A stretch of DNA of 64,000 nt. It comes from Bifidobacterium sp. Lineage in GTDB: Bacteria > Actinomycetota > Actinomycetes > Actinomycetales > Bifidobacteriaceae. The notes under the pieces are model-generated. The model had not been told where the DNA came from. It saw only the letters and a program-made list of their open reading frames with translations, and did no database searches. The stretch is from NCBI RefSeq assembly GCF_022640935.1, contig NZ_JALCCV010000002.1, positions 52,331 through 116,330 of the forward strand, written 5' to 3'. The translations under genes and the position numbers were made by a program. Positions 1 to 64,000 of the stretch are shown piece by piece (positions within the stretch are counted from its first letter, which is position 1; every line of letters starts with the position of its first letter).

Positions 1-168
1 GGCCTGTCGGTGGTGGCTTTCCTTGTCATCATGTGGCTGCCCAGCCATCCGTTGTGGCTCATCATCACGGTCAGCGCGGTGTTCGTCGTCGCAGTCCTGA
101 GCCTCTTCTTCGTGACAGGCGATCCGAGGCACAACCCCAATCTGGATGCCAACGGCACCGCCGTGTGA
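1..168 (+). CDS. 3' end of a membrane protein (partial, truncated by window edge)
   Basis: Frame 1 is open from base 1 to TGA at 166-168 and reads GLSVVAFLVIMWLPSHPLWLIITVSAVFVVAVLSLFFVTG..., two hydrophobic stretches. Confidence 0.6.
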   Translation, partial: GLSVVAFLVIMWLPSHPLWLIITVSAVFVVAVLSLFFVTGDPRHNPNLDANGTAV

Positions 169-315
169 GCAGAGCGGGACGGGCGGATCAGGCCGGGCAT
201 TTGACATCGCATCCCCTGAGTTCTTAATACCTGACTTCTAGATATCCGCGCACACGGTTTGCCGGTCGTAGACTTGAGTGATATACGCCCAACGAAGCGC
301 AACGAAGGAGCAAGC

Positions 316-1551
316 ATGAAAGTAGACATCCTGACCCGCGAATACCCTCCGCACATCTACGGCGGCGCGGGAGTCCACGTCGACGAGCTGGCGAAGGTGC
401 TGGCTGAACGCATCGACGTGACCGTGCGGGCGTTCGACGGGCCGCGCGCCTCTGAAGACGTTCCCGCGATACCGGGCCAAAATCCCAAGGGCTCGCTGCG
501 CGTGTTCGGCTATGATACCCCGGCCGAACTGGCGCAGGCCAACGCAGCGCTCAGGACGTTTGGCACCGATTTGCAGATGGCCAACGACGTCGACGCCGAC
601 TTGTCCCATGTCCATACGTGGTACGCGTGCCTCGCCGGGCGCCTGGCGCAGCAGCTGCACGAGGTGCCGATGGTGATCACCGCGCACAGCCTCGAACCCT
701 TCCGTCCTTGGAAGAAGGAGCAACTCGGAGGCGGCTACAACCTCAGCTCTTGGGCCGAACGTGACGCTTACGAGCACGCCGAGCGCATCATCGCCGTCTC
801 CGCAGGCATGCGCAATGATATTCTGAGCGCTTACCCGAATGTGGATCCCGGCAAGGTCGCCGTGGTGCACAACGGCATCACGCTCGCCGATTTTGCCACG
901 CCCGACGATGACGACGAAGGCTGGAAGGTCTTCGGGCGTTATCATATCGACCGCAGCAAACCCACACTGCTCTTCGTCGGCCGCATCACCCGGCAAAAAG
1001 GGCTGCCGTATCTGCTGCGGGCGCTGCACCTTATCGATAAGGACATCCAGGTCGTGCTGTGCGCCGGCGCGCCCGATACTCCGCAGATCGCCGACGAAGT
1101 GAAGTCGGCCTTCGCCCAGCTCAATGATCAGCGCGGCAATATCATCTGGATCGAGAAGATGCTGCCCAAGCCCGAGCTCAACGCGCTGGAGCATGGGTGC
1201 ACGGCCTTCGTGTGCCCGAGCATCTATGAGCCGTTGGGCATCGTGAACCTCGAGGCTATGGCCTGCAAACTTCCGGTTGTCGCCAGTGCCACGGGCGGCA
1301 TCCCCGAAGTGGTCGACGATGGCGTGACCGGCCTGCTGGTGCCGCTCGAACAGCTGCATGACGGCACCGGCACACCGACCGATCCGGATGCTTTCGTGCA
1401 CGATATGGCCCATGCCATCGACGAGATCATGGCCGACCCTGAGCGGGCCAAGGCCATGGGTCGCGCTGGCTACGAGCGCGCGCGCGACAGGTTCAGCTGG
1501 GAGTCCATCGCCGAGCGCACGATCGACGTGTACCGCGACGCGCTTCGATAG
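316..1551 (+). CDS. glgA: GT4 glycosyltransferase, actinobacterial GlgA/GlgM family (glycogen/maltose-1-phosphate synthesis)
   Basis: N-terminus MKVDILTREYPPHIYGGAGVHV; GT4 motif EPLGIVNLEAMA; RBS GAAGGAG before ATG 316. Confidence 0.88.
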   Translation: MKVDILTREYPPHIYGGAGVHVDELAKVLAERIDVTVRAFDGPRASEDVPAIPGQNPKGSLRVFGYDTPAELAQANAALRTFGTDLQMANDVDADLSHVHTWYACLAGRLAQQLHEVPMVITAHSLEPFRPWKKEQLGGGYNLSSWAERDAYEHAERIIAVSAGMRNDILSAYPNVDPGKVAVVHNGITLADFATPDDDDEGWKVFGRYHIDRSKPTLLFVGRITRQKGLPYLLRALHLIDKDIQVVLCAGAPDTPQIADEVKSAFAQLNDQRGNIIWIEKMLPKPELNALEHGCTAFVCPSIYEPLGIVNLEAMACKLPVVASATGGIPEVVDDGVTGLLVPLEQLHDGTGTPTDPDAFVHDMAHAIDEIMADPERAKAMGRAGYERARDRFSWESIAERTIDVYRDALR

Positions 1552-1626
1552 CGTGGCGATTCGGCGATTCGGTTTCGCCACGATGGTTGTCGACGATTAA
1601 CGGAAACATTATGGCGACAACGGTGT

Positions 1627-2562
1627 ATGACACGCCTTACCAAGGAGAATATGCGCATGGATGATGCGATTGCATTGCGGCTGTCCGGCGTGGAATTCCG
1701 CCGGCGCCGCCGCGTGATCCTCGCCGATGTGAATCTGGAGGTGGGCGCCGGGGAGAAGTGGATTCTGTTCGGCCCCAACGGCATTGGCAAATCCAGCCTC
1801 GTGCAGATGATGAGCACGCGCGGCTTCCCCTCTGCAGGCACGGTCGATATTCTCGGCAATCGGCTAGGCAAGGTCGATGTGTTCTCCTACCGCAACCGCA
1901 TCGGCCTGAGTTCGGTGGAGCTTTCACGGGCATTCCCGCCGCAGGAGGACCCGCTCGATGCAGTCGTCACCGCGCTGACTGCTACGACCGGGCGGTGGCG
2001 CGAGAGCTACGCGCCGGAGCAATTCGACCGGGCGCGTGCGCTCATGCGCCAGTTTGGCATCGCCTATCTTGAAGGCAAGCAGATGTTCAAGCTCTCCCAA
2101 GGCGAGCTGACACGCGTGCTCATCTGCCGGGCGCTGATGGCCGATCCTGATCTGCTGATCCTTGACGAACCGACCACTGGGCTCGACTTGGGAGGCAGGG
2201 AGCTGGCGTTGCAGGCGTTGAGCCGCATCGGCGAGCAGGACGGCGCCAGAACCGTGGTGCTGGTCACGCACCGGCTTGAAGAGATACCGCGCGGATTCGA
2301 CCATGTGGCGATCATGGGCCGGCGCGCTGGCAACGAGACCGATGCCTACGAGGCCAACGTCGCTGGCGGCGATCCGCAGCCAGGCACGATTCTGTACGCC
2401 GGAGGACTCGACCGCGGCTTCGCTGCAGGGCGCCTCAGCGCCATTTTCGGGCTGCCGCTGAAGGTCACGCATGAGGATGGCCGCTGGAATGCGTACTCGC
2501 GGACGGGCGGCGGGGGAGATACGGTTGGCGGTACAGAGGATATCCAGGAGATTCATGATTAG
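1627..2562 (+). CDS. ABC transporter ATP-binding protein
   Basis: Walker A GPNGIGKS, signature LSQGE, Walker B LLILDEPT, H-loop LVTH. Confidence 0.88.
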   Translation: MTRLTKENMRMDDAIALRLSGVEFRRRRRVILADVNLEVGAGEKWILFGPNGIGKSSLVQMMSTRGFPSAGTVDILGNRLGKVDVFSYRNRIGLSSVELSRAFPPQEDPLDAVVTALTATTGRWRESYAPEQFDRARALMRQFGIAYLEGKQMFKLSQGELTRVLICRALMADPDLLILDEPTTGLDLGGRELALQALSRIGEQDGARTVVLVTHRLEEIPRGFDHVAIMGRRAGNETDAYEANVAGGDPQPGTILYAGGLDRGFAAGRLSAIFGLPLKVTHEDGRWNAYSRTGGGGDTVGGTEDIQEIHD

Positions 2563-3721
2563 CCAAGGAACGACGCGCCTGTTGCAGGCCGGGGAAAAAG
2601 TCCAGTTCACCGACCGCAAGGGCAAACGCATCACTGAGCAGCTGATCGCCGACGGCACGACGCAGACCGAGCACGGGCTCATCCTGCACGATGACATCAT
2701 CGGCAGGACGGAAGGCATCGTCGTCACGACGGTTCATACCAAGCGGCGGATGGAATCGCAGGCGAATGAGGCTGCGCAATCCGAAAGGTCCGCGCAAGGC
2801 CAACAGCCTGTGCGCTCTGAAGAAGCTGCACGATCCGAACAACCGCCGCAACCAGAGCAGTCGTCGCGTGATGCTGGCAAACCTTGGAAATCCGCCCGGG
2901 CCATCGGCGGCTGGCAGTACGCGGTGATGCGGCCGAGGCTGGCCGACTATGTACTCTCGATGCCGCGCGGCGCACAGATCATGTATCCCAAGGACATCGC
3001 GCAGGTCATCCAGCTCGGCGACATCCGCAAGGGCATGAACGTGCTCGAATCGGGCGCCGGCTCTGGCGCGATGAGCGTGAATCTGCTCGATGCAGTGGGG
3101 GAGCGGGGCCAGCTGACCACGGTCGAGATGCGTGGCGAATTCGCCAAGATAGCGCAGGCGAACGCCGCGTTGTATTATGGAGGACAGCCTGACTGGTGGG
3201 ATCTCAAAGTCGGAGATTTCGATTCCGTCGCCGCCGGCTTGCCGGGCCATTCCTTCGACCGCATCGTGCTCGACATGCTCGACCCGTGGAATCGACTCGA
3301 ACAGGCTGGTCGGGTCATCGCCCCGGGCGGTGTGTTCGTGGCTTATATCACCACTACTACGCAGATGAGCCGACTCGTCGAGGCGCTGCGCGAGGCTGGT
3401 ACGTGGACTGAGCCCGAAATCCAGGAAACGCTCGAACGCGCGTGGAAGGCGCAAGGGCTTGCGGTGCGGCCGGATCACCAGATGATCGGGCATACCGGCT
3501 TTCTCGTGATCAGCCGCGCGATGGCTGAAGGTTTCGCGGCTTTGCGCAAACGCGATCGCGCTACGAAAGACACGCATACCGACATTGACTCGATGAGCAA
3601 CAAGGAGCGTGCCGCACAGCTCGAAGACTTGGAGCTGCGTGATATTTCCGATCGAAAACTGCGCAGGGTGCTGCGCGATCTGGATGCGCAAGTCGGCGCT
3701 TTGGGAACGACAGGACAGTGA
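2555..3721 (+). CDS. trmI: tRNA (adenine-58-N1)-methyltransferase
   Basis: MPRGAQIMYPKD, VLESGAGSGAMS (SAM-binding), LDMLDPW, VRPDHQMIGHTGF; RBS CAGGAG before ATG 2555. Confidence 0.9.
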   Translation: MISQGTTRLLQAGEKVQFTDRKGKRITEQLIADGTTQTEHGLILHDDIIGRTEGIVVTTVHTKRRMESQANEAAQSERSAQGQQPVRSEEAARSEQPPQPEQSSRDAGKPWKSARAIGGWQYAVMRPRLADYVLSMPRGAQIMYPKDIAQVIQLGDIRKGMNVLESGAGSGAMSVNLLDAVGERGQLTTVEMRGEFAKIAQANAALYYGGQPDWWDLKVGDFDSVAAGLPGHSFDRIVLDMLDPWNRLEQAGRVIAPGGVFVAYITTTTQMSRLVEALREAGTWTEPEIQETLERAWKAQGLAVRPDHQMIGHTGFLVISRAMAEGFAALRKRDRATKDTHTDIDSMSNKERAAQLEDLELRDISDRKLRRVLRDLDAQVGALGTTGQ

Positions 3722-3737
3722 GGACAGGAGCAAAGCC

Positions 3738-4295
3738 ATGGGAGTCAATCTGAAAAAGCTCGCCAAAAAAACGCGCCATTACGATCATGTGCTGCTGGTG
3801 ATGCGCCATGCCAAGGCCGAAGGATCCAGTGCCGAGGGCGATCACAGCCGCGAGCTGACCGACAAGGGCCGCAAACAGGCGAAGGCCGTCGCCAAAGGGC
3901 TGAACGATATGGACTTGGTTCCCGACCGCATCGCCTGCTCCAGCGCCACGCGCGCCGAGCAGACGTTGGATCGCATGCTCAAAGTCTTCGGCGACAAACC
4001 CAAGGTCGATTACCGCCAGAGTCTGTACGAAGACGGTATGCAGGCCGTGTTCGACGAGCTTGCGCACAGCAAGGAGAAGTCCCAGATTCTCATGATTCTG
4101 GGGCACGAACCAGCCGTGTCAATGGCGAGCCAGTGGCTGGCGAGCGAAGATTCGGACTCCGATCTCCTCGGCCTGCTCAACCTTGGCCTGTCGCCTGCAG
4201 CAGCGGTCGTCTTCGGCTCAAACAAGCCGTTCGACGCGTGGCAGACGCACGATGCCGAGCTCCTCGCGGTCCTCAATCCCAAGAACTTCGGGTGA
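3738..4295 (+). CDS. sixA: SixA-type phosphohistidine phosphatase (histidine phosphatase superfamily)
   Basis: LLVMRHAKAE (RHxK), RELTDKGRKQA, SSATRAEQT, ILGHEP; RBS GGAG. Confidence 0.82.
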   Translation: MGVNLKKLAKKTRHYDHVLLVMRHAKAEGSSAEGDHSRELTDKGRKQAKAVAKGLNDMDLVPDRIACSSATRAEQTLDRMLKVFGDKPKVDYRQSLYEDGMQAVFDELAHSKEKSQILMILGHEPAVSMASQWLASEDSDSDLLGLLNLGLSPAAAVVFGSNKPFDAWQTHDAELLAVLNPKNFG

Positions 4296-4469
4296 CTGGC
4301 GCGTGAAGGTGGCCGGCGTTTGCCCGCATGACACTGCCATGACCTGCTAGGCCCGTCAAGCGGGCTCGGCTGCGCCGCAGCGGCGGCACCCGGCGAAGGC
4401 ACACGGGATGGCTCATGCGACGATTCCATTGATGCCTGTTGCCATGATCAACGACCATTACTGAAATCG

Positions 4470-4495
4470 CGCCGTTATAAACCCGGTTTATGGCG
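4470..4495. promoter_or_regulatory. Palindrome upstream of metE, candidate transcription-factor site
   Basis: ATAAACC-C-GGTTTAT (4477-4491) flanked by CGCC...GGCG, about 85 bp before the metE ATG. Confidence 0.4.
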
Positions 4496-4576
4496 ACACC
4501 TTATCGCTGTCTATGCCCTGCAATGTCGTTTTTGTTGGTAGGCTAGGCCAGTTACCACTGTTGCATTGGAGGACGC

Positions 4577-6892
4577 ATGCCTGCTCTTACTTCCGTCTCG
4601 GGATTCCCGCGTATCGGGGCGAATCGTGAACTGAAGAAAATCATCGAAGGGTATTGGAAGGGCGCGAACTCGCTTGACGACGTCCGATCCACCGCCAAAG
4701 GGCTTCGTGCCAAGCACTGGAAGCTCCAGGCTGAGGCGGGCATCGACCTGATTCCCAGCAACGACTTCAGCTACTATGATCAGCTGCTCGACACCGCGAT
4801 TCTGCTCAATGCAGTGCCGCAGCGCTACCGGCGCCTCGCCTTCGAGAACGCCGAGGACACGTTGTTCGCCATCGGCCGTGGGTATCAAGGGGAGCGGGGG
4901 GACGTCACCGCCCTGCCGATGAAGAAGTGGTTCACCACGAACTACCATTACATCGTGCCGGAGATCGAGCCGTCGACCGACATCAGGCTCGTGGGCAGCA
5001 AACCCTTCGAGGAATTCGCCGAGGCGAAGGCGCTCGGCATCCTCACCAAGCCCGTGTTCATCGGGCCGTATACCTTCTTGAAGCTAGCCCGCAATCCGCA
5101 GGCCGAGGAGCTGAACTTCGACCACGGGCTCATCAACTCCACCGCCACGGCCTATGCCGAGATCCTGACCAAATTCGCCGCGCTTGGCGCGCAGTGGGTG
5201 CAGTTCGACGAGCCGTACCTGGTGCTGGACAAGGAGCCCGGCGACGTCGAGCTGTTCAAGGCGCTGTACACGAAGATCCTGCCCGCCCGTAATGGCGACG
5301 CCGGCAAGATCAAGCTGCTGCTGAATACATACTTCGGCCATATCGCCGACATCTATGAGACGGTGAACCTGTTCGGCTTCGACGGCGTCGGCCTCGATCT
5401 GATCGAAGGCAAGGACGAAAACCTCGCTGCGGTCGAGAAGTCCGGCGTCGCGCAGGATACGACGCTGTTCGCCGGCGTCATCAACGGCCGCAATATCTGG
5501 CGCAACGACTATGCGGTGTCCCTTGGTTTGATAGATGCGCTGAAGCAAAAGACGCACAACGTCGCCGTATCAACCGCAAGTTCGCTGCTGCACGTGCCCT
5601 TCAGCACGGCTGACGAGAGTGGGCTGGATGACGGTGTGCGCAGGCATTTCGCGTTCGCGGTCGAGAAGCTTGGCGAGCTCGGGGAAGTGGCCGAACTCGC
5701 GCAGCTTGATGACGACGCTAAGCGTTCGTCCCAGGCGCTTGAGAGCAACCAAGCGCTCTTCGACGGCACGCGCGTGGCCGAGGACCCGGCTGTCTACCGG
5801 CGTCTTGAGGCCCTGACCGACGCCGATTTCGTGCGCCAGCCGGCTCGCGCCGAGCGCCAGCGGCTGCAGCGCAAGGCGCTGAACCTGCCGTTGCTGCCCA
5901 CGACCACGATCGGCTCCTTCCCGCAGACCAAGGATGTGCGCGCGGAGCGCGCGAAGCTGCGCAAGGGCGAGATCGATCAGGCCTCGTATGATGCCTTCAT
6001 TCGCGGCAAGATCGACGAGGTCATCGCCCATCAGGAGCAGATCGGCCTCGATGTGCTCGTACACGGCGAATTCGAGCGCAACGACATGGTCGAATACTTT
6101 GGCCAGAATCTCAACGGCTTCCTCTTCACCAAGAACGCTTGGGTGCAGTCCTACGGCACGCGCTGCGTCAAGCCGCCCATCGTGTGGGGCGATGTGTCGC
6201 GCGCCAAGCCGATCACGGTCGAGTGGAGCGCCTACGCGCAAAGCCGCACGAGGCATTGGATGAAGGGCATGCTCACGGGCCCGGTAACGATTCTCAACTG
6301 GTCGTGGCCGCGCGAGGACGTGTCGCACGAGCTGCAGACCAAGCAGCTGGCGCTGGCCATCCGCGACGAAGTGCTGGACCTCGAAAAGGCCGGCATCCGT
6401 ATCATCCAGATCGACGAGGCCGCGTTGCGCGAGAAGCTGCCGCTGCGCAAAAGCGACTGGCATGCCAAGTACTTGGATTGGGCGGTTCCCGCCTTCCGCC
6501 TCGTGCATTCGGCTGTGCAGCCGACCACGCAGATCCACACGCATATGTGCTATTCGGAGTTCAATGACATCATCCGCGACATCGACGCGATGGACGCCGA
6601 CGTGATCTCCTTCGAGGCGTCGCGCGGCGACCTCGTGGTGTTGGACGCAATCCACGACGCCAACTTCGAGACCGAGGCCGGTCCCGGCGTCTACGACATC
6701 CATTCGCCGCGCATCCCCAGCGAGCATGAGCTGGAGGAGCGCATTGATGCGATTCTGGAGAAGATCGACGCCAGCAAGGTGTGGATCAACCCCGACTGCG
6801 GCTTGAAGACGCGCGGCAACGCCGAAACCTGGCCGAGCCTGACCAATCTGGTCGCAGCGGCGAGGGCCGAGCGCGCGAGGCTCGCCGGCTGA
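4577..6892 (+). CDS. metE: Cobalamin-independent methionine synthase
   Basis: [60 protein letters not shown]; 771 aa. Confidence 0.97.
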
Positions 6893-7773
6893 TGCACGCC
6901 CCGATGTTCTCCCTTGAGGTGTTCCCGCCCAAGCGCAACGCCCCGGTCGGCACGATCTACGACACTCTCGACGGTCTGCAGGGCGTTGACCCGGACTTTA
7001 TTTCCGTGACCTACGGACACGGCTCCCAATCGGACCGCACGGCGACCGCGCGCATCGCACATACAATCACTGCCGAGTACCGGATTCCGGCCGTCGCCCA
7101 TCTCACCGCGCAGTATCTTGACGAAGCACAGGCCGATGCCGCGCTCGACATGTTCGAGCAGGCGAATGTCAGCGCGGTGCTGGCGTTGCGAGGCGACAGA
7201 AATCCGGATCGCGAGCCGCTCGGCGTGTTCGAGCATGCGAGCGATCTGGCGGCCTACATCCGCCGGACCAGACCCGACATGACCGTGTTCGGCGCCTGCT
7301 ACCCGGAAAGCCATCCGCAGGCGCACGACCTGGACGAGGATATCCGAAACCTGAAGATCAAAGTGGATGCCGGTGCGACGCATCTGATTTCGCAGCTGTT
7401 CTATGACAACCAGGACTTTTTGCGTTTCCTCGACAAGGCCCGCGCCGCCGGCATCTGCGTGCCCATCGAAGCGGGCATCATGCCGGTGACCAATGCCGGC
7501 CAGGTGCGCCGCATGGTGCGCACTTGCTCCTCGCGCGTGCCTCAGCCCCTCGAAACATTGCTCGACAAATGGGGAAACGATCGCGAGGCACTGCCGGCCG
7601 CCGGCGTCGTCTATGCCTCTGAGCAGATCGCCGACCTTGTCGCGCGCGGCATCGACGGCATCCACCTTTACACGATGAACCATCCCAGCGTCACCCGAGG
7701 CATCTGGCGCAACGTCGGACTGCTGTTCAAAACGGCTGATGATGGATCGGAGGGTGAACGTTCCGACGACTGA
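6892..7773 (+). CDS. metF: 5,10-methylenetetrahydrofolate reductase
   Basis: FSLEVFPPK, FISVTYG, VLALRGD, LISQLFYDN, GIHLYTMN; ATG overlaps the metE stop (TGATG). Confidence 0.93.
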   Translation: MHAPMFSLEVFPPKRNAPVGTIYDTLDGLQGVDPDFISVTYGHGSQSDRTATARIAHTITAEYRIPAVAHLTAQYLDEAQADAALDMFEQANVSAVLALRGDRNPDREPLGVFEHASDLAAYIRRTRPDMTVFGACYPESHPQAHDLDEDIRNLKIKVDAGATHLISQLFYDNQDFLRFLDKARAAGICVPIEAGIMPVTNAGQVRRMVRTCSSRVPQPLETLLDKWGNDREALPAAGVVYASEQIADLVARGIDGIHLYTMNHPSVTRGIWRNVGLLFKTADDGSEGERSDD

Positions 7774-7801
7774 AAGCCCGGCTGTGGGTTAGCTGGGTTT
7801 T
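7774..7801 (+). terminator. Intrinsic terminator after metE-metF
   Basis: AAGCCCGGCT-loop-AGCTGGGTTTT directly after the stop. Confidence 0.55.
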
Positions 7802-7916
7802 GCGGGCTAAATATGCTTCACCCGTGCCGCCGTGTGCGTGCACATGTTTTCGGCGGCATTGGGCTATGGGGGTCGCCCAATGGCGCCGTCGACCGTGAGC
7901 GATGTAGATTGGTGCT

Positions 7917-10900
7917 ATGGACTGTGCAGCATTCGCCCCAGATACTCGTGACCTGATTCATTCAGGATTGCAGGATCTCGAAGGCGCCTCGCGGCTATTC
8001 GGCGAACTCGACGGTGAGGGCTGGGGGGCGGAACGGCTGCGCACGGTGCTTGCCGCGTTGCAACGCGCCTGCGACCCCGATATTGCGCTGCGGCATCTCG
8101 TCCGTATCGTCAAGGCTGGGCACGCCGCTCCCGATACGTTCTGGAACGAGCCGGCGGCGCTGCGGCGCTTGATCGGCGTGCTCGGCGCTTCGGATGCCAT
8201 GGGGACGCGAATGCGTTTTCGGCCGGCGCTGGTGGCGGCAGCGGCGCGTGACTCCTGCAACAGCCATCTGTTCAATCGGCGCCAGCGCCGCGCGCATATG
8301 CTGCAGGCGGTCGGGGCCGATCCCGCTGATCCTGTCGATTACGCTGGTTTCAACGATGGCCACGATCGCGGCAACCCCGCCCCTCCAGCCTCCACGCTGA
8401 GCCTTGCCGAGGCGACCAGTGCGTTGCGCCTGACCTATGATGACCAGCTTGCGGCGATTATGGCGCAGGATGTGGCGGCGGGCGACCCAGTGGATATCCA
8501 GCGCCGCATCAGCCTGGAGCTTTCCGATCTGGCTGATGCGGCGCTCGAAGGCGCGCTGGCCATTGCGCGGCATGAGGTCGAAGGCAGCGAACGCTGCCGG
8601 TTCGCGATCATCGGCATGGGCAAGCTCGGCGCCCGCGAATTGAATTACGTTTCCGACGTGGACTTGATCTATGTCGTAGAGCCTGCGGACGACGGCGCTG
8701 GCGGCGATGGCGACACTGACACGGGCCAACTCACCAGAATCGGTACGAGAATGGCCACGACCTTGCAGCGCGTGTGCCAATCCCTGGTTCCCGGGGTTGC
8801 TGCGCCGCCGCTATGGCAGATCGACGGCGGGCTGCGGCCTGAGGGCAAGGATGGCCCGCTGGTGCGCAGGCTCGCTTCGCACCGCGAGTACTATCGGCAG
8901 TGGGCGAGCAACTGGGAGTTCCAGGCATTGCTCAAGGCGCGTCCGGCAGCCGGGGACCCGCAATTGGGCGAGGCATACATGGCGATGACGAGACCGCTCG
9001 TCTGGACGGCGGCAAAGCGTGGCAACTTCGTCTACGACTGCCAGCAGATGCGCAAACGGGTCGAGGATCTGATCCCCGGTCCGCTCAAGGAACGCGAGAT
9101 CAAACTCGGCCGCGGCGGCTTGCGCGATGTGGAATTCACTGTTCAGATGCTGCAGCTGGTGCACGGCCGCACCGACGAATCTTTGCGCGTATCCGCGACC
9201 TTGGACGCGCTGCAGGCCCTCTCCGAAGGCGGATACGTTTCACGGCGGCAGGCGGCACGGCTTTCGCTCGATTATCGTTTCGAACGCGTGCTCGAACACC
9301 GCCAGCAGATGTGGGCGCTCAAGCGCACCCACCTGTTCCCTGATCTTGCTGCCGCGCCGGCCAATGGCGTGCGGCAGCGGGCAGCGACAGTTGAAACTCT
9401 CGATCGCAATCCCGAACTGCGTCGGCTCGCGCGGGCGTTCCGGCTGCTTCCCGATGCTTTAGCCGAACGGTTTGAAAGCACTCGCCAGGAAGTGCGGCGG
9501 ATGCACATGGATATCTACTATCGTCCGATGCTGCCGGTCAACGCCCAGCTCGACGACGACCAGATCGTACTGAGCAGGCAGGCGGCGCGCGACCGCTTCG
9601 CATCCATCGGCTTCGGTGACGTCGATGCCGCGATCCGCCATGTCTCCGCGTTGACCGAGGGCGTATCGCGCGCCGCCAAAATCAATCGCTTCCTGCTGCC
9701 CGCCGTGCTGCAGTGGCTAGGCGAGGGACAAAACCCCGACATGGGACTGCTCAACTGGCGGCGGCTTGAGGAGCATTTCGGCACCGGTAGTCCCTATCTC
9801 GGCTTCCTGCGCGATTCGCCGATGGCCGCACGACGCCTGTGCCATGTGCTCTCCAACTCGCGGTTCCTTGGCGATGCGCTCAACAAATCCGTGGAATCGA
9901 TCACGTGGCTGGGCAATGACGAGATGCTCCGTGCGCGTGACAGGGCGAGCTTGGACGTCCAATGTCATGCGACGATGGAACGGTACGCGGATTCCATCGC
10001 GGACTTCGCGCATTCATTGCGCGCCATGCGCCGCCACGAAATCGAACGCATCGGCCTGTCGTGGCTCAGCGGGGCCATGGATTCGGACTCATGTCTGACG
10101 GGCATGACGGATGTTTATGACGCCATCCTCGATGCCGCGCTTGCGTGGGCTATCCGCTCGCAGCGTCGGGCGCTGGGATACTGCGATCCTCCGGCGACCT
10201 TGTGCGTCATCGGCATGGGACGCTATGGCGGACGCGAGGTCAATTTCAGCTCCGATGCCGATGCGATTCTGATCTACCGCTCACGTGACGGCGCGTCGCA
10301 GGAGGATGCCGGGGCGTTTGCCCGTTCGGTTGTCGAAATGCTCAGGAACGTGGTGCTGGGGCCGGTCACGGTCGAACCGAAGATCGATCTCGACCTTGAC
10401 CTGCGTCCCGAAGGTAAGAACGGCCCGCTGGTGCGCTCCTATGCCTCCTGCGAGGAATACTATGCGCAGTGGGCCGCCACTTGGGAGCATCAGGCTCTGC
10501 TCAGAGCGCGCTTCGCCGCCGGGAACCAGCAGCTTGCCGAAGATTTTCTGCGCGATATTGCCGATCCCTTGCGGTACCCGAACGAACCAGTATCCGAATC
10601 CGCCGTGGCTGAAATCAGGAAGCTCAAGGCTCGCATGGAGTCCGAACGGCTGCCACGAGGCGTATCGAGGCAGCGGCATCTGAAGCTCGGCAGAGGAGGT
10701 CTGTCCGACGTTGAATGGACCGTACAACTCATGCAGCTATGCCACGCGGGGCAGAGCGAAGGGCTGCGCGTAAATTCGACGCTGGCGGCTTTGAATGAAC
10801 TGGAACGACTGGGCTGCATCGCATCCACGGACGCGCAAACACTGCGCCGGACTTGGCGCATGTGCACCGATGCACGCAACGGCAACTATCTGTGGACAGG

Positions 10901-11069
10901 CAGAGCCGTGCGAGCCGACATTCTGCCTGAAGATCTCGACTCCCTGGGGGCTATCGGCGTCTATCTGGGCTATGATTCGCACCACGGCCAGCATTTCGAA
11001 AACGACCTGCTCGCCACGATGCGCCAATGCCGCGAGGTCGTGGAGCGGCTGTTTTACGGGGAGCGGTGA
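7917..11069 (+). CDS. glnE: Bifunctional glutamine synthetase adenylyltransferase/adenylyl-removing enzyme
   Basis: Two nucleotidyltransferase domains (GMGKLGARELNYVSDVD; GMGRYGGREVNFSSDAD), twice LRPEGKxGPLVR, KLGRGGLxDVE; 1050 aa. Confidence 0.95.
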   Translation: MDCAAFAPDTRDLIHSGLQDLEGASRLFGELDGEGWGAERLRTVLAALQRACDPDIALRHLVRIVKAGHAAPDTFWNEPAALRRLIGVLGASDAMGTRMRFRPALVAAAARDSCNSHLFNRRQRRAHMLQAVGADPADPVDYAGFNDGHDRGNPAPPASTLSLAEATSALRLTYDDQLAAIMAQDVAAGDPVDIQRRISLELSDLADAALEGALAIARHEVEGSERCRFAIIGMGKLGARELNYVSDVDLIYVVEPADDGAGGDGDTDTGQLTRIGTRMATTLQRVCQSLVPGVAAPPLWQIDGGLRPEGKDGPLVRRLASHREYYRQWASNWEFQALLKARPAAGDPQLGEAYMAMTRPLVWTAAKRGNFVYDCQQMRKRVEDLIPGPLKEREIKLGRGGLRDVEFTVQMLQLVHGRTDESLRVSATLDALQALSEGGYVSRRQAARLSLDYRFERVLEHRQQMWALKRTHLFPDLAAAPANGVRQRAATVETLDRNPELRRLARAFRLLPDALAERFESTRQEVRRMHMDIYYRPMLPVNAQLDDDQIVLSRQAARDRFASIGFGDVDAAIRHVSALTEGVSRAAKINRFLLPAVLQWLGEGQNPDMGLLNWRRLEEHFGTGSPYLGFLRDSPMAARRLCHVLSNSRFLGDALNKSVESITWLGNDEMLRARDRASLDVQCHATMERYADSIADFAHSLRAMRRHEIERIGLSWLSGAMDSDSCLTGMTDVYDAILDAALAWAIRSQRRALGYCDPPATLCVIGMGRYGGREVNFSSDADAILIYRSRDGASQEDAGAFARSVVEMLRNVVLGPVTVEPKIDLDLDLRPEGKNGPLVRSYASCEEYYAQWAATWEHQALLRARFAAGNQQLAEDFLRDIADPLRYPNEPVSESAVAEIRKLKARMESERLPRGVSRQRHLKLGRGGLSDVEWTVQLMQLCHAGQSEGLRVNSTLAALNELERLGCIASTDAQTLRRTWRMCTDARNGNYLWTGRAVRADILPEDLDSLGAIGVYLGYDSHHGQHFENDLLATMRQCREVVERLFYGER

Positions 11070-11110
11070 TGGGTGAACAGCGCTTTTTGTGGTAAAGGCG
11101 TCGACTATAC

Positions 11111-12298
11111 GTGTCAAACATGTCGTGGACCATGTCCGAAAAACGGCGTATGATTGGCGAGGTCACCGCCGGTGGCCACCTTGCGCGAAAGAAAGGTGTG
11201 CCCTTGTCCGTCGAATATGTGTCGCAAGTCGATTCCACTGCTGAAGATGCTCCTATTGGAAATGGCATTGCTGAAAACAGCGTTGGCGAAACCGCCGCTG
11301 CTGCATCGGCCAAGGCCCCTGACTATCCTTCGTCGCTTGTCGGCACCAGCGTGGTGACGCTTGACGACATATCGACGCAGCAGATACGCGAACTGTTGCA
11401 TCGGGCGCAATACATCGACGCCCATCGTACGACCGTGGCCCACACCTGCGACGGCAGGGTGCTGGCCACGTTGTTTTATGAACCGAGCACGCGCACGCGC
11501 CTGAGCTTCGAAACCGCGATGCTTCGCCTCGGCGGACAGGTCATTGGCTTCGCCGGCGCGCAGCTCTCCTCGGTGAGCAAGGGCGAGTCGATCGCCGATA
11601 CGCTCAAAACCGTGTCCAACTACGTCGATGTCGTCGCCATCCGTCATCCCAAGGAGGGCGCGGCGCTAGTGGCTTCGCACGCGGCTTCGGTGCCGGTCAT
11701 CAACGCGGGCGACGGCGGGCATATGCACCCCACGCAGACGCTGGCCGACCTCGCCACGTTGCAATCGCGCTTCGGGCGCATCAACGACCTGACCGTCGGA
11801 TTGTGCGGCGACCTCACCTTCGGCCGCACCGTACACAGCCTGATCGAGACGCTGTGCCGCTTCGGCCATGTCCGCTTCGTGCTCATCAGCCCCGATGAGC
11901 TCAAGACGCCGCAGTATGTACTTGACCGCATCAACGCGACCGAGACCTGCTCATATGTCGAGGCGAGCGATCTGGCCGAGAATATTGGCGACCTTGACGT
12001 GCTCTACATGACGCGCGTGCAGAAGGAGCGTTTCTTTAACGAGGACGATTATCTGCGGCTGCGCGACACCTACATCCTCGACGCCGACAAGATGCGCCTG
12101 GCGAAGCAGGACATGGCGGTGCTGCACCCGCTGCCACGCGTCAACGAAATCGCCGTCGAGGTGGATGACGACCCGCGCGCCGCCTACTTCGAGCAGGTGA
12201 AGAATGGCATGCTCATGCGCATGGCGCTCGAAAGCGCAGTGATAGGAGACGTGCTGCCCGGCTATGAACCGCTGCAGCGGAAGGAGGTGCGGGCCTGA
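11111..12298 (+). CDS. pyrB: Aspartate carbamoyltransferase catalytic subunit (start uncertain, long N-terminal extension)
   Basis: FYEPSTRTRLSF, HPTQTLADL, VLHPLPRVNEI. Confidence 0.95.
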   Translation: MSNMSWTMSEKRRMIGEVTAGGHLARKKGVPLSVEYVSQVDSTAEDAPIGNGIAENSVGETAAAASAKAPDYPSSLVGTSVVTLDDISTQQIRELLHRAQYIDAHRTTVAHTCDGRVLATLFYEPSTRTRLSFETAMLRLGGQVIGFAGAQLSSVSKGESIADTLKTVSNYVDVVAIRHPKEGAALVASHAASVPVINAGDGGHMHPTQTLADLATLQSRFGRINDLTVGLCGDLTFGRTVHSLIETLCRFGHVRFVLISPDELKTPQYVLDRINATETCSYVEASDLAENIGDLDVLYMTRVQKERFFNEDDYLRLRDTYILDADKMRLAKQDMAVLHPLPRVNEIAVEVDDDPRAAYFEQVKNGMLMRMALESAVIGDVLPGYEPLQRKEVRA

Positions 12299-12717
12299 TG
12301 GAGGTCACCAGCATCCAAAACGGCATTATCATCGACCATGTCCCGGCTGGCCGGGCGCTCAAAGTGCTCGAATACCTCAAAATCAACCCGGCCAAAACGC
12401 GGTTGGCGCTGATTATGAACACCACGAGCAACCGCTTCGGCTCGAAGGACATCATCAAGATCGAAACCGAGAAGGACATCAACCTTGACGTGCTCGGATT
12501 CGTGGCGCGGCAGGCGACAGTGGACATCGTGCGCGGCGGGGCCATCGTCGACAAGATAAGGCCGACTTTGCCCGATCATCTCGTCAACGTGCTCACCTGC
12601 GCGAACCCGCGCTGCGTGACCACCAGCGAGACGGGACTGGATCAGATGTTCCATCTCGCGCAGCGGGAGCGCGGCGAATACCGCTGCGATTACTGCGACG
12701 AAAAGGCAAAGCGGTAA
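12298..12717 (+). CDS. pyrI: Aspartate carbamoyltransferase regulatory subunit
   Basis: IQNGIIIDHV, KDIIKIE, Zn ligands CANPRC...CDYC. Confidence 0.93.
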   Translation: MEVTSIQNGIIIDHVPAGRALKVLEYLKINPAKTRLALIMNTTSNRFGSKDIIKIETEKDINLDVLGFVARQATVDIVRGGAIVDKIRPTLPDHLVNVLTCANPRCVTTSETGLDQMFHLAQRERGEYRCDYCDEKAKR

Positions 12718-12933
12718 TACCTCAACCGGCAATATGTCAAGTAACAGGGCTGATCGGCGATAGACCATGCGAAAACGCCGAACGGCAGCGATCAGCTGGC
12801 CAGGGAACCGACGAATGCAATGACCGTGGCCGCGCGGCGGAAACAGAGACAAGCCATAAACCGTACGGACGCATGCGCGAGTCGCGGCGGCATGTGAAAT
12901 GACTGAAAACGGCCCTGGAGCGAGGAGAATACG

Positions 12934-14505
12934 ATGCTCACACTGCGCAATATCCACGTCTGGGACACCGGCGAGCGCATCGATCTGCGCGTCGAGGCCG
13001 ACGAGGCTCGCGCTTTCGTCGATTCCGGTTGCATAACATCCGGCGAGGCCGACGGTTCGAATCTCACGCTTGCGCCCGGTTTCGCCGACCCGCATGTCCA
13101 CTTCCGAGATCCCGGTCAAACAGCCAAGGAAACCATGATCTCCGGCTGCCGGGCGGCGGCTTCTGGCGGGTACACGGATCTGCTCATCATGCCTAACACG
13201 GAGCCGGCCATCGATGGGCTGCCGGTCGACGCCGGGCAGCAGGGAGCCGCGGAAGTGCTCGACGCCGGGTATGGCACGGTGATCGATTATCTGCAGCATT
13301 ATGGGCAGGCCCATGGCATGGCGCTGCCTTCGCATTACGATCTGTCGGTTTGCGCTTCGAAAGGACGGGCGGGTGTCGAAGCGAGCGATCCGGCCGATTG
13401 GGGGCGGTATATCGCCGGGCACGGTGATGCTGCGAAGGACGCAGAGCAGCTCGACCACCCGATAGCGGCGATCAGCGACGACGGGTCAGCGGTGACTAAC
13501 GCAGTTCTGGACGCGGCTTTGGAGAACGCGAAACGGACCGGGCTGTGGATTTTGGAGCATTGCGAGCACCACGATTCCGGCATCATCAACGAGGGCGCAG
13601 TCTCTCGCCGGCTTGGCGTGCCGGGGATTCCTTCGGATACGGAACTTTCGATCGTCGCCAGAGATATCGACAAGGCCCGCGAGACCGGTGTCCATATCCA
13701 CTTCCAGCATGTGAGTACGGCAGGCTCCTTTGATGCGATCAGTAAAGCGAAGGCCGAAGGTTTGCCGATCACCTGTGAGACCGCGCCGCACTATCTGGCC
13801 TTGTGCGACGAGGATCTGCTCAAGTACGGCGCGCTCGCCAAGATGAACCCGCCGTTGCGCTCGGCGGCCGACAGGCAGGCAACCATCGAGGCCGTCGTCG
13901 ACGGCACGGTCGATATGATCGCCACCGACCATGCGCCGCACACTATCGAGGAGAAGCGGGCCGGGCTGGAATCGGCGCCGAACGGCATCATCGGCTTGGA
14001 AAGCGCGTACGCGGTCTGTCATACGGTGCTGGTCGACAGTGGATATATCGACGATCAGCGGCTCATCGAGCTGATGTCCTCTCAGCCGATGGAGTTGCTC
14101 GGTCGGCGGGCTGTTGATATTGATGGTTTGCTGGGCAAGTCGGTGGTGAATGCGTCGAACGGGAGCGCCCTTGCTCCTGATGTGGAATTGGGTGATTCCG
14201 CGGTCCATGGTGTGAACCATGGCGGCCCAATGGCTGGTGATGCTCATGACGGCATTCAATCACGCAGCTCTCCGGCTCGTCGAATCCTTGACTTTGCTGG
14301 GGTTTCGACTGCGTCATCAGCAGGTCGGTCGGGCATCGATCTTGTCCTTATCGACACCGATGCGAAGTGGGTCATCGACCCGGGGCGCTTCCACTCCAAG
14401 GCGCGCAACACGCCATTCGTCGGCTGGAACGTCACCGGCAGACCAGTAGCTACGATTCTGGATGGCCGGCTGGTCTTCAGCAGAATCGAGCGATCCGAGC
14501 GCTAG
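12934..14505 (+). CDS. pyrC: Dihydroorotase
   Basis: APGFADPHVHFRDPG, CETAPHYL, KMNPPLRS, IATDHAPH, SKARNTPF. Confidence 0.93.
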   Translation: MLTLRNIHVWDTGERIDLRVEADEARAFVDSGCITSGEADGSNLTLAPGFADPHVHFRDPGQTAKETMISGCRAAASGGYTDLLIMPNTEPAIDGLPVDAGQQGAAEVLDAGYGTVIDYLQHYGQAHGMALPSHYDLSVCASKGRAGVEASDPADWGRYIAGHGDAAKDAEQLDHPIAAISDDGSAVTNAVLDAALENAKRTGLWILEHCEHHDSGIINEGAVSRRLGVPGIPSDTELSIVARDIDKARETGVHIHFQHVSTAGSFDAISKAKAEGLPITCETAPHYLALCDEDLLKYGALAKMNPPLRSAADRQATIEAVVDGTVDMIATDHAPHTIEEKRAGLESAPNGIIGLESAYAVCHTVLVDSGYIDDQRLIELMSSQPMELLGRRAVDIDGLLGKSVVNASNGSALAPDVELGDSAVHGVNHGGPMAGDAHDGIQSRSSPARRILDFAGVSTASSAGRSGIDLVLIDTDAKWVIDPGRFHSKARNTPFVGWNVTGRPVATILDGRLVFSRIERSER

Positions 14506-14581
14506 ACGCCTCTGGCTTGGTGCAGATGTGGCGCAGCCAGAGTGATGGAATTTGAAGAGTATTCAGGAAAGGAACGAAGCC

Positions 14582-15601
14582 ATGGACCGTCTGATCGCGG
14601 CTATCAAGGCCACGCAGAATCCGAGCGTCGTCGGGCTGGACCCGACCACGCTGTTGGTGCCGCCCCAAGTGTTCGACATGGTGGGAGATAACATCAGTGA
14701 TGATACGGGTGCTGGGGACGGCGAATCAGAAAACGCCGCGCAACAAGTAGCTTCGCGCCTCGCCATGGGGTACTTCGAATTCAATCGAGTGGTCATCGAC
14801 GCCGTCGCCGACATCGTGCCTGCTGTCAAGGCGCAGATCGCGATGTACGAGGCGCTGGGGCCAGCTGGCATCGACGCGTACACGATGACGTGCGAATATG
14901 CGCAGCAGCAAGGATTGTACGTCATCGGCGACATCAAGCGCGGCGACATCGGCTCCACTGCAGCCGCCTACGCGCAGCATCTGAGCGGTTTGCCGCGGAT
15001 TGCGGACCCCTCTGTCGATACGCCGCGCGAAGGCGGTCCATATGACGATCTGTGGCATGAGGATGCGGTGACGGTCAACCCGTATCTCGGCACTGACGGC
15101 ATCACTCCTTTCGTGGATTCGGCGAAACGGACCGACAAGGGAATCTTTGTGCTGGTGCGCACCTCGAACCCGTCGAGCAAGGACATCCAGGAACTTGAAT
15201 TGGCATCGGGAGAACGGTTCTACGAGCATGTCGCCGATCTGGTGAGCAGCTGGGGGAGCGACTCGCTGGGAACCGAAGGATATTCGCGCGTAGGTGCCGT
15301 CGTGGGCGCGACCCATCCCCAGCAAGGCCGGGAATTACGCGAACGCATGCCGCACACGTTCTTCCTGGTTCCCGGATTCGGCGCGCAAGGCGGCACCGCG
15401 CAGGATGTGGCCGGCATGTTCGACGCGGACGGGTCGGGCTCCATCGTCAACTCCTCGCGCGGCATCATCGCAGCCTGGAAGGAATCCGGCGAATATCGCA
15501 GCGATATGACCGCCGACGAGGCGTTTGGCCTCGTGGCATCCGCGGCGCGGCGGGCAGCGCTCGACATGCGCGACGAGCTGCGCGTGGCCGTGTACCGGTG
15601 A
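14582..15601 (+). CDS. pyrF: Orotidine-5'-phosphate decarboxylase
   Basis: VVGLDP, DIKRGDIGST (DxKxxDI), TVNPYLG, LVRTSNP, FFLVPGFGAQGG, VNSSRGI. Confidence 0.94.
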   Translation: MDRLIAAIKATQNPSVVGLDPTTLLVPPQVFDMVGDNISDDTGAGDGESENAAQQVASRLAMGYFEFNRVVIDAVADIVPAVKAQIAMYEALGPAGIDAYTMTCEYAQQQGLYVIGDIKRGDIGSTAAAYAQHLSGLPRIADPSVDTPREGGPYDDLWHEDAVTVNPYLGTDGITPFVDSAKRTDKGIFVLVRTSNPSSKDIQELELASGERFYEHVADLVSSWGSDSLGTEGYSRVGAVVGATHPQQGRELRERMPHTFFLVPGFGAQGGTAQDVAGMFDADGSGSIVNSSRGIIAAWKESGEYRSDMTADEAFGLVASAARRAALDMRDELRVAVYR

Positions 15602-15842
15602 GCGTGGGAAGACAAACCCTGAGCGTATCGGTCTCGTGCGTTCCGAACCGATCGCTGCTCGCCTGACAATGAGAAACGGTTATTGATCGTCTGTTTTAAC
15701 GCGCAACATGAGTGTCGACGCGCGCATAGGGCACTTTTCTCCATGTCAGCCATGACGGGCGCGCGAACGAGAATATGTCGTATGGACGACGGCGATGGGA
15801 TACAACTGAATAATCAAAGGAACGGCAGGCGAAAGGACGAAA

Positions 15843-16628
15843 ATGAACACGGTAGACGCTGAGGGCGCGGCAACCACAGCAAACACGGGGAATCCGAAAA
15901 CACGGATTTCCGCCGTTTCGACGCGTGGGGAGGCGGCAGACTCGTTGGACAGCCGCTTCACCGCTTTCCTGTTGCAATCGCAGGCGCTGAAATTCGGCGA
16001 CTTCACCTTGAAATCCGGCAGGCGATCGCCGTATTTCATCAACGCAGGCGCGTTCAACGACGGCCGCAAAATTGCCACGCTCGGCGCCTTCTACGCCGAG
16101 CGCATCGCCACGTCCATAGCTGCCGGAACGCTGCCCTGTGACATAGACACCGTGTTCGGGCCGGCGTACAAAGGCATTCCGCTGGCCGTCTCCACTGCCA
16201 TCGCGCTGACCTCGATGCATGATGCGCATATCGGCTACACCTTCGACCGCAAGGAAATCAAGGATCACGGCGACGGCGGCATGCTCGTCGGCACCCAGCT
16301 GGGCGACGGCATGAAGGTGCTGCTCGTCGACGACGTCATGACGGCCGGAACCGCGGTGCGCGAGGTCGCGCCCAAGATCAAGGCGGCGGCAGACGTCGAA
16401 ATCGTCGGACTCATTCTCGCGGTGGACCGCATGGAGAAAACCAAGGATTCCGACCGTTCCGCCGTTTTCGCTGTGGAACAGGAGTTCGGCTTCCCGGTGA
16501 TTCCCATCGCCAACGTGCGCGAGATCTTCGCTGCCGCCGGGCAGATGACCGACGCCGAGGGCAAGCCCTTACTCAGCGCCGAACTCGCCCAGCGCGCCAA
16601 AGACTACCTCGCGCAATACGGTGCGTGA
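15843..16628 (+). CDS. pyrE: Orotate phosphoribosyltransferase
   Basis: [42 protein letters not shown] loop [12 protein letters not shown]. Confidence 0.95.
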
Positions 16629-17199
16629 CCAGAGGTGAGCAACTGAAGTTTCCATTGTCCGTTTGCATCGTCTGACTGGCTGAAACGTGGGCATGAAGAC
16701 AGTTGTCTGTCCTTTTCGGCTTGCATTCGATTTTGCCGCCTCATTCCGCTGTGGCAGTTGCTTGCTCTTTCTCGCCCTTGTCGTCTATGGCGACAAGAAA
16801 TAATTAATCGTGATGTCATGGACGGCAAGACTATCGATTCGTTACGATCCGAAGGGCGCTGAATATGTGCGAGGAACGAATGATGAGTGAACCGGTACGG
16901 CATATTATTCTTGACCAGCGAGAGACCGGGGTGCCAGAGCTGTTCAAACGCGACCTTGCCTTGGGGGACGCCCCTTAAGCCGGCGCATCGGGATTCCTGT
17001 GCGGAGACGTCAGACGGGGATCCTTGCCGCATGACCCGTTCGGTGCATACAGGTGATGCCATACTCGCCCCACGAATGACGGATGAGGTCATCCGGTGCG
17101 GCGTCTCCGATATGAGCGTCAACGCCGAAACGATTGCCTTCCAAGCCAGATTCGATTTCCTGGGCGAGATTCAAGCATCGCCACATCCATGTGATCGAT

Positions 17200-17520
17200 G
17201 CGATATGCAAAGCGCGCCGAAGAAGACGGGCATGGATGAGGATTCGGCGGAATCGAAGAAATCGTCCCGTTCCCTGCTGGGATTGAACTTCCTGCTCCTG
17301 CTCTATCGGCAGCACGGCTTATCCTGGCAGCTTTCGGGATGCAGCACGATGACGTCCCATGATTACCGGCCTGTGGCAGACGGTCGCCTTCAACGGCCAG
17401 CAGGCGTCAAACGCCTCTATGATCCGCGCGCTGCCCACCATGATGGGCAGCGCCATCGGGATGGCGCCTGTCGACCGAGTCAGGCAGATTGTAGTAATCG
17501 TTGCGGCAGCTGTTTTTCGA
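17200..17520 (+). pseudogene. Possible degraded MFS (sugar-porter-like) fragment
   Basis: Frameshifted hydrophobic pieces, including WQTVAFNGQQASNASMIRALPTMMGSAIGMAPVDRVR, which resembles the sugar-porter helix ending in 'LVDRxGR'. No intact ORF. Confidence 0.28.
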
Positions 17521-17559
17521 GGAGGAACCGATGAGGCATTACGAGTACCACGGAATCGC

Positions 17560-19380
17560 CTATCCTAGCCTTTTGCCGCGCGGCACGTAGATTACCGTGT
17601 CGATGACCTTGGCATAGGCCTGTTCGATGGCGGTGCGCTTGGTTTTCAGGCTCGGCGTGAGCAGGCCGTTCTCCGAGGTGAAGGAGCCGGGCAGAATCTC
17701 GAATTTGCGGATCGACTCGGCGCGCGAGACCGCGGTGTTCGCCTCGGCGACCGCGCGCTCCACCTCGTCATGGATGATGACGTTGCGGCTGGCCTGCTCC
17801 AAGCTCTCGACGGGCTTTGCGCCTTGGGTCTTGAGCCATTCGTTAGCATCGGCCAAGTCGATGGTGACCAGGGCAGCGACGAATGGCCTGCGGTCGCCGA
17901 TGACAAGGCATTGATCCACGACGGGCGAGGTCATGACGGAGGCCTCGAGGCCGCCGGGGGAGACGTTCTTGCCGCCTGCAGTGATGATGAGGTCTTTCTT
18001 GCGTCCGGTCAAGTGGATGAAGCCGTCGTGGTCGATGTCGCCAAGATCGCCGGTGTGCAGCCAGCCGTCCGTGATCTGTTCGGCGCTGACTTCGCGCTGG
18101 TTATGGTAGCCGCGGCAGGTCATTGGCCCTTTGATGCAGATTTCGTCATCGTCACCGATGCCGAAGGTCACGCCAGACAGCGGCTGGCCGATTGTGCCGA
18201 TCCGATTGCTGCCGGGCAGGCTCACAGACACTGGCCCGGCGGTTTCGGTCATGCCATAGCCTTCGAGTAGCGGCATGCCGATGCCATTGAAGAAGTGCGA
18301 GATCATCGGATCCATCGGGGCGCCGCCGGTGATGCAGAAATCGGCGTTTGATCCGAAGATGCGCAGGATCTGGCTGTAGATCGCCTTCGCGTAGAATGCG
18401 TGGCGGATGCGGCTGCCCAGCGGCAGGCGTTGACCGGACTGCTGAGCCACCGACCATTCCCGCGCGTTGTTTACCGCGCGCTTGAACAGCCGGCCTGCGA
18501 ACCCGCCGCCGGCCCGCTGTGACGCGGCGTTGTAGACCTTTTCGAATACGCGCGGCACTGCCAGCAGCAGCGTGGGATTGAACGACTGGAAATCGTCGAT
18601 GATTGTCGAGAAATTGCTGGAAAGCCCCAGCCGCAGGGTTCCAGCGAAACTCAGAATCTCCATATAGCGTGCGAAAACGTGCGAAAGCGGCAGGAACAGC
18701 AGCAGCCCACGATCGGGAATGTTGCAGGCGCGCGGCATGAATTGCAGGCCTGAGAGGCACAGGAAGGCGAAATTGGCGTGCGACAGCTCGACGCCCTTTG
18801 GCGTTCCGGTAGAGCCAGAGGTATAGACGATAGTCGCCAGATCATTGCCGTGCGTGGCCTTCCGGCGTTCTTCGAAGTCCTCAGTGCTTACGCCGGCGCC
18901 GAATTCCTTGATGATGCTGACTGCGCCGCGTTCGATGACGTAGACATCCTTGAGCGTGCCGACCTGGCTGCGCACGGATTCGATCTTCGCCAGCTGCCCC
19001 TCGTCTTCGGCGAAGGCCAATGTCACGGCGGAATCGTTGAGAATTGCGCGGATCTGCGCGGCGGAATTTGTCTCATAGACCGGGATGGTGACTCCGCCGA
19101 CAGCCATGATGGCCATGTCGAGCGCCGTCCACTCCCAGCGCGTATGGGAGACGATCGCGACGGCGTCGCCCTTTTTTACGCCCTTTGCGATAAGTCCCTT
19201 GGCTATAGCGACCACGATCTCAAGGAATTCGCGCCCGCTGAAATGCGCCCACGCATTGCCGTCCTTGTATTCGATCACCGGACCATCCGGATCGCGTTCG
19301 GCCCTGGATTGCACGAAATCGAAGAGATTGATGTCGATGTTGATCGGGTGCTGCAGTCCGGCAGTATATTGTTTTTTCAC
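17560..19380 (-). CDS. fadD: Long-chain fatty-acid--CoA ligase (AMP-binding)
   Basis: IVYTSGSTGTPKG, EGYGMTET, WLHTGDLG, GRKKDLIITAGGKNVSP; GTG start at 19380 with GGAGGAAAC RBS (the longer ORF call extends antisense into the neighbouring gene). Confidence 0.9.
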   Translation of the reverse strand: MKKQYTAGLQHPINIDINLFDFVQSRAERDPDGPVIEYKDGNAWAHFSGREFLEIVVAIAKGLIAKGVKKGDAVAIVSHTRWEWTALDMAIMAVGGVTIPVYETNSAAQIRAILNDSAVTLAFAEDEGQLAKIESVRSQVGTLKDVYVIERGAVSIIKEFGAGVSTEDFEERRKATHGNDLATIVYTSGSTGTPKGVELSHANFAFLCLSGLQFMPRACNIPDRGLLLFLPLSHVFARYMEILSFAGTLRLGLSSNFSTIIDDFQSFNPTLLLAVPRVFEKVYNAASQRAGGGFAGRLFKRAVNNAREWSVAQQSGQRLPLGSRIRHAFYAKAIYSQILRIFGSNADFCITGGAPMDPMISHFFNGIGMPLLEGYGMTETAGPVSVSLPGSNRIGTIGQPLSGVTFGIGDDDEICIKGPMTCRGYHNQREVSAEQITDGWLHTGDLGDIDHDGFIHLTGRKKDLIITAGGKNVSPGGLEASVMTSPVVDQCLVIGDRRPFVAALVTIDLADANEWLKTQGAKPVESLEQASRNVIIHDEVERAVAEANTAVSRAESIRKFEILPGSFTSENGLLTPSLKTKRTAIEQAYAKVIDTVIYVPRGKRLG

Positions 19381-19564
19381 GTTTCCTCCGCAAGCTTCCT
19401 TGAGTGCAAAACTGAGTGCGAAACCCAGCGCTCCACTGTGTGCCACAACCATAGTAGGACCAGTACGTAAAGAAGTGTATGCGGATGCCCGTTTGCGGTA
19501 TGTTCGACCGGGTGTAATGTGCGGAATGCGAACGGAATGACATATAGCTATGTAGGCGGCTGAC

Positions 19565-21142
19565 ATGAGGGAAACAAATATGATACAGGATTCAGAGGCG
19601 TCATTGGCCGCGGAACCGCCTCGGCGGCAGGCCGATAAGGGGAAGGATCGCAACAGGTTCAATCGCAAGGGAATCAACCCATGGGTCTCGCTGTGGTCGA
19701 TGATCATCGGATTTTTCATGATCCTGCTGGACACGACGATCGTAGCCGTGGCGAACCCGAGCATCCAAGAGGGCCTCGGAGTGGATGTCGGGACGGTACT
19801 GTGGGCCACGTCGGCGTATTTGCTCACGCTCACCGTTCCGATGCTCATCTCGGGAAGGCTGGGGGACCGTTTCGGCCAGCGCAACATATACCTGATCGGC
19901 CTAGGGATCTTCACGCTGTCGTCGCTGTGGTGCGGGCTGTCGTCCCAGCTGCCGGGCAGCCAGATCGGCAACCTGATCGCCGCGCGCTCGGTGCAGGGCA
20001 TCGGCGCGGCGCTCATCAGCCCGCAGACCATGGCCGTCATCCAGCGCATCTTCCCGCCTGCACGCAGGGGAGGGGCGATGGCAGTATGGGGCACCGTCGC
20101 TGGCGTCGCCACGATGGTGGGTCCTGTGCTCGGCGGATTCCTGGTCAACTCCTTCGGCTGGGAATGGATTTTCTTCATCAACGTACCCGTCGGCATCATC
20201 GCGCTGATTCTTGGGTGGGTGAACGTTCCAAAGCTCCAAACGCATACGCATTCCTTCGACTGGGTCGGCGTGGCCCTCTCCGCTGTCGCCGTCTTCTTCC
20301 TCGTCTTCGGGGTGCAGAGCGGCAATGCGCACCACTGGGGCGGCTGGATCATCGCATCCATCGCGTTCGGTGTCATAGTGTTCGCCCTTTTCTTCCTATG
20401 GCAGGCCCGTGCCGAAGGGGAGCCGCTGGTGCCGCTGAATCTGTTCAAAGACCGCAACTTCTCGGTGTCGTCGGCCGCCATTGTGTTCGTCGGTTTCGGG
20501 ATCACCTCCATGTCGGTGCCGCTGTACTACTACTTCCAGATCGTGCGCGGCCTCGACCCGACGCAGTCGGCGCTCATGACGCTGCCGTCGCCGATCCTCG
20601 GCATCATCCTCGCGCCGATTTCCGGCAAAATGATCGACCGCATGCATCCGCGTGCCATAGCCGTGCCGGGACTGCTGTGCTCCTCGTTGGGATTGTGGCT
20701 TTACGCGTGGATCGCGCAGGCGCAGACCGCCTGGAGCTGGCTGCTGGTGCCCTCGGTGTTTCTGGGCATCGGCAGCGCGTTCATGTGGGGGCCGCTGGGC
20801 GCGGTATCCACGCGCAATCTGCCGCCATACTTGGCGGGCGCGGCCTCAGGGGTATACAACACCGCGCGCCAGCTCGGCAGCGTTATCGGCTCGGCGGCAA
20901 TTGCCGCGCTCGTCTCCGCGCGGCTTGAGCATTATCTTCCAGACGTTTCGCAGCGTTTCTCCGGGATGTCGGCTGCAGACGCGCATATGCCGCTCGCCGT
21001 GGCGACTCGGTTCACCAATGCGATGAGGGATTCGCTGACGATGCCGGCCATGGCGCTGCTGATCGGCGCGCTGATCAGCGTGGCGCTCGTCGCGCCGCAC
21101 GTGTTCGCGCACAAGCAGACGCATGATTCGCAGCAGGGCTGA
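19565..21142 (+). CDS. DHA2 (EmrB/QacA) MFS drug efflux transporter
   Basis: About 14 TM segments; LLDTTIVAVANP, GRLGDRFGQR, ARSVQGIGAAL, GVYNTARQLGSVIG. Confidence 0.9.
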   Translation: MRETNMIQDSEASLAAEPPRRQADKGKDRNRFNRKGINPWVSLWSMIIGFFMILLDTTIVAVANPSIQEGLGVDVGTVLWATSAYLLTLTVPMLISGRLGDRFGQRNIYLIGLGIFTLSSLWCGLSSQLPGSQIGNLIAARSVQGIGAALISPQTMAVIQRIFPPARRGGAMAVWGTVAGVATMVGPVLGGFLVNSFGWEWIFFINVPVGIIALILGWVNVPKLQTHTHSFDWVGVALSAVAVFFLVFGVQSGNAHHWGGWIIASIAFGVIVFALFFLWQARAEGEPLVPLNLFKDRNFSVSSAAIVFVGFGITSMSVPLYYYFQIVRGLDPTQSALMTLPSPILGIILAPISGKMIDRMHPRAIAVPGLLCSSLGLWLYAWIAQAQTAWSWLLVPSVFLGIGSAFMWGPLGAVSTRNLPPYLAGAASGVYNTARQLGSVIGSAAIAALVSARLEHYLPDVSQRFSGMSAADAHMPLAVATRFTNAMRDSLTMPAMALLIGALISVALVAPHVFAHKQTHDSQQG

Positions 21143-21271
21143 GCAGGTATACGCGGGGCGTTAGCCGTCAAGGCTTTTGCCTCGTTGTTCGCGCACAGCG
21201 CTTAGCTCTTCGCAGACTCGCCGGAATTGCTAAGCTGAGTGGGGACAGAACAACGATGAAAGGACCTCGAT

Positions 21272-21874
21272 ATGGCCATCTACACGCTTCCCGATCTTCC
21301 CTACGATTACTCGGCACTGGAGCCGTACATTTCCGGAAAAATCATGGAATTGCACCATGACAAGCACCATCAGACCTATGTCGCAGGAGCGAACAAGGCC
21401 ATCGAACAGCTCGAAGAGGCCCGCGACAAGAACGACTTCGCCAACATCAGCCGTTTGGAGAAGGATCTCGCCTTCAACCTCGGCGGGCACATCAACCACA
21501 GCGTCTTCTGGAAGAATCTTTCCCCCGATGGGGGCGGCAAGCCCGAAGGCGAGCTGGCGGCGGCCATCGACGAGTACTTCGGTTCCTTCGAGAAATTCCA
21601 AGCGCAATTCAACGCGACCGCGACGACGCTGCAAGGCTCCGGCTGGGCCATCCTCGGTTGGGATACGATCGCCAAGCGGCCGCTGATCTTCCAGCTCTTC
21701 GATCAGCAGGCCAACGTGCCGGTCTCCATCGTCCCGCTGCTGCAGCTGGACATGTGGGAGCACGCCTATTATCTCGACTACCTCAACGTCAAGGCCGACT
21801 ACGTGAAGGCATTCTGGAATGTCGCCAACTGGGCCGATGTCGCCGAGCGTTTCGCCAAGGTCAGCGCGGACTGA
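21272..21874 (+). CDS. sodA: Mn/Fe superoxide dismutase (actinobacterial type)
   Basis: [18 protein letters not shown], metal ligands LHHDKHH, GGHINH and DMWEHAYY; QGSGW; RBS AAAGGA. Confidence 0.96.
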
Positions 21875-21897
21875 GCTGTGCCGGCCTGCGCTGAGTC

Positions 21898-21925
21898 GCC
21901 GGGCTTCGGCTCGGCATATTTGTTT
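21898..21925 (+). terminator. Intrinsic terminator after sodA
   Basis: GCCGGGC-TTCG-GCTCGGC followed by ATATTTGTTT. Confidence 0.55.
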
Positions 21926-22286
21926 GGCTGAGTGTGCGGTCGATGAACTGTGATTCCCTGAATCCTTCCCAAGGGTTCAGGGAATTTGCATGTCGTAGGG
22001 CGCTTGGTTTCTGTGAATGCTGGGCTTATTGCTCGCTATGTTCTGATTGACCACTCTGTCCCGCTCCCGCGTCATCTCGATTACCGCACATATACGACCG
22101 TAATCCCGCATTATCGTGACCCCTAGTGCGGGCGCTTTGATGTTTTCCCGCCTTCCAACCATCACAACCCCGCATTGCTGTCGGTACAATGCGGGGAATT
22201 GCGATGGTTGAGGAGCCTTCGGGTGTGAAAGTCCGACGTTTCCGGCCGTGATGCATCTGATATCGGCGGCTACTATCGGCACCCGC

Positions 22287-23474
22287 TCATCTGGCGAGGC
22301 AGCGCCCGGTGCTCACGGGCGGGTTGCGGGTTGAAACATGGCTTAGAATGGGTTGGATTTCCTCATTGGCCATCGCATAGCCGATTCCTGAACGTTCTGC
22401 CTTCGCGAAGACGATTCCGGCGACGGTGCCGTCCTGATCAAGCAACGGGCCACCGGAATCGCCAGGCTCCACACGGGCTTCGAGCACATGAATGGCCCGG
22501 CTGGCAGTGGAGTCCCCGTAAATATCGGGCACAGCGTCGCGTCCGGTGGACAGCACCCGTGCGGGAACGCTTTGGAACGGACCGCCATACGGATAGCCCT
22601 GCACGACCCCCGCGGCGCCGGCCGCAATCGGCGAATCATCCAGTGACAGCGGCTTGGCATTGACATCCGCCGAAACGATTGCGAGATCATTGACGGGGTC
22701 GAAATAGATGACGGAGCCGGTGCGGGCGGGTTCATTGGGCAGCTCGACGAGCGGATTGGCGACTCCGGCGACGACATGGGCGTTGGTGACCAGGAGATCA
22801 TCGCGCACCAGGAATCCCGATCCGGAGGACATGGTGCTGCAGGCGGGAGCGATGCCAGAGATGCGGGCGACGGATTTCGCCGCAGCCTGAATCTTCGCGT
22901 TATCGGTGTCTATGGCGGGAACGGGACTGTTAGCGCCGTTGTCGCCGCCTTCGAACAGTCCTTTCAGCGTGGGCATGCCCGTGCTGTCGAAAGCTTGGGC
23001 GCGTATCCGGTCGATAGCATCGGTCATTGGCTGCGGAGTGTATCGGTTGATGGCCTGAACTACTTGCGAGGATGCGAAGGACTGCGACAGGAACGGTATC
23101 CCGGAGGAAATGACTCCCGCGGCGGTCAAAGACAACGCGATTGCAGTGCATAGTGCCGCCAAACCGCCACCCAGCAGCCGCTCCACTCCGCCAAGATGCA
23201 CACGGTCGGCGCCCCGGCGGAGGATCCGGCCGATTCCCGAGCCGATGCTGGAAGTCAGTGCAAGCAGGCCAAGCGCCACGCCGAGTACCACCGAGCCTCG
23301 CCATGAGCCATCGGGAATCGAACGTGCGACGAATGGCAGCATGTAGGGCATGGCCATGGCTCCCGCGATGAGACCCGCGAACGTGCCGAGCGTGGAGAAC
23401 AATCCTGCGCGGATGCCCGCAGCAAAGCCCCAGATCAGCAACACGACAAGGACGATGTCAATAGTCAGCAACAT
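22287..23474 (-). CDS. MarP-family membrane serine protease (CvpA-like TM domain plus trypsin domain)
   Basis: N-terminal TM helices (DIVLVVLL...), SGSGF, VTNAHVV (His), NDLA (Asp), VEPGDSGGPL (Ser), two Cys; AGGAG RBS before ATG 23474. Confidence 0.85.
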   Translation of the reverse strand: MLLTIDIVLVVLLIWGFAAGIRAGLFSTLGTFAGLIAGAMAMPYMLPFVARSIPDGSWRGSVVLGVALGLLALTSSIGSGIGRILRRGADRVHLGGVERLLGGGLAALCTAIALSLTAAGVISSGIPFLSQSFASSQVVQAINRYTPQPMTDAIDRIRAQAFDSTGMPTLKGLFEGGDNGANSPVPAIDTDNAKIQAAAKSVARISGIAPACSTMSSGSGFLVRDDLLVTNAHVVAGVANPLVELPNEPARTGSVIYFDPVNDLAIVSADVNAKPLSLDDSPIAAGAAGVVQGYPYGGPFQSVPARVLSTGRDAVPDIYGDSTASRAIHVLEARVEPGDSGGPLLDQDGTVAGIVFAKAERSGIGYAMANEEIQPILSHVSTRNPPVSTGRCLAR

Positions 23475-23552
23475 GCTCCTATGATTTTCCACCGTGCTGA
23501 AAGATGCCTGATAGCTCGGCCAGAGGCGAAATAGGCGGCGGCGCGTTTCGGC

Positions 23553-23759
23553 ATGTGGTGCAGTTCCTATGCAACGTGCATTATCTGTAATGCGAAAGCC
23601 GTTGGACGAACGCGTGATTGGCTGTGCGAACACAGAGATTACAGCGTTCAGCGCCTCTATATCGACCCGGAAAATCATCGGCCTGATGGCGTCGCGCGCA
23701 AGCTTGGTATGCATGGCACCGTGATTATTGTCGACGGCGAAAATCGTCGGGCAATCTAA
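23553..23759 (+). pseudogene. Possible GNAT acetyltransferase remnant
   Basis: VQRLYIDPENHRPDGVARKL resembles GNAT motif A (xRLYVxPxxRGxGxARxL), but the ORF is only 68 aa. Confidence 0.25.
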
Positions 23760-23964
23760 TGAACAGTTGTGTGTAGTCTTCTGTGCGCACTGCAGGTGCG
23801 ATCACTCTCTGATAAGCAGCGGGGCCGCGGCTAACGTTATCGGAAAAAGTTTTCGTATAGAATTTCTGAGAAGCTGATAGTTTTTGAACACGAGCTTGGT
23901 TTGACCGCATGATAGGCCAAGGCAACATATATACAGTTCGCATGCGCAGAAAGCGGCAAACGAA

Positions 23965-24813
23965 ATGACGGGCAACTCTATGTTTATGGAAAGCGTTGCA
24001 ATTAATGACAGCCAACATCGGCAGATCATGGAACTGGAAAAGTCGTGCCGAGACTACGAGGATCTCGATTTCAAACTTGAGCTGGATTTCAAGACGAGCA
24101 AGGCGGGAAGAAAACAGGCCGACCGTTCCGGCATGAATGAGTTCTTCTGCTATGACCGTGGACTGCTGGTCGGGTACTTGGGCGTGTGCTCGTTCGACAG
24201 CGCGGTCTGGGAGGTCAACGGCATGGTACGCCCGGGCTACAGGAATCAAGGAATCTTCACCGAACTCTTTCGGCGGATGCAAGGCGAATTCAATGCGAGA
24301 AGCCCGCAGGAACTGCTGCTGCTGCTGCTTAGCGACAGGAAATCGTCGTCTGGTTTGCGATTCGTCGAGAGTCTGCACGCGAACTATCATCATGCCGAAT
24401 ATGACATGGTACTGAATGCGGCGGATTTCAAACAGCGAGAAGGATATGCAAAGCATAGGGGAGATTCATTGAGTCCACTGCGGCCCCCAAATGCATTGGG
24501 CATCCAGGAAACGGATGCCCAACAGCATACGTTCGCCGGCACAATAGACGGCGAGATCATTGGCAGCGTTCGTTTGGAGCTGCTGCCTGACAAGGGCGGC
24601 GTCTACGCCCTGGAAGTACTACCAGGGTATCGCGGACGTGGCTATGGTCGCGAACTGCTCAACTGGTCGATAGCTACATTGATTTCGATGGGCGCCAAAA
24701 CGGTGATCCTGCAAGTCGACACAGACAATGACCGTGCGCTGAATCTGTACACATCGTGCGGGTTCAAAGAAGAATCTGCGATGCTGTATTACGTTTTGGC
24801 GAAAGACCACTGA
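23965..24813 (+). CDS. Tandem-GNAT acetyltransferase, visibly lower GC
   Basis: Two GNAT motif A copies: VNGMVRPGYRNQGIFTEL and LEVLPGYRGRGYGRELL; LQVDTDNDRALNLYTSCGF. Confidence 0.82.
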   Translation: MTGNSMFMESVAINDSQHRQIMELEKSCRDYEDLDFKLELDFKTSKAGRKQADRSGMNEFFCYDRGLLVGYLGVCSFDSAVWEVNGMVRPGYRNQGIFTELFRRMQGEFNARSPQELLLLLLSDRKSSSGLRFVESLHANYHHAEYDMVLNAADFKQREGYAKHRGDSLSPLRPPNALGIQETDAQQHTFAGTIDGEIIGSVRLELLPDKGGVYALEVLPGYRGRGYGRELLNWSIATLISMGAKTVILQVDTDNDRALNLYTSCGFKEESAMLYYVLAKDH

Positions 24814-24956
24814 TCAATCCCGGTTTCACACGCCTAGGCCAGCATATGCAAGTCAGGCCATGGCGATTTTGACCCGCGGAATTCCGCCGACGAAAAACCT
24901 TGGCCCGACTTGGGTATAAGGCACTGTGTGCATGAGACACTGTGCCTAGGCTGCGT

Positions 24957-25949
24957 TCACCAGGCGTATGCCTCAGGCGCGGAGCCACCGGGGCCTGGGA
25001 AGATAGCGTCGAGGCGTGCAAGCACATCGTCGGACAGTTCGATCTCGACGGCGTGCAAGGCATCGTTGAGCTGGTCAATGGTACGCGGACCGATGATCGG
25101 CGCGGTGATGGCAGGATCGTGCAGCAGCCAAGCCAACGCGACGTTCGACTCGCTCTCGCCCAGCTCCTTGCACAGTGCGGCATAATCTTCGAGCTGCTTG
25201 CGCTGGGCGGGGGAGAGCTTCCGGGCGCTCTCAGCACGCCGACCAGCGCTCGCGTCAAGCGCATGCGGCGCCAGCAGCCCGCTTTCAAGCGGGCTCCACA
25301 CGATGACGCCCATGCCGAGATCCTGCGCGGCCGGCAGCAGTTCCAGCTCAGGCAGGCGCTGCATGAGATTGTACAGATGCTGCTCACTGACCAGACCCAG
25401 GAAATGGCGTTTTTCCGCGGCGGCGCTGGCATAGGCAAGGTGCCGGGCGCCGAAATTGCTTGAGCCGGCGTATACGGCCTTGCCCTGCGCAATGACATTT
25501 TCGTAGGCTCCGAAGATCTCGTCCCAATTGATGCGATGATCGATATGGTGCATCTGGTACAGCTCGACGTGATCGGTCTGCAAACGGCGCAGCGACGCAT
25601 CGATGCTGCGGTAGAGCTTGTATGCGGAAACGCCGGACTGATCGTTCGGCCCATCGATCTCGTTGTCCATCGTGCCGTAGAACTTGGTCGCCAACACGAC
25701 TTTCTCGCGGCGGCTCGAGCCCTGCGCGAACCAGCGGCCGACGATTTCCTCTGTCGCTCCGCGATATGGCCCTTTGCCGCCGCCATGGCCGTAGACGTTC
25801 GCCGTGTCGAAGAAAGTGATTCCCGCATCCAAGGCGCGGTCCATGATCGCGAAGGATTCCTTCTCGCCGGTCCGGGTACCGAAGTTCATTGTGCCAAGAA
25901 CCAGTCGGCTCACCTTCATGCCGGTTCTGCCCAGATTCGTGTATTTCAT
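24957..25949 (-). CDS. Aldo/keto reductase
   Basis: MKYTNLGRTGMKVSRLVLGTMNFG, FFDTANVYG, VLATKF, DLYQMHH-type motif, APIIGPRTIDQL; AGGAG RBS. Confidence 0.92.
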   Translation of the reverse strand: MKYTNLGRTGMKVSRLVLGTMNFGTRTGEKESFAIMDRALDAGITFFDTANVYGHGGGKGPYRGATEEIVGRWFAQGSSRREKVVLATKFYGTMDNEIDGPNDQSGVSAYKLYRSIDASLRRLQTDHVELYQMHHIDHRINWDEIFGAYENVIAQGKAVYAGSSNFGARHLAYASAAAEKRHFLGLVSEQHLYNLMQRLPELELLPAAQDLGMGVIVWSPLESGLLAPHALDASAGRRAESARKLSPAQRKQLEDYAALCKELGESESNVALAWLLHDPAITAPIIGPRTIDQLNDALHAVEIELSDDVLARLDAIFPGPGGSAPEAYAW

Positions 25950-26500
25950 ACGCTGCTCCTTGATGTCTGCGCCGGCATGCCTTGCCGCGAGATGTTGATG
26001 GGTAAACGTCGCATCGCTGGATTCTGCTGTCTGGATACCGACGCCGCTGCGCCGGCATTGCCGTGGCATCGCAACTCCAAACCCTTATCAATCAGCGTAA
26101 TGCGCGCTGCCGGATGTGCTGCGAACGTCTTCGCTCGAAGCATAAAACTGCTTGTGCCTGCTGCACGTCCACAGGCTGCGGGGGCCCGAATGATGCGGCT
26201 GCGCAGGATCCGGGCACGAACCCGCCAAACTGGCGAACCATTTTTCTCTCCCTGTGCGCCGGATGGACGCGTCTTAGCTTGAACGTTCAGACCGGTTTAC
26301 GGCAGTTTGCTTCGGCATGCTGCCGGCAGACGCCGGTCGGATAACGCAGAAGCATTGACCGTACAGAAGCAAGGAAGTGCCATCAAGGGGCTCACCGCGT
26401 CCAGCACCACCGTTAGCCTTTATCGCCACTGCCAGAAACCGCGGCAGGTTAGGCGTCGCAGCAGGCCCATCTTCGCTGGCTTCCTCAGCCAAACCGACGT

Positions 26501-26590
26501 ATGAAGGCCTCAAGGATCTGATCATCGTCACCGAACTGTTTTTCAGCGTCTTCGTCATCGGCGCAGACTCGTTCATCATCTCGCCGAAGT
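26501..26590 (+). pseudogene. 5' remnant of an MFS transporter
   Basis: ATG AAG GCC TCA AGG, then a frameshift into LIIVTELFFSVFVIGADSFIISP (MFS TM1-like), then similarity is lost. Confidence 0.25.
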
Positions 26591-26922
26591 GCAGCGTCTC
26601 ATGCATCGATCGGCACACGATAATCGATTTCCGATTCCGCGACGATCCCCAGCGGGTAATACCCGCCATGTTCCATGCACACGGACCCAGCCTCCTTTTC
26701 CCCCAGTCTGCAGGCACGCATCAACCCGTATATCAGCCAGCGCGCTGCGCCTTCGTTATTGACGTGTCTCTCATCGCCTGTTCGTTATGCCGGTCCGCGA
26801 TGGCGCCCTGTGCGATATCCCTGCACATCTTCGTAGCCTCTTGCCGCCACACTGTGTCTGCATCGCATCGCTGAGCGGGGAAACATCATCGGCGTTCACC
26901 GGCAGGTCGCCAATATACCTAT

Positions 26923-26961
26923 GTCTGTTGCCAACGGAAGATATGTCTGTTGGCAACAGAC
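26923..26961. promoter_or_regulatory. Two tandem palindromic operator-like sites upstream of the PTS operon
   Basis: GTCTGTTG-C-CAACGGAA (26923-26939) and perfect GTCTGTTG-G-CAACAGAC (26945-26961), 22 bp apart. Confidence 0.6.
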
Positions 26962-27038
26962 TGGATGATGTCTTCAACGTCTGCATTTTCTAATCCGCTC
27001 TGCATTACAGTCTTGGCTTAGCAAGGAGGCATAAGGCT

Positions 27039-28535
27039 ATGACGACTGAACACAGACAGGCACTGATCGATTATCTCATGAACCATCGTGGGTTCGTATC
27101 GGGAGAGCAGCTTTCCGCCGTGCTGGGTGTCTCCACCAAAACCATCACTCGCAATGTCAAGCAGATCAACGCCCAGCATCCGAACGCGCCAATTATCGAA
27201 TCGCAAAGGGGCCGCGGCTATCGTATAGACCGCCAGCATTATCTTGTGACAGCTAATGGCGACAGCAATGCCGAAAGGCTTGTGGATCCGAATCGGATGA
27301 CGTCGATGGGCAGGCGCGACGCCGTCCTGCGCCAGCTGCTGGTTGCATCGCCGCACAGCTATCGCATTGATGCCGTGTGGGGCAAGTTCTATGTCAGTGA
27401 TTCGACCATCTCATCCGATATCAAGATCCTGCGCAGCGTGCTGCAGCAGTACCATCTCATCCTGAACCGCAGTTATGACCAGATCTGGATCGAGGGTTCC
27501 GAAGCGGATGTGCGTCGGTCCATCAACGATTTGCTCATTACCGACAGCGGCATACTCGACGAGGACTTTGGACATACGGATCAGCGTATGCAGCGCAGGG
27601 ACAGTGCATTCGTCACGCACCAGCTCGATCTGATCGAAGAATTGACCCATGCCAAAATCCCTTATCCCTACAATGTGAATCTGTTTTCGCACCTGTACAT
27701 TCTGATCGAGCGGTACCGCGGCGCAGGAGCATTGATCGATACCAGTTCAGGCGATGATGCGCAATTGGTGAGCATGCAACAGCAGGGGCTGGCGAAAGTC
27801 TGTGAGTGCGTGATCAGGAACCTTGACGATTACCTCGATACGACCCTGCCCGGCGTCGAAGTCGCGAATCTGTACCAATACCTGACCTCATCGCGTATCG
27901 ACAGCGGGCGCATCACCGTCAGCGAAATACCTGAGCAAGTCCGCGCTGTCACGGACTTCCTGATCGACAGAGTCAGCGAGGATCCGAGCTACCACGACAT
28001 CGGCAGCAACGATCTCTTCGCAAGCCTCGCCAACCATATCAAGCCTCTGCTCAATCGACTGGAAAATCACATCAGCGTGAAGAACAACCTCCTCGAACAG
28101 ATCAAGCTTGAATACCCGCATCTTTTCGATGTCGTGCGCGAGGCATCGGCGCAGCTAGTGCAACGCTACCGCCTCAACTCCATCGATGATGAGGAAAATG
28201 GCTTCATCACCGTCTATTTCGCCCAGGCGTTGGAGAACATGCATGCCCCAATCAACATCCTTCTGGTATGCACGACCGGCTTGGGTACGGCGCAACTGCT
28301 GAAGGCCAAAATAGAACGACGCTTCTCCGAACTCAACATCGTAGAAACAGTTGCCGTCCGCGATCTGAAGGACTCGCTCGCCAGCCATGACGAGGTCGAT
28401 CTTGTGATTTCCACAGTCGGGCTGCCTTCGAGCGTGCATATTGCGACATTGGTAGTCAGCGCAATGTTCACTGGCGAGGATCAAGAGCAATTGGAACACG
28501 AGGTCGATCGCATTCGCAAGGGGATGAGCCGATGA
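27039..28535 (+). CDS. PRD-domain transcriptional regulator (LicR/MtlR/ManR-like: HTH, PRD, EIIB domain)
   Basis: N-terminal HTH (SGEQLSAVLGVSTKTITRNVKQIN...GRGY), PRD with LANHI and ENGFITVYF, EIIB-like LVCTTGLGTAQLL. Confidence 0.88.
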   Translation: MTTEHRQALIDYLMNHRGFVSGEQLSAVLGVSTKTITRNVKQINAQHPNAPIIESQRGRGYRIDRQHYLVTANGDSNAERLVDPNRMTSMGRRDAVLRQLLVASPHSYRIDAVWGKFYVSDSTISSDIKILRSVLQQYHLILNRSYDQIWIEGSEADVRRSINDLLITDSGILDEDFGHTDQRMQRRDSAFVTHQLDLIEELTHAKIPYPYNVNLFSHLYILIERYRGAGALIDTSSGDDAQLVSMQQQGLAKVCECVIRNLDDYLDTTLPGVEVANLYQYLTSSRIDSGRITVSEIPEQVRAVTDFLIDRVSEDPSYHDIGSNDLFASLANHIKPLLNRLENHISVKNNLLEQIKLEYPHLFDVVREASAQLVQRYRLNSIDDEENGFITVYFAQALENMHAPINILLVCTTGLGTAQLLKAKIERRFSELNIVETVAVRDLKDSLASHDEVDLVISTVGLPSSVHIATLVVSAMFTGEDQEQLEHEVDRIRKGMSR

Positions 28536-29011
28536 AATCGCTGATTGCGTGGGAGCCGCAATGGTGTGCGCACGACGCTGACTCGCTGGTCGAATCCATG
28601 GCGCAATACCTGGAGAGCCGCGGGCTCATCAATGACGGCAAGCGCGTCGCCGCCGCTCTGCGGCAGCGGGAGAGCTTTGGCAACACGTTGATCGCCGACA
28701 ACCTCGCAGTCCCGCATGCGCAGAGTGATGCCGCTGACGAAGCCATCATGCTGTTCGTCAAACTGCGTGAGGCATTGTCCGGCTGGCAGGGCGTTGCAAC
28801 AGTTGACAGGTTGATTGTCACGCTGCTCCCGGAACGGCCTAGCGAGCACGACGCGGCCGTGCTGAAAAATTTTTTCCAGCGACTTGCCGATGAGAGGATA
28901 ACGCAGACATTCTCGGTAGGCGAATGCGACGAAGTGCGGGAAACCCTGCTGCAGTTGCTTCCGGACTGTGCCGCAGGCCGGAAGCGCAGAAGATCTCCAA
29001 CGACCCAATAG
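28532..29011 (+). CDS. PTS EIIA (fructose/mannitol family), copy 1
   Basis: LRQRESFGNTLIADNLAVPHA (phospho-His motif); ATGA overlap with the regulator stop. Confidence 0.8.
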   Translation: MKSLIAWEPQWCAHDADSLVESMAQYLESRGLINDGKRVAAALRQRESFGNTLIADNLAVPHAQSDAADEAIMLFVKLREALSGWQGVATVDRLIVTLLPERPSEHDAAVLKNFFQRLADERITQTFSVGECDEVRETLLQLLPDCAAGRKRRRSPTTQ

Positions 29012-29082
29012 ATTCCACGCTCAACATCCAACTCTGTAGCACATTCACTCCGTACATTCCATCAACAACAAGGAGAACAACC

Positions 29083-29544
29083 ATGAGCGAACCATCGCTG
29101 AGCACTGTCCTGGACCGCAACACGATCGTCACCGATCTTGCGGCGCGCAGCAAGGACGATGTCATCGCCGCCTTGACACAGCTGCTGCTCAAGCAGGGCT
29201 ATATCGAATCGCAGGAGGCATTCATCGCAGCCGTCCATGAGCGTGAGCAGGAGGGTGCCACCGGGATAGGCGGCCACGTTGCCATTCCCCACGGCAGAAG
29301 CGACACGGTGCGCAAAAACGGGATGGCCATCGCGATTCTCCGGAACGAAATCCCTTGGGAGTCCCTCGACGAGACCGGCGCGAAAGCCGTGGTGCTGTTC
29401 ACCGTCGGCTCGAATGACGATGGGGCGCAGGAGCATCTCAAGCTGTTGTCGATGTTCGCACGCAAATTGGCCAAATCCCAAGTTGTTGAAGCGCTGCTTC
29501 ACGCTCGAAGCGCCGATGACGTCATTGGAGCATTCGCCGACTGA
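29083..29544 (+). CDS. PTS EIIA (fructose family), copy 2
   Basis: EREQEGATGIGGHVAIPHGRS, HLKLLSMFARKL; AAGGAG RBS. Confidence 0.9.
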   Translation: MSEPSLSTVLDRNTIVTDLAARSKDDVIAALTQLLLKQGYIESQEAFIAAVHEREQEGATGIGGHVAIPHGRSDTVRKNGMAIAILRNEIPWESLDETGAKAVVLFTVGSNDDGAQEHLKLLSMFARKLAKSQVVEALLHARSADDVIGAFAD

Positions 29545-29661
29545 AAACCCGCTGTCGCGCCGCAAACTGCTGTTGCGCCGAACGTCGCACTGCTAGCGAA
29601 GCGGCAGATCAGCGCCACATCCCTACCCACGTATAACCACACTAACCAAAGGAGAAACACC

Positions 29662-29973
29662 ATGAAAATCGTCGGAGTGAGCGCATGCACCATCGGCATA
29701 GCACACACCTATCTAGCGCAGCAGAAAGTCGAGGATGCGGCCAAAGCCGCTGGCGACGACGTCAAGATCGAGACCCAGGGAACCATCGGCATCGAGAATG
29801 CCTTGACGCCCGAAGACATCGCCGAAGCCGACATCGTGTTGCTTGCGGTCGACGTCAAGATCGCGAACGAGGAGCGCTTCAACGGCAAGAAAGTCGTCAA
29901 GGTATCCACCGACACGGCGATCAAATCGCCGAACAAGCTCGTGGCCAAGCTTCACGAGATCGTCGGCAAATAA
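29662..29973 (+). CDS. PTS EIIB (fructose family)
   Basis: MKIVGVSACTIGIAHTYLA (phospho-Cys), KIETQGTIG; AAAGGAG RBS. Confidence 0.92.
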   Translation: MKIVGVSACTIGIAHTYLAQQKVEDAAKAAGDDVKIETQGTIGIENALTPEDIAEADIVLLAVDVKIANEERFNGKKVVKVSTDTAIKSPNKLVAKLHEIVGK

Positions 29974-30011
29974 CACCACTACCATCACCATCACAAGACA
30001 AGGACGTCATT

Positions 30012-31133
30012 ATGACTATGAAAGAATTCTGGAAAAAAGCTAATTTCAAAGGACACCTGCTGACCGCCATATCCTATCTGATACCGATTGTGTGCGGCGC
30101 TGGTTTCCTCATCGCCATCGGCATGGCTTTCGGCGGGAAATCCCAAGACTCGCTGGTCATGGGGAAGTTCGACTTCTTCCAGGCGCTGGCGACGCTTGGC
30201 GGCAAGGCGCTGGGGCTGCTTCCGGTCATCATCGCGACTGGCATTGCATTTTCCATTGCGGGAAAACCTGGCATCGCTCCCGGTTTCGTGACCGGTCTGG
30301 CCTCAGTCGCCATCAGCGCAGGATTCATCGGAGGGCTCGTCGGTGGCTATATCGCCGGTTGGCTCGCCTTCGCCGTGCTGCGCTACTTCAAGGTGCCGAG
30401 CTGGGCGAAAGGACTGATGCCGACATTGATCGTGCCTTTCATCGCCTCGTTTGCAAGCGGATTGATCATGGTTTACGTCATCGGCACACCCATCTCCTGG
30501 TTCACGAACTGGCTTACGAATCTGCTTGCCAGCATGAACGGCGTGTCCAACCTCATTCTCGGCGCTGTGATCGGAACTCTCAGCATCGTCGATTTCGGCG
30601 GCCCGATCAACAAGACCGTCTTCGCCTTCGCGTTGACTTTGCAGGCCCAAGGCATCAACGGCCCGGTCACGGCGCTGCAGCTGACCAACACCGCCACGCC
30701 CATCGGCTTTGGTTTCGCATTCCTCGTCGCCAAGCTGATCCGCAAGAACATCTACACGCATGAGGAAATCGAAACCCTCAAATCCACTGTTCCCATGGGC
30801 GTGGTCAACATCGTCGAAGGCTCCATCCCTATCGTGCTCAACGATTTGATCCGTGGCGTCGTAGCTGCAGGCTTGGGCGGCATGGTCGAGGGCGCGATTT
30901 TGATGAGTCTGGCCCACGGCGAGGGCGCGACCGTGCCATTCGGCGGATTCCTGATGCTGCCGACGATGGGCTCGAATTGGTGGGTCGGCCTCCTCGCCAT
31001 TGCGGCGAACGTGCTGGTCACCGGCATCGTGTACGCCCTGATCAAAAAGGATCTCGGATCACAGCCGTCGGTTGCAAAAACAGCCGTCTCGGATGAGGCC
31101 GACATCGCGCTGGATGACATCCAGGTTATGTAA
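30012..31133 (+). CDS. PTS EIIC (fructose family)
   Basis: HLLTAISYLIPIVCGAGFLIAIG, GKPGIAPG, DFGGPINK, VEGSIP, PFGG. Confidence 0.92.
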   Translation: MTMKEFWKKANFKGHLLTAISYLIPIVCGAGFLIAIGMAFGGKSQDSLVMGKFDFFQALATLGGKALGLLPVIIATGIAFSIAGKPGIAPGFVTGLASVAISAGFIGGLVGGYIAGWLAFAVLRYFKVPSWAKGLMPTLIVPFIASFASGLIMVYVIGTPISWFTNWLTNLLASMNGVSNLILGAVIGTLSIVDFGGPINKTVFAFALTLQAQGINGPVTALQLTNTATPIGFGFAFLVAKLIRKNIYTHEEIETLKSTVPMGVVNIVEGSIPIVLNDLIRGVVAAGLGGMVEGAILMSLAHGEGATVPFGGFLMLPTMGSNWWVGLLAIAANVLVTGIVYALIKKDLGSQPSVAKTAVSDEADIALDDIQVM

Positions 31134-31165
31134 AAGACTGCGAATTTCAAGAATCGAGTAAGATA

Positions 31166-31906
31166 ATGCCTCAACAAATACAGCTTTCCCCCTCGTTGAT
31201 GACGATGGACCTTGACCAATTCAAGGAGCAGATCGGTTTCCTGAACGACAAGGTAAATTCATATCATGTCGACATCATGGACGGTCATTTCGTTCCCAAT
31301 CTCACATTGTCGCCGTGGTTCATCGAGCAGGTCAAGAAAATATCCGATGTGCCGCTCTCTGCTCATATGATGGTCACCGACGCCCCATTCTGGGTCTCTC
31401 GGCTTATCGAAGTGCGCTGCGACGCGATTTGCTTTCCTTCGGAAGTGGCGAACGGGGTCGCTTTCAGCATGATCGACGACATCCACGCCGCCGGACTTCA
31501 GGCCGGAGCCGTGCTCAACCCCGAGACCTCGATCGAGACGGTGCTGCCATATATCGATCTACTCGACAAGATCACTATCATGACCATCGACCCGGGCTTC
31601 GCCGGACGGCGTTTCCTCGAAGGAACGCTCGGCAAGATCGTCAGGCTCAGACAGCTGCGCGAAGAGCATGGATACGGATATGCAATCGAAATGGACGGTT
31701 CCACGAATCTTAAGCACTGGAAGATGATTTCGGATGCCAGGCCGGATATCTATGTCATTGGCCGCAGCGGTTTGTTCGGGCTGACCAACAGCATCGAAGA
31801 CTCTTGGAACCAGATGACGCGCGAATATGAGCAGTCCACCGGGTTCCCGTTCGACAACGGCATATACCGAGCCGAATACTCGGGGGCGGCTTCGCGCGTG
31901 GCTTGA
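31166..31906 (+). CDS. alsE: D-allulose-6-phosphate 3-epimerase (ribulose-phosphate 3-epimerase superfamily)
   Basis: SPSLMTMDLDQFKEQIGF, HVDIMDGHFVPNLTLSP, NGVAFSMIDDI, LNPET, KITIMTIDPGFAG, GRSGLF. These match the AlsE subtype rather than Rpe. Confidence 0.85.
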   Translation: MPQQIQLSPSLMTMDLDQFKEQIGFLNDKVNSYHVDIMDGHFVPNLTLSPWFIEQVKKISDVPLSAHMMVTDAPFWVSRLIEVRCDAICFPSEVANGVAFSMIDDIHAAGLQAGAVLNPETSIETVLPYIDLLDKITIMTIDPGFAGRRFLEGTLGKIVRLRQLREEHGYGYAIEMDGSTNLKHWKMISDARPDIYVIGRSGLFGLTNSIEDSWNQMTREYEQSTGFPFDNGIYRAEYSGAASRVA

Positions 31907-32037
31907 GAACTGAGCCGTTGTACAGTGCCGAGAGACAAGGTAGTTCTGCTGATCGTACCAAGCATTTTCGCCTCTTGGCACATCTAGGGGTACCTCTTCC
32001 CCTCCTTGGTATTGCTCGATAACGAATGTTTCGCGCT

Positions 32038-32080
32038 CGCCTGCGCAGTCCGCATATGGATTGCGCAGGCGGGCGTCTTT
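32038..32080 (+). terminator. Hairpin downstream of the PTS-alsE operon
   Basis: CGCCTGCGCAGTCC-GCATAT-GGATTGCGCAGGCG, then GGCGTCTTT. Confidence 0.45.
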
Positions 32081-32268
32081 GGTTGCAGCGCCGCGCATAG
32101 AAGATTCGGCGGAATGCATGCCAAAGTGAACTTTGGCTTACGCGGGGGTGATATCTCTCCGACTTCCTGCGCGTTCGCCGTACGCCGGGGCCACACTGGA
32201 ATCGCCAACCTGCCGATGATGCTCCTTGCGGGCGCATCGGCGTATCCGATATGAGGAATGGATGTGGA

Positions 32269-35145
32269 ATGAGAACGGCAACACAACGACACCGAACACA
32301 GCGCGATAGAGCGTTCAGAGCTATAACGGGCGCTGCGGCGCTGGCGATGCTCCTGAGCGGCGGGGCAGTAGCCCAGGCGGCGCAGCCTGCGACGGCATAC
32401 CCGGCTAGCAAGCCGGATATCACCGCTCTGCTGGGCGAATTCAATAATTGGTGGACACCGAAGAAAGTCGTCAACAATACGGCCAATGGCGATGCGTTCC
32501 GAGGCAGCGTGACAGATGCTGGGCGCTCCGTGCTTGGATATAGCGATGACACGGTCGTCGCTATCAACAATCATGCAGCCAAGGACACCACGAAAGTGGA
32601 TGGCACCTACACGCAGGCGCAGCGTGCCGCATTCGATGCGAGTGACAGCCCGGCCAACGCGATTACCTCGTATTCGACTGCGTTGGGCGACACCATCGGC
32701 AAATACCTGCGCGAAGGCCTGAGCGACGGCTCGCTGCCCAAAACGAACGCGCTCGTATTCGATGCCTCCAGCCCGGTGGCAACGTCCGGCTTCGTCGGCA
32801 CCGGCAGTGCCAAGAAGGACTTCAACTATCCGCGTCCATATTTCACCAAGGCGGATCAGGGCATGGACCGCACCATCGGCGGCGACACCGATCTCAACGG
32901 ACTCAAGCCCGAGCTGGACATCATTCATATTCCGATGTTTTCGCAGGACGGAGAAGAATTCGGCGAGGACTACACGGATTATCAGGAGCCTTCGCAGGCC
33001 TTCCCCTCCGGCCATACCACGAAGGCCTACAACCGCGGCATCGCGCTATCCACGCTGCTGCCTGAACTCGGGCCGGAGATCATGGCCCGCGCTTCCGAAG
33101 CGGGCAATAACCGCGTCGTGCTCGGCGTGCACTATCCAATGGATGTGATGGGCGGGCGCATCGCCGCCACGGCCGGTTCGAGCGCATTGTGGTCCGATGC
33201 CGGGTTCCGCACGAATGAGCTGCTGCCGGCGCACAATGAACTCGAGAATTACATCGCTGCCCGCTGCAAGGCTGATGGCAACGGCTCCACGGTCGAGGAA
33301 TGCGTCACCAAGCTCGGCGCGAACGCCGACAAGGGTTACGTCAACACCTTCACCGACGTGGTTTCAACCAAGCCGGTGACCGATCGCTCCAGCGCCATCG
33401 AGGCTTACACGTCTCGCATGACCTACGGGTTCGCGCAGACCTCCGCAGCCGGTCAGGCGCCGAAGGTCCCTGCAGGAGCCGAGGATCTGCTGCTCACTGC
33501 ATTCCCGGATCTGAACGCCGCGCAGCGCAAGCAGGTGCTCGAGGCCTCCGAGATTGATTCCGGCTACCCGCTGGACGCCTCCTCGCAGGGCTTCGAACGC
33601 CTCAATCTCGCTAAGGCCTACAGCGCCGATGTGACGCTGAGCGCCGACGGCAAGACGATTCTCGCCATCAACTTCGGCAACGCCGCGCCCAAGGTCACCA
33701 AAGTCAGCAGCACTGATGCCATCACGAATCTGCTCAAGGATTTCAACCGCTACTTCGTTGCCGGCGTGGGCGTCACCGACGAGGGCAAGGGCGTGCTGAG
33801 CCACGACGACAAGCTCACCGAGTCCATCAATCAAGCGGCATTCGGCGCGGACGGCAAGACCGCCCAGGACAAGCGCGCACTGTCCGACGCGCAGATGAAT
33901 TCCACCAACACGCTGTACGACGCGCTCGGTCCGGTGCTGGGAACCTACTTCAAGCAGGCTGCGGACTCCGGCAAGCTGCCCAAAACCGAGCAGTACCTCG
34001 AGGACATGAACAAATCCGCTTCCACCGGTAAAGCCAAGGCCTGGTATCAGCATCCTCGCCCTTACGTGGATCGTGTGAACTACAACGGTACCACGCTGGA
34101 TATGAACGGCACCGCACAGACGCTGAACATCAAGAAGGTCCCCGGATACGAGAACTTCGACTGGGGCGACGGCGAGCCGCTCGACAACGAATACGACGGG
34201 CTGTACAACTCCGGCTCCTTCCCCTCCGGCCACACCACCTTCGCATTCACGCAAGGCACCGGTCTGGCGAGCATCCTGCCTGAATTGGGCCCGCAGATCA
34301 TGACACGCGTCTCCGAGGCAGGCAACAACCGCATCGTGCTCGGCGTGCACTACCCGCTCGATATCCTCGGCGGGCACATCGCAGGCCAGTACGGCGTGGC
34401 GAACGCACTGAATGACGACTCCATGCGCAAGGAGAATGCGGCTGCCCGCACCGAACTGGTCAACTACCTGACCGCTCAGTGCAAGGCCGACGGCCACGGC
34501 GACACCCTGCAATCCTGCATCGACGCCACCGGCGCCAACGACGCGAATGGCTACGCCAACGCATTCACCGACGAGGTCTCGACCAAGCCGGTCACCGATC
34601 TGAAGTCCGCATTGGCCGCATATCAGGCTCGCATGTCTTACGGGTTCGACAAGACGGGCACCGCCGGGCAGGCTCCGGTCGTGCCTGATGCCGCTGTCAA
34701 CCTGCTGGACAACGTCGAGGCCTTCAAGGCTTTGAGCGCCAACCAGAAGAAGCAGGTGATCGCCGCGACGGAGGGCGAATCCGGCTATCCGCTGGACGCC
34801 ACGAGCGAAGGCTGGGCACGTGTGAACCTCACTGCTGCATACAGCGCCAAAGTGACGCTGAGTGCCGATGGCAAGAATGTGGTCAAGGTCGAGCCAGGGC
34901 AGAAAGTCGCTTCGGTGGTCCGTGAGAAGACACCGGTGCAGCCTGGCGGCAACGGCAACAATAACAACCAGCCGACCAAGCCCGGCAAGAACGGTGCCGG
35001 TGCAAACGGCAGCGGCACGCCTCAGGCTGCCAATGGGGAACTGGCTTCCACCGGTGCCAGTGTTTCTGCGGCTGTCGTAGCGGTCGCAGTGCTTGCCCTG
35101 ATGGGATCTGCTGCCATGATCGCGTCGCGCCGGCGCCAAGACTGA
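32269..35145 (+). CDS. Secreted, sortase-anchored protein with two PAP2/acid phosphatase domains
   Basis: Signal peptide (...AAALAMLLSGGAVAQA); two full motif sets K...RPY / FPSGHT / NRxVLGVHYPxD; C-terminal LASTG, TM helix and RRR tail. Confidence 0.88.
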   Translation: MRTATQRHRTQRDRAFRAITGAAALAMLLSGGAVAQAAQPATAYPASKPDITALLGEFNNWWTPKKVVNNTANGDAFRGSVTDAGRSVLGYSDDTVVAINNHAAKDTTKVDGTYTQAQRAAFDASDSPANAITSYSTALGDTIGKYLREGLSDGSLPKTNALVFDASSPVATSGFVGTGSAKKDFNYPRPYFTKADQGMDRTIGGDTDLNGLKPELDIIHIPMFSQDGEEFGEDYTDYQEPSQAFPSGHTTKAYNRGIALSTLLPELGPEIMARASEAGNNRVVLGVHYPMDVMGGRIAATAGSSALWSDAGFRTNELLPAHNELENYIAARCKADGNGSTVEECVTKLGANADKGYVNTFTDVVSTKPVTDRSSAIEAYTSRMTYGFAQTSAAGQAPKVPAGAEDLLLTAFPDLNAAQRKQVLEASEIDSGYPLDASSQGFERLNLAKAYSADVTLSADGKTILAINFGNAAPKVTKVSSTDAITNLLKDFNRYFVAGVGVTDEGKGVLSHDDKLTESINQAAFGADGKTAQDKRALSDAQMNSTNTLYDALGPVLGTYFKQAADSGKLPKTEQYLEDMNKSASTGKAKAWYQHPRPYVDRVNYNGTTLDMNGTAQTLNIKKVPGYENFDWGDGEPLDNEYDGLYNSGSFPSGHTTFAFTQGTGLASILPELGPQIMTRVSEAGNNRIVLGVHYPLDILGGHIAGQYGVANALNDDSMRKENAAARTELVNYLTAQCKADGHGDTLQSCIDATGANDANGYANAFTDEVSTKPVTDLKSALAAYQARMSYGFDKTGTAGQAPVVPDAAVNLLDNVEAFKALSANQKKQVIAATEGESGYPLDATSEGWARVNLTAAYSAKVTLSADGKNVVKVEPGQKVASVVREKTPVQPGGNGNNNNQPTKPGKNGAGANGSGTPQAANGELASTGASVSAAVVAVAVLALMGSAAMIASRRRQD

Positions 35146-35251
35146 GACGCCTGAATCTTTGGTTTCCGGGTTGCGATTCCGCTGTCCCATGTGGCAACAA
35201 CTGATATAAGGTCAGGCATCGTCACGTCCGGCAGCGGAATCACCCGGTATG

Positions 35252-35283
35252 CATGCTTGTTGTGCCTAGGCTCAACAAGCATG
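35252..35283. terminator. Strong hairpin downstream of the phosphatase gene
   Basis: CATGCTTGTTG-tgcctaggct-CAACAAGCATG, perfect 11-bp arms. Confidence 0.45.
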
Positions 35284-35300
35284 TTCTGCCGCAACCGAGA

Positions 35301-35564
35301 TGAATGGTTTTCTGGTCTGTTAATGCTTGGCTGATGACTCAGCCTTTGGCTTCGCTCTTCGCAGCCTTAGCGGCTGCTCAGTCTCGCCTACGGGCAGCCC
35401 ACTGGGCTGCCCGCTTAACGCCTCGACGTGATGAATGTTGAATGGTTTTCTGGTCTGTTAATGCTGGCTGATAGCTCAGCCTTTGGCTTCGCTCTTCGCA
35501 GCCTTAGCGGCTGCTCAGTCTCGCCTACGAGCAGCCCACTGGGCTGCCCGCTTAACGCCTCGAC
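35301..35564. repeat. Two tandem copies of a ~127-bp multi-hairpin element (REP/MITE-like)
   Basis: Copy 1 at 35301-35427 and copy 2 at 35439-35564 are near identical. Internal stems: GGCTGA/TCAGCC, GCAGCC/GGCTGC, GGGCAGCCC/GGGCTGCCC. Confidence 0.9.
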
Positions 35565-35698
35565 TCGCCGGATGACTTGACTCGGTTGCAGTGCAACGGT
35601 TTAATATATGCGGCTGCACAACGGAAGGCAGGAACCGCAAGGCTCACGCTTGATGAGGTGCTTGCGTTGATACACTAGGATATTTGGGTGCGGCATGC

Positions 35699-35771
35699 GC
35701 GGACATAGCTTAGTTGGTAAAGCGCGACCTTGCCAAGGTCGAGAGCGCGGGTTCGAGTCCCGTTGTCCGCT
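35699..35771 (+). tRNA. tRNA-Gly (GCC)
   Basis: Acceptor GCGGACA/TGTCCGC, anticodon arm CGACC-TTGCCAA-GGTCG, T-loop GGTTCGAGTCC; CCA not encoded. Confidence 0.97.
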
Positions 35772-35917
35772 CTATATCTTTGGAAGTCATTGGCGAATAA
35801 AAATGTCTGTTCCGGAACGAGAACCGACTCCTTCGTTCCAGAGCAGACAATTAGAGCGCAACCGCGTCGCGCGATTAAAACGTGTGGCGCAGTGCGCGAA
35901 TCACGCCGAATCGCGAA

Positions 35918-37228
35918 TCAGCGCTCGAAGTCCACGTCCTTGCTTTCCTTGAACGTCAGCAGGGCGACTAGTGCCAGCACGGACATGGTGCCCATGTACC
36001 AGCCGAGCGCCCAGATGCCATAGCTGGTCACAAGCCATGTGGCGATGGTCGGAGCGAACGCGCCACCGAGGATGGCTGCGAGGTTGTAGGAGAAGCCTGC
36101 GCCGGAGTAGCGCACTTTCATGGGGAACATCTCAGGCAGGTAGGCGCCGCAGGGGCCGAACAGGCTGCCCATGACCACGAAGCCGAGGCAAAGGAACACC
36201 AGCGCGCCGGCGAAATTGCGTTGGCCGGAGAGCAGCGCCGGGCTGAGCAGGCTGAAAACTAGAGCAGCCGCAGTCACGACAAGCAGCACGCGCTTACGGC
36301 CGAACTTGTCAGCCTGCAGGCAGCTGACGACGATGAACGTAGCGAAGAACAGCGTGGAGACCACCTGCATAAGCAGGTATTCCGTCTGTGTGAATCCAAG
36401 GCCTTTGACTCCGTATGACAAGGACCAGGTGCCGAGGATGTAGAAGAGGGTGTAGGTAACGCCCATGGCGAACATGCCCAGCACGACTTGCCTCCAGTAG
36501 TGGCGCAGTTCGAACAGGGGATGGCGGGCGGTGCGCTGCTCGGCCGTGGCCTTGCGATAGACCGGGGTCTCCTGCATGCGGGCGCGCACATACAGCCCGA
36601 CGACCACCAGCAGGGAGGACAGCAGGAACGGCATCCGCCAGCCCCACTGCTGCATCTGGTCCGCGCTGAGCACGGAGGTCAGGATCAGATTCAGGCCGTA
36701 AGCGAACAGGAAGCCGATCGGCGCCCCGAGATTCGGGAAGGAACCGTAGAGGGCGCGTTTGTTCTTCGGTGCGTTCTCGGTGGCCACCAGCGCGGCGCCG
36801 GACCATTCACCGGCGAGCCCTAGGCCTTGGCATACGCGGCACAGGCACAGCAGGATCACCGACCATATGCCGATCTGGGCGTACCCGGGCAGCACGCCGA
36901 CCAGGAAGGTCGAGACGCCCATGACCAGCAGGGCCACGACCAGCGTCTTCTTGCGGCCGAGTTTGTCGCCGAAGTGCCCGAAGAGCAGGGAGCCGAAAGG
37001 GCGCGCCAGGAATGAGATGGCGAAGGTCAGCAGCGATTGCAGGGTGCCGACCACCGGGTCGGACTTGGGGAAAAATACGGCGGAGAAGTAGCTCGCCGCG
37101 GCGATACTGTAGCAGTAGTTGTCGTAGAACTCGATGGCCGTGCCGACCATCGACGCCCCGATGATCTCGCCTACCGAATCGTGCTTCAGCGCGACTGCGG
37201 AATTTGCGGATAATGCTGTATCTGTCAT
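35918..37228 (-). CDS. MFS metabolite:H+ symporter (MHS family)
   Basis: GTAIEFYD, FLARPFGSLLFGHFGDKLGRK, GLAGEWSGA, ADKFGRK, EMFPMKVRYSG. Confidence 0.92.
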   Translation of the reverse strand: MTDTALSANSAVALKHDSVGEIIGASMVGTAIEFYDNYCYSIAAASYFSAVFFPKSDPVVGTLQSLLTFAISFLARPFGSLLFGHFGDKLGRKKTLVVALLVMGVSTFLVGVLPGYAQIGIWSVILLCLCRVCQGLGLAGEWSGAALVATENAPKNKRALYGSFPNLGAPIGFLFAYGLNLILTSVLSADQMQQWGWRMPFLLSSLLVVVGLYVRARMQETPVYRKATAEQRTARHPLFELRHYWRQVVLGMFAMGVTYTLFYILGTWSLSYGVKGLGFTQTEYLLMQVVSTLFFATFIVVSCLQADKFGRKRVLLVVTAAALVFSLLSPALLSGQRNFAGALVFLCLGFVVMGSLFGPCGAYLPEMFPMKVRYSGAGFSYNLAAILGGAFAPTIATWLVTSYGIWALGWYMGTMSVLALVALLTFKESKDVDFER

Positions 37229-38001
37229 GTGACGATCCTTTGTTCTGATATAGCTGGTTTGGATGTGGCTGCGTTGGAGGGATCCGCCGGATTCTCAGCA
37301 GTCATGCGGACATGTGGAAAACCGCGGATGTCAGAGGCGTCGCTGCGTTGGATGTGCATATGCACGCGCCAGAATTGGCAGCGAGGCGAAGAGAAGCAGT
37401 GTGCGCAAGACTCGGCTGGGAAGGGTAACGTCGCGCTCACCATGGCACGGGCGCGTATAACACATACACGCAGCTTGGGCCATGTGCATCACCTGCAGAG
37501 ATGCAGATGCATCGGCACGCAGATGCCAATGGCCAGATGCAGCAGCGGTCGCCATAAGTAAGGCAAGGCCCTTGCCCATGCCCGCATAGCAACGAAAGTA
37601 CCTAGCGCAACTTCATATGCGCATTGCCAGGAATGAAAATATGTGGTTTGGTGATCAGCGCGTCGTGAAGGACGCGATGATAATTCGACGCGCGATTCCA
37701 ACCATGCGGATGGCTTCGTGCTGCCGATTGTCAACGTGCCTCATGCCGTGACCTCTTTCCACAGATAAGCATCTTCAGATGCCCGGGAGCCAAATGATGT
37801 GCTCCGTTAGCCGACATTATGTGACGTGTCGAAGACATCGCCTTCGCGCGCGCCGTAATCCGCGTGTCGCGATTGTGCATCGGGCGGCCCTGCGGCCCCA
37901 ATCCACTCGTTGTCCCGTTGCGCACATAATGTGTGATTCTGTTGACTCACAGTCCAGGCCTGCCCCTTAGTAACGCGGGCCCCGATAGCAAAGGACCTCC
38001 C

Positions 38002-40068
38002 ATGTCGGATCAGTTCATCTCCATCACACTCAATGGCGAAGTGAAGGAGGTGAAGTCAGACGATACGGGTGTCCAGCTTTTTGCAGACGACAAGAACATC
38101 ATCGCCGTGCGCCTCAACGGCCAGCCCCGCGACCTGTATACGCCGCTGAACGACGGCGACAGCGTGGAGCCGATCGCGCTGGACAGCCCCGACGGGCTTG
38201 CGATCATGCGTCATTCGGCGACCCATGTCATGGCCCAGGCCGTGCAGGAGATTCGCCCCGACGCGAAGCTCGGCATCGGCCCGGTGATCGAGAACGGCTT
38301 CTACTACGACTTCGATGTGGACGAGCCGTTCACGCCCGAGGATCTCAAGGATATCGAGAAGCGCATGCAGCGCATCGTCAAGCAGTCGCAGTCCTTCCGC
38401 CGCCGTGTGGTGAGCGAAGAGGAGGCGCGTGCGGAAGAGCGGGAACAGCCATACAAATTGCAACTTATCGGCAAGAAAGAGGCCGAGATCGACGAGGAGG
38501 CATCCACCGAGGTTTCCATCGGTGAGCTGAGCATGTACGACAACGTCGATCGCGAGGGCAACACGGTCTGGAAGGATCTGTGCCGTGGGCCCCATCTGCC
38601 CAACACGCGCTACATCAAGGCCTTCAAGCTCGAACGCACGGCGGCTGCCTACTGGCTTGGCGACGAGCACAACAAGATGCTGCAGCGCATCTACGGCACC
38701 GCGTGGGCGACCAAGGAAGATCTCAAGACGTATGCCGGCCGTATGGAGGAAGCCGCCAGACGCGACCACCGCAAGCTCGGCCAGGAAATGGATCTGTTCT
38801 CCTTCCCGGAGGAGATCGGGCCGGGCCTCGCCGTCTTCCACCCCAAGGGCGCCGCGGTCATCAATGCCATGGAGGACTATTCGCGCGAGCAGCATCGCAA
38901 ACACCACTACAGCTTCGTACAGACCCCGCATATCACCAAGGGCGGCCTGTACGAGACCTCGGGCCATTTGCAGTGGTACAAGGACGGCATGTTCCCTCCG
39001 ATGCGCCTGGACGAGGAACGGGACAAGGACGGCAATATCACCAGGCAGGGCGTCGATTACTACCTGAAGCCTATGAACTGCCCGATGCACAACCTGATCT
39101 TCAAATCGCGCCAGCGTTCGTACCGTGAGTTGCCGTTGCGTTTGTTCGAGTTCGGCACAGTGTACCGCTACGAGAAATCCGGCGTGGTGCACGGCCTGAC
39201 CCGTGTGCGCGGATTGACGCAGGATGATTCGCATATCTACTGCACGCGAGAGCAGATGAAGGGCGAGCTGGCAAGCCTGCTGACCTTCGTGCTGAAGCTG
39301 CTCAAGGATTTCGGCCTCAACGACTTCTATCTCGAGCTTTCCACGAAGGATCCCAACAAATTCGTGGGATCGGACGAAGTGTGGGAAGAGGCTACGAGCA
39401 CTTTGGCCGAAGTCGCCACGGATTCCGGGCTCGAACTCGTCGACGACCCGGGTGGAGCGGCCTTCTATGGACCGAAGATCTCGGTGCAGGCTCGTGACGC
39501 GATCGGCCGCACATGGCAGGTCTCCACCATTCAGCTCGACTTCAATCTGCCTGAACGGTTCGGGCTTGAATACATTGCCGCCGACGGCTCGCATCGGCGC
39601 CCGGTGATGATCCACCGCGCCCTGTTCGGCTCCATCGAACGTTTCTTCGCCATTCTGCTTGAGCATTATGCGGGCGCCTTCCCCGTCTGGCTCGCCCCGG
39701 TGCAAGTGACCGGCATTCCGGTGGCCGACGAATTCACGCCGCATCTCGAGACGTTCATCCAGGATCTGGAAGACAACCTCGTGCGCTGCGAGCTCGACCG
39801 CTCCGACGACCGCTTCGGCAAGAAGATCCGCAACGCCTCCAAGTCGAAGGTACCGTTCACGCTGATCGCCGGTGGCGAGGACGTGTCGAAGAACGCCGTG
39901 AGCTTCCGGTTCCGCGACGGCAGCCAGCTCAACGGCGTGCCGCTGGAGCAGGCGAAGGCGTCGATTCTCGAGGTCATCAGCACCCGGGTCCAGGTCAACT
40001 CCGCCGATGACTTCATGGCGGTTATTTCTCCGGCTACTTCCGTGACAACTTCCGCGCCGATCGACTGA
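38002..40068 (+). CDS. thrS: Threonine--tRNA ligase
   Basis: [59 protein letters not shown]. Confidence 0.98.
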
Positions 40069-40085
40069 GACGGATCCAACACGAT

Positions 40086-40778
40086 ATGTTCGAAAAACTA
40101 CGTGGACCTTTTAAGAAGGTCTTAGCCCCGATAGCGCGCGGACTGGTGCGCCTCGGCCTCACCGCTGACATGGTCACGGTGATCGGCGCCGTCGGCACGA
40201 TCATCGCAGCCGTCATCACCGGCGTCACCGGCTGGATGGTGCCTGGCACATTAGTGTTGGCCGTGCTGGTCGTCTTCGACTCGCTCGATGGGTCGGTGGC
40301 GGCCATCACTACCGGCGGCACGGAATTCGGCGCCTTTCTGGACTCAACGCTCGACCGCATCGCCGACTGGGCGGTGCTCGTTGCCGTCATGCTCTTCTTC
40401 GAACTGCATAGCGACTGGTGGTATGACGCCGCATCGGAGACGTCCCCGGACTACGTGCGTTATATCGGCATCGGCTGCGCGCTCTACGCCGTCATGACCT
40501 CCTTCGTGACCTCATACGCCCGAGCCCGCGCCGAATCGGTGGGTTACGAAGCCAAGAACGGCATCGCCACACGATCCGACCGGCTGGTTATCATCCTGGT
40601 GGGGATGTTCCTGACCGGGCTGTTCCGCAATGGCCTATGGTTGATGGGCTTCATCGTGCTGCTCGCAGTGCTTGGCACGATCACGGTCTTCCAGCGCATC
40701 CATGAAGTGCGCAGGCAGATGACCAGGCAGGAGCCGGCCCAGCCCATCGTGTCCGAGCCGCGTGTCGAGGCGCAATAG
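40086..40778 (+). CDS. pgsA: Phosphatidylinositol(-phosphate) synthase, CDP-alcohol phosphatidyltransferase
   Basis: LGLTADMVTVIG, DSLDGSVA...FGAFLDSTLDRIAD, TSYARARAES. Confidence 0.85.
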   Translation: MFEKLRGPFKKVLAPIARGLVRLGLTADMVTVIGAVGTIIAAVITGVTGWMVPGTLVLAVLVVFDSLDGSVAAITTGGTEFGAFLDSTLDRIADWAVLVAVMLFFELHSDWWYDAASETSPDYVRYIGIGCALYAVMTSFVTSYARARAESVGYEAKNGIATRSDRLVIILVGMFLTGLFRNGLWLMGFIVLLAVLGTITVFQRIHEVRRQMTRQEPAQPIVSEPRVEAQ

Positions 40779-40799
40779 GCGGGAAGGGGGCTCCTCCAT

Positions 40800-41852
40800 A
40801 TGCTCGATCGCATGCTCATAGCCGTCGCCAAGCACGCGCGATCCATTCCTGAGCCATTGCTGCGCGGGCTTTTCTCGTGTGCTGCCGACGTGTGCTGGCT
40901 GTTCGGCATCGGGGGAGTGCGCCAGCTGGAGCGCAATCTGCGTCATGTACTGGGTGCGGGGCAAACGATCACGGAACAGGCGGAAATCAAACAGTCGGCT
41001 ACAGTCCATGCTCCGCGTCGCCGCCTGCGTCGGCTTTCGCGACGTGGCATGCGCTCGTATTTCGCCTATTTCTCAGAGGCCATGACTGTGGGAGCGCGCA
41101 GCGAAGACCAACTTCGCGCCCGGGTGCGCGGCGACGGGCCAGGGCTCAGGAGCTTGGCGGCGTATGTGCATGATTCCACCGGTTCGGCGCCGCTGGCCAT
41201 CGGGCATCAGGGCAACTGGGATTACGCCGGGTTCTGGGCGCATCAGGACTTAGCCCCTGTCACGACGGTGGCCGAGAAACTCAACAACCAGGAGCTGCTC
41301 GACACCTTCGTCAGCATCCGCGAACTGCTTGGCATCACCGTAGTGCTGACCGGCCAGAAAGGCCTCACCGCGCAACTTGAAAAGGCGCTGGAAAAACCGA
41401 ATGTCGTCGTCCCGCTGCTCGCCGACCGTGATCTGAGTCGCCATGGCGAATTCGTCTCGGCCTTCGGGTCCACGATTCGTGTCGCACGCGGGCCGGCGAC
41501 TCTGGCCTTGGATACCGAGCTGCCGCTGTACGTCGCCAATGTGTTCCGCGAGCGGCTGCATGGCGGGCGCCGCCGTCAGGCCAAATCGCGCTACGGGTAT
41601 GTGTGCCGCATCGAAGGGCCGCTGGATATCGACCGGTATCGTTCGCTGCCGCGTGAACAGGCGATTCGCGCCATCAGCCAGGCATGGGTCGATGTATGGT
41701 CGGCGCAGATCGCGCAGCGCCCCGAGGACTGGCACATGCTCCAGCCGATCTTCCTCGAGGATCTCGATCTGGCCCGGCTTGCCGATGTGCCGCAGGATAT
41801 TGTGGCCGCAATGGCGCGGGACAATGCAAACGCCAACAATAGGAGGCGTTGA
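40800..41852 (+). CDS. Phosphatidylinositol mannoside acyltransferase (PatA-like)
   Basis: GHQGNWDYAG (HxxxxD), LLADRDLSRHG, EDWHMLQP; sits between pgsA and pimA. Confidence 0.82.
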   Translation: MLDRMLIAVAKHARSIPEPLLRGLFSCAADVCWLFGIGGVRQLERNLRHVLGAGQTITEQAEIKQSATVHAPRRRLRRLSRRGMRSYFAYFSEAMTVGARSEDQLRARVRGDGPGLRSLAAYVHDSTGSAPLAIGHQGNWDYAGFWAHQDLAPVTTVAEKLNNQELLDTFVSIRELLGITVVLTGQKGLTAQLEKALEKPNVVVPLLADRDLSRHGEFVSAFGSTIRVARGPATLALDTELPLYVANVFRERLHGGRRRQAKSRYGYVCRIEGPLDIDRYRSLPREQAIRAISQAWVDVWSAQIAQRPEDWHMLQPIFLEDLDLARLADVPQDIVAAMARDNANANNRRR

Positions 41853-41908
41853 GGCCAGGCAACGCCGAACGCTGCGCAGGCGGCACTGGCATCGGGCAAC
41901 GCGGCGAT

Positions 41909-43156
41909 ATGACAAAAACCGAGGGCCGTGCCACAATGCCAGTTATGCCTCATATGCCGCAACCGCCTGAAACGCCGATGGCCGCAAACGCCGCAGAAGC
42001 TGACGATCCATTGCACGGGCGCAAGCTGAACATCGGCATTATCTCGCCATATTCTTTCGAAACCCCCGGCGGCGTGCAGTTCCATATCCGTGATTTCGCG
42101 AAAGAGCTTACGGCCCGCGGCCATCACGTCGAAGTGCTGGCTCCCGGCAGACGCACCAAGGATATGCCGCTGTGGGTGCATGCGAACGGCAGCTCGTTCT
42201 CGATCCATTACAACGGATCCGTGGCCCGGCTGAGCTACTTCGGCGTCGTCGGATTACAGGCCCGCCGCTGGGTCGAACAGGGCCAATTCGACATTCTTCA
42301 TTTGCACGAGCCCGAAACTCCATCCTTGAGCCATAAGCCGCTCACGATGAAACATCATCCGCCGATGATAGCGACCTTCCACGCGGCCTTCACCACGTAC
42401 CCGCGTGCGCTGCTGCTCTTTGAACCCTATCTGCGCCGCTATCTCGACCCACTGTCCGATGCGATCTGCGTGAGCGAGGCCGCGCTGGACACCGCCGCGC
42501 ACTACCTGCCGGAGCATATCGACGCCCATATCATCCCCAATGGCATCAGCACGGCCTTTTTCGCTCACGCCGAGCCCGCTCCGCGCTGGCTGGGCACTGC
42601 GGAGCGGCCTACGATCGGCTTCCTTGGCCGCATGGGCGACGAGCGAAAAGGCTTCATCGTCTTTGCCCAGGCTGCGCAGCGTATCCTAGGCACCTATCCA
42701 CACGCACGTTTCCTGTGCGTAGGCGATGGCGAAGGCAGTGGCAGGCGAATCCTGAACAGAACCGACCCTAGTGGAGCGCTCGCCGAACACTGCGAATTCC
42801 TCGGGCGCATCAGCGACGAAGACAAGGCTCGATTCTATCGTTCGCTCAGCGTCTATATCGCCCCGCAGACGGGCGGCGAAAGCTTCGGCATTGTGCTGGC
42901 CGAGGCGATGGCCGCAGCCTGCCCGGTCGTGGCGTCAGACCTTGACGCCTTCCGTGCGGTAGCCGACAACGGCGCGGCCGCAGCCCTGTTCGAAAACGGC
43001 GACGGACGGGATTGCGCGCGCGCCGTGTGCGGGGTGCTTGCGGATTCCTCGCTGCGCGAACGGCTGTGCGCAGAGGGTTCGCAGCGCTCGCAACTATACG
43101 ACTGGTCGGGCGTCACTGGCCGCGTTTTGGAGATCTATGCCCGGGCTTTGTCGTGA
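41909..43156 (+). CDS. pimA: Phosphatidylinositol alpha-mannosyltransferase (GT4; start uncertain)
   Basis: IGIISPYSFETPGGVQFH, ILHLHEPETPSLS, FLGRMGDERKG, APQTGGESFGIVLAEAMAA. Confidence 0.82.
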   Translation: MTKTEGRATMPVMPHMPQPPETPMAANAAEADDPLHGRKLNIGIISPYSFETPGGVQFHIRDFAKELTARGHHVEVLAPGRRTKDMPLWVHANGSSFSIHYNGSVARLSYFGVVGLQARRWVEQGQFDILHLHEPETPSLSHKPLTMKHHPPMIATFHAAFTTYPRALLLFEPYLRRYLDPLSDAICVSEAALDTAAHYLPEHIDAHIIPNGISTAFFAHAEPAPRWLGTAERPTIGFLGRMGDERKGFIVFAQAAQRILGTYPHARFLCVGDGEGSGRRILNRTDPSGALAEHCEFLGRISDEDKARFYRSLSVYIAPQTGGESFGIVLAEAMAAACPVVASDLDAFRAVADNGAAAALFENGDGRDCARAVCGVLADSSLRERLCAEGSQRSQLYDWSGVTGRVLEIYARALS

Positions 43157-43210
43157 AATTGCATTAGAATCACTATGTTTAACGTATTCGCATAGCTGCT
43201 GAGGAGTATT

Positions 43211-43969
43211 ATGTCAGGGCATTCCAAATGGGCGACGACCAAGCACAAGAAAGCGGCCATTGACGCCAAGCGCGGCAAGCTGTTCGCCAAGCTGATCAAG
43301 AACATCGAAATCGCGGCCCGCATGGGCGGCGGTGATCCCGACGGCAACCCCACGCTCTATGATGCCATCGTCAAGGCCAAGAAGAACTCCATGCCGGCCG
43401 ACAACATCAAGCGCGCCGTCAAGCGCGGCTCCGGCGAGGAGGCCGGCGCTGCCAACTACGAGGACATCGTGTATGAAGGCTACGCGCCCGCAGGCGTGGG
43501 CCTGATCATCGAATGCCTGACAGACAACCGCAACCGTGCCGCCGCCGAGGTGCGTTCGACGCTGACCAAGGCAAACGGCTCTTTGGCCACTTCTGGTTCG
43601 GTGAGCTTCAATTTTGAGCGCAAGGGCCAGATCGTCGTTCCTGTCGACGGCATCGACTTTGACAAGCTTTTTGAACTGGCTGCGGAGGCTGGCGCCGAAG
43701 ACGTGAGCGACGAGGGCGAAGTGTACACGGTCATCACCGATCCTGGCGACATGATAACCGTGCGCAAGGCACTGCAGGATGCGGGGGTCGACTACGATTC
43801 CGCCGATCTGATCATGAGTCCCAAGAGCGAGATCGAGTTGGACGTGGACGATGCGCGCAAGGTATCGCATTTGGTCGACAACCTCGATGATCTTGACGAT
43901 GTGCAGAACATCTACAGCAACTGGACCGCCTCGGACGAGGTGATGGCCGAACTCGACGAGGAAGAGTGA
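43211..43969 (+). CDS. yebC: YebC/PmpR family protein
   Basis: [37 protein letters not shown]. Confidence 0.95.
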
Positions 43970-43976
43970 CGCCCTC

Positions 43977-44558
43977 GTGATCATCCTAGGCGTCGATCCC
44001 GGGCTTACCCGCTGCGGTGTCGGCGTGATCGGAGCCGGCGCATCCCGCCGGCTTTCCTTTATCCATGTGGATGTCGTGCGCTCCGATCCGCATACATCGC
44101 AGGATCTGCGGCTGCTGACCATCTACAACGGCTTGCGCGCCAAAATCGAGCGTTTCGCGCCCGATACCGTGTCCATCGAACGCGTGTTCGCCCAAGAGAA
44201 CCGCAACACCGTGCTCGGCACCGCCCAGGCAGCTGGCATGGCGATGCTCGCCGCGGCGCAACTGGGCATCCCGGTCGCGCTGCATACGCCGACCGAGGTC
44301 AAGCTGGCGATCACCGGCAACGGGCGCGCCGAGAAGATCCAGATCGAGCGCATGGTGGCGCATATCCTGAACCTCAATACGATGCCCAAGCCAGCCGATG
44401 CGGCCGATGCCCTGGCGCAGGCCATCACCCATGCGTTGCGCCCGGCCGGCGCGCTCGAAGGCGGCGAACGCGAGCAGCATCTGACTACGGCGCAGCGGCA
44501 GTGGGCCGAGGCGTCGCAAGAGGCGCAGCGGCGGCACAGCGTCGACCGCGGCATGTAG
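43977..44558 (+). CDS. ruvC: Holliday junction endonuclease
   Basis: [32 protein letters not shown]. Confidence 0.95.
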
Positions 44559-44561
44559 AAT

Positions 44562-44577
44562 TCGAACAGATGTTCGA
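44562..44577. promoter_or_regulatory. LexA SOS box upstream of ruvA
   Basis: TCGAAC-AGAT-GTTCGA, an exact match to the actinobacterial LexA consensus TCGAAC-N4-GTTCGA. Confidence 0.8.
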
Positions 44578-44728
44578 ATATGCTGTGCGGTATGCGCAGC
44601 GCACGTTGTGTGCCGATTTCTCCGGCCGCTGTATATGCTGCCGGCAGGTCAGGCTGACCGCGGTGTGCTCCGATTGCGTTGTGCCCTAGCGGCTGTGTTA
44701 ACTGTTCTGAGCGATAGAGGGGACTGAC

Positions 44729-45346
44729 ATGATAGGAATGCTGGTCGGCCAGGTCGAGGCCGTCGATGCCGCCGCGGTGCTGATCATGGCTTCGGGCGTT
44801 GGCTTCGAGATCCGCATGCCGGCGGCTGAGCTCGCCGCGCTGCACGCCGGGCAGGAGGTGAAGGTCTACACTTCGCTCAATGTCTCGCAGGATGCCATCA
44901 CGCTGTTCGGCTTCCTCTCCCAGGCCGCGAAACGCATGTTCCTGCAATTGCAGAAGGTCAGCGGCATAGGGCCGAGGGTGGCGCTGTCATTGTTGTCTAC
45001 GCTGCCCCCTGAACGATTGGCCCGTGCGGTGGCCGACGGCGACGCGGCAGCGCTGGCCAAGGCGCCGGGGCTGGGCCGCAAGGGCGCGCAGAAGATCATC
45101 TTGGAGCTCAAAGGGTCGATTGATCTCGATCAGATCGAGGTGGGGGCATCAGCGAGTCTGCCGCATGCCGATACCGGGACGATGCAGGTGATCGAAGGAC
45201 TGATTTCATTGGGGTGGCGGGCGCAGGACGCCGAACTGGCGGTTCATTCGGCGTGTGAGGATAACGGCATCGTCACGCCGATTGCCGCGAAGGACGTGCC
45301 GCGTGTGCTCAAACTGGCCTTGGCGTCCTTGGACAGGGGAAGATGA
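44729..45346 (+). CDS. ruvA: Holliday junction branch migration protein
   Basis: [37 protein letters not shown]. Confidence 0.95.
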
Positions 45347-46470
45347 GCGAGAGAACGATGGCACATGCAACAGCACGCAATACGATAGGCGATATGACTT
45401 CCACGAATAGTCCTGCGAACAACACCGGGCAGAACAATGACGGCGCCAGCGAGGAGTCGCTGCGCATGGTTTCCTCGCAGCCGGTGGGCAATGAGCCGAT
45501 CAGCGACGAGGAGCTGCGCCCGCAGGTTTTGGATGGCTTCATCGGCCAGCCTCGCTTGAAGGCCCAGTTGCAGCTGTTCCTCGATGCCGCGCGCAAACGT
45601 GAAGTGCCACCCGACCACATTCTGATGGCCGGCCCTCCGGGATTGGGCAAGACCACGCTGGCAATGATCACTGCGAACGAACTAGGCGTGCCGATTCGCG
45701 TGACGTCCGGCCCGGCGATTCAGCACGCCGGCGATCTTGCTTCGATCCTGAGTTCTCTGGATGCGGGCGAAGTCCTGTTCATCGACGAGATTCATCGCCT
45801 GCCGCGTGCCGCCGAGGAACTGCTCTACATCGCGATGGAGGATTTCCGCGTCGATGTGATGGTAGGCAAAGGCCCCGGCGCTTCTTCAATTCCGCTGACG
45901 CTGCCGCGGTTCACCGTCATCGGCGCAACCACGCGCGAAGGCATGCTGCCTTCCCCGCTGCGTGCGCGCTTCGGTTTCACGGCTCATCTGGATTTCTATC
46001 CACGTGAAGAGCTGGAAAAGCTCATCGAACGGTCGTCGTCGGTGCTGGGCGTGTCGCTGGCGGACGGCGCCGCGCAAGAGCTCTCCCTGCGCTCGCGAGG
46101 CACGCCGCGCATCGCCAACCGACTGTTGCGCCGGGTGCGCGACTGGGCGACGGTGCATGATCTCGATGTCGTGCGTCCGGATGCGGTGCATGAGGCGCTT
46201 GCGCTCTACCAAATCGATTCGGAAGGTTTGGATCGTCTGGATCTCGCCGTGCTGCACGCCGTCGTGAAAAATTTCAACGGCGGGCCAGTGGGATTGAATA
46301 ATCTCGCGGCCATGGTCGGTGAGGAGGCTGAAACCGTGGAGACAGTATGCGAGCCGTACTTGGTGCGAGAGGGTTTCCTCATCCGCACGCCCAAGGGCCG
46401 GGTCGCCACGCCGAAGGCGTGGGAGCATCTCGGGCTTACGCCGAGCGATGATGTCAGCAAGCTATTCTAA
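45343..46470 (+). CDS. ruvB: Holliday junction branch migration helicase
   Basis: [48 protein letters not shown]. Confidence 0.97.
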
Positions 46471-46539
46471 AATCTGTTGTTCGGACAATCAACCTTGTAC
46501 TGGGTGCGGGTGCGCCCGTCACGTTAGGAGCCACTCACC

Positions 46540-47022
46540 ATGCCTGATATGAATCTGCTCATCACCGTCCTCATCATCGTCGTATTCGGCGTGCTGATGT
46601 GGCGGCAAACCAAAAAAACCAAGGCGCAGCAGGCCGCGGTCCAAGATTTCCGTTCCAATCTGGAACCCGGCACCGAAGTCATCACCATCGGCGGCGTGAT
46701 CGGCAAAGTCGTATCGGTGGATGCGAAATACGAGGAGATCGTGATCGACTCCGAGGGCAGCCTCATGCGCTTCAAATCCTCCGCCATCAACAAGACCTAC
46801 ACCCGTCCGGCCTTCATCGACGACGATGAAGTGGACGAGAACGGCAATCCGCTTCCGCAGGAAGACGGCGCTGACGACCAGGTCGCATACGGCGAAATCA
46901 CCGATGCCGGGGCTGGCGATGGGGCAAACGACGTCACGGCTTCCGAAGAGGATAGCATTCCGGCTGAGTACGCCCAAGGCGCCGAGCCGAGCAGCAACGA
47001 ATCGGCGCCGACCGTCAAGTAG
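46540..47022 (+). CDS. yajC: Preprotein translocase subunit YajC with acidic tail
   Basis: Single N-terminal TM, LEPGTEVITIGGVIGKV. Confidence 0.88.
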   Translation: MPDMNLLITVLIIVVFGVLMWRQTKKTKAQQAAVQDFRSNLEPGTEVITIGGVIGKVVSVDAKYEEIVIDSEGSLMRFKSSAINKTYTRPAFIDDDEVDENGNPLPQEDGADDQVAYGEITDAGAGDGANDVTASEEDSIPAEYAQGAEPSSNESAPTVK

Positions 47023-47095
47023 CAGCCAAACCGCAGGAGGCGGGCAACGGCGTCAGCAGGATGAACATCAACCCAGGTAAGGCAGCAGACTTTCC

Positions 47096-47722
47096 ATGTC
47101 ATCAGTGAGACCACAAGCAGCGACAGCACAGGAATCAGCAGGCAAGGCGTCAGACATCTCCGTCGCGCAGCTCGATTGCGTCGGAGACGAGGACGCCAAG
47201 TACTTTGTTTCGCTCATTCGCACCATACCGGGGTTTCCCAAGAAAGGCATTCTCTTCCGGGATTTCATGCCACTGTTGGCCGATGCGCGCGGACTCGCCA
47301 TTCTCATCAGGGCGCTGCGACTGTCGCTGCCGGTGCCAGCGGATGATTTCGACAGCATCGCGGGACTTGAGGCGCGCGGATTCCTCTTTGGGCCGGCCTT
47401 GGCGGCTGCATTGGGCAAAGGCTTCATCGCGCTGCGTAAAACCGGCAAGTTGCCTCCGGAAACGCTCAGCGAGCAATACACGCTCGAATATGGGCAGGAA
47501 AGCGTCGAGATTGAAGACAACGCGATCTCATCCGGCGAACGGGTGCTCGTCGTCGACGATCTGATCGCCACCGGCGGCAGCGCCAATGCCGCGTCGCATC
47601 TCATTGAAAAAAGCGGCGGCAACGTCGCCGGATTCAGCTTCGTCATGGAGCTTGAAGGCCTTGGTGGCCGTTCGGCACTGGGCGATTACCCCATATCCAC
47701 GTTGGTCACCATGCCAGCCTAG
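47096..47722 (+). CDS. apt: Adenine phosphoribosyltransferase
   Basis: IPGFPKKGILFRDF, GLEARGF, LRKTGKLP, LEYG, VVDDLIATGGS. Confidence 0.95.
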   Translation: MSSVRPQAATAQESAGKASDISVAQLDCVGDEDAKYFVSLIRTIPGFPKKGILFRDFMPLLADARGLAILIRALRLSLPVPADDFDSIAGLEARGFLFGPALAAALGKGFIALRKTGKLPPETLSEQYTLEYGQESVEIEDNAISSGERVLVVDDLIATGGSANAASHLIEKSGGNVAGFSFVMELEGLGGRSALGDYPISTLVTMPA

Positions 47723-47838
47723 GCGGTTTGCCGGGCAACGGTCCTGCAACAATGTGGCGTAGTCGAACGGTGCCGTTCGTTTCCGCCGCAGCTGGCCGCA
47801 ATTGTTGAATCCCTGTCATAGAACGAAAGGTTTCGTCC

Positions 47839-49035
47839 ATGGATCTCTATGAATACCAAGCACGAAAGCTGTTGGACGAGCAGTCCATCGCCACGCCAAA
47901 AGCCATTTTCGCGCAGAACTCGCATGAAGTAGCCGATGCAGCGGAACGGATCGGGTATCCTTGCGTGATCAAGGCGCAGGTCAAAATCGGCCATCGCGGC
48001 CAGGCTGGCGGGGTCAAGCTTGCCGCCAGCCGCGACGAGGCAATACTCGCCGCCGAGCAGATCCTGCCTATGAGCATCCATGGTCATAAGACGAGCGGAG
48101 TGCTCGTCGCCGAGGCCAAGAACATTCTCCATGAGTACTATGTGTCGATCTCGCTGGACCGCACCTCGCGCGACTTCGATGTTCTGGCTACGGCCAACGG
48201 GGGCACGGAGGTCGAAAGCATCGCCCGCGAGCGGCCGGAAGCCGTCAAACGTCTGCATATCAGCGCGTTGGACGATTTTGATCTTGAAGCGGCGACAGCG
48301 ATGGCGCAAAGCATCGGTTTCTACCATGCCGACGTCGACCAGGCTGCGCAAGTGCTCCTCAAGATGTGGCGCTGTTTCAAAGAGAACGATGCGACGCTTG
48401 TCGAGATCAATCCTCTCGCCAAGATCGGCGACCCGGATGACGAATCCTCTAAATCGTTATGTGCTTTGGACGCCAAGATCTCGTTGGACGACAATGCTGC
48501 CTTCCGGCATGATGGCTGGCAGCGTTTTGACGATCCCCACCAGTTCGATCCCTTCGAAGAACGTGCCCGTGAGCATGGCTTGCATTACGTGCATCTGTCA
48601 GGCGAGGTCGGGGTCATCGGCAATGGCGCAGGTTTGGTCATGAGTTCGCTCGATGCTGTCTCAGGCGCTGGCGAGGCACAGCGCACCGGGGTTAAACCGG
48701 CGAATTTCCTCGATATCGGCGGGGGGGCCTCGGCTGAAGTCATGAGCGAAAGCCTGCGTATCGTGCTCTCCGACCCGCAGGTCGAATCAATACTTATCAA
48801 CATCTACGGAGGCATCACCTCCTGCGAACAGGTCGCCAACGGCATTCTCCGCGCATTGGATGCCTTGGGCTCATCGAAGCCGATCATTGTGCGTTTCGAC
48901 GGCAACGCAGCGGCCGAAGGACTGCATATCCTGCGTGATGCGGGCAATCCCGGCGTGCATGTCTGCGATACGATGGAACAAGCCGCACAGCGTGCGGCGG
49001 AACTTGCCGCAACAGCCAAGGAGGCACGTCGATGA
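47839..49035 (+). CDS. sucC: Succinate--CoA ligase beta subunit
   Basis: [48 protein letters not shown]. Confidence 0.94.
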
Positions 49036-49961
49036 GCGCATTTGTTGAAAGCGGCGTGCCGGTCATCGTCCAGGGCATGACCGGCCGCCAAGGCATGACC
49101 CATACGGCCCGTATGCTCGCGGCAGGCACGAATATCGTCGGAGGCGTCAACCCTCGCAAGGCCGGCACGGTGGTTCCCTTCCTCACGGGTCCCCGCAACG
49201 ACTCCGAGGCCACGCGCGAGATCCCGGTCTACGCCAATTGCGGCGAGGCCCGCGCTGCCACCGGGGCGCAGGCGAGCGTCGTGTTCGTGCCGCCGAGATT
49301 CGCCAAGGACGCGGTCGTTGAGGCAATCGAGGCGGGCATCGGACTGATCGTGGTCATCACCGAAGGCATTCCTGTGGCGGATACCGCTTATTTCGTCGAA
49401 CTAGCGCTGAGAAAAGGCGTGCGCGTCATCGGCCCCAACTGTCCCGGACTGGTGACTTTCAGCGATGATATGCAGCAGCCGGGCGTGAACCTGGGCATCA
49501 TTCCCGATGGGATCGTCAACTACGGCCCGCTGGCATTGGTTTCCAAATCGGGCACGCTCACCTACCAGCTCATGGGCGAACTCGCCGACATCGGATTCAC
49601 CACATGCATCGGAGCCGGGGGAGATCCCATTGTCGGCACCACGCTGCAGGAGGCGCTTCAAATCTTCGAGAAGGACGAAGACACCAAAGCCGTGGTGATG
49701 ATCGGCGAGATCGGCGGCAATGCCGAACAGGATGCAGCCGCATGGGCCGCCGAGCATATGAGCAAGCCCGTTGTGGCGTACATCGCCGGATTCACTGCTC
49801 CCGAGGGCAAGCAGATGGGACATGCCGGCGCCATCGTCTCCGGCGGCAAAGGCACGGCGCAAGATAAGAGGGATGCGCTTGAGGCCGCGGGCATCCGTGT
49901 GGGGGAAACCCCGGGGCAGACCGCGGGCATCATGCGCGAAATGCTCACCGTGAAACGCTGA
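49032..49961 (+). CDS. sucD: Succinate--CoA ligase alpha subunit
   Basis: [37 protein letters not shown] (phospho-His). Confidence 0.95.
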
Positions 49962-49963
49962 GC

Positions 49964-51598
49964 ATGACCATGCAACCCAGACGATGGCTGAGCGGCGCTG
50001 GCGTGGCGTTGGCCAGCGCCGCCATATACTCCATCGCTTTGGGTTTCTTCCTGGCGCTGATGCTGCTGGTCATCTCGATGGAAGAGGGCGGCGACAATCT
50101 TTCGCAGCTCGCCATACCCTTAAGCGAAGCGATTGTGCTGCTCAGCCAAGGCATTGGTTTCGAAGCCGGCTCGATCACGCTGACGATCATGCCGCTGCTG
50201 CTGACGCTGCTGCTTATCGGGCTGATACGTTCGTTCGCCGTGCATTTCGGGGCGTCATCCTGGCAGGAGTATATCGCCGGCGCAGCCGTATGGATGGCGA
50301 TTAACGCCGTGTTCACACAAGGGGTGAGCGTCGGTCTGCTTGACCCGACATGGAAAATATGCCTGAAAACGTATATCGTGTTCACGCTTGGTTTCGCGCT
50401 TAATGCAGCACCCGCTTCGCAAGGGCTCAGACGGCTGACGGAGCTGGCGCGCAGCAGGGTGTCCGCGCCATTGCGCAAGGCGGTGGCGGTCGGACTGAAA
50501 ATCGGCGGGCTGCTCATTGCACTCTATCTGCTGTTCGGGCTGATCACGGCGGCAACTTGGGCCGTGCGAGGCAACGGAGCCATAGTGCGGCTGTTCGAGC
50601 TGAGCGGTATGCAGACCGGTTCCCGCATTTTCACCGTCATTTGCTCGCTGGCATGGTTGCCCAACATCGGCATCTGGGCGATCTCCTGGCTGTTCGGCGG
50701 CGGCTTCGCCATCGGCGACTTGGCCACCTTCACCCTGTGGTCCGGGCGGGCAACAGGTCTGCCCCCGCTTCCGGTGTTCGCCATGCTGCCCGAGCCGGTC
50801 GCCAGTGATGCCATGCGCAACATCCTGGTTTCCATTCCGCTGGCGTGCGGTCTCGTGGTTGGCATTGCCGCTTTGGTTGCGAGCCGGGGTTTTGCTATCC
50901 GCTTCATTCGTGGCGATGACAGCGCGAGAGCTGTTGACGGCGGTTTTGCTGATGGCGCTGCTGCCGACAAGGCTGCCGGTGCCTCCGGCTGGAGGCAGGC
51001 TGCGATTCAATTCGCCTATGCAGCAGGCGGTTTCTGCGTGGCCAGCGTCGCGACCTCGCTGGGCATGACGCTGCTGCTTGCTGTGTCGAATGGTTCATTG
51101 GGGCGCCAGCGCTTGGGCTATATCGGTGTCGATGTCATGGCTTCCACGCAGCGCATAGGCCAGCCCAGCGTTTCCGGGCTGTTCATCGCATGGCTGGCTG
51201 TGCTTATCGTCGTCTCGGCCGTATTCGTCGTCCGCCTCGCCCTCGCTCGCCGACTGCCGGCCGGTGGAACCGCTGCACGCATCATTGGCGGCCACAGCGG
51301 CGGGCGGGTCGGTGACGGATTCGATATCAACGTTGGCGATGATGGCGATATCGCCGATAGGGGCACCGGTATCATTGACGATGATACCGGCGATAATACC
51401 GAGAATGGCCCTGCCGGAGGCAAGACCGGTAAAGGCACCAGGCCGGTCAATTCCACCCTTGGCAGCGGAGCCGGCGCTTCGTTTGTCTCGGACAAGATTT
51501 CACGACGTGTCATCAGCTCGATGACCACACCCAAGGAGGACCATGATGACGACAACTCAGCGACCGATACGACGAGCCCTGGTTTCCGTCTTCCATAA
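49964..51598 (+). CDS. Polytopic membrane protein (DUF6350/PerM-like) with disordered C-terminal tail
   Basis: Many TM helices, LAWLPN...GGGFAIG; conserved actinobacterial position between sucD and purH. Confidence 0.7.
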
Positions 51599-53207
51599 GG
51601 AAGGACTGGAGACGCTGGCCAACGCATTCGTTGACGCGCAGACCGAAGTGGTGTCCACCGGCTCCACGGCAAAAACGCTGGCAGCGCTAGGCGTCAACGT
51701 CACCGAGGTCAGCGAGGTCACAGGATTCCCGGAAAGCCTCGATGGCCGGGTCAAGACGCTCGACCCGCATATTCATGCCGGCATCCTCGCCGACATGACC
51801 AACCCCGATCATGTCGCGCAGCTTGAGCAGCTCGGCATCGCGGCATTCGATCTGGTCATCGTGAATCTGTATCCCTTCGCCGATACCGTGCGTTCAGGCG
51901 CTAATGAGGCCGATACCATCGAGAAGATCGACATCGGTGGTCCTTCTATGGTGCGCGGAGCGGCCAAGAACAGTGCTTCCGTTGCCGTGATCACCGATCC
52001 TGCGGATTACGTACTGGTCGCGCAGCGGGTCGCAAATGGTCAAGGTTTCAGCTTGGAGGAACGCCGCTGGCTCGCAGCCAAGGCCTTCGCCCATACCGCG
52101 GCCTATGACGCGACGATCGCGGAATGGACGTCCCAGCGTTGGATCAAACCTGCCAGCATTGTCTCGGTATCACGGGCCAGTGACGCTGAGACAGCCGAGG
52201 CTGTGACTAACAACGCGAGCAGCATCGACGAGACGACGATGCCGGCGACGCTCACGCGCATCTGGGAACGGGCACATGTGCTGCGCTACGGCGAGAACCC
52301 CCATCAGCAGGCCTCGCTGTATCTTGACCCCTTCGATCAGGGTGGCTTCGCGCATGCGATCCAGCTCGGCGGCAAGCCGATGAGCTACAACAACTATGTC
52401 GACGCCGACGCTGCTTGGCGCACGGTGTGGGACTTCGCGCCGCGCATCGCCGTGGCCGTCACCAAGCACAACAATCCCTGTGGGCTGGCGCTGGGGGAGA
52501 CCGTAGCCGAAGCACATCGCAAGGCGCACGCCTGCGACCCGATGAGCGCCTATGGCGGGGTCATCGCCGCCAACACGACTGTCACCCTGGAGATGGCGAA
52601 CACAGTGCGGCCGATTTTCACCGAAGTCATCGTCGCGCCGGATTATGAGCCGGAAGCCCTAGAACTCCTGCAGATCAAGAAGAAGAACCTGCGTATCCTC
52701 AAGGTCGCCGAGCCGCCGCATGCGCGCACTCAGATGCGGGCCATCGACGGCGGACTGCTGCTGCAGACCACCGATCTGATCGATGCCGAGGGCGACAACC
52801 CGTCCAACTGGCGTTTGGTCGCTGGCGATCCTGCGGATGAGCAGACCTTGCGCGACCTGGCGTTCGCGTGGCGCGCGATACGCTGCGTGAAGTCGAATGC
52901 CATCCTCCTTGCGCACGACGAGGCCACGGTCGGCATCGGCATGGGACAGGTCAACCGGGTTGATTCGTGCGATCTTGCGGTGCGCCGCGCCAATACGCTG
53001 GCTGACAATGCGGACCGCGCCACCGGTTCGGTCGCGGCGTCCGACGCCTTCTTCCCATTCGCCGACGGCGCCCAGAAGCTTATCGACGCCGGGGTCAGGG
53101 CCATCGTGCAGCCGGGCGGCTCCATCCGTGATGAGGAAGTGTTCGCCGCCGCCCGCGAGGCTCACATCACGATGTATGCGACAGGCACGCGCCATTTCTT
53201 CCACTGA
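51543..53207 (+). CDS. purH: Bifunctional AICAR formyltransferase/IMP cyclohydrolase
   Basis: [55 protein letters not shown]. Confidence 0.97.
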
Positions 53208-53447
53208 AATGAGGATGATCGCTGTTCAGGAACGGCAGGCGGCCGTTTTCACTGAGACGCAGCTGAAAGTCGCTGGACTGCAAACTGTTGACTCGTAGAC
53301 GCGCCTTTAGCCGTATTCTCCCCGGATTATGCTGAAATCATCCCGCACAATTGGGCATTATCAACATAGTCCGGGGAAAATATCATAACCAGAGGGCTGA
53401 GGAGCCCGGTTTCAGTATAATTCCGGGAAAATTTCAGACTGGTACGT

Positions 53448-53771
53448 ATGCAGGAAGACGAAGCACAGCAAGGAGCACCGACGATGAGCGGCAAGCGTCC
53501 ACAAGTTTCGGAAGACCATGAAGGCGAGCCGGCCTTCGAGTGGTTGGTCGTGGCAGCCGTCGCGCTTGGCGCCCTGTGCGCGTTATTCGGATACATGATG
53601 GCCGCCACAGCGGTACTCGCTGCGACGGCCATCATCACCGGATCGCTCCGGTTGGCGTTGCGCGAACGCAGCCCCTGGAAGGTGCGTTCAGTCGCCTTCG
53701 ATTCCATTATCGGTATTGGATTGGGGCTCGGCCTGATCATTACCTACGCCAGCATTCGTCTGCTCTACTGA
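53448..53771 (+). CDS. Small membrane protein (DUF3017-like)
   Basis: Three hydrophobic segments; SPWKVRSVAFD. Confidence 0.65.
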   Translation: MQEDEAQQGAPTMSGKRPQVSEDHEGEPAFEWLVVAAVALGALCALFGYMMAATAVLAATAIITGSLRLALRERSPWKVRSVAFDSIIGIGLGLGLIITYASIRLLY

Positions 53772-54779
53772 GACTGGTTGGTCGGCTGCATCGCCAGCAT
53801 TGGCATCGACTGCCTCGCCGCCGTTGCCTGTCGTGAAGACAAGAGCGTCATCGGATTCCTCTTCGGCTGTGCTGTCTTCAGCAGCGTCTTCTTCGGCAAT
53901 GTCATTTTCAAACGCGGCGCCTTCGATGGCACTGCCGTTGGCGAACAGCTCACGCGCCACCATGACGAGCGCGACCAGCGCCGCCGCGAGCACCGGGACA
54001 ATCCAAAAAACCCAAAGCTGCTGCAACGGTTGCTGCGTCAGGCCCTGATTCTGCGCGAAGATTGCGATTCCGGTGGAGCGCGCCGGGTTCAGCGCCGCGC
54101 CAGTGATTGGATAAGTGAGCGCGGCGCCCGCAGCGTAGGCGATGCCCATGGCCCATGGCTGGCGTGAGGTTCCCGCGCCGTCAGCGCCGATCGTCGACAT
54201 GGCCGTAGCAATAATCAGAATACCGGCAACGACTTCGACAAGAATCGCCACAGTGATGCCGAAGCTCGTTCCAGCGCCATTGAGCGCCGAATACGACACC
54301 GAGCCTGATTCGAAGCCATTGACGCCATAAGTGAGCCAAATCTTGATCGGCAGGCTCTGGGAGGACGGGAGCACGCTCTTATACACAGCGCCCGCTGCGA
54401 TGCCGCCCAGCACCTGCACAATGATGTACAGCACGCCGTCAAGCGGCCGGGTCTTCGAGGTCAGCATGGCGGCGACCGTGACGGCAGGATTGAGCTGGCC
54501 TCCCGAAATGCGACCGAACACGAAGGTCACGACGGCATAGGCAAAGCCCGTGGCGAGCGCGATGAACGCCAAGTTGGGGTTATAGAGCGGTGCGGACAGC
54601 GTGTACGCCATGTAGATGACGAAGCAGACCAGGAAGCTGCCGAGCAGCTCTGCGCCTACGCGCAGCCACATTGGTGTGGAATTCAGTGGTGTGGAACGCT
54701 GCGGAGCGCGCTGCGCTGGCGCATAATGCGTGGCCTCGCTGCTTGGCTCGCCGTCGTTTTCGGATTCGAATTGGGTCAT
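53688..54779 (-). CDS. MIP/aquaporin family channel with long acidic C-terminal tail
   Basis: AELLGSF, SGGQLNPAVT and ALNPARS (two NPA motifs), WVFWIVP; AAGGAA RBS before ATG 54779. Confidence 0.9.
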   Translation of the reverse strand: MTQFESENDGEPSSEATHYAPAQRAPQRSTPLNSTPMWLRVGAELLGSFLVCFVIYMAYTLSAPLYNPNLAFIALATGFAYAVVTFVFGRISGGQLNPAVTVAAMLTSKTRPLDGVLYIIVQVLGGIAAGAVYKSVLPSSQSLPIKIWLTYGVNGFESGSVSYSALNGAGTSFGITVAILVEVVAGILIIATAMSTIGADGAGTSRQPWAMGIAYAAGAALTYPITGAALNPARSTGIAIFAQNQGLTQQPLQQLWVFWIVPVLAAALVALVMVARELFANGSAIEGAAFENDIAEEDAAEDSTAEEESDDALVFTTGNGGEAVDANAGDAADQPVSVEQTNAGVGNDQAEPQSNTDNGIEGD

Positions 54780-54997
54780 GATATTCCTTGATACCTCAAC
54801 TTTGTATTGCACCATCAATGCGGGCCGATGTCCGCCGGACGACTGCCATCGTAGCAGCATCCCCTTAACGTTCCATGCAATGCGATATAATCGAAAGGTT
54901 GCGGTCGCCGAATGTTTGCTGAATTGTGAGACGGCGCCGATGAACATACGAATACGGCGGTGCGTGCGCGCTGCCGACAGGCCACGTTGGGAGAACG

Positions 54998-55771
54998 ATG
55001 CCAAACGCATACACCCGCGCCGAGAAGGCGCATACCACCGATAATGAAGGAATCCGGCTGCAGAAGCTTTTGGCTCAGGCTGGTTTCGGCTCGCGCCGCA
55101 AATGCGAGGAGATCATCACCGAAGGCCGGGTCGAGGTCGATGGAGAACTGGTCACCGAACTCGGCACCCGGGTCGATCCTGCCCACCAGCAGATTCGCGT
55201 CGACGGCTCGCGTGTGCGCGTCGACGGTAGACATGTCACGCTGGCGCTCAACAAGCCCAAGAAGGTGCTCAGCGCCATGGACGATCCAAAAGGACGTTTT
55301 ACCCTAGCCGACATCGTGGGCGACAAATATGAGCGCATCTTCCACATGGGGCGCTTGGATTATGACTCTGAAGGCCTTATCCTCATGACGAACGACGGGG
55401 AGCTGAGCCAGCATGTCATGCACCCCAAATATGAGGTGGAAAAGACCTATATCGCCACGCTGGAAGGTAGGATCGGCGGCAACGTGTGCCGTCGGCTCGT
55501 TTCGCAAGGCGTGCAGCTCGACGATGGGATCATCAAACTCGACCACTGCGCGATCATCGACGGGAACCGCGAGTCCACCATGGTCAAAGTGGTGCTGCAT
55601 TCGGGCAAGAACCGCATCGTCCGCCGCATCTTCGGCGCGATCGGATTCCCCGTCAAACGCCTGGTGCGCACGCAAATCGGCCCGATCAAGCTTGGCGATC
55701 TGAAGCCCGGAACTTACCGCGTGCTTTCGCAGCCTGAAGTCCGCTCGCTGTCCAAGGAGGTAGGGCTGTGA
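54998..55771 (+). CDS. rluB: rRNA pseudouridine synthase (RluB/RsuA family)
   Basis: S4 domain [44 protein letters not shown]. Confidence 0.9.
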
Positions 55772-57897
55772 TCCGAGTAGCCATTGACGGCCCTGCAGGC
55801 GTGGGCAAATCCTCCGCTTCGCGAGCATTGGCCAGCTATTTCAGTTTCGCTTATCTGGACACCGGTGCAATGTACCGTGCCTGCGCATGGTGGTGCCTGC
55901 ATCAAGGCGTCGATCTTGACGTCTCGCCGGTCGATGAAGAGGCGATCATACAGAGCGTGGGGGAGTTCTTCACCGGAGATCATTTCGATTTAAGCGTGGA
56001 TCCGCAGGATCCCAAGGTATTCGCCGACGGCGATGACATCAGCGAAGCGATCCGCTCCTCAGCGGTCTCATCGCATGTTTCGGTGGTCTCCAACATCATC
56101 CCGGTGCGCCATATACTGATTGCCGCGCAGCGGGCCTTCATCGAGCGCGAGGCACTGGCTGACTCGTATTCGAAAGGCTTGGGAGTCGTCGCCGAAGGCC
56201 GCGATATCACGACGGTGGTCTCGCCCAACGCTGAGGTGCGGGTGCTGCTCACCGCGCGTGAAGAGGTGCGTCAGGCGCGCCGCTCAGGTCAGAGCGAGCA
56301 GGGTGTCGGCGCGGAGAACGTTGCCGCCCGCGACAAAGCCGATTCGAAAGTCACCAGTTTTCTGACCGCCGCCGAAGGCGTGACCACACTCGACAATTCC
56401 GACCTGACCTTCGAACAGACGCTCGACGCGCTGATCGCGCTGGTCGAGCAGGCGATCGAAGAGCAGGAATACCGGGAATACGCCGCGAATCTCGAAGGCT
56501 ACGAGCTTGACGATGAGGACCAGTCGCTGCTGGCCGCCGATCGCAATGTCGGAACCGGCAGCCTGACAGGTCCTAAACCAGTGGGCGTGCTAGCTGTAGT
56601 CGGGCGCCCCAACGTCGGCAAATCCACGCTGGTCAACCGCATCCTCGGCCGTCGCGTCGCCGTGGTGGAAGACACGCCGGGCGTGACCCGCGACCGCGTA
56701 AGCTATGACGCCGAATGGGCCGGCAATGATTTCAAGCTCGTCGACACCGGCGGCTGGGAGGCCGACGTCGAAGGCATCGAATCAGCGATTGCATCGCAGG
56801 CCCGGGTCGCCGTACAGCTCAGCGACGCCGTCGTCTTTGTGGTCGATGCCCAGGTGGGCTTGACCGACACCGACCAGCGCATCGTGAAACTGCTGCGTGC
56901 TTCGGGCAAGCCCGTGGTGCTGGCCGTGAACAAGATCGACGATGCCACCGGCGAATACATGGCCGCTGAATTCTGGAAATTGGGTATGGGAGAGCCCTAT
57001 GCGGTTTCTGCTATGCACGGCCGCGGCGTCGGTGACCTGCTCGATGTGGCCGTCGATGCGCTCAAAAAAGCCGACAAGACCTCGGGCTTCCTCACGCCTG
57101 GCGATCTGCGGCGCGTGGCATTGGTGGGCCGGCCGAACGTGGGCAAATCTTCGCTGCTCAACCAGATGGCCAAGCAGGAGCGTGCAGTCGTCAATGAGCT
57201 GGCGGGCACGACACGAGACCCGATAGACGAGGTCATCGACATCGACGGCGAGGACTGGCTGTTCATCGACACGGCCGGGATCAAACGTCGCGCGCACAAG
57301 CTGTCTGGCGCGGAATACTATTCCTCGCTGCGCACGCAGGCAGCCATCGAACGCAGCGAACTGGCCTTGGTGCTGTTCGACGCCTCGCAGCCAATAGCCG
57401 ATCAGGATCTGAAAGTCATGAGCCAGGCGGTGGACGCCGGCCGTGCCATCGTGCTCGTGTTCAATAAGTGGGATCTGCTCGACGAATTCGACCGGCAGCG
57501 CCTCGAACGGCTCTGGAACACCGAATTCGACCGGGTCACGTGGGCCGAGCGGGTCAATCTCTCCGCGAAAACCGGCTGGCACTCCAACCGGCTGGCCAAG
57601 GCCATGCGCACCGCACTCGAATCTTGGGACAAGCGCATCCCCACTGGCAAACTCAATGCTTTTCTTGGCCGAATCCAGTCCGCGCACCCGCACCCGCTGC
57701 GCGGCGGCAAGCAAGCCCGCGTCCTTTTCGCCACTCAGGCCTCGACCCGTCCGCCCCGCTTCGTGATCTTCGCCACCGGGTTCTTGGAGCACGGCTACCG
57801 TCGCTTCATCGAGCGTTCCTTACGGGAAGAGTTCGGCTTCGAAGGCACCCCTATCCAGATCTCTGTGCACATCCGGGAGAGGCGCAAGCGCAAGTAG
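55768..57897 (+). CDS. der: Fused cytidylate kinase / ribosome biogenesis GTPase Der
   Basis: [25 protein letters not shown]; two GTPase domains GRPNVGKS with DTGG/DTAG, NKID/NKWD; KH-like tail. Confidence 0.96.
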
Positions 57898-57926
57898 ATA
57901 TATTGTTACCTGTATTCATTGATTAG

Positions 57927-57966
57927 GAGCCGAACGCATCGAGATGGATGCGTTCGGCTCTTGTTT
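57927..57966 (+). terminator. Intrinsic terminator after rluB-cmk/der
   Basis: GAGCCGAACGCATC-GAGATG-GATGCGTTCGGCTC-TTGTTT, perfect 14-bp stem. Confidence 0.8.
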
Positions 57967-58064
57967 CAGTGCATGATTGGCTGATGTGTTTGCCGTAACT
58001 TGCTGGCGTGTCGTCAAAAGTCAAAGGATGTGGTACATTATGTCCTTGGTGTGCAAACACCGTT

Positions 58065-58138
<74 letters not shown>

Positions 58139-58220
58139 CAAACAACAGGCAGTCTCAGATAGCCTCCATATCGTGTAGGGGCGTCGTTCACACGAGCGGC
58201 AATGAAGTTTTGAGTTCCCG

Positions 58221-58255
58221 GCTCGCCCTCCACTTTGCTGCGGAGGGCGGGTTTT
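58221..58255 (+). terminator. Terminator after tRNA-Pro
   Basis: GCTCGCCCTCC-loop-GGAGGGCGGGT-TTT. Confidence 0.6.
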
Positions 58256-58615
58256 GCATTTTCGGGGTCAAGGAAATGCCGAACGGCTCCCTGAACTGCC
58301 CTTTGATGCGATTTCGGTTTGTTTGTGCCTTGCATATGCAAAACAGGGGCCTTTGCATTGAGTCAGGTCGTCAGACCATTTTCCACATTTCGTTGATATT
58401 CAGCTACTCTTGGCGACAATGAGAACGCCATTCCCTTCAGGTAACGCAAAACGGCCCTTATTTTGCATTACGTGAGGTTCCATATCCTCGGTAATGCAAA
58501 AGAGGCCCGTTTTCCCACTCAGCGAGAACAAATGTGCAGGGATGGTGTGGGCAAAGATGCGGACTACCTGCAGTGTCTCACCTGCCATTTCGCTGGAAGA
58601 GAAGAGAAAACAGAG

Positions 58616-58657
58616 TTGCGCATACTATGCCAAACATAGTATAATGAACATACTATG
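58616..58657 (+). promoter_or_regulatory. Promoter of padR operon overlapped by a palindromic operator
   Basis: TTGCGC-N18-TATAAT (58640-58645); ATACTATG-N5-CATAGTAT (58622-58642) plus a third half-site ATACTATG (58650-58657). Confidence 0.65.
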
Positions 58658-58712
58658 TGAATGGGAACGAAAACGCCCGTTCGCTGCACACTTCGGCTGG
58701 AAAGGATACGTC

Positions 58713-59042
58713 ATGATCAGTGCAGACGCCCTGCGCGGCTACGTCGACATCATGATTCTGTCGCTGCTGCGCCGCGAGCCTTCATACGCTTATGACATGG
58801 CGAAGGAAATCGCGCGCGAGGCTGAAGGAGACTACTCGATCAAACAAACCACACTGTATTCGGCACTCAAACGGCTCGAAGGCACAGGACACGTCGAATC
58901 ATTCCCTGGGCAATCTCAATCAGGAAAGCCCAGAACCTACTACCGACTCACCGAAGCGGGCCATGAACTGCTGGCTTCCAAGTGCGAGGAGTGGGAGCAA
59001 ACCAAAACACTCGTCGACCGCTTCGCGAAAGGAAACGACTGA
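58713..59042 (+). CDS. PadR family transcriptional regulator
   Basis: LRGYVDIMILSLL...YAYDM...TTLYSALKRLE...RTYYRLTEAG; AAAGGA RBS. Confidence 0.92.
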   Translation: MISADALRGYVDIMILSLLRREPSYAYDMAKEIAREAEGDYSIKQTTLYSALKRLEGTGHVESFPGQSQSGKPRTYYRLTEAGHELLASKCEEWEQTKTLVDRFAKGND

Positions 59043-60085
59043 TGGACATCCTTGACAACTATTTGGACACCATGTTCTCCCGCTATCCGCTTACGCCCAA
59101 AACGCAGGATGCGAAGCGCGAGCTGCGCGCCATGATGGAGGACGCGTACAACGGCGCGCTTGCCGCGGGACGTTCACACAATGAGGCCATAGGGCAGGCC
59201 ATCGCCGAATTCGGCAATATCGATGAGATCGCGCCGACGCTGGGCAACGCGCATGCTGCGGCGAAAACTGTTCCGGTGGAGCACATCGGGCGTGTGGAGC
59301 GCCCCATCACGATGGCCCAGGCGCAGAACTTCATCGATGCGATGAAACGTACCCGGTGGCTGCTGGGCGTGGGAGTGGCGTTGATCGTGTTCGGCGCGGC
59401 CCCGTTCCTCGGGCTGGCGATCGCCTACGGCAGCGTCGGGGGAGCGCGCGAAAACCTCGGCCTGCTGCTTGGCTTCGCGCTCATGCTCCCGCTCATCGGC
59501 GTGGGCGTCGGGCTTCTGGTGTACCGAAACCAGCAGCTTTCCGCGTTCAGGCGCATCGTCGGCGGCATGGATCGTTGCACTTCTGAGATAGCCGCCTATG
59601 CGAACGCCCTGCAACAACAGGAATCCTCGAAGCGCACACTGGCTTTGGTCGTCGCGATTATGCTGTGGATTCTTTCTGGGCTGCCATTGGTCGGCGCGGG
59701 AATCTACACGCAGGACTGGCCGCAAATCCAAGCTGATCCGCTGCTCGGCTGGAGCATGGCTCTCACGCTTGTTCTGGTCAGCCTGGGTCTGCTGGTCTTC
59801 CTGCCCGCCAATTGGATGCACGCCGCGCAGGTGAATTTGACGCAGACCTCGCCTGAGGCGATCGCAGAGCGTGAACGCGGCGAGAATTCCGACCACTATC
59901 CCGTATGGGTGAGAGCGATCTTCGCGGGATTCTGGCTTATCATCACGGCCATCTATCTCGCGTGGAGTTTCATCACCGGCAATTGGGGTACCACGTGGAT
60001 CATCTGGCCGATTTCGGCGATCGCCTTCGGCGCGTTCGCGGCGATCGCCGGAACCATTTACTCATCGCGGGAGCAGGAACGGTAA
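59042..60085 (+). CDS. Membrane protein with permease-prefix-like N-terminal domain (PadR partner)
   Basis: YLDTMF...ELRAMMEDAY...AIAEFGNIDE N-terminus, then about 6 TM helices, ending WGTTWIIWP; coupled to the padR stop. Confidence 0.78.
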   Translation: MDILDNYLDTMFSRYPLTPKTQDAKRELRAMMEDAYNGALAAGRSHNEAIGQAIAEFGNIDEIAPTLGNAHAAAKTVPVEHIGRVERPITMAQAQNFIDAMKRTRWLLGVGVALIVFGAAPFLGLAIAYGSVGGARENLGLLLGFALMLPLIGVGVGLLVYRNQQLSAFRRIVGGMDRCTSEIAAYANALQQQESSKRTLALVVAIMLWILSGLPLVGAGIYTQDWPQIQADPLLGWSMALTLVLVSLGLLVFLPANWMHAAQVNLTQTSPEAIAERERGENSDHYPVWVRAIFAGFWLIITAIYLAWSFITGNWGTTWIIWPISAIAFGAFAAIAGTIYSSREQER

Positions 60086-60099
60086 AACAGTCAGGCCGC

Positions 60100-61035
60100 T
60101 TATGCCCGATCGTTCGACCCACCAAGCAGCTGCGCGATGCCCTCGCGGTAGGTGGTGATTGGGAAGCCCGGAAATCTGGTCTGGAATTTGGTGGAATCGA
60201 AGATGTTGTCCTGCCGGTAGCGCGGCAACAGCTCTTCGATCTCCTTGACGGTCGGGTTGATCCAGCCGCCGATGCGGAACGCCCAGCCTGGCACGGTCGT
60301 GTAACCGATGCCACGGCCGGTGGCAGCTGACGCGATTTTGATCAGCTGCCGATAATTCAGCCGTTCGTGGTCGACCGGCAGATGCCAGGTCTGTCCGTAG
60401 GCATCAGCCGTGTTGCCGATGAGCGCCAAGGCGCGACTCGCGTCAGGCGTCCAGATCAGCGTCCTCTTGGCATGGGCGCTGATCGGCACGAAGGGCCGCT
60501 TGCCCTGCGCGATGCGGCCCAGCACCATAGCATTCGTCACGCTCTGAGTTTTGCCAGGCCCATAGAACTCCGGCGCGCGGCAGATCACGGCGACGATCTG
60601 GCCCGCAGCCATCTCGTCCAGCAGCATTGTCGCAAGCTGTGCTCGGACACGCGCCTTGCGCCCGACCGGCTCGAAGCGCATGCCTTCGGCCTGGATTTCG
60701 GCGGTGCGCGGGTACATGTAGGTGTTGTCGAAGAAGACGAGCCTGACGCCGTGTCTTTCGCATGCCGCGATCGCATTCGCCATCATGGTCGGAAACTTCT
60801 CCTCCCACATGCCTGAATTCGCCGGCAAGCCTACCGTGAGATACGCGATTTCGCTGCCTTCGACCGCTGTATCTGTGGCCTCGGCATCCATGAGATCGGC
60901 GGATACAAGCTGATCGGTGTCGTGCACCTTGCGCGGATGCCTGCTGATCAGGCGGATGTCGTGCGTGTAATTGCGATACAGTTCGCGGGCGAGTTCATCG
61001 GCGATCTGGCCGCCTGCGCCGAGGATGGTCTGCAT
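60100..61035 (-). CDS. NAD-dependent epimerase/dehydratase (atypical SDR)
   Basis: MQTILGAGGQIA, YLTVGLP, FFDNTYMY, RAPEFYGP. Confidence 0.85.
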   Translation of the reverse strand: MQTILGAGGQIADELARELYRNYTHDIRLISRHPRKVHDTDQLVSADLMDAEATDTAVEGSEIAYLTVGLPANSGMWEEKFPTMMANAIAACERHGVRLVFFDNTYMYPRTAEIQAEGMRFEPVGRKARVRAQLATMLLDEMAAGQIVAVICRAPEFYGPGKTQSVTNAMVLGRIAQGKRPFVPISAHAKRTLIWTPDASRALALIGNTADAYGQTWHLPVDHERLNYRQLIKIASAATGRGIGYTTVPGWAFRIGGWINPTVKEIEELLPRYRQDNIFDSTKFQTRFPGFPITTYREGIAQLLGGSNDRA

Positions 61036-61107
61036 GGTATATGTCCCTGATTGAGATCCGTTGTTCAATGCTGGTTTTCCGTATCGGAAGAAGGCACGAC
61101 AGCCGAT

Positions 61108-61836
61108 TCAGCCCAGCAGTTCGGCGGCTTTGGTCGCCGTCTCCTTGGCTGATCCGGGGTTCTGGCCGGTGACGAGCCTGCCATCGACGACGGTGTTCGA
61201 CACGAACGGCAACAACGCCTTCGAATAGTTCGCGCCGCGCTGCTTCATGCGATCCTCGACGTTGTATGGCACGAGCTTGTCCACGCGGGCGAGCATCTCC
61301 TCGCGCCATGAGAAGCCGGTGATATTGCGGCCCGCGACGAGATAGCTGCCGTCGGAGAGCTTCGTCTCCAGCAGCCCGCAGTAGCCGTGGCAGACCGCGG
61401 AGACGACACCGCCGTCCTCGTAGATAGCGCGAGTGATTCGCTGCAGGCCTTCGCTGCCGGGGAAGTCGAACATCACCGCATGGCCGCCGGTGAAGAAGAT
61501 CGCGTCGTAGTCCGCGGCATTGATGTCGTCGGGGCTGGCCGTATGCTCCAGCAGCGCCATTTTTGCAGGGTCGTCATGCCAGGCCTTCGAGGATTTGTCG
61601 TAGTTGGGGAACTTCAGCGAACGCGGCTCCAACGGCGACTTGCCGCCCGCCGGGCTTACGATGGTCTGCTCATAGCCGTGCTTCGCGAAAATGTCATAGG
61701 CGTGAACGAGTTCGGACAGCCATAGCCCGGTCGGATGCGAAGGATCAACCTCGTAGTGGGTGACGTTGGTGACGACGAGCAATACTCTCTCGGGTGTCTG
61801 CGTCGCTGTACTCGGTGTTGCGGTGTTCCGGCTCAT
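61108..61836 (-). CDS. DJ-1/PfpI family (class I glutamine amidotransferase-like, glyoxalase III-type) protein
   Basis: TGLWLSELVHAY, YDAIFFTGGHAVMFD, SAVCHG (nucleophile Cys), LVTGQNPGSA. Confidence 0.9.
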   Translation of the reverse strand: MSRNTATPSTATQTPERVLLVVTNVTHYEVDPSHPTGLWLSELVHAYDIFAKHGYEQTIVSPAGGKSPLEPRSLKFPNYDKSSKAWHDDPAKMALLEHTASPDDINAADYDAIFFTGGHAVMFDFPGSEGLQRITRAIYEDGGVVSAVCHGYCGLLETKLSDGSYLVAGRNITGFSWREEMLARVDKLVPYNVEDRMKQRGANYSKALLPFVSNTVVDGRLVTGQNPGSAKETATKAAELLG

Positions 61837-61869
61837 TGGATTTTCGATTCTGTGACGTGGAATTTATTG

Positions 61870-62105
61870 TGGTTTTCGTGTGATCGGCATCAGCTTTGCC
61901 GAACGGCATGAAGATCGCCGCGAGGGTCGATCGCACCTGTTCATCAATCTTGTCAAGGTCCGTATTCGACAATTTGACGTCGAGATGCAGGAAGGCGAGG
62001 CCGTGCACGAGCGACCATCCCTCCGCCTTCGAGCAGCTGCAGCGCCGAGTGCAGCAGCTGCTCGCGCAGGTCGCTGTGACGCCTCGTCGCAAAAGTATCT
62101 ATGAA
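61870..62105 (-). pseudogene. TetR-family (WHG-type) repressor, internally deleted and frameshifted
   Basis: N-terminal RHSDLREQLLHSALQLLE joins, with a frame change near 62028, directly to C-terminal EGWSLVHGLAFLHLD. The HTH and most of the ligand domain are missing. Confidence 0.7.
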
Positions 62106-62147
62106 TGTATCCGTATCGCATCTCCGTGATGCTGTAAGCACTTATAT

Positions 62148-62164
62148 TGTTAGCATTGCTAACA
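62148..62164. promoter_or_regulatory. Palindromic operator upstream of the broken tetR
   Basis: TGTTAGCA-T-TGCTAACA, perfect 8-bp arms in an AT-rich tract. Confidence 0.6.
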
Positions 62165-62356
62165 TTACCGTGTCGGGCATTCGCGGCGAACGGGATTTCC
62201 TGCTCGTGGCGAAAGCACACAGAAAACGCGGCGGAGGGGTGTTTGCGCTGCGCGGCTTCACCGCACCATAATCCGGCTGAACTTGGCCGCATTGGCAAAA
62301 CGGCTAGACTTGTGATGAACTCATCCGGACGATGCATGCAACGAAAGGGGACACCG

Positions 62357-63784
62357 ATGACGGAAGCCTTTGACGAATCTGCCGAGAAGATGCGCCAGAA
62401 CGATATGAGCGAGACAGCGATTGCGCAGTTCAAACGGCTGTATGACGTATGGCGTGGCGAAGAAGACACCAGCTGGATCCGCGAATCCGAAGTCGAACCG
62501 CTGAGCGAGGTGCCCAGCTTCCACGACGTGTATGAGACCATCGACCATGACAAGGCAAAAGAAGCCTTTGCCAAGACCGCCTTCCTCAAGCTCAACGGCG
62601 GGCTGGGTACCTCGATGGGATTGGACAGCGCCAAATCGCTGCTGCCGGTGCGCCGGCACAAGGCCCGGCAGATGCGCTTCATCGATATCATCATCGGGCA
62701 GGTGCTCACGGCGCGCACCCGGTTGGAGGTGCCGCTGCCGATCACCTTCATGAACTCCTTCCGCACTTCGGCCGACACGATGAAGGTGCTTAGGCGCAAT
62801 CCCAAATTCGTTCAAGACGACATTCCCGAGGAGATCGTGCAGCATCAGGAGCCCAAGATCGACATCGCGACCGGCAGACCGGCAAGCTTCCCCGCGAATC
62901 CTGAGCTGGAATGGTGCCCGCCCGGCCACGGCGACCTGTATTCGACCCTCTGGGAGTCCGGCTTGCTCGACGTCTTGCAGGAGCAGGGCTTCTTGTATCT
63001 GTTCATATCCAATTCGGACAACCTTGGGGCGCGGCCCTCGCGCACGCTCGCCCAGCATTTCGAGAACACAGGCGCGCCATTCATGGTCGAAGTCGCCACG
63101 CGCACCGAGGCCGACAGGAAAGGCGGGCACATCGTGCGCGACAAGCACAGCGGCCGGCTCATGCTGCGCGAGATGAGCCAGGTGCACCCCGGCGACAAGG
63201 CGGCGGCGCAAGACATCGTCAAGCACCCGTATTTCAACACGAACAGCATTTGGGTGCGCATCGACGCCCTCAAGGAAAAACTGGCAGAATACGACGGCGT
63301 GCTGCCGCTCCCGGTGATCCGCAATGAGAAAACAGTGGACCCGACCGATCCGAACTCCACCAAGGTCATGCAGCTGGAAACGGCGATGGGCGCGGCCATC
63401 GGCGTGTTCGAGGGCGCCATCTGCGTGCAGGTCGACCGTATGCGTTTCCTGCCTGTCAAGACGACCGACGACCTGTTCATCATGCGCTCCGACCGCTTCC
63501 ATCTGACCGATTCCTATGAGATGGAAGATGGCAACTACATCTTTCCCAACGTCGAGCTGGATGAGCGGTACTACAAGAACATCAATGATTTCAACGAGCG
63601 TTTCCCCTATTCGATACCCTCGTTGGCCGCTGCCAACTCAGTGAGCATCACAGGGGACTGGACATTTGGCCAGAATGTGGTTCTATACTCCGACGCAACG
63701 CTGGAAGACCAAGGCCGGCCAAGCTACGTGCCGAACGGCGAATACGTTGGGCCGCAAGGCATTGAGCCCGATGATTGGGCATGA
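62357..63784 (+). CDS. ugpA: UTP--glucose-1-phosphate uridylyltransferase (eukaryote-like UGPase)
   Basis: LKLNGGLGTSMG...KS, FMNSF, WCPPGHGD, SNSDNLG, KGGH, QLETAMG, FLPVKTTDDL. Confidence 0.93.
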   Translation: MTEAFDESAEKMRQNDMSETAIAQFKRLYDVWRGEEDTSWIRESEVEPLSEVPSFHDVYETIDHDKAKEAFAKTAFLKLNGGLGTSMGLDSAKSLLPVRRHKARQMRFIDIIIGQVLTARTRLEVPLPITFMNSFRTSADTMKVLRRNPKFVQDDIPEEIVQHQEPKIDIATGRPASFPANPELEWCPPGHGDLYSTLWESGLLDVLQEQGFLYLFISNSDNLGARPSRTLAQHFENTGAPFMVEVATRTEADRKGGHIVRDKHSGRLMLREMSQVHPGDKAAAQDIVKHPYFNTNSIWVRIDALKEKLAEYDGVLPLPVIRNEKTVDPTDPNSTKVMQLETAMGAAIGVFEGAICVQVDRMRFLPVKTTDDLFIMRSDRFHLTDSYEMEDGNYIFPNVELDERYYKNINDFNERFPYSIPSLAAANSVSITGDWTFGQNVVLYSDATLEDQGRPSYVPNGEYVGPQGIEPDDWA

Positions 63785-63920
63785 TACGCGATTAAGCCGC
63801 TAAGGAAAAAGCACGATTTTGCCGATTTGGTGTCGCGAACCCCGCAAAGGCATCTAAGATAGAGAGATGTGCGGGGCACACTGCGCACTAGAACGAAACG
63901 ATAATGATACGTGAGGACCA

Positions 63921-64000
63921 ATGGCAGAAGGTAGCAACGGACGGCGACGGTTTTCCGACAAGTGGGGCAAGCATGAGTTGGACGTGCTGGCCGTGTTGTC
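63921..64000 (+). CDS. 5' end of the next gene (partial, product not assigned)
   Basis: GAGGA RBS and ATG at 63921; MAEGSNGRRRFSDKWGKHELDVLAVL runs open to the window end. Confidence 0.55.
   Translation, partial: MAEGSNGRRRFSDKWGKHELDVLAVL

Follow-up and report, generated by a model that had tools for sequence, protein, structure and literature searches.

A fructose-family PTS and AlsE-clade epimerase cassette in a relative of Bifidobacterium subtile as a candidate route for D-allulose utilisation

Six co-directional genes on the forward strand of a bifidobacterial genome, at positions 27039–31906 of the window (the whole stretch of 64,000 nucleotides analysed here), encode a phosphotransferase system (PTS) together with a regulator, an EIIA-like protein and an epimerase (Table 1), which raises the question which sugar is taken up by this system, in which phosphorylated form it arrives in the cell and how it enters central metabolism. 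A PTS-AlsE operon had been proposed here in a first-pass annotation, and all six genes are present where it placed them. The host is a relative of Bifidobacterium subtile: the DNA from 26578 to 35154 shares 87% identity with B. subtile LMG 11597, and the AlsE protein is 95% identical to B. subtile AlsE, in line with the genus named earlier. We lean, with modest confidence, towards a self-contained, horizontally moved cassette for the PTS uptake of D-allulose as its 6-phosphate and the epimerisation of this product to fructose-6-phosphate; if this is true, a relative of B. subtile feeds on the rare sugar D-allulose. Phosphate from PEP would reach the fructose-family EIIA (His70) through EI and HPr and would then be transferred to EIIB (Cys9). 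The sugar imported by EIIC and released as the 6-phosphate would be a rare 2-ketohexose, D-allulose (D-psicose) being the most probable one. The AlsE-clade epimerase would then invert C3 to give fructose-6-phosphate, a compound that the bifid-shunt phosphoketolase uses directly. Both D-allulose as the substrate and C6 as the site of phosphorylation are what we infer from the evidence presented below.

Table 1. Features of the operon and its flanks (positions in the window)
Feature	Position	Strand	Model or sequence
Two tandem palindromic operator-like motif copies	26923..26961	+	GTCTGTTGCCAACGGAA and GTCTGTTGGCAACAGAC
PRD-containing transcriptional regulator, 498 aa	27039..28535	+	Pfam
Stand-alone EIIA(Fru/Ntr)-like protein, 159 aa	28532..29011	+	PF00359
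Transport EIIA, fructose family, 153 aa, phosphorylatable His70	29083..29544	+	TIGR00848
EIIB, fructose family, 103 aa, phosphorylatable Cys9	29662..29973	+	TIGR00829
EIIC permease, fructose family, 373 aa	30012..31133	+	TIGR01427
AlsE-clade hexulose-6-phosphate 3-epimerase, 246 aa	31166..31906	+	NF007266 equivalog
Terminator-like hairpin, 20-bp stem, closing the operon	32033..32076	+	

The intergenic distances are, in gene order, a 4 nt overlap followed by 71, 117, 38 and 32 nt, and each of the six genes is preceded by an AGGAG-type ribosome-binding site; expression is probably driven by one promoter located ahead of the regulator gene. For EIIC, a start at 30009 was replaced by 30012.

The epimerase belongs to the AlsE clade and not to Rpe, as had been claimed, on the combined evidence of profile cut-offs, PDB match, tree, β8 loop and fold. 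It passes the equivalog model NF007266 'D-allulose 6-phosphate 3-epimerase' (321.7 bits, cut-off 271) and fails the rpe model TIGR01163 (153.5 bits, cut-off 212.6); in the PDB it matches E. coli AlsE (3ct7) with 213 bits and the best Rpe with 113, and 3ct7 is also the closest structure to its AlphaFold model (pLDDT 84; TM 0.80/0.89). It carries the metal ligands H34, D36, H67 and D177, of which H34 and H67 are 97–100% conserved across 35–40 homologous cassettes and D36 and D177 are invariant in a 20-sequence alignment. The β8 loop (G199-R-S-G202) contains one residue more than that of the genome's own Rpe, and an extra residue at this place is said to lengthen the pocket for hexulose-6-phosphates. 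Moreover, S49, Y129, T140 and D142 are present, which were mapped here onto the signature of the AlsE clade (PMC12216980). In the tree, the epimerase falls into a clade with 100% support that clusters with two gammaproteobacterial AlsE groups (SH-aLRT 82–86, unstarred), one of which holds Enterobacter, Klebsiella and Raoultella sequences. A long branch (0.91) lies between this PTS-linked clade and the gammaproteobacterial groups, and the clade shows its own changes near the active site, namely W51, R200 and S65, the last at a position where the D-x-H motif found across the family has Asp, so that its specificity could differ from that of characterised AlsE.

The cassette is a widespread mobile module and not special to the host genome. 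Of 236 Bifidobacteriaceae species, 22 carry the same core, which is also found in Enterococcus, Lactiplantibacillus, Bacillaceae and Vibrio. Twenty loci with an AlsE of at least 61% identity were compared from other genomes; regulator, EIIA, EIIB, EIIC and AlsE occur together in 18 of them, in 13 of which the divergent EIIA-like gene was matched by tblastn, and the same five are present in 21 further Bifidobacteriaceae species, L. plantarum and Vibrio gazogenes. Only these five genes and the EIIA-like gene are conserved when about 40 loci of three phyla are compared, and clustering of the neighbouring genes revealed no kinase, isomerase, dehydrogenase or aldolase that is conserved with the cassette. 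It follows that the epimerase must act on the PTS product itself and must release a central metabolite. This comparison supports the minimal two-step route suggested before, and the operon indeed encodes no kinase, mutase or RpiB. In the trees of AlsE and EIIC, the closest neighbours of the bifidobacterial copies are Lactobacillaceae sequences, in support of horizontal acquisition and, with it, of the proposed origin in the Firmicutes; EIIC is 77–97% identical in other cassette-bearing Bifidobacteriaceae with intact EIIC, 81% in a Limosilactobacillus MAG and 56–68% in other Bacillota. Compositional support for such an acquisition is weak: that the cassette is AT-richer holds for overall GC (56.3% compared with 60.4% in the window), but its GC3 (0.69–0.79) does not stand out from the background (0.74 ± 0.05). 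The cassette is frequently met in plant-sugar-rich, nectar and kefir habitats as well as in marine ones. The natural scarcity of D-allulose is at odds with a cassette so widely kept.

The genes adjoining some cassettes bear on the product. An FSA/TalC-family gene (TIGR00875, 309 bits) adjoins AlsE in L. plantarum and in E. faecalis and E. mundtii EIIC and AlsE flank a TAL_FSA-domain gene (Pfam); judged by their families, these neighbours would count towards fructose-6-phosphate as the product. Transketolase (TK) is encoded beside the cassette in 5 loci and also in L. plantarum; it is not needed for fructose-6-phosphate and may indicate a connection with pentose phosphates or heptuloses. Neither TK nor TAL is found in most cassettes, including all bifidobacterial ones and Vibrio. 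It is rather unlikely that the true substrate is another 3-epimeric ketose (D-allo-heptulose yielding sedoheptulose-7-phosphate, or the D-sorbose/D-tagatose pair) or an unconsidered natural derivative. S65, W51, R200 and the length of the branch that sets the clade apart from characterised AlsE would fit such a substrate, the TK/TAL neighbours would suit sedoheptulose-7-phosphate as the product, and the habitats of the cassette are not known to be rich in D-allulose. However, with the minimal cassette of Bifidobacterium and Vibrio the product has to feed straight into central metabolism, tagatose-6-phosphate and sorbose-6-phosphate would need LacC/LacD-type enzymes, none of which is linked, and the heptuloses are without positive evidence. 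We likewise regard it as unlikely that a pentulose such as D-ribulose is imported and that the epimerase is an operon-specific ribulose-5-phosphate/xylulose-5-phosphate epimerase feeding phosphoketolase or transketolase, a reading to which the TK and TalC/FSA genes adjoining the cassette in several Bacillota lend some weight. AlsE and Rpe are reportedly promiscuous for each other's substrates, and xylulose-5-phosphate is also cleaved by Xfp, the phosphoketolase found in the genome. This is opposed by the AlsE-type length of the β8 loop, the score below the rpe equivalog cut-off, the separate canonical Rpe already encoded elsewhere in the genome and the lack of TK or TAL in most cassettes.

The transport proteins pass the subfamily models of the fructose family (TC 4.A.2; FruA, ManP, MngA, Frv/Frw/Fry) with 126.2 bits for EIIA (cut-off 103.5), 102.9 bits for EIIB (cut-off 76.85) and 195.8 bits for EIIC (cut-off 157.55), and are equivalogs of no named member. 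As in E. coli Fry/Frw, EIIA, EIIB and EIIC are separate polypeptides. H70 of EIIA (AIPHG motif) and C9 of EIIB (ACTxGIAHTY) are 100% conserved across the 35–40 homologous cassettes, and the motifs described earlier as intact are so, with 97–100% conservation of the key residues. Classical FruA phosphorylates C1 and yields a 1-phosphate, whereas B. subtilis ManP and E. coli MngA are fructose-family transporters whose sugars are phosphorylated at C6. EIIC is about equidistant from FruA (203 bits), PRK10478 (179) and MngA (170) and equally far from C1-type and C6-type relatives, but the pathway logic of the cassette needs a 6-phosphate, as formed by ManP and MngA, and no 1-phosphofructokinase is linked to it. 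It appears improbable that the PTS nevertheless yields a 1-phosphate or that its sugar is D-allose or allitol, with an unlinked mutase, kinase, isomerase or dehydrogenase supplying allulose-6-phosphate to AlsE. Classical fructose PTS chemistry would lead to the 1-phosphate, two mutase/phosphatase-superfamily genes and an ABC permease adjoin a same-clade AlsE in the Lachnospiraceae MAG L021, and a Gat-family PTS and a Zn-dehydrogenase are encoded just upstream of the cassette in L. plantarum. However, the comparison of about 40 loci shows no conserved partner of this kind, the host genome encodes no RpiB/LacAB homologue, which argues against allose as substrate, and a six-gene cassette moving between phyla should be functionally self-sufficient.

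The proposed D-allulose cassette can be compared with known systems. The alsRBACEK system of E. coli K-12 and Klebsiella has the same final enzyme, an AlsE-clade allulose-6-phosphate 3-epimerase yielding fructose-6-phosphate, which is 45–48% identical to the cassette AlsE and shares its metal ligands and extended β8 loop. In contrast to the ABC transporter AlsBAC, the kinase AlsK, the isomerase RpiB/AlsI and the RpiR-type repressor AlsR of these species, the cassette has a fructose-family PTS in place of transporter and kinase, no isomerase and a regulator of the Mga/PRD type, and its PTS occurs in none of the gammaproteobacterial AlsE loci examined. The D-allose cassette lmo0734–lmo0739 of Listeria monocytogenes lineage II is reportedly also PTS-coupled, with an AlsE-type epimerase as the last step to fructose-6-phosphate, but is said to act on the aldose D-allose with a β-glucoside-type EIIABC, a phospho-β-glucosidase and an RpiB-type isomerase, all of which are absent from the cassette described here. 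The same concept, an AlsE homologue adjoining PTS genes, is met in Clostridium innocuum, which grows on D-allulose, whose PTS-adjacent AlsE homologue (ci04568) complements E. coli ΔalsE and for which the PTS was proposed to import and phosphorylate D-allulose (PMC12216980). Its AlsE is just 35% identical to Klebsiella AlsE, and thus probably of another clade, and a fructose-bisphosphate aldolase is encoded in its vicinity; the text does not state the family of the PTS (PMC12216980). The census in that study comprises 116 species, of which only 10 belong to the Bacillota and none to the Actinomycetota (PMC12216980), so that this survey of allulose-using microbes appears to miss most or all of the PTS-linked clade and to have overlooked the cassette, for which no describing paper was found in the literature.

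A check of the genome for ptsI and ptsH found both, encoded outside the operon on contig C49 (EI, 418.6 bits on TIGR01417; HPr, 90 bits on TIGR01003). Apart from the cassette EIIC, the genome gave only one PTS_EIIC match. These native proteins presumably serve the cassette EIIA. In 13 other Bifidobacteriaceae, the cassette travels with its own ptsH-ptsI, and the EI encoded there is only 35% identical to the host EI, so that EI/EIIA compatibility in the host is assumed. Although the host lineage lacks this cassette-linked ptsH-ptsI, an unexpressed or non-functional remnant is very improbable, since all six frames are intact with conserved functional residues, operator and terminator are still in place, and protein identities to B. 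subtile of 81–97%, compared with 87% for the DNA, are consistent with purifying selection.

The regulator contains HTH_11, Mga HTH, degenerate PRD1, PRD2 and EIIB(Gat)-like domains and no EIIA domain (Pfam). This domain order, with one His per PRD and a Cys in the EIIB-like domain, is common to the MtlR/LicR/ManR and Mga/AtxA types, and H218, H333 and C411 are 97–100% conserved in 40 homologues; the protein stays below the cut-off of the Mga/MafR subfamily model NF053736 AcpB/EbpR/MafR (80.7 bits, cut-off 130), and its PDB matches (LicT PRD, AtxA) are weak. Whereas MtlR/LicR carry an EIIA fused at the C-terminus, nearly all cassettes examined encode a separate, translationally coupled protein: the ATG of the EIIA-like gene overlaps the regulator stop codon (ATGA), and in most Bacillota, Bifidobacteriaceae and Vibrio cassettes a separate gene of ~145 aa overlaps the regulator gene or directly adjoins it. 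The EIIA-like protein scores 51 bits on PF00359 and just 55.9 on TIGR00848 (cut-off 103.5), its best PDB matches are PtsN proteins, and its H62 is 100% conserved across 35–40 homologous cassettes. The two EIIA genes listed by the first-pass annotation are both present, but the first most likely encodes a regulatory partner and not a second transport EIIA; it is probably the detached phospho-partner of the PRD regulator, to which it would relay phosphate through His62. We infer that the regulator is controlled by phosphorylation of His218, His333 and Cys411 and that it would bind a conserved palindrome upstream of its own gene. Tandem operator-like motifs lie 78–116 nt upstream of the regulator ATG, and among loci drawn from Bacillota and Bifidobacteriaceae the related palindrome GTCYnnTG(n0-2)CAnnRGAC is found in 30 of 40 with a relaxed pattern (background 0.055) and in 22 of 40 with the strict one (expected 0.01 per locus). 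In 21 of these 22 loci the strict palindrome is located 81–94 nt upstream of the regulator ATG, and in the remaining one, L100, the match lies further upstream.

The six genes at 27039-31906, which the first-pass annotation had described as a PTS-AlsE operon, were found to be encoded co-directionally on the plus strand, and every one of them is preceded by an AGGAG-type ribosome-binding site. The parts of the cassette are already named by automatic annotation. EIIA, EIIB and EIIC all pass fructose-family (TC 4.A.2) subfamily models, and the phosphorylated residues H70 of EIIA and C9 of EIIB are 100% conserved among 35-40 homologous cassettes. Neither an ABC transporter nor a kinase is encoded within the operon.

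Features of the cassette, of the remaining genome and of related loci (unprefixed positions refer to the window; scores are given against the cut-off of the model)
Feature	Location	Strand	Profile match or remark
Two tandem palindromes	26923-26961		upstream of the regulator gene
Regulator	27039-28535	+	Pfam HTH_11, Mga helix-turn-helix, one clear PRD, PTS_IIB-like
EIIA-like protein	28532-29011	+	weak PTS_EIIA_2 match; ATG overlaps regulator stop (ATGA)
Transport EIIA	29083-29544	+	TIGR00848, 126.2 vs 103.5
EIIB	29662-29973	+	TIGR00829, 102.9 vs 76.85
EIIC	30012-31133	+	TIGR01427, 195.8 vs 157.55; start at 30012, not 30009
Epimerase	31166-31906	+	NF007266, 321.7 vs 271 bits
Hairpin	32033-32076		20-bp stem; closes the unit
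Extra segment relative to B. subtile	35775-37909		just after tRNA-Gly
MFS sugar-transporter gene in extra segment	35918-37228	-
EI (ptsI), window's genome	contig C49:8389-10173	-	TIGR01417, 418.6 vs 341.7
HPr (ptsH), window's genome	contig C49:10161-10469	+	TIGR01003, 90.1 vs 47.9
Canonical Rpe, window's genome	contig C2:128725-129309
alsE-ptsH-ptsI loci of cassette-bearing Bifidobacteriaceae	L006:10914-12835, L007:5416-7352, L101-L104, L106, L108-L114, L117
Upstream flank, L. plantarum cassette	L135:401-3641
Downstream flank, L. plantarum cassette	L135:8706-12274
AlsE locus of a Lachnospiraceae MAG	L021:5683-10687

The general PTS proteins were found elsewhere in the genome, where ptsI and ptsH are both present on contig C49. 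Besides the EIIC of the cassette only one PTS_EIIC-family permease is encoded, and the bifid-shunt phosphoketolase Xfp is present. The ptsI and ptsH genes lie at the very end of the 10.5-kb contig C49 and are divergent, their predicted reading frames overlapping head-to-head by 13 nt at 10161-10173 (locus L134 of the window's genome, G000), an arrangement that differs from the co-oriented ptsH-ptsI following the cassette in other bifidobacteria. It had also been stated that no kinase, AlsI or RpiB is encoded, and this holds beyond the operon for the isomerase, since no RpiB/LacAB match (PF02502) was obtained in the genome, which is 92% complete; with no such homologue the genome lacks the isomerase step for allose-6-P.

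The epimerase is a member of the AlsE family, as had been claimed, and not an Rpe, and it is predicted to convert allulose-6-P to fructose-6-P. It passes the D-allulose-6-phosphate 3-epimerase equivalog model of NCBIfam, fails the ribulose-phosphate 3-epimerase equivalog TIGR01163 (153.5 vs 212.6) and falls into the AlsE clade on a tree. A sequence search of the PDB returned E. coli AlsE (3ct7) with 213 bits and the best Rpe with 113, and 3ct7 also ranked first for the AlphaFold model of the epimerase (mean pLDDT 84; TM 0.80/0.89, 45% identity). The metal-binding and catalytic set H34, D36, H67 and D177 aligns with that of 3ct7 (H34, D36, H67 and D176 in E. coli) and is invariant in a 20-sequence alignment, H34 and H67 being 100% conserved in 40 cassette homologues. 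Moreover, the β-strand 8 loop G199-R-S-G202 aligns with the G-T-S-G of Enterobacteriaceae AlsE, while this loop is one residue shorter in potato Rpe (1rpx) and in the Rpe of the genome itself (L001). Chan et al. in 2008 are said to have described the loop after β-8 as one residue longer in AlsE than in RPE, lengthening the hexulose-6-P pocket. Furthermore, S49, Y129, T140 and D142 appear to match the AlsE-clade substitutions listed in PMC12216980, following a conversion between the numbering schemes that we inferred ourselves.

In a quick maximum-likelihood tree of 108 sequences with canonical Rpe as outgroup, all PTS-adjacent epimerases form a single clade with 100% support and a long stem branch (0.91), which groups with two gammaproteobacterial AlsE groups (SH-aLRT 82-86, unstarred). 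Members of this PTS-linked clade have their own substitutions near the active site: they carry Ser65 instead of the Asp of the D-x-H motif found in AlsE and Rpe, two residues before the metal-ligand His67, and conserved Trp51 and Arg200 where Enterobacteriaceae AlsE has Phe and Thr. Both the long branch and these substitutions call for some caution in the AlsE assignment.

Scanning one genome per species yielded 80 AlsE-like loci. Regulator, EIIA, EIIB, EIIC and AlsE occur in identical order in 18 of the 20 loci from other genomes in which AlsE is at least 61% identical, and the divergent EIIA-like gene was also matched in 13 of these 18; of the two exceptions one is cut by a contig end and the other is a Lachnospiraceae MAG with ABC context. 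Carriers comprise Bifidobacterium subtile, B. psychraerophilum and B. indicum, a Limosilactobacillus MAG, Levilactobacillus, L. plantarum, E. faecalis, E. raffinosus, E. mundtii, E. malodoratus, Vagococcus, Oceanobacillus, Gracilibacillus, Terribacillus, Metabacillus, Corticicoccus and Vibrio gazogenes; L. pentosus and Liquorilactobacillus also belong to the PTS-linked AlsE clade. The cassette PTS was absent from every gammaproteobacterial AlsE locus seen with an AlsE 44-48% identical. When neighbouring reading frames of the 20 loci were clustered, only the six core families recurred widely, and no conserved kinase, isomerase, dehydrogenase or aldolase was among the clustered neighbours. Because the six core genes move between phyla unaccompanied, the product of the PTS must be the substrate of the epimerase, and the product of the epimerase must be a central metabolite.

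Accessory genes were seen in a Pfam scan that covered selected neighbours of the cassettes. In E. faecalis and E. mundtii, EIIC and AlsE are separated by a TAL_FSA-domain gene, whose L. plantarum counterpart, located 3' of AlsE, passes the FSA/TalC equivalog TIGR00875; since FSA/TalC enzymes use fructose-6-P, these add-on genes fit fructose-6-P as the product. Five loci have a transketolase gene next to the cassette, as does L. plantarum, where a YidA-like sugar phosphatase is encoded as well. The upstream flank of the L. plantarum cassette (locus L135) contains a DeoR-linked galactitol-family PTS and a Zn-dependent dehydrogenase and the downstream flank the FSA/TalC, transketolase and YidA-like phosphatase genes, both flanks and the cassette together making up a larger rare-sugar/polyol island. 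In the Lachnospiraceae MAG (locus L021) the AlsE, which is 61% identical and belongs to the PTS-linked clade, occurs without PTS and is preceded by a fused ABC permease, a Metalloenzyme-superfamily (phosphopentomutase/iPGM-like) protein and a double His_Phos_1 protein, an arrangement which may represent an alternative route involving a phosphomutase. In four Bacillota loci (L010, L012, L014 and L018) a fructose-type EIIB gene occurs on either side of EIIA, and the bifidobacterial cassettes have one EIIB each.

Gene content and the AlsE-type enzyme point to an uptake of D-allulose by the PTS as allulose-6-P, which the AlsE-type enzyme would convert to fructose-6-P, the entry substrate of the bifid shunt. 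The earlier D-allulose interpretation is in its main lines supported, with the function predicted from gene content. A further-reaching proposal, which we consider tentative and still short of probable, is that the cassette represents the first dedicated D-allulose PTS, combining an EIIC that phosphorylates C6 of a substrate bound in flipped orientation with a two-piece PRD regulator acting at a palindrome in a plug-in module exchanged across taxa. Here, the fructose-family EIIC would bind the ketofuranose flipped and phosphorylate C6, and AlsE alone would then reach fructose-6-P. The concern of the first-pass annotation that such transporters may phosphorylate C1 instead is legitimate. FruA forms a 1-phosphate, and among fructose-family transporters B. 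subtilis ManP (forming mannose-6-P) and E. coli MngA phosphorylate C6; the EIIC of the cassette is equally distant from FruA and MngA, so that regiochemistry cannot be inferred by homology. From purely stereochemical considerations, 2-ketofuranoses are pseudo-symmetric, and a flipped D-psicofuranose would present C6 where a tagatose-like ligand presents C1.

It is unlikely that the cassette serves a different 3-epi ketose such as a heptulose. A pentulose route, in which ribulose-5-P would be converted to xylulose-5-P, could draw on the transketolase and TAL neighbours and on the promiscuity of AlsE and Rpe, and is judged improbable. No better are the chances of a route through a 1-phosphate, allose or allitol with unlinked enzymes. 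The cassette differs from canonical fruBKA-type operons, which yield fructose-1-P and have a linked 1-phosphofructokinase: beyond the six core families none recurred widely in the 20 clustered loci, whose neighbours were scanned with Pfam in selected cases, and no PfkB-type kinase is listed at the L. plantarum and Vibrio loci. D-allose and allitol are unlikely substrates because the core cassettes contain neither isomerase nor dehydrogenase and the genome lacks RpiB. A silent remnant is very improbable for the cassette of the window. The cassette offers a clean test case for C6 phosphorylation of a ketohexose by a fructose-family EIIC.

The regulator and the EIIA-like protein carry conserved candidate phosphorylation residues, His218 (PRD1 region), His333 (PRD2) and Cys411 (EIIB-like CTTGxGT) in the former and His62 in the latter all being 97-100% conserved among the 35-40 homologous cassettes. 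While activators of the MtlR/LicR/ManR type contain HTH, PRD1, PRD2, EIIB(Gat)-like and EIIA-like domains in a single chain, the cassette regulator stops after the EIIB-like domain, and in most cassettes of all three phyla a separate gene of ~145-160 aa, abutting or overlapping the regulator gene, encodes the EIIA-like protein. The regulator also remains below the cut-off of the Mga/AtxA/MafR subfamily (NF053736; 80.7 bits vs 130), and its match to AtxA in the PDB is weak (E = 0.0011). The first EIIA had been counted as a transport component; we rejected a second transport EIIA and read the protein as the regulatory partner of the regulator, given its regulator-coupled translation, its divergence (23-46% identity in other species vs 44-66% for the transport EIIA), a score under the fruA-IIA cut-off and regulatory PtsN proteins as best PDB matches. 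The EIIA-like protein would correspond, as a separate chain, to the EIIA domain found at the C-terminus of MtlR/LicR-type activators, and an as yet undescribed two-piece regulator, composed of a Mga-like protein and a detached EIIA(Ntr)-like partner, would act at a conserved palindrome. Strict matches to GTCYnnTG(n0-2)CAnnRGAC, a palindrome related to the two at 26923-26961, were obtained in 22 of 40 loci (0.01 expected per locus), in 21 of these 81-94 nt before the regulator ATG and in one locus (L100) further upstream; a relaxed pattern was matched in 30 of 40 loci against a background of 0.055. The palindrome is common to Bacillota and Bifidobacteriaceae and is likely the operator of an autoregulated six-gene transcript. 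With the EIIA partner detached from the regulator, PRD control would be arranged in a new way.

Compared with known systems, the cassette is best described as a PTS-coupled version of the known AlsE route on a widespread mobile element, with a predicted function. It has none of the ABC transporter AlsBAC, the kinase AlsK and the isomerase RpiB/AlsI of the E. coli/Klebsiella als operon (alsRBACEK), and its pathway differs from that of the Listeria allose cassette, which reportedly comprises a Bgl-type PTS, a phospho-glucosidase and an isomerase. D-allulose is being sold as a sweetener on the assumption that gut microbes able to use it are few. The PTS-linked AlsE clade holds 22 of 236 Bifidobacteriaceae species, enterococci, lactobacilli and Vibrio, and if the interpretation is true, allulose fermentation in gut, food and probiotic bacteria, including E. 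faecalis, L. plantarum and several bifidobacteria, would be much wider than the published census suggests. If the cassette acts as its gene content implies, it could serve as a simple genetic marker for allulose fermentation and, with its six genes, as a compact module with which allulose use or sensing could be engineered. A full-text literature search returned no published study of the cassette. The only systematic AlsE census lists 116 species with no Actinomycetota and only 10 Bacillota (PMC12216980), so that the PTS-linked clade seems to have escaped it and is largely unrecorded in the allulose literature searched. As far as the same text tells, the pathway of the PTS-adjacent AlsE of C. 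innocuum differs from that of the cassette (PMC12216980). A further C. innocuum locus, ci04257, shows 50% identity to Klebsiella AlsE. The sole phenotypic hint found, of uncertain bearing on the cassette, is the oxidation of D-psicose by all E. cecorum isolates in Biolog tests (PMC4924287).

Within the Bifidobacteriaceae, AlsE exceeds the curated cut-off in 31 of 236 species genomes, and 21 of those 31 and the window's genome carry the full PTS cassette, with AlsE proteins 68-95% identical; one of the cassettes (G112) looks degraded. In 13 cassette-bearing species ptsH and ptsI lie directly 3' of alsE, completing the PTS, an arrangement that neither B. subtile nor the genome of the window shows. 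The cassette-linked EI shares 43% identity with a Levilactobacillus EI and only 35% with the EI of the window's genome, which suggests that two unrelated EI/HPr lineages circulate in the family. About 10 other species carry a separate AlsE-like clade, 35-40% identical to the AlsE of the window, and no fructose-family PTS was found beside it (L118-L132, ten genomes, e.g., G047, G074, G076, G050 and G063). Some members of this second clade pass the NF007266 cut-off.

The 21 bifidobacterial AlsE proteins form one group (SH-aLRT 90) in the 108-sequence tree, nested among Liquorilactobacillus, Sporolactobacillus, Ligilactobacillus and Limosilactobacillus within a larger clade of mostly Bacillota. 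A careful EIIC tree joins the Bifidobacteriaceae with a Limosilactobacillus MAG (100/99 support), followed by L. plantarum (96/84). Both trees agree with the proposed acquisition from Firmicutes and support gene exchange with Lactobacillaceae, with Bacillota as the ultimate source; the module would have spread among Bacillota, Bifidobacteriaceae and Vibrionaceae, accompanied by its own ptsH-ptsI in many bifidobacteria. That the cassette is AT-richer stands for total composition (56.3% GC vs 60.4%) and not for GC3, which is within the background, and composition was rejected as weak evidence of transfer. Synteny with B. subtile (87% DNA identity) starts at 26578 and covers the cassette as well as the PAP2 gene downstream of it. 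On the left it breaks at ~26.5 kb (about 26518), just before the cassette; an MFS transporter is encoded there in B. subtile, and a GNAT acetyltransferase and an aldo/keto reductase in the window. Further downstream, an extra segment of ~2.1 kb with an MFS sugar-transporter gene sets the window apart from B. subtile LMG 11597.
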